DNA from: a virus
Lineage: Duplodnaviria > Heunggongvirae > Uroviricota > Caudoviricetes
Length of the DNA: 10,672 nt
IMG/VR virus record: IMGVR_UViG_2648501787_000005
Reading direction: 5' to 3' (one strand)
The translations under genes and the position numbers were made by a program. Positions 1-10,672 of this stretch are shown here, piece by piece. A model generated the notes under the pieces. It had not been told where the DNA came from. It did no database searches and saw nothing but the letters and a program-made list of their open reading frames with translations. Within the stretch, counting starts at the first letter, position 1. Each line of letters starts with the position of its first letter.

Positions 1-1069
1 GCGTCTGCCCGTTCCATACCGGCATACAGCGCATCGCCGAGCAGAAATCACTGAGCACATCCCACGCCTTACGCTGTGTGGTCAGGTACGCATTACAGGT
101 AATGCGCGGCTCCGTGCCGCCAAAGCCGTCCGGCACCGACTGGTCGCAGTACTGGCCGATGACATACAGCGCCCATTTATCCACATCCGCCGCACCAAGA
201 CGTTTCCCCATGCCGTAGCGCGGGTGGGTCAGCATATCCCACAGACACCAGGCCGGGTTGTTGCTGTATGCCGGTTTTAACGTTCCGTCCCAGATACCGC
301 TGTATTGCCGCGTCTGCGGGTTATAGTTCGACGGCACCTGCAGAATACGCCCGCGAAGATGATAATTACGGCTCACCTGCTGGCTGCCGAACTGCTCCGA
401 ATCCACCTTTACGCCGACCAGTGCCGTGTTCGGGTAGCCCTGTTTCACATCGATGATTTCGGTGTATGACGACCAGAGCGTTTTGTTCTGCAGCTGGTCT
501 GTGGTGCTGTCCGGCGTCATTCTGCGCATCCGGATATTAAACGGGCGCGGCGGCAGGTTATCCACCACCACCGAGGCCAGATACTGCGAGGTGGTTTTGC
601 CCTTAATGGTGATGTCTTTTTCCGTCACCCAGCCACCATTACGCTGTATCTGAACCAGCAGGCGAACTTCCGACGGATTCCGGTCCCCCTTTGAGGTGGT
701 TTCCACCAGTGCCTGCACACCGAAGGTAAAGCGCAGTCGGTCGATGTTTGCCGACGTGATGGCGCGGGTGATCGGCGTGTCATATTTCACTTCTGTACCG
801 AGCACCGTCTCGGAGCCGGAGGATTCAAATCCCTCCGGCGGTGTCTGCTCCTGCTCACCGGCCCGGAACACCACCGTGACGCCGGATATATTGGTATTCC
901 CCTCACTGTCCAGCACCGGCGTACTGTTCAGCAGCACGCTTTTTAATCCATCCACCGGACCTTCAACCGGCCCTTCGCTGATGGCATCGATCACACTCAG
1001 CAGCTGCGTGGACTTCAGGTTGTCCTTCGCTTCGCGCGGGGTATGCCCCTTACTGCTGCCTTTACCCAT
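1..1069 (-). CDS. J: Tail tip / host specificity protein J, N-terminal 356 codons; C-terminus lies beyond the window start
   Basis: Minus-strand ATG at 1069..1067 preceded by GGAGCGTGAGGA; translation MGKGSSKGHTPREAKDNLKSTQLLSVIDAISEGP... matches my recollection of the lambda gpJ N-terminus almost residue for residue. Frame is open to position 1. Absent from the ORF track only because it runs off the window. Confidence 0.88.
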   Translation of the reverse strand, partial: MGKGSSKGHTPREAKDNLKSTQLLSVIDAISEGPVEGPVDGLKSVLLNSTPVLDSEGNTNISGVTVVFRAGEQEQTPPEGFESSGSETVLGTEVKYDTPITRAITSANIDRLRFTFGVQALVETTSKGDRNPSEVRLLVQIQRNGGWVTEKDITIKGKTTSQYLASVVVDNLPPRPFNIRMRRMTPDSTTDQLQNKTLWSSYTEIIDVKQGYPNTALVGVKVDSEQFGSQQVSRNYHLRGRILQVPSNYNPQTRQYSGIWDGTLKPAYSNNPAWCLWDMLTHPRYGMGKRLGAADVDKWALYVIGQYCDQSVPDGFGGTEPRITCNAYLTTQRKAWDVLSDFCSAMRCMPVWNGQT

Positions 1070-1084
1070 TCCTCACGCTCCATA

Positions 1085-1113
1085 AACGATAAAACCGCCC
1101 GGAGGCGGTTTCA
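1085..1113 (-). terminator. Intergenic stem-loop with U-rich tail between I and J (possible weak intrinsic terminator or RNA processing/stability element)
   Basis: Minus strand reads AAACCGCC-TCCG-GGCGGTTT followed by TATCGTTTAT, lying in the 60-nt I-J gap just upstream of the J RBS. Confidence 0.3.
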
Positions 1114-1129
1114 CATAAAACATTTTGCA

Positions 1130-1777
1130 TCAGCGACCAATCACCACAACCTGACCACCATCCCCTTCGTCTGCCGTGCTGATCTCCTGAGAAACCACAC
1201 GTGACCCCACGCGCATTTCACCGTACAGAACAGGCAGAACATTGCCCTGGGCAACCATGTTATCCAGTGAGGAGAAATAGGTGTTCTGTTTGCCGTTATC
1301 TGTACTGGCTGCCGTGGGCGTCCTGGCTTTCGGTGCCAGCATCTGCGCCACTCCGCCCAGGATCATACTGGCCCCTGCCGCATACATGCCCGATACAGCC
1401 GCGGCCCCCAGCCAGCCCACAGGGTTCCACCATGCCACCGCAATCAGCGCCGCCCCAAGCACCACCTGAAACACACCGCCACTTTTAGCTCCCGCCAGAC
1501 GCGGCACGATGTGGATCACGGCACCATTTGCCAGCGGCTCATTAAGACGGGCAGATAATTCATTTTCGCCTGCATCACGCCCGGCAATGCGCACCTGATA
1601 CCAGCCCTCATTCAGTTTCTGACGAAACACCGGGAGCTGTGTGGCCAGTGCCCGGATGGCTTCAGCCCCCGTTTTCACACGAAGGTCGATACGGCGACCA
1701 AATCGTTGCAAATCCCCGTAAAGGCAGATGCGTGCCATGCCCGGTGACGCCAGAGGGAGTGTGTGCGTCGCTGCCAT
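1130..1777 (-). CDS. I: Tail tip assembly protein I
   Basis: 215-aa ORF; ATG at 1777 with GAGAGAGG upstream; N-terminus MAATHTLPLASPGMARICLYGDLQRFGRRIDLRVKTGAEAIRALATQLP and C-terminus NGKQNTYFSSLDNMVAQGNVLPVLYGEMRVGSRVVSQEISTADEGDGGQVVVIGR match lambda gpI as I recall it; the central segment is divergent. Confidence 0.88.
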   Translation of the reverse strand: MAATHTLPLASPGMARICLYGDLQRFGRRIDLRVKTGAEAIRALATQLPVFRQKLNEGWYQVRIAGRDAGENELSARLNEPLANGAVIHIVPRLAGAKSGGVFQVVLGAALIAVAWWNPVGWLGAAAVSGMYAAGASMILGGVAQMLAPKARTPTAASTDNGKQNTYFSSLDNMVAQGNVLPVLYGEMRVGSRVVSQEISTADEGDGGQVVVIGR

Positions 1778-2418
1778 TTGTCGGTGTACCTCTCTCGTTT
1801 ACTCAGTTGTTCAGGAATATGGTGCAGCAGCTCGCCGTCGCCACAGTAAATGGCGGCATGATTCGGCACCGATGAACCAAAACAGCACAGCAGCACATCG
1901 CCCGGCTGGGCCGCTGACAACGGCACCTGATACAACCCCGTTGCCTCCATATTATCCAGATAGAGATTCTGGCCGTGACGCCACCAGTCATCCCCGCGAT
2001 GAAAATCCGGCATCTCAATTCCCGCCAGATGGTAAGCGTCCCGGAACAGCGTGTAACAGTCCGTCACCCCGTGCTCAAAGCGCCGCCCGGTGAGATGCGG
2101 CACACAGCGGAACTTATGAATCGCCCCCCGGCAGACCAGCCACCACGGCAAATCACTCTGCACCTGCAGCCGCCGGTCGGCCTCACTCAGCCAGGGCAGA
2201 CCACCGGGGTGGCTGTGGACCAGCGCCACAATCTCTCCCTGCATTTCTGCACTCAGCCAGTCCTCCGGCGACATCCGGAAATACTCCTCCGGCTCACCAG
2301 AGATATTCACGCAGGGAAAATATCTTTCCCCTTCCGGCGTTCTCACCACGAAGCCGCACGACTCCGCTGGCGCACATCGCCGGGCGTGCGCCAGAATCGC
2401 TGATTCTGTCTCTGTCAT
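1675..2418 (-). CDS. K: Tail tip assembly protein K (N-terminal JAMM/MPN-like domain plus C-terminal NlpC/P60-like domain)
   Basis: 247-aa ORF; ATG at 2418, 5 nt after the L stop; HSHPGG(x6)SxxD metalloprotease-like motif encoded at about 2179..2217; Cys (VTDCYTL) and His (PNHAAIY, ELLHHI) in NlpC/P60-like spacing. An alternative internal start at Met49 (2274) would give 199 aa. Confidence 0.85.
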   Translation of the reverse strand: MTETESAILAHARRCAPAESCGFVVRTPEGERYFPCVNISGEPEEYFRMSPEDWLSAEMQGEIVALVHSHPGGLPWLSEADRRLQVQSDLPWWLVCRGAIHKFRCVPHLTGRRFEHGVTDCYTLFRDAYHLAGIEMPDFHRGDDWWRHGQNLYLDNMEATGLYQVPLSAAQPGDVLLCCFGSSVPNHAAIYCGDGELLHHIPEQLSKRERYTDKWQRRTHSLWRHRAWHASAFTGICNDLVAVSTFV

Positions 2419-2423
2419 GGGAT

Positions 2424-3122
2424 TTACTGCGAAAGTTTGTTAATGGAAAGGTAGCCGCCAAAATTGCCGACGTTATTGCGGAACTTGCAACCACTCAGGC
2501 ATTTGCTGCACTTATCCTTCGTGATATCGGACGTTGGCTGGTCATATTCATCCGCGACAGCCGGGCCATCATAACCGCACTCATCGCCGCGGTAGATCCA
2601 GGTGCAGGTGTTGGCCAGCATGATGCGCCCCGGAAAAACGGCACCATCCGTTTCCGTCGGTGTGGACAACACAAAGGAGGCACTGACCGCGCTCAGTTCG
2701 CTGCACTGCTCGATGCGCCAGCGGCTGATCACCTCCTGCTCCGGATCGGCGTCACTGTTTCCGTTGACGAAGTTCACCGCATCCAGAAAACGGGCGTAAA
2801 CCTTACGCCTGACCACCGTTCCGCCGACCAGACTCTGCAGGTCTTCCGCCATCCCGGTGACCATGCCGTGCAGGTTAGAGACTTTCAGCGTTGGTCTTGC
2901 ACTGGCTCCTTTGCCGTTCATCTCAAAGCCGCTTCCCTGAATAGGGTACGCCTGATACTGTCGCCCCTGCCAGGTGACCGACTCACCTTTTTCGTTCTGC
3001 TCATTACAGAAAAAATAACGTTCTCCGCCGACCTCTGTCAGATCGACTTCCCAGAGCACGATCAGCGCGGATTGCTCCGTTTTAGTGCACTCATTGAGTG
3101 TTTCCTGCTGTATATCCTGCAT
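2424..3122 (-). CDS. L: Tail tip protein L
   Basis: 232-aa ORF; ATG at 3122 overlaps the M stop (TGATG); sequence MQDIQQETLNEC...FFCNEQNEKGE...VYARFLDAVNFVNGNS... closely matches lambda gpL as recalled; C-terminal cysteines C173, C182, C205, C208, C212. Confidence 0.9.
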   Translation of the reverse strand: MQDIQQETLNECTKTEQSALIVLWEVDLTEVGGERYFFCNEQNEKGESVTWQGRQYQAYPIQGSGFEMNGKGASARPTLKVSNLHGMVTGMAEDLQSLVGGTVVRRKVYARFLDAVNFVNGNSDADPEQEVISRWRIEQCSELSAVSASFVLSTPTETDGAVFPGRIMLANTCTWIYRGDECGYDGPAVADEYDQPTSDITKDKCSKCLSGCKFRNNVGNFGGYLSINKLSQ

Positions 3123-3463
3123 CAGTGAGTGACCTCTTCAAAGGTACAGTTAAAATCGGTATACATGGCATTATCCGAAATGCTCCACTCCCTGCAGACA
3201 ACCCGGACAGTCCTGTTGTGTTTTGGCGGACGCCACAAAAAAGCACGAATCCCGGCATGACGGGATAAAAAACTGTCCAGCGCGGCACGGGAATATTCAT
3301 CTGTGACACGAAATACCGGTTTAAACGTTTTCAGATCCGCATTCAGACCACCAGCCCGTCGCTGTTCATATCCGTCACCAAACTTTACCGTAATAACTGA
3401 TGGCTTTCGTGTCGTCTCCATCCCCTCACGGGGGATCCAGTTAAAAACTTCAGGCTCAGGCAC
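3122..3463 (-). CDS. M: Minor tail protein M
   Basis: Lambda gpM-like sequence (...VKFGDGYEQRRAGGLNADLK...FLWRPP...). I place the start at GTG 3463..3461 because a GGAGGA sits 7 nt upstream and it overlaps the tape measure stop by 8 nt (GTGCCTGA). The ORF-track start (TTG at 3508) and the ATG at 3478 lack comparable RBS support. Confidence 0.8.
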   Translation of the reverse strand: MPEPEVFNWIPREGMETTRKPSVITVKFGDGYEQRRAGGLNADLKTFKPVFRVTDEYSRAALDSFLSRHAGIRAFLWRPPKHNRTVRVVCREWSISDNAMYTDFNCTFEEVTH

Positions 3464-6400
3464 TGTACAATCCTCCATCCCGACGCGATGACTGCATAAT
3501 TGACACAACCCTGCTGTCGATCAGATCCACCAATCCCCTGGCTGAGCGCGCATCTATCTCGCCATTGCTCCCTTGATTCTGAATGCTGATGTGATACACG
3601 GGAGAATAAACAACCCCCCCGCCACTATTCACATTGCCAATGGCTCTGACCCCAAGAGAGCCGTCCGCTGCCCGTGTCAGTGGCATGATAGCTTCAGGCC
3701 CGGCCTCGCCCATCAGCCCGGCACCTTTCGCAAAAGCAAAATACGTCGGTGTATCCACAATAGTGTTACTGTAAGCACTCAGATTTGCCGATGTGTAAAC
3801 ACCACCTTTTGCGTTTGCCACCGCCCCCGAAATCCATCCGCCGACCGTACCAAGCCACCCTCCGGCACCGGAGAGTGACTTCAGTCCGTTAACAATGGCC
3901 GCATTCATCAGAATTTTTGAAACTTCCCGGAGAACTGAACTCCCCCAGTTTCTCCAGTCCACAACATTTCCGGCCAGTGCATCGGAAATATTTGATACCA
4001 GTCCGTCCATAGTGGAAACGACAGCATCTGCCGCCTGCGAAGCATAATCGGTGGCACTGTCTGCCCAGTTGGTCAGCCCCTCCTGGAGTCCTGCATTCCA
4101 GTTATTACGTAAAGCATCGGCCTTTGCATAATAATCCTGCTGATCGCTGAGACGCTCTTCCAGATATTTTTTATTCAGTTCTTTCTCCTGTTTCCACAGG
4201 GCTTCTTCAATTTCTCCGGCCTGATACTGTCTCAGAAGCTCGTTATTTTTCTGCTCAAACTCATGCCGGATACTCCACATTTCCTGGAGTCGTTCACGCA
4301 TCCGTGAGCCTTCACCATATCCCAGTAACTGCGCGTCGTCAGATGCCCGGGCACTGGCATTACTGTCCGCCAGGCTGCTTTCATACGCAGCAAGCTGCTC
4401 ACGAATCTTTTTCTGGTCGATGAGTGCTGCATTCTGCAAAAGCATTTTTTTCTGCGCTTCTGACAGGGTTGATAATTCGCCCTGACTGACCTGATATTTC
4501 ATCTTAGCCAGTTCAGTATTCTGCCCTGCCAGTGCTATTTGTTCTTTTTGCTGTTTAATCAGCCGTTTATAAATATCTTCTGTTTTTTCCGCTTCGGTCT
4601 TTTTATGCGCTTTGGGTTTATTTGCCTGGTTATTTCGCCAGGCATCCAGTGAGTTATTGATATAATTCTGTCTGGCTGTCTGATACGCCTCTCCCACAAA
4701 GCCGAGATCATCCGCAGCATAACCCAGGCGGGCACGCTCACGGGCTTCCCCCTTCAGGCGGGACAGAGCCAGTTCGCGCTCGCTGTTATTCAGTGCGGTC
4801 TGCTGTTTATCATCCAGGGTTGCCTGTGGCAGCCGTAACGGTACATTCACCAGCCCCTGTCGCTGCTGAAGTAATTCATTACCGAGCCCGAGAAGGCGAT
4901 TAAACTCGGTATGCTGCCCATTCATGATCAACAGGGACTGATACGCTTTGTTTTGTTCCGCTGCCTGTTGACGGATCAACGCCACCCGTCGCTCCTCCAG
5001 CCCGGCAAGCACATCCTGAATTGATTGCGCTTTGCCCTGCATTTGTGTGAGGCGGGACTGTTCAACTGCCAGTTGATTTGTTGCTTCTGCAAGCCCTTCT
5101 GTGACAGTTTTTACCGACGTCATGTGGTTAATCATAAAACCGTTATCGGTTGTCCAGCCCGGGTTTGCCAGCACATACTGATAGCCAGCAATTTTTTCCT
5201 GTAAGGATTTAATCTTACTTTTCTGCTCGTCAATTAACCTGTTTTGCTCATCAAGTGCCTGCCGCGTCTTTTCCTCATTATCTGACGCTTCAGGAAGCGA
5301 CATTGCCGACGTTTTCTGGCGAATTTCGTCGATTGTTGCGGCATACTGGCGTGCAGATTCTCTGGCCTGCTCCTGATTCTGATACATCGTGTACCAGGCC
5401 GTCGCCCCCAGCATGACGAGTCCCGGCACACCACCAACCAACCCCAGCGCACCACTTAACAGACGACTCCCCACTGACGTGACAGTATTCAGCGTTGTCT
5501 GCGCCGCTGTTCTGGCCGCAATATTACGGGTAAGTGACGCCTGGGCAGCTGTCAGCTTCGCTTCTGCTGCGGCCTGCCTTTCGGTACCGCGAGCAGCAAC
5601 AACCGCCTGTTGCGCACGATAAACCGCCGCACGCGCCCTGGCGGTTGCTATCTGTGTCCCCCGAAGTTGCGCTTCAGCAAGAGCCACTTCGTTTCTGGCT
5701 GCAGTAATTAATCCGGCAGTTGCAGATCCAGCAGACGACGCCATATTGCCAAAATATCGGGCTACCCCGACGGCAACCAGTGCGCCAGCTGCAGCAGCCA
5801 CGGTATCAATATTGTCTGCAACACCATTCAACACCCCGGTGAGTGTCTTTGTCACTCCGCTTGCCTCGTTCGCACCACCAACCCAGGCCATAAAGGCGTT
5901 TTCAACTTTGGTTGCAGAGGATGAAACAGTATCAGGCATTGCTGCATATTCATCACGCAACGCCCCAAGCTGACTAATCAGTGCAGGAACAACCTTATCG
6001 GCGGTCAGTTTTCCGTTATCCGCCATGGCCTTCAGATCCTTACGGGCAACACCCATTCCCGCAGCCAGCGCACGAATAACACGATCGCCGTTCTCATTCA
6101 CCGAGTTAAATTCTTCACCACGCAGCACTCCCTGCGCCAGTGCCTGACTGAACTGCGTGATCACCGAACTGGCTTCTGCTGTACTGGCACCGGATAATTT
6201 CAGGCCCGTGGAGATCGCCTCGGTGACTTTCAGTACCTCCTCAGAACTGTAGCCATACTCCCGCATGGAAGCTGCAGAACGGGCAAAAAGGCTGGCGTTA
6301 TCAGAAAACGCCGTCCCCGTTCTCTGGCTGATCGCCATTAATTCACGCTGTGATGCCTGAAAATCATCACTGGACTGTGAGGCCTGCTTCAGACGGGCAT

Positions 6401-6689
6401 TTACTGAATTCCACTCATCGGCGAGAGAAATAAGATGACCGGTAGCAAAAGCCCCGGCAAATGCCCCCGCCATATTCAGTGCCGAAGATTTAGCTGTATT
6501 TATCTGATCCGTCACTTCTGCCAGTGCACGCCGCATTTCACGGGATGCAGCAGCGGACTGCCGGCCTCCGTTCTGCATGGTACGGTAGTAATCCTGCCCC
6601 ATACGCGAAGCCCGGGAGATCTCTGACTGGAATGACCGGGAATTTGCCGAGATTTTAATAATCAGTTCACGTAATGTCGCCACACTCAT
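3456..6689 (-). CDS. Tail tape measure protein (1077 aa)
   Basis: Largest ORF, positioned between the G/GT chaperone genes and M; Ala/Gln-rich coiled-coil repeats, central hydrophobic Gly/Ala-rich segments, C-terminus ...SRRDGGLYSA resembling the lambda gpH C-terminus; ATG at 6689 with GGAGA upstream. Otherwise not lambda gpH-like. Confidence 0.9.
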   Translation of the reverse strand: MSVATLRELIIKISANSRSFQSEISRASRMGQDYYRTMQNGGRQSAAASREMRRALAEVTDQINTAKSSALNMAGAFAGAFATGHLISLADEWNSVNARLKQASQSSDDFQASQRELMAISQRTGTAFSDNASLFARSAASMREYGYSSEEVLKVTEAISTGLKLSGASTAEASSVITQFSQALAQGVLRGEEFNSVNENGDRVIRALAAGMGVARKDLKAMADNGKLTADKVVPALISQLGALRDEYAAMPDTVSSSATKVENAFMAWVGGANEASGVTKTLTGVLNGVADNIDTVAAAAGALVAVGVARYFGNMASSAGSATAGLITAARNEVALAEAQLRGTQIATARARAAVYRAQQAVVAARGTERQAAAEAKLTAAQASLTRNIAARTAAQTTLNTVTSVGSRLLSGALGLVGGVPGLVMLGATAWYTMYQNQEQARESARQYAATIDEIRQKTSAMSLPEASDNEEKTRQALDEQNRLIDEQKSKIKSLQEKIAGYQYVLANPGWTTDNGFMINHMTSVKTVTEGLAEATNQLAVEQSRLTQMQGKAQSIQDVLAGLEERRVALIRQQAAEQNKAYQSLLIMNGQHTEFNRLLGLGNELLQQRQGLVNVPLRLPQATLDDKQQTALNNSERELALSRLKGEARERARLGYAADDLGFVGEAYQTARQNYINNSLDAWRNNQANKPKAHKKTEAEKTEDIYKRLIKQQKEQIALAGQNTELAKMKYQVSQGELSTLSEAQKKMLLQNAALIDQKKIREQLAAYESSLADSNASARASDDAQLLGYGEGSRMRERLQEMWSIRHEFEQKNNELLRQYQAGEIEEALWKQEKELNKKYLEERLSDQQDYYAKADALRNNWNAGLQEGLTNWADSATDYASQAADAVVSTMDGLVSNISDALAGNVVDWRNWGSSVLREVSKILMNAAIVNGLKSLSGAGGWLGTVGGWISGAVANAKGGVYTSANLSAYSNTIVDTPTYFAFAKGAGLMGEAGPEAIMPLTRAADGSLGVRAIGNVNSGGGVVYSPVYHISIQNQGSNGEIDARSARGLVDLIDSRVVSIMQSSRRDGGLYSA

Positions 6690-6698
6690 TCTCCGGAC

Positions 6699-6722
6699 GA
6701 AAAAAAACCGCCGAAGCGGTTA
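6699..6722 (-). terminator. Predicted intrinsic terminator between the T-domain ORF and the tape measure gene
   Basis: Minus strand AACCGC-TTCG-GCGGTT (GC stem, UUCG loop) followed directly by a run of 8 T, lying in the 40-nt gap between the T stop (6730) and the tape measure ATG (6689). Confidence 0.5.
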
Positions 6723-6729
6723 TGTTGAC

Positions 6730-7041
6730 TCACTGAGACACTATTAAAAGCGCGTTTTCCAGTCCGGCAAATGGATCTGAGGCGCCTTCTGTCTGCTCTT
6801 GTTCCCACTGAAGAAGAGCATCATTCAGTGGTACTTTGACCCCCTGCGCACCGTAAACCGCTGAAACAATCTGGGCAGCCCGGATATCAGCCCGTTCGTC
6901 CCCCAGCGGGCTGAACCTGTCAAATTCTGCCCACATCATGATTTCTGATGCGGACATTTCCCGGCGTAACTCTGACAATGTGCGCCCCATCCTGAGCGCC
7001 AGCATCATCAGAAAACGCATCCCCGGAAGCGCTACTTTTTT
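6730..7041 (-). CDS. T: T-domain of tail assembly chaperone, made as a G-T fusion by -1 frameshift (C-terminal extension, not an independent gene)
   Basis: ORF 6730..7020 lies exactly in the -1 frame relative to G; the -1 frame is open from the slippery heptamer (7041) through 6730; conserved G/GT arrangement between major tail and tape measure genes. Confidence 0.7.
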   Translation of the reverse strand, partial: KKVALPGMRFLMMLALRMGRTLSELRREMSASEIMMWAEFDRFSPLGDERADIRAAQIVSAVYGAQGVKVPLNDALLQWEQEQTEGASDPFAGLENALLIVSQ

Positions 7042-7403
7042 TTAACCTCGCCGGCATCACTGATCAGTTCCAGAGACTGCCGAAGAAGCCGCGCATGCAC
7101 CGGGCCATACACGGCAATCACCTGTTCACGATCATCCTCTGAAAATACGGGTTGCAGTCCGGTATCACACAGAACATCAATGAACAGTTCAACATCTGCC
7201 TCCAGATTTCGGCGGGCGCGCTCCGCAACGGATAACGGTGTCTCATCATCTTTTGCTTTAACGATCTCCTGCCAGCGCAACCAGGCTTCTGCAGAAGGTT
7301 CCCGTAACACAACCGTTGCTCCCTCCCATTCAGGCACATCAACGGTTTTATGGCGAAACCCCGACATCGTTGCCAGTGCCAGATTACGGATATTTTTAGT
7401 CAT
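7032..7403 (-). CDS. G: Tail assembly chaperone G
   Basis: ORF between major tail and tape measure genes, ending at the slippery site. Start chosen at ATG 7403 (GAGGA 8 nt upstream); the ATG at 7418 overlapping the major tail stop (TAATG) is an alternative. Confidence 0.75.
   Translation of the reverse strand: MTKNIRNLALATMSGFRHKTVDVPEWEGATVVLREPSAEAWLRWQEIVKAKDDETPLSVAERARRNLEADVELFIDVLCDTGLQPVFSEDDREQVIAVYGPVHARLLRQSLELISDAGEVKKK
7035..7041 (-). other. -1 programmed ribosomal frameshift slippery heptamer A_AAA_AAG
   Basis: Minus strand reads GTT AAA AAA AAG TAG in the G frame; heptamer A AAA AAG fits X_XXY_YYZ and is immediately followed by the 0-frame stop at 7034..7032. Confidence 0.7.
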
Positions 7404-7417
7404 CACATCCATCCTCA

Positions 7418-8122
7418 TTAACTGACGGTTACAGTGCAGGAAGTGGAGGTCACTTTGTTAACCGGGCTCGCTGAATCAGAAATCTCGCAGGTATACGCAC
7501 CGGCATCACCGGATGCTGCTGATGCCTTACTGAACGTTGCCGCCGTCTGTCCGGAAACAGGAGAACCACCTTTTTTCCAGGCATAAGAATAAGGCGGCAC
7601 ACCACCCACAGCCTCAACCGCCATTTCAAGTTTCGCTCCGGAAGCAACCCGCAGCGTGCTTTTTAAATCGACCTTCACTTTCAGCGGCTCTGTCGTCAGC
7701 ACAGGCTTACCTTTCAGGCGCAGAGAAAACGTTGCAGCCACAACACCATTGGTTCCTGCAGACCAGGTATGCTGACGCACCTCTGCCATAAAGGTAAATC
7801 CGTTGCCTGACGGAAAAATAACTTTAAAGCCATACGTGGTGTCATTGTCATAGGCACTGCGCAACGCGTTCTGGGCAGCATTCAGATAAAAGTTGCCTGA
7901 CATGGAAATCTCTGAAGCAGCCCCAAGACCGTTAATATTTTCCTGCTCAACAGAACACAGCGTGGTGACATCAATATCCTGCTTTTGTCCTGCGGTAAAC
8001 TGCACCTCTTTGATTGTACAGCTCAGGCCAAGATAGCTGGCAGAATCCAGGGTTTCTGCTGTTACCGGTGCAGACGAAATCATAATTTTCGTCAGTTGCG
8101 AACGCTCAAAATTAGAGGACAT
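7418..8122 (-). CDS. Major tail (tube) protein with C-terminal Ig-like domain
   Basis: 234-aa ORF directly upstream of G; ATG at 8122 with AGGAGA upstream; C-terminal ~85 aa (...PPYSYAWKKGG...GAYTCEISD...CTVTVS) has an Ig-like/Big_2-like pattern as in the lambda gpV C-terminal domain; N-terminal tube domain is not lambda V-like. Confidence 0.8.
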   Translation of the reverse strand: MSSNFERSQLTKIMISSAPVTAETLDSASYLGLSCTIKEVQFTAGQKQDIDVTTLCSVEQENINGLGAASEISMSGNFYLNAAQNALRSAYDNDTTYGFKVIFPSGNGFTFMAEVRQHTWSAGTNGVVAATFSLRLKGKPVLTTEPLKVKVDLKSTLRVASGAKLEMAVEAVGGVPPYSYAWKKGGSPVSGQTAATFSKASAASGDAGAYTCEISDSASPVNKVTSTSCTVTVS

Positions 8123-8133
8123 ACTCGTCTCCT

Positions 8134-8161
8134 GAAAATAAAAAAACCCGCCAGCGGCGGG
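8134..8161 (-). terminator. Predicted intrinsic terminator between the tail terminator gene and the major tail gene
   Basis: Minus strand CCCGCC-GCT-GGCGGG (6-bp all-GC stem) followed by TTTTTTTATTTT, then AGGAGA and the major tail ATG. Confidence 0.5.
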
Positions 8162-8182
8162 TGGGTAAAATCATTAATGACC

Positions 8183-8527
8183 TCAGGCTATTACCTGGAA
8201 TTCAAGCGTGGCTCTGCTCAGACGGGAGTCAGGATCATAACCCTGCGTTTTAGAAATAACGGAGGGTGCCAGTTTTCTTACCGCATCAAGCGCCTGCTCA
8301 CGAATATTATCTGCGTCATCAGGTACTGTCGCCCAGACATCGATCTGCACGGTAATTCTGGATTCAGCCTGCCCATCAAGCACATCAGATACCGTGTCAG
8401 ACACCACAGAAAACACCAGCCACGGCGGAGATACCGCAGGCTTTCCCTCCGTCAGCGGGACCACATAAGGATAAACCTGTCCTCCGGCCAGCTGAGACAA
8501 CAGGGAATACAGTGTGGCCTCCCTCAT
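8183..8527 (-). CDS. Tail terminator / tail completion protein (gpU-like position, DUF3168-like)
   Basis: 114-aa ORF immediately upstream of the major tail gene; ATG at 8527 overlaps the upstream stop (ATGA); call rests on size, position and a loose family resemblance. Confidence 0.55.
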   Translation of the reverse strand: MREATLYSLLSQLAGGQVYPYVVPLTEGKPAVSPPWLVFSVVSDTVSDVLDGQAESRITVQIDVWATVPDDADNIREQALDAVRKLAPSVISKTQGYDPDSRLSRATLEFQVIA

Positions 8528-8970
8528 TTACTTAAGACCTCATCAATAGCCTGATTCATTCGCTGTATGGCAACCTGCGCCGCCAGCTCCTCTGTCGTAT
8601 CGAAAGCCGGGCGAATGAATGGATGCGCGGGCATGTTTATCGTTCCCAGCTCCACAAAGCGCCAGTAAAATGCATTTCGGGGATCGCTGGCTTTCATGCT
8701 GTTATCACTGTTTCCGGTTCGCAGGTTCCGTCCGCGAATGTGGACACCCGAGATAATTTCCCCCCGACGCTTTGAACGCTGAGTGAGAACAACCACATTT
8801 TTCTTCAGTTTCCCGGTTCGCTCTGGCGCACGTTCAACAACTGCATCCCGCATAACTTCAGCACCGGCACGGGTGGCATCGCGCAGAACCTTATTGTTTT
8901 CTGCCCTGCTGAGCGTCTCCAAATCCCGTGCAATATCCGCCAGGCCAGAAAAATCAAGACTGAAATCCAT
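8524..8970 (-). CDS. HK97 gp10-like tail component (head-tail joining / tail completion)
   Basis: 148 aa from ATG 8970 (track start is GTG 8973); ...AFYWRFVELGT...PAHPFIRPAF... resembles the HK97 gp10 family; start overlaps the upstream stop (TGATG). Confidence 0.65.
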   Translation of the reverse strand: MDFSLDFSGLADIARDLETLSRAENNKVLRDATRAGAEVMRDAVVERAPERTGKLKKNVVVLTQRSKRRGEIISGVHIRGRNLRTGNSDNSMKASDPRNAFYWRFVELGTINMPAHPFIRPAFDTTEELAAQVAIQRMNQAIDEVLSK

Positions 8971-9308
8971 CACACATTCCCCTTCAGGCTGCAGAGTATT
9001 TCAAGCCGGGTAGCGCGTGCATCCGGTATTGGTGGACCTTCTATACCCAGAATGGCCCCTTTAAATGCACCGGTCAGCACTTTTAGACATGAAGTTGCTG
9101 TTACATCTCGCCGGAATCTCATCCAGACTCTGACCGTAGCCTGAGCGGTTTCTGCTCCGCCTGAGATTATCTCCCTCCCGCTGATACCCTTAACTTCTGC
9201 CCATACGGTAGCTCCCTCCGTCACCGTCTCCACCGGATGCCCTGACGGAGAGCGGGCGGTGGTGACATTCAGAATAATTACGCGATCACGTAATCTGCCC
9301 GCCTGCAT
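8970..9308 (-). CDS. Head-tail adaptor / head closure protein
   Basis: 112-aa ORF; MQAGRLRDRV...VWAEVKGISGRE... is the typical pattern of the phage head-tail joining family; strong RBS GGAGGAGG before ATG 9308. Confidence 0.7.
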   Translation of the reverse strand: MQAGRLRDRVIILNVTTARSPSGHPVETVTEGATVWAEVKGISGREIISGGAETAQATVRVWMRFRRDVTATSCLKVLTGAFKGAILGIEGPPIPDARATRLEILCSLKGNV

Positions 9309-9316
9309 GCCTCCTC

Positions 9317-9634
9317 CTACAAAGGAATAAAACGATAAGGCTCCAGCAGAGAAGAAAAACCAAACGGGACTGGTGCCTTGCTGACATCTGAGGAATTTTC
9401 CCGGTTTTCGTACCAGTGCCCGACCAGCAACATGAGCGCCAGCAAAACATCATCAGCTATAAGCACCCCTTCAGGATCACCTTCCGGCACCGTCTCCTCA
9501 TAAAGCTTACGGTTGATAAAATTTTCTGCCTTGCGGCAGGCAGCCCGGAAATACAGCATCAGTAACTCATCATCAGTTGCATCATCTGTATCAATACGGC
9601 ACTGCGCCCTGAGTTTTTCCACTATTGCTGCCAT
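9317..9634 (-). CDS. gp6-like head-tail connector protein
   Basis: Start placed at ATG 9634 (AGGAG 6 nt upstream), giving 105 aa MAAIVEKLRAQCRIDTDDATDDELLMLYFRAACRKAENF..., typical of the gp6-like connector family. The first ~60 codons of track ORF 9317..9814 overlap the terminator and capsid gene and are rejected. Confidence 0.7.
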   Translation of the reverse strand: MAAIVEKLRAQCRIDTDDATDDELLMLYFRAACRKAENFINRKLYEETVPEGDPEGVLIADDVLLALMLLVGHWYENRENSSDVSKAPVPFGFSSLLEPYRFIPL

Positions 9635-9645
9635 CAGAAACTCCT

Positions 9646-9665
9646 GCCCGCAACACTGTGCGGGC
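9646..9665 (-). promoter_or_regulatory. Stem-loop abutting the RBS of the connector gene
   Basis: Minus strand GCCCGCA-CAGTGT-TGCGGGC (7-bp stem) immediately 5' of AGGAG and the ATG at 9634. Confidence 0.3.
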
Positions 9666-9667
9666 AT

Positions 9668-9689
9668 AAAAAAACCGCGTCGGCGCGGT
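9668..9689 (-). terminator. Predicted intrinsic terminator after the major capsid gene
   Basis: Minus strand ACCGCG-CCGA-CGCGGT followed by TTTTTTT, 20 nt after the capsid stop (9711..9713). Confidence 0.55.
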
Positions 9690-9710
9690 CTGTAACTGAA
9701 CAACGAGTGG

Positions 9711-10541
9711 TTATTTGCCAGTGAGCGCCTTGATGGCTGCCACATCTTCCAGCACACAGTCAAAACGATGGAAAGCCAGAAATGCCACCTGATCAAACTC
9801 AGCATAACGCTCAACCAGACGTTTCAGTTCCATATAAGTAACGCGGCGAATGATAAAGCGGTTGAAATCCCCCAGGAAAATGAATTTTTTTCCGGTACCA
9901 ATCCCGTCAATAGCCTGATCAATAACATAAGGGATCCCCAGCACAGTAGCCGGCGTACCGCCTGCAATATCCGGCAGCCATAACGGGCGTTTCTGTCCAT
10001 CCTCCATCTCTTCAATAGTCTGCAATGTGGCATCATTGAATGCCCAGCGGTATTTCGGCCCACCACGATATGCCGGATCAATGGCATGTTTCAGGGCATT
10101 CATTTCTTTCCAGGTGAAAGCGGCAGAGGCTGCAGTCTGGATGGTTCCCGTCACCGACGCTGCCAGCCCTTTTGGCTGTAACGGTGATCCCGTTCCGGTC
10201 CCCTGAACCAGATATTTTGCCTCTCCACGACCAATACGCTGGGCAATACGGTTTGCCAGATAAGATTCAATATCCACCCCACTGTCCTGGAGCAGCTCAT
10301 TGGACACACGAATTATTTTTGATGACAGCTTTTTAGCCCCCAGAATAGCGGTCCCGAACGTCACATCCTGTTCCGTTGCGGCTGTATTTTCCGCCAGCAG
10401 TTCGCCCTCTTCAGTCGTGCCATCAGACGTTGACCAGGTGATATCCTGCCCGGTTGATGTGGTCAGAAGTTGCGCCACACTGGCAATCCCGCCATAAGCC
10501 TTCATGGTGTCAATGATTTTGTTACGCATCTGCGTGGGCAC
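9711..10541 (-). CDS. Major capsid protein, HK97 family (no delta domain)
   Basis: 276-aa ORF followed by gp6-like connector and adaptor genes in HK97 order; sequence pattern (...ELLQDSGVDIESYL...GTGTGSPLQPKGL...FIFLGDFNRFIIRRV...) fits the HK97-type capsid family. Start uncertain: GTG 10541 or ATG 10529, neither with a strong RBS. Confidence 0.75.
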   Translation of the reverse strand: MPTQMRNKIIDTMKAYGGIASVAQLLTTSTGQDITWSTSDGTTEEGELLAENTAATEQDVTFGTAILGAKKLSSKIIRVSNELLQDSGVDIESYLANRIAQRIGRGEAKYLVQGTGTGSPLQPKGLAASVTGTIQTAASAAFTWKEMNALKHAIDPAYRGGPKYRWAFNDATLQTIEEMEDGQKRPLWLPDIAGGTPATVLGIPYVIDQAIDGIGTGKKFIFLGDFNRFIIRRVTYMELKRLVERYAEFDQVAFLAFHRFDCVLEDVAAIKALTGK

Positions 10542-10578
10542 CGTATATCCGCCCTGAGAATCCGTTGTTACACTCTGA

Positions 10579-10672
<94 letters not shown>

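Follow-up and report, generated by a model that had tools for sequence, protein, structure and literature searches.

The window, a stretch of 10,672 nucleotides from a virus of the Caudoviricetes (IMG/VR record IMGVR_UViG_2648501787_000005), carries the tail genes G and T in two different reading frames, and this arrangement raises the question of whether T is translated on its own or as the C-terminal part of a G-T fusion protein that arises by a programmed -1 ribosomal frameshift. An earlier note on this DNA had proposed the latter. The window represents the late structural operon of an HK97/lambda-like E. coli prophage, in which all genes lie on one (minus) strand in the order capsid, connector, head closure, gp10-like, tail completion, major tail, G, T, tape measure, M, L, K, I, and J. 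The G/T pair was found on the minus strand, flanked by the genes for the major tail protein and the tape measure protein, the latter gene starting at GTG 6683 according to PGAP. This region shares 97–99% identity with eleven temperate E. coli phages, among them phi467, Evi, and the vB_EcoS series, and near-identical prophages were detected in 903 of 5,426 complete E. coli genomes. In the GenBank and RefSeq records of near-identical prophages that were inspected, G and T are annotated as separate coding sequences, with T starting from the ATG equivalent to position 7020 and with no slippage join between them.

Around the end of G, the minus strand reads ...GGC GAG GTT AAA AAA AAG TAG CGC TTC CGG GGA TGC GTT... 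The heptamer A_AAA_AAG lies in the X_XXY_YYZ phase relative to the G frame and the 0-frame stop codon TAG abuts it; all coordinates of this arrangement agreed with those given in the earlier note. Frame analysis confirmed that the -1 frame is open from the TAA codon at 7044..7042 down to the TGA codon at 6732..6730. The overlap of the two frames comprises 10 nt including the 0-frame stop and is limited to the heptamer. Since the TAA codon of the -1 frame is located directly before the heptamer, the fusion can arise only via a shift inside the heptamer. The number of heptamers as such was uninformative, as three copies were counted in the window versus 1.6 expected and 42 of 200 shuffles reached three. 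Three properties of this copy go beyond chance: it is in phase, it sits in the only stretch where a G homologue and a T homologue overlap in the 0 and -1 frames, and relatives have conserved it. The A8 run (7036..7043) enclosing the heptamer is also a hotspot for indels or sequencing errors. The coordinates of the features are collected in Table 1.

Table 1. Features of the G/T junction and its neighbours, in coordinates of the window.
Feature	Position	Strand	Basis
Major tail protein, C-terminal Ig-like domain (upstream neighbour)	7418..8122	-	Pfam Ig_2/Ig_3; weak Phage_TTP_11/Phage_tail_2
Gene G, tail assembly chaperone, 123 aa + TAG stop	7032..7403	-	PF06222, 2ob9, phrog_344, PGAP
G-T fusion coding region, predicted product 224 aa	6730..7403	-	Frame analysis; HK97 counterpart join
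TAA stop of the -1 (T) frame abutting the heptamer on its upstream side	7042..7044	-	Frame analysis
A8 homopolymer run enclosing the heptamer	7036..7043	-	Sequence
Slippery heptamer A_AAA_AAG, X_XXY_YYZ phase, proposed -1 shift site	7035..7041	-	In-phase motif
0-frame stop TAG abutting the heptamer, ends G	7032..7034	-	Frame analysis
T segment, 101 codons of the -1 frame beginning with the re-read G at 7035 and followed by TGA 6732..6730	6730..7035	-	PF06223
Tape measure protein (downstream neighbour)	3456..6689	-	Pfam Phage_HK97_TLTM E 1e-93, TMP_3, Tape_meas_lam_C

Searches with the G protein revealed matches to the Pfam family PF06222 (Phage_TAC_1, E 2.7e-58), to phrog_344, and to the Protein Data Bank entry 2ob9 ("tail assembly chaperone", E 4.7e-49), the sequence of which agrees with the HK97 gp13 translation across the aligned stretch. 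Judged by this homology, G is a tail assembly chaperone of the HK97 gp13 type. PGAP calls an identical coding sequence of 372 nt for G, starting at ATG 7403. This start codon is preceded by GAGGA 7 nt upstream (SD duplex energy -8.5 kcal/mol), whereas the alternative in-frame ATG 7418 is without an SD sequence (duplex energy +0.7 kcal/mol), and ATG 7403 is most plausibly the start of G. The T segment matched the Pfam family PF06223 (Phage_tail_T, E 1e-19), into which lambda T also falls (E 6.3e-14). A search of NCBIfam with G and with T gave no match for either of them. These two homologies together with the synteny bore out the G/GT arrangement between major tail and tape measure genes that the earlier note had recognized.

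The predicted G-T fusion has a length of 224 aa when started from ATG 7403 and of 229 aa when started from ATG 7418, so that the earlier estimate of about 230 aa was a fair one, and its junction reads ...GEVKKK/VALPGMRFLMM... (the slash marks the shift point), as anticipated. PGAP annotates T as a separate 96-aa coding sequence from ATG 7020. The 224-position profile phrog_14766 matches G at positions 1-121 and T at positions 126-220; as this profile spans both G and T, the fused products form an already annotated phage protein family. In 198 phage records, tblastn found G and T as two pieces. Matches in which G and T form a single open reading frame were also considered as natural fusions ("Rosetta stones") and were set aside: two of them (P0001 and P0003) derive from error-ridden Logan contigs, and the third (P0002) is a lone JGI contig with an 11-nt deletion. 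As evidence for a fusion, these matches are weak.

The best explanation of this locus, to which we assign a probability of about 0.9, is that a programmed -1 frameshift at A_AAA_AAG generates a G-T fusion protein alongside G. This explanation is based on the layout of the site, on the homologies of both segments, on the conservation of the site, and on the coding character of the -1 frame upstream of any start codon. Most ribosomes translating G would stop at the TAG codon and release the chaperone G, whereas a small share would slip back by one base on the heptamer. By analogy with the 6–7% reported for homologous sites and with the G:GT ratio of about 30:1 in lambda, this share is probably a few percent. 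During the slip, the E. coli lysine tRNA would re-pair from AAG to AAA, because it pairs better with AAA than with AAG. The slip may occur either in tandem with the lysine tRNA in the P site or by a single tRNA while the adjacent stop codon awaits the release factor; both variants would yield the identical protein. Thereafter the ribosome would read GTA GCG CTT CCG... and complete the 224-aa G-T. To judge by homology with lambda, the tape measure protein would be coated by G and by the G portion of G-T, the T portion would bring in the major tail protein for polymerisation of the tube around the tape measure, and neither G nor G-T would remain in the virion.

In order to place the site within its family, an alignment of 20 diverged G proteins served as the query and retrieved 56 loci from about 25 genera of Enterobacterales with 46–70% identity; the window, HK97, mEp234, and phage 2851 were added to these. 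The 58 evaluable loci, i.e., those with a G of normal length, comprised 54 Enterobacterales genome loci and the four additions. In 57 of the 58 loci, the C-terminal end of G carries A_AAG in phase and within the overlap of the 0 and -1 frames. The site was A_AAA_AAG in 33 of these 57 loci, and in 26 of the 33 the G stop abuts AAG as it does in the window. The HK97-type site G_GAA_AAG occurred in eight loci with the G stop 15 nt downstream, and the lambda heptamer G_GGA_AAG in five loci with the G stop 3 nt downstream. Nine further loci carried GCA_AAG and two had other sites, in each case with the stop abutting AAG. Altogether, a stop codon abuts AAG in 37 of the 57 loci, and among the 33 unique sequences of this kind it is TAG in 14, TAA in 19, and TGA in none. 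The lysine codon of the site was AAG in all 55 unique genes compared with 30% AAG at the other lysine codons of G, a difference that is partly circular, as the site is defined by an AAG codon; no AAA alternative at this codon was found among the loci compared. Moreover, 24 of the 57 loci possess only A3–A4 runs, and the phase-specific A_AAG is kept throughout.

Past the shift point, the -1 frame encodes the conserved motif V-x-x-P-x-x-x-F-L-M-x-L-A-L-R-[LM]-G-[RK]-T. Of 50 unique sequences, 49 retain the proline that precedes the FLM motif by four residues, and all four synonymous codons are in use (CCC 17, CCG 15, CCT 12, and CCA 5). This proline comes ahead of the first methionine of the T frame in 48 of the 50. 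Coding constraint in the T frame upstream of any methionine means that this stretch can be read only by ribosomes coming from G. As far as the sequences allow a judgment, the conserved upstream proline is the strongest in silico argument against an independent initiation of T. Such an initiation at ATG 7020, or a reinitiation after the TAG, would produce a free 96-aa T and would make the heptamer incidental; this is how PGAP and GenBank annotate T, the distance of ATG 7020 from the G stop (about 11–12 nt) is compatible with termination-reinitiation coupling, and a methionine occupies this position in 12 of 50 unique relatives. However, ATG 7020 has no usable SD sequence, as its GGGG directly abuts the ATG (-4.5 kcal/mol), it is replaced by GTG in one IMG/VR variant, and in four relatives the first T-frame methionine is found only about 30 residues into the frame. 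Together with the function of lambda T within gpGT and with the join annotated in HK97, these findings make a T produced alone very improbable.

Transcriptional slippage would lead to the same protein by another route. If RNA polymerase added one A to the A8 run, a minority of mRNAs with A9 would carry G and T in one frame and encode the identical ...GEVKKKVALPG... sequence, so that analysis of the product, including mass spectrometry, cannot tell this route from a ribosomal slip. With eight A, the run is at the threshold for such an event, A runs with n > 7 having been cited as implicated in transcriptional realignment (Antonov et al., 2013, PMC3711429), and the published reporter assays likewise did not separate transcriptional from ribosomal slippage. 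As the main route it is nevertheless unlikely: the relatives with G_GGA_AAG, G_GAA_AAG, or GCA_AAG have runs of A3–A4, far too short for polymerase slippage, the assayed site of phage 2851 reached 7% with A6 only, and the conserved feature is the phase of A_AAG as a 0-frame codon, which is relevant to ribosomes but not to polymerase. The A8 run may still be a site of minor transcriptional slippage, and a minor contribution of this route to the fusion is possible. Finally, the two frames could be the remains of a single G-T open reading frame that was interrupted by a homopolymer indel, leaving the prophage defective at this point. Indels are frequent in A-runs, A7 alleles as well as contigs full of errors are on record, and one metagenome contig contains an in-frame G-T through an 11-nt deletion. 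But the two-frame arrangement is present in 57 of 58 loci across many genera, in the 198 phage records with a two-piece match, in 874 complete E. coli genomes containing 80% or more of the query, and in HK97 and lambda, both functional phages. The exact pattern occurred with A8 in 105 IMG/VR contigs and with A7 in 3 true homologues, but never with A9, which likewise speaks against a broken gene, and we regard this explanation as hardly credible.

The earlier note had described the site as dnaX-type. The heptamer A_AAA_AAG and the shifty lysine tRNA are indeed common to E. coli dnaX and the window. Frameshifting in dnaX, which yields gamma besides tau, is driven by an upstream SD-like stimulator and a downstream hairpin, reaches about 50%, and results in a shorter product. 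In the window, by contrast, the shift would bypass a stop codon and add 101 residues, and its expected efficiency is a few percent. As for an upstream stimulator, the only SD-like element in the window is GAGGT at 7049..7045, which lies 3 nt from the heptamer and has the wrong spacing. Larsen and colleagues are said to have put the stimulatory spacing, in 1994, at about 10 nt. Among the relatives, anti-SD duplex energies spread between -0.7 and -12.6 kcal/mol, and neither an element nor a spacing was conserved. In a published survey, which searched 6–17 nt upstream of the motif, the A_AAA_AAG_25 cluster was scored "N" for a conserved SD (Sharma et al., 2014, PMC4066793).

Downstream structure was not evident either. 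Four folds of 42–90 nt around or after the site had z values of 0.28, -1.47, 0.28, and 1.13 against shuffles, and the RNAalifold consensus of 33 unique relatives was an open chain (mean z -0.43). The ECs1801 cluster was scored "Y" for a hairpin under looser criteria (Sharma et al., 2014, PMC4066793). Another hairpin, GCGCUC...GGGCGC, which recurs some 36 nt downstream, was considered as a stimulator and rejected, as it falls within the conserved LALRMGR codons, is too distant, and is missing from some relatives. The resemblance to dnaX is limited to the heptamer: of the dnaX-type label this part stood, whereas neither the SD-like element nor the hairpin was found and the product is lengthened instead of shortened.

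Heptamers without stimulators raised frameshifting at most about 10-fold over a background of 0.055%, i.e., to well under 1%, in one reporter system, and natural chaperone sites reached 6–7% in another. Comparison of these values suggests that some effect of the context may exist. The directly adjacent stop codon is an obvious candidate for an effect that raises the rate, and TAG 7032..7034 may act as a "shifty stop" stimulator. In 11 of the 37 loci with an abutting stop, the codon before AAG is GCA (nine loci), GTA, or GAA, which would allow only poor re-pairing in the P site. It is conceivable, though we hold it rather doubtful, that the signal conserved in this family is not the canonical heptamer but the tetramer A_AAG against a stop codon, on which a single lysine tRNA slips in the P site. 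If this were true, the G:G-T ratio would depend on the availability of RF1 and RF2 and on the context after the stop, and rates of several percent would be accounted for without RNA structure.

The significance of this locus lies mainly in its annotation. As the inspected records list G and T as independent genes, the 224-aa G-T is absent from the protein sets, and "T" has been given a start codon that is probably unused. Scientifically, the locus adds a further example of a recoding event familiar from textbooks. In mechanistic terms, the adjacent stop codon is a possible cause of several-percent shifting where no RNA stimulator is evident.

Comparison with known systems supports the -1 frameshift interpretation, which the reporter assays on a homologous site (see below) and the comparative data sustain together. 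HK97 gp13/gp14 (NC_002167, 7472..7858 and join 7472..8145) has a G of the same family as the window (PF06222), and HK97-like phages share about 61% identity with the window over the whole G-T. The T domain, the length of the fusion (224 aa), the position between major tail and tape measure, and the -1 relation of the frames are the same as well, the HK97 "major tail subunit" occupying the position that corresponds to the major tail gene of the window. The HK97 fusion is annotated as a two-piece join "translated due to a -1 frameshift", and mEp234 carries the same annotation. The HK97 site reads CGG GAA AAG in the 0-frame (G_GAA_AAG) and the G stop follows 15 nt later, unlike the window, where A_AAA_AAG abuts the stop. 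Moreover, in HK97 T is separated from the tape measure gene by a moron (gp15) that is absent from the window.

Lambda G/G-T corresponds to the window in gene order and function, in the -1 shift near the end of G, and in a T that belongs to PF06223. In lambda, the tape measure protein is bound by gpG and by the G portion of gpGT and the major tail protein by the T portion, the T sequence acting as part of gpGT; G and GT are made at about 30:1, tail assembly depends on both, and both proteins are absent from the virion (Atkins et al., 2016, review). The lambda heptamer named in the earlier note, G_GGA_AAG, was found to be correct in NC_001416, with the G stop 15 nt downstream. Lambda G falls into another Pfam family (PF06894) than the G of the window (PF06222), and in the alignment with lambda G/GT that had been proposed as a check, BLASTP of the two G-T proteins detected no significant similarity. 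The link between T of the window and T of lambda is provided by their shared Pfam family and not by pairwise BLASTP. That the phage would use another heptamer than lambda for the same function was right as to A_AAA_AAG but does not make the site a new one, since this is the commonest site in the chaperone family, both among our loci and in the published cluster A_AAA_AAG_25. Tetramer A_AAG and the heptamers A_AAA_AAG, G_GGA_AAG, and C_CCA_AAG are the shiftiest in E. coli (Sharma et al., 2014, PMC4066793).

The layout of the window recurs in phage 2851 (NC_049943), grouped here with Stx prophages and with ECs1801 of E. coli O157 Sakai. Here the heptamer likewise forms the last two codons of G, TAG abuts it, and the -1 frame runs V-A-x-P-... 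into the T domain, as in the window; the G-T of phage 2851 is about 64% identical to that of the window, and its run is A6 (AGA AAA AAG) compared with A8 in the window. The cluster A_AAA_AAG_25, which contains 53 genes including ECs1801 and is assigned to the tail assembly chaperone, was rated "[true]"; its motif lies at codon 124 of 124 (G of 124 aa), and its frameshift product has 226 aa (Sharma et al., 2014, PMC4066793). From a 41-gene "phage tail assembly chaperone" cluster resembling HK97, two inserts were assayed in E. coli with a GST-MBP reporter: the insert AGA AAA AAG TAG ... gave 7% ± 0.79 frameshifting and a relative with G_GGA_AAG gave 6% (Antonov et al., 2013, PMC3711429). The 7% insert matches the G/T junction of phage 2851 (NC_049943) exactly. 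The feature described here is already known: it belongs to a known recoding family that was assayed in a close relative, within the same host species and with an equal heptamer-plus-stop layout.

The sequence at which the tail assembly chaperone gene G gives way to the -1-frame ORF T varies across the chaperone family. Two further types of slip site were found in related loci, CGG GAA AAG, as in HK97, and GCA AAG followed by a stop codon, and neither of them is canonical as an X_XXY_YYZ heptamer in the 0-frame phase. The only element of the slip site common to the whole family is A_AAG. The coordinates of these and the other features are listed in the table.

Features of the window and of related loci
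Feature	Position	Strand	Locus or detail
HK97-type site CGG GAA AAG (G_GAA_AAG)	1330-1345 (L142, HK97)		also loci L084-L086, L089, L093, L098
GCA AAG then stop			loci L100, L102, L111, L115, L116, L118, L119, L132, L134
Shortened A-run alleles	window 7036..7043	-	loci L146, L148, L149; proteins P0004-P0006
In-frame G-T gene	1501-2169		L144, JGI 3300055986 contig Ga0250194_04094 (metagenome)
Second AAAAAAG copy	7570..7576	-	within major tail gene, context TGG AAA AAA GGT
Ig-like domain of major tail protein	C-terminal ~80 aa of 7418..8122	-	matches Ig_2, Ig_3, I-set
IS-interrupted prophage copy	1822-4978		L003, E. coli 203740, NZ_CP025913
Intrinsic-terminator-type hairpin	6696..6721	-	AACCGCTTCGGCGGTT then T-run

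The run of eight adenines that contains the A_AAA_AAG heptamer in the window is shortened to seven in three IMG/VR contigs, where this is the sole indel relative to the window, and G runs on in the +1 frame to 160 aa. Products of this shortened-run type constitute the protein clusters P0004 (54 members), P0005 and P0006. These alleles may represent true defective prophages or else homopolymer sequencing errors; the IMG/VR contigs searched for run-length variants contained no A9 allele. In a metagenomic contig of the phage 2851 type (L144), 11 nt (TAGCCCGCCCG) are deleted immediately 3' of A_AAA_AAG, which joins G and T in one frame as a 222-aa ORF, so that this variant would produce the G-T fusion alone, without free G.

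The second AAAAAAG of the window lies in the AAA_AAA_G phase of the major tail gene, as derived from the ORF 8122..7418, unlike the -1 heptamer; frameshifting at this copy is thus unexpected. The Ig-like domain encoded by the same gene is C-terminal and in-frame. In a near-identical E. coli prophage, the HK97 gp10-like gene, which precedes the tail genes, is split by an IS66 element, and the head-tail connector gene has an IS21 element just 5' of it. This copy with its two insertions is probably defective.

The putative terminator hairpin is located inside the tail operon, past the stop codon of T (6730) and ahead of the start of the tape measure gene (6689, or alternatively 6683). In HK97 and mEp234, putative terminators are annotated in the same part of the operon, 3' of the major tail gene and 3' of the moron gp15, which in these phages follows T and precedes the tape measure gene. 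The window possesses the hairpin but lacks the moron.
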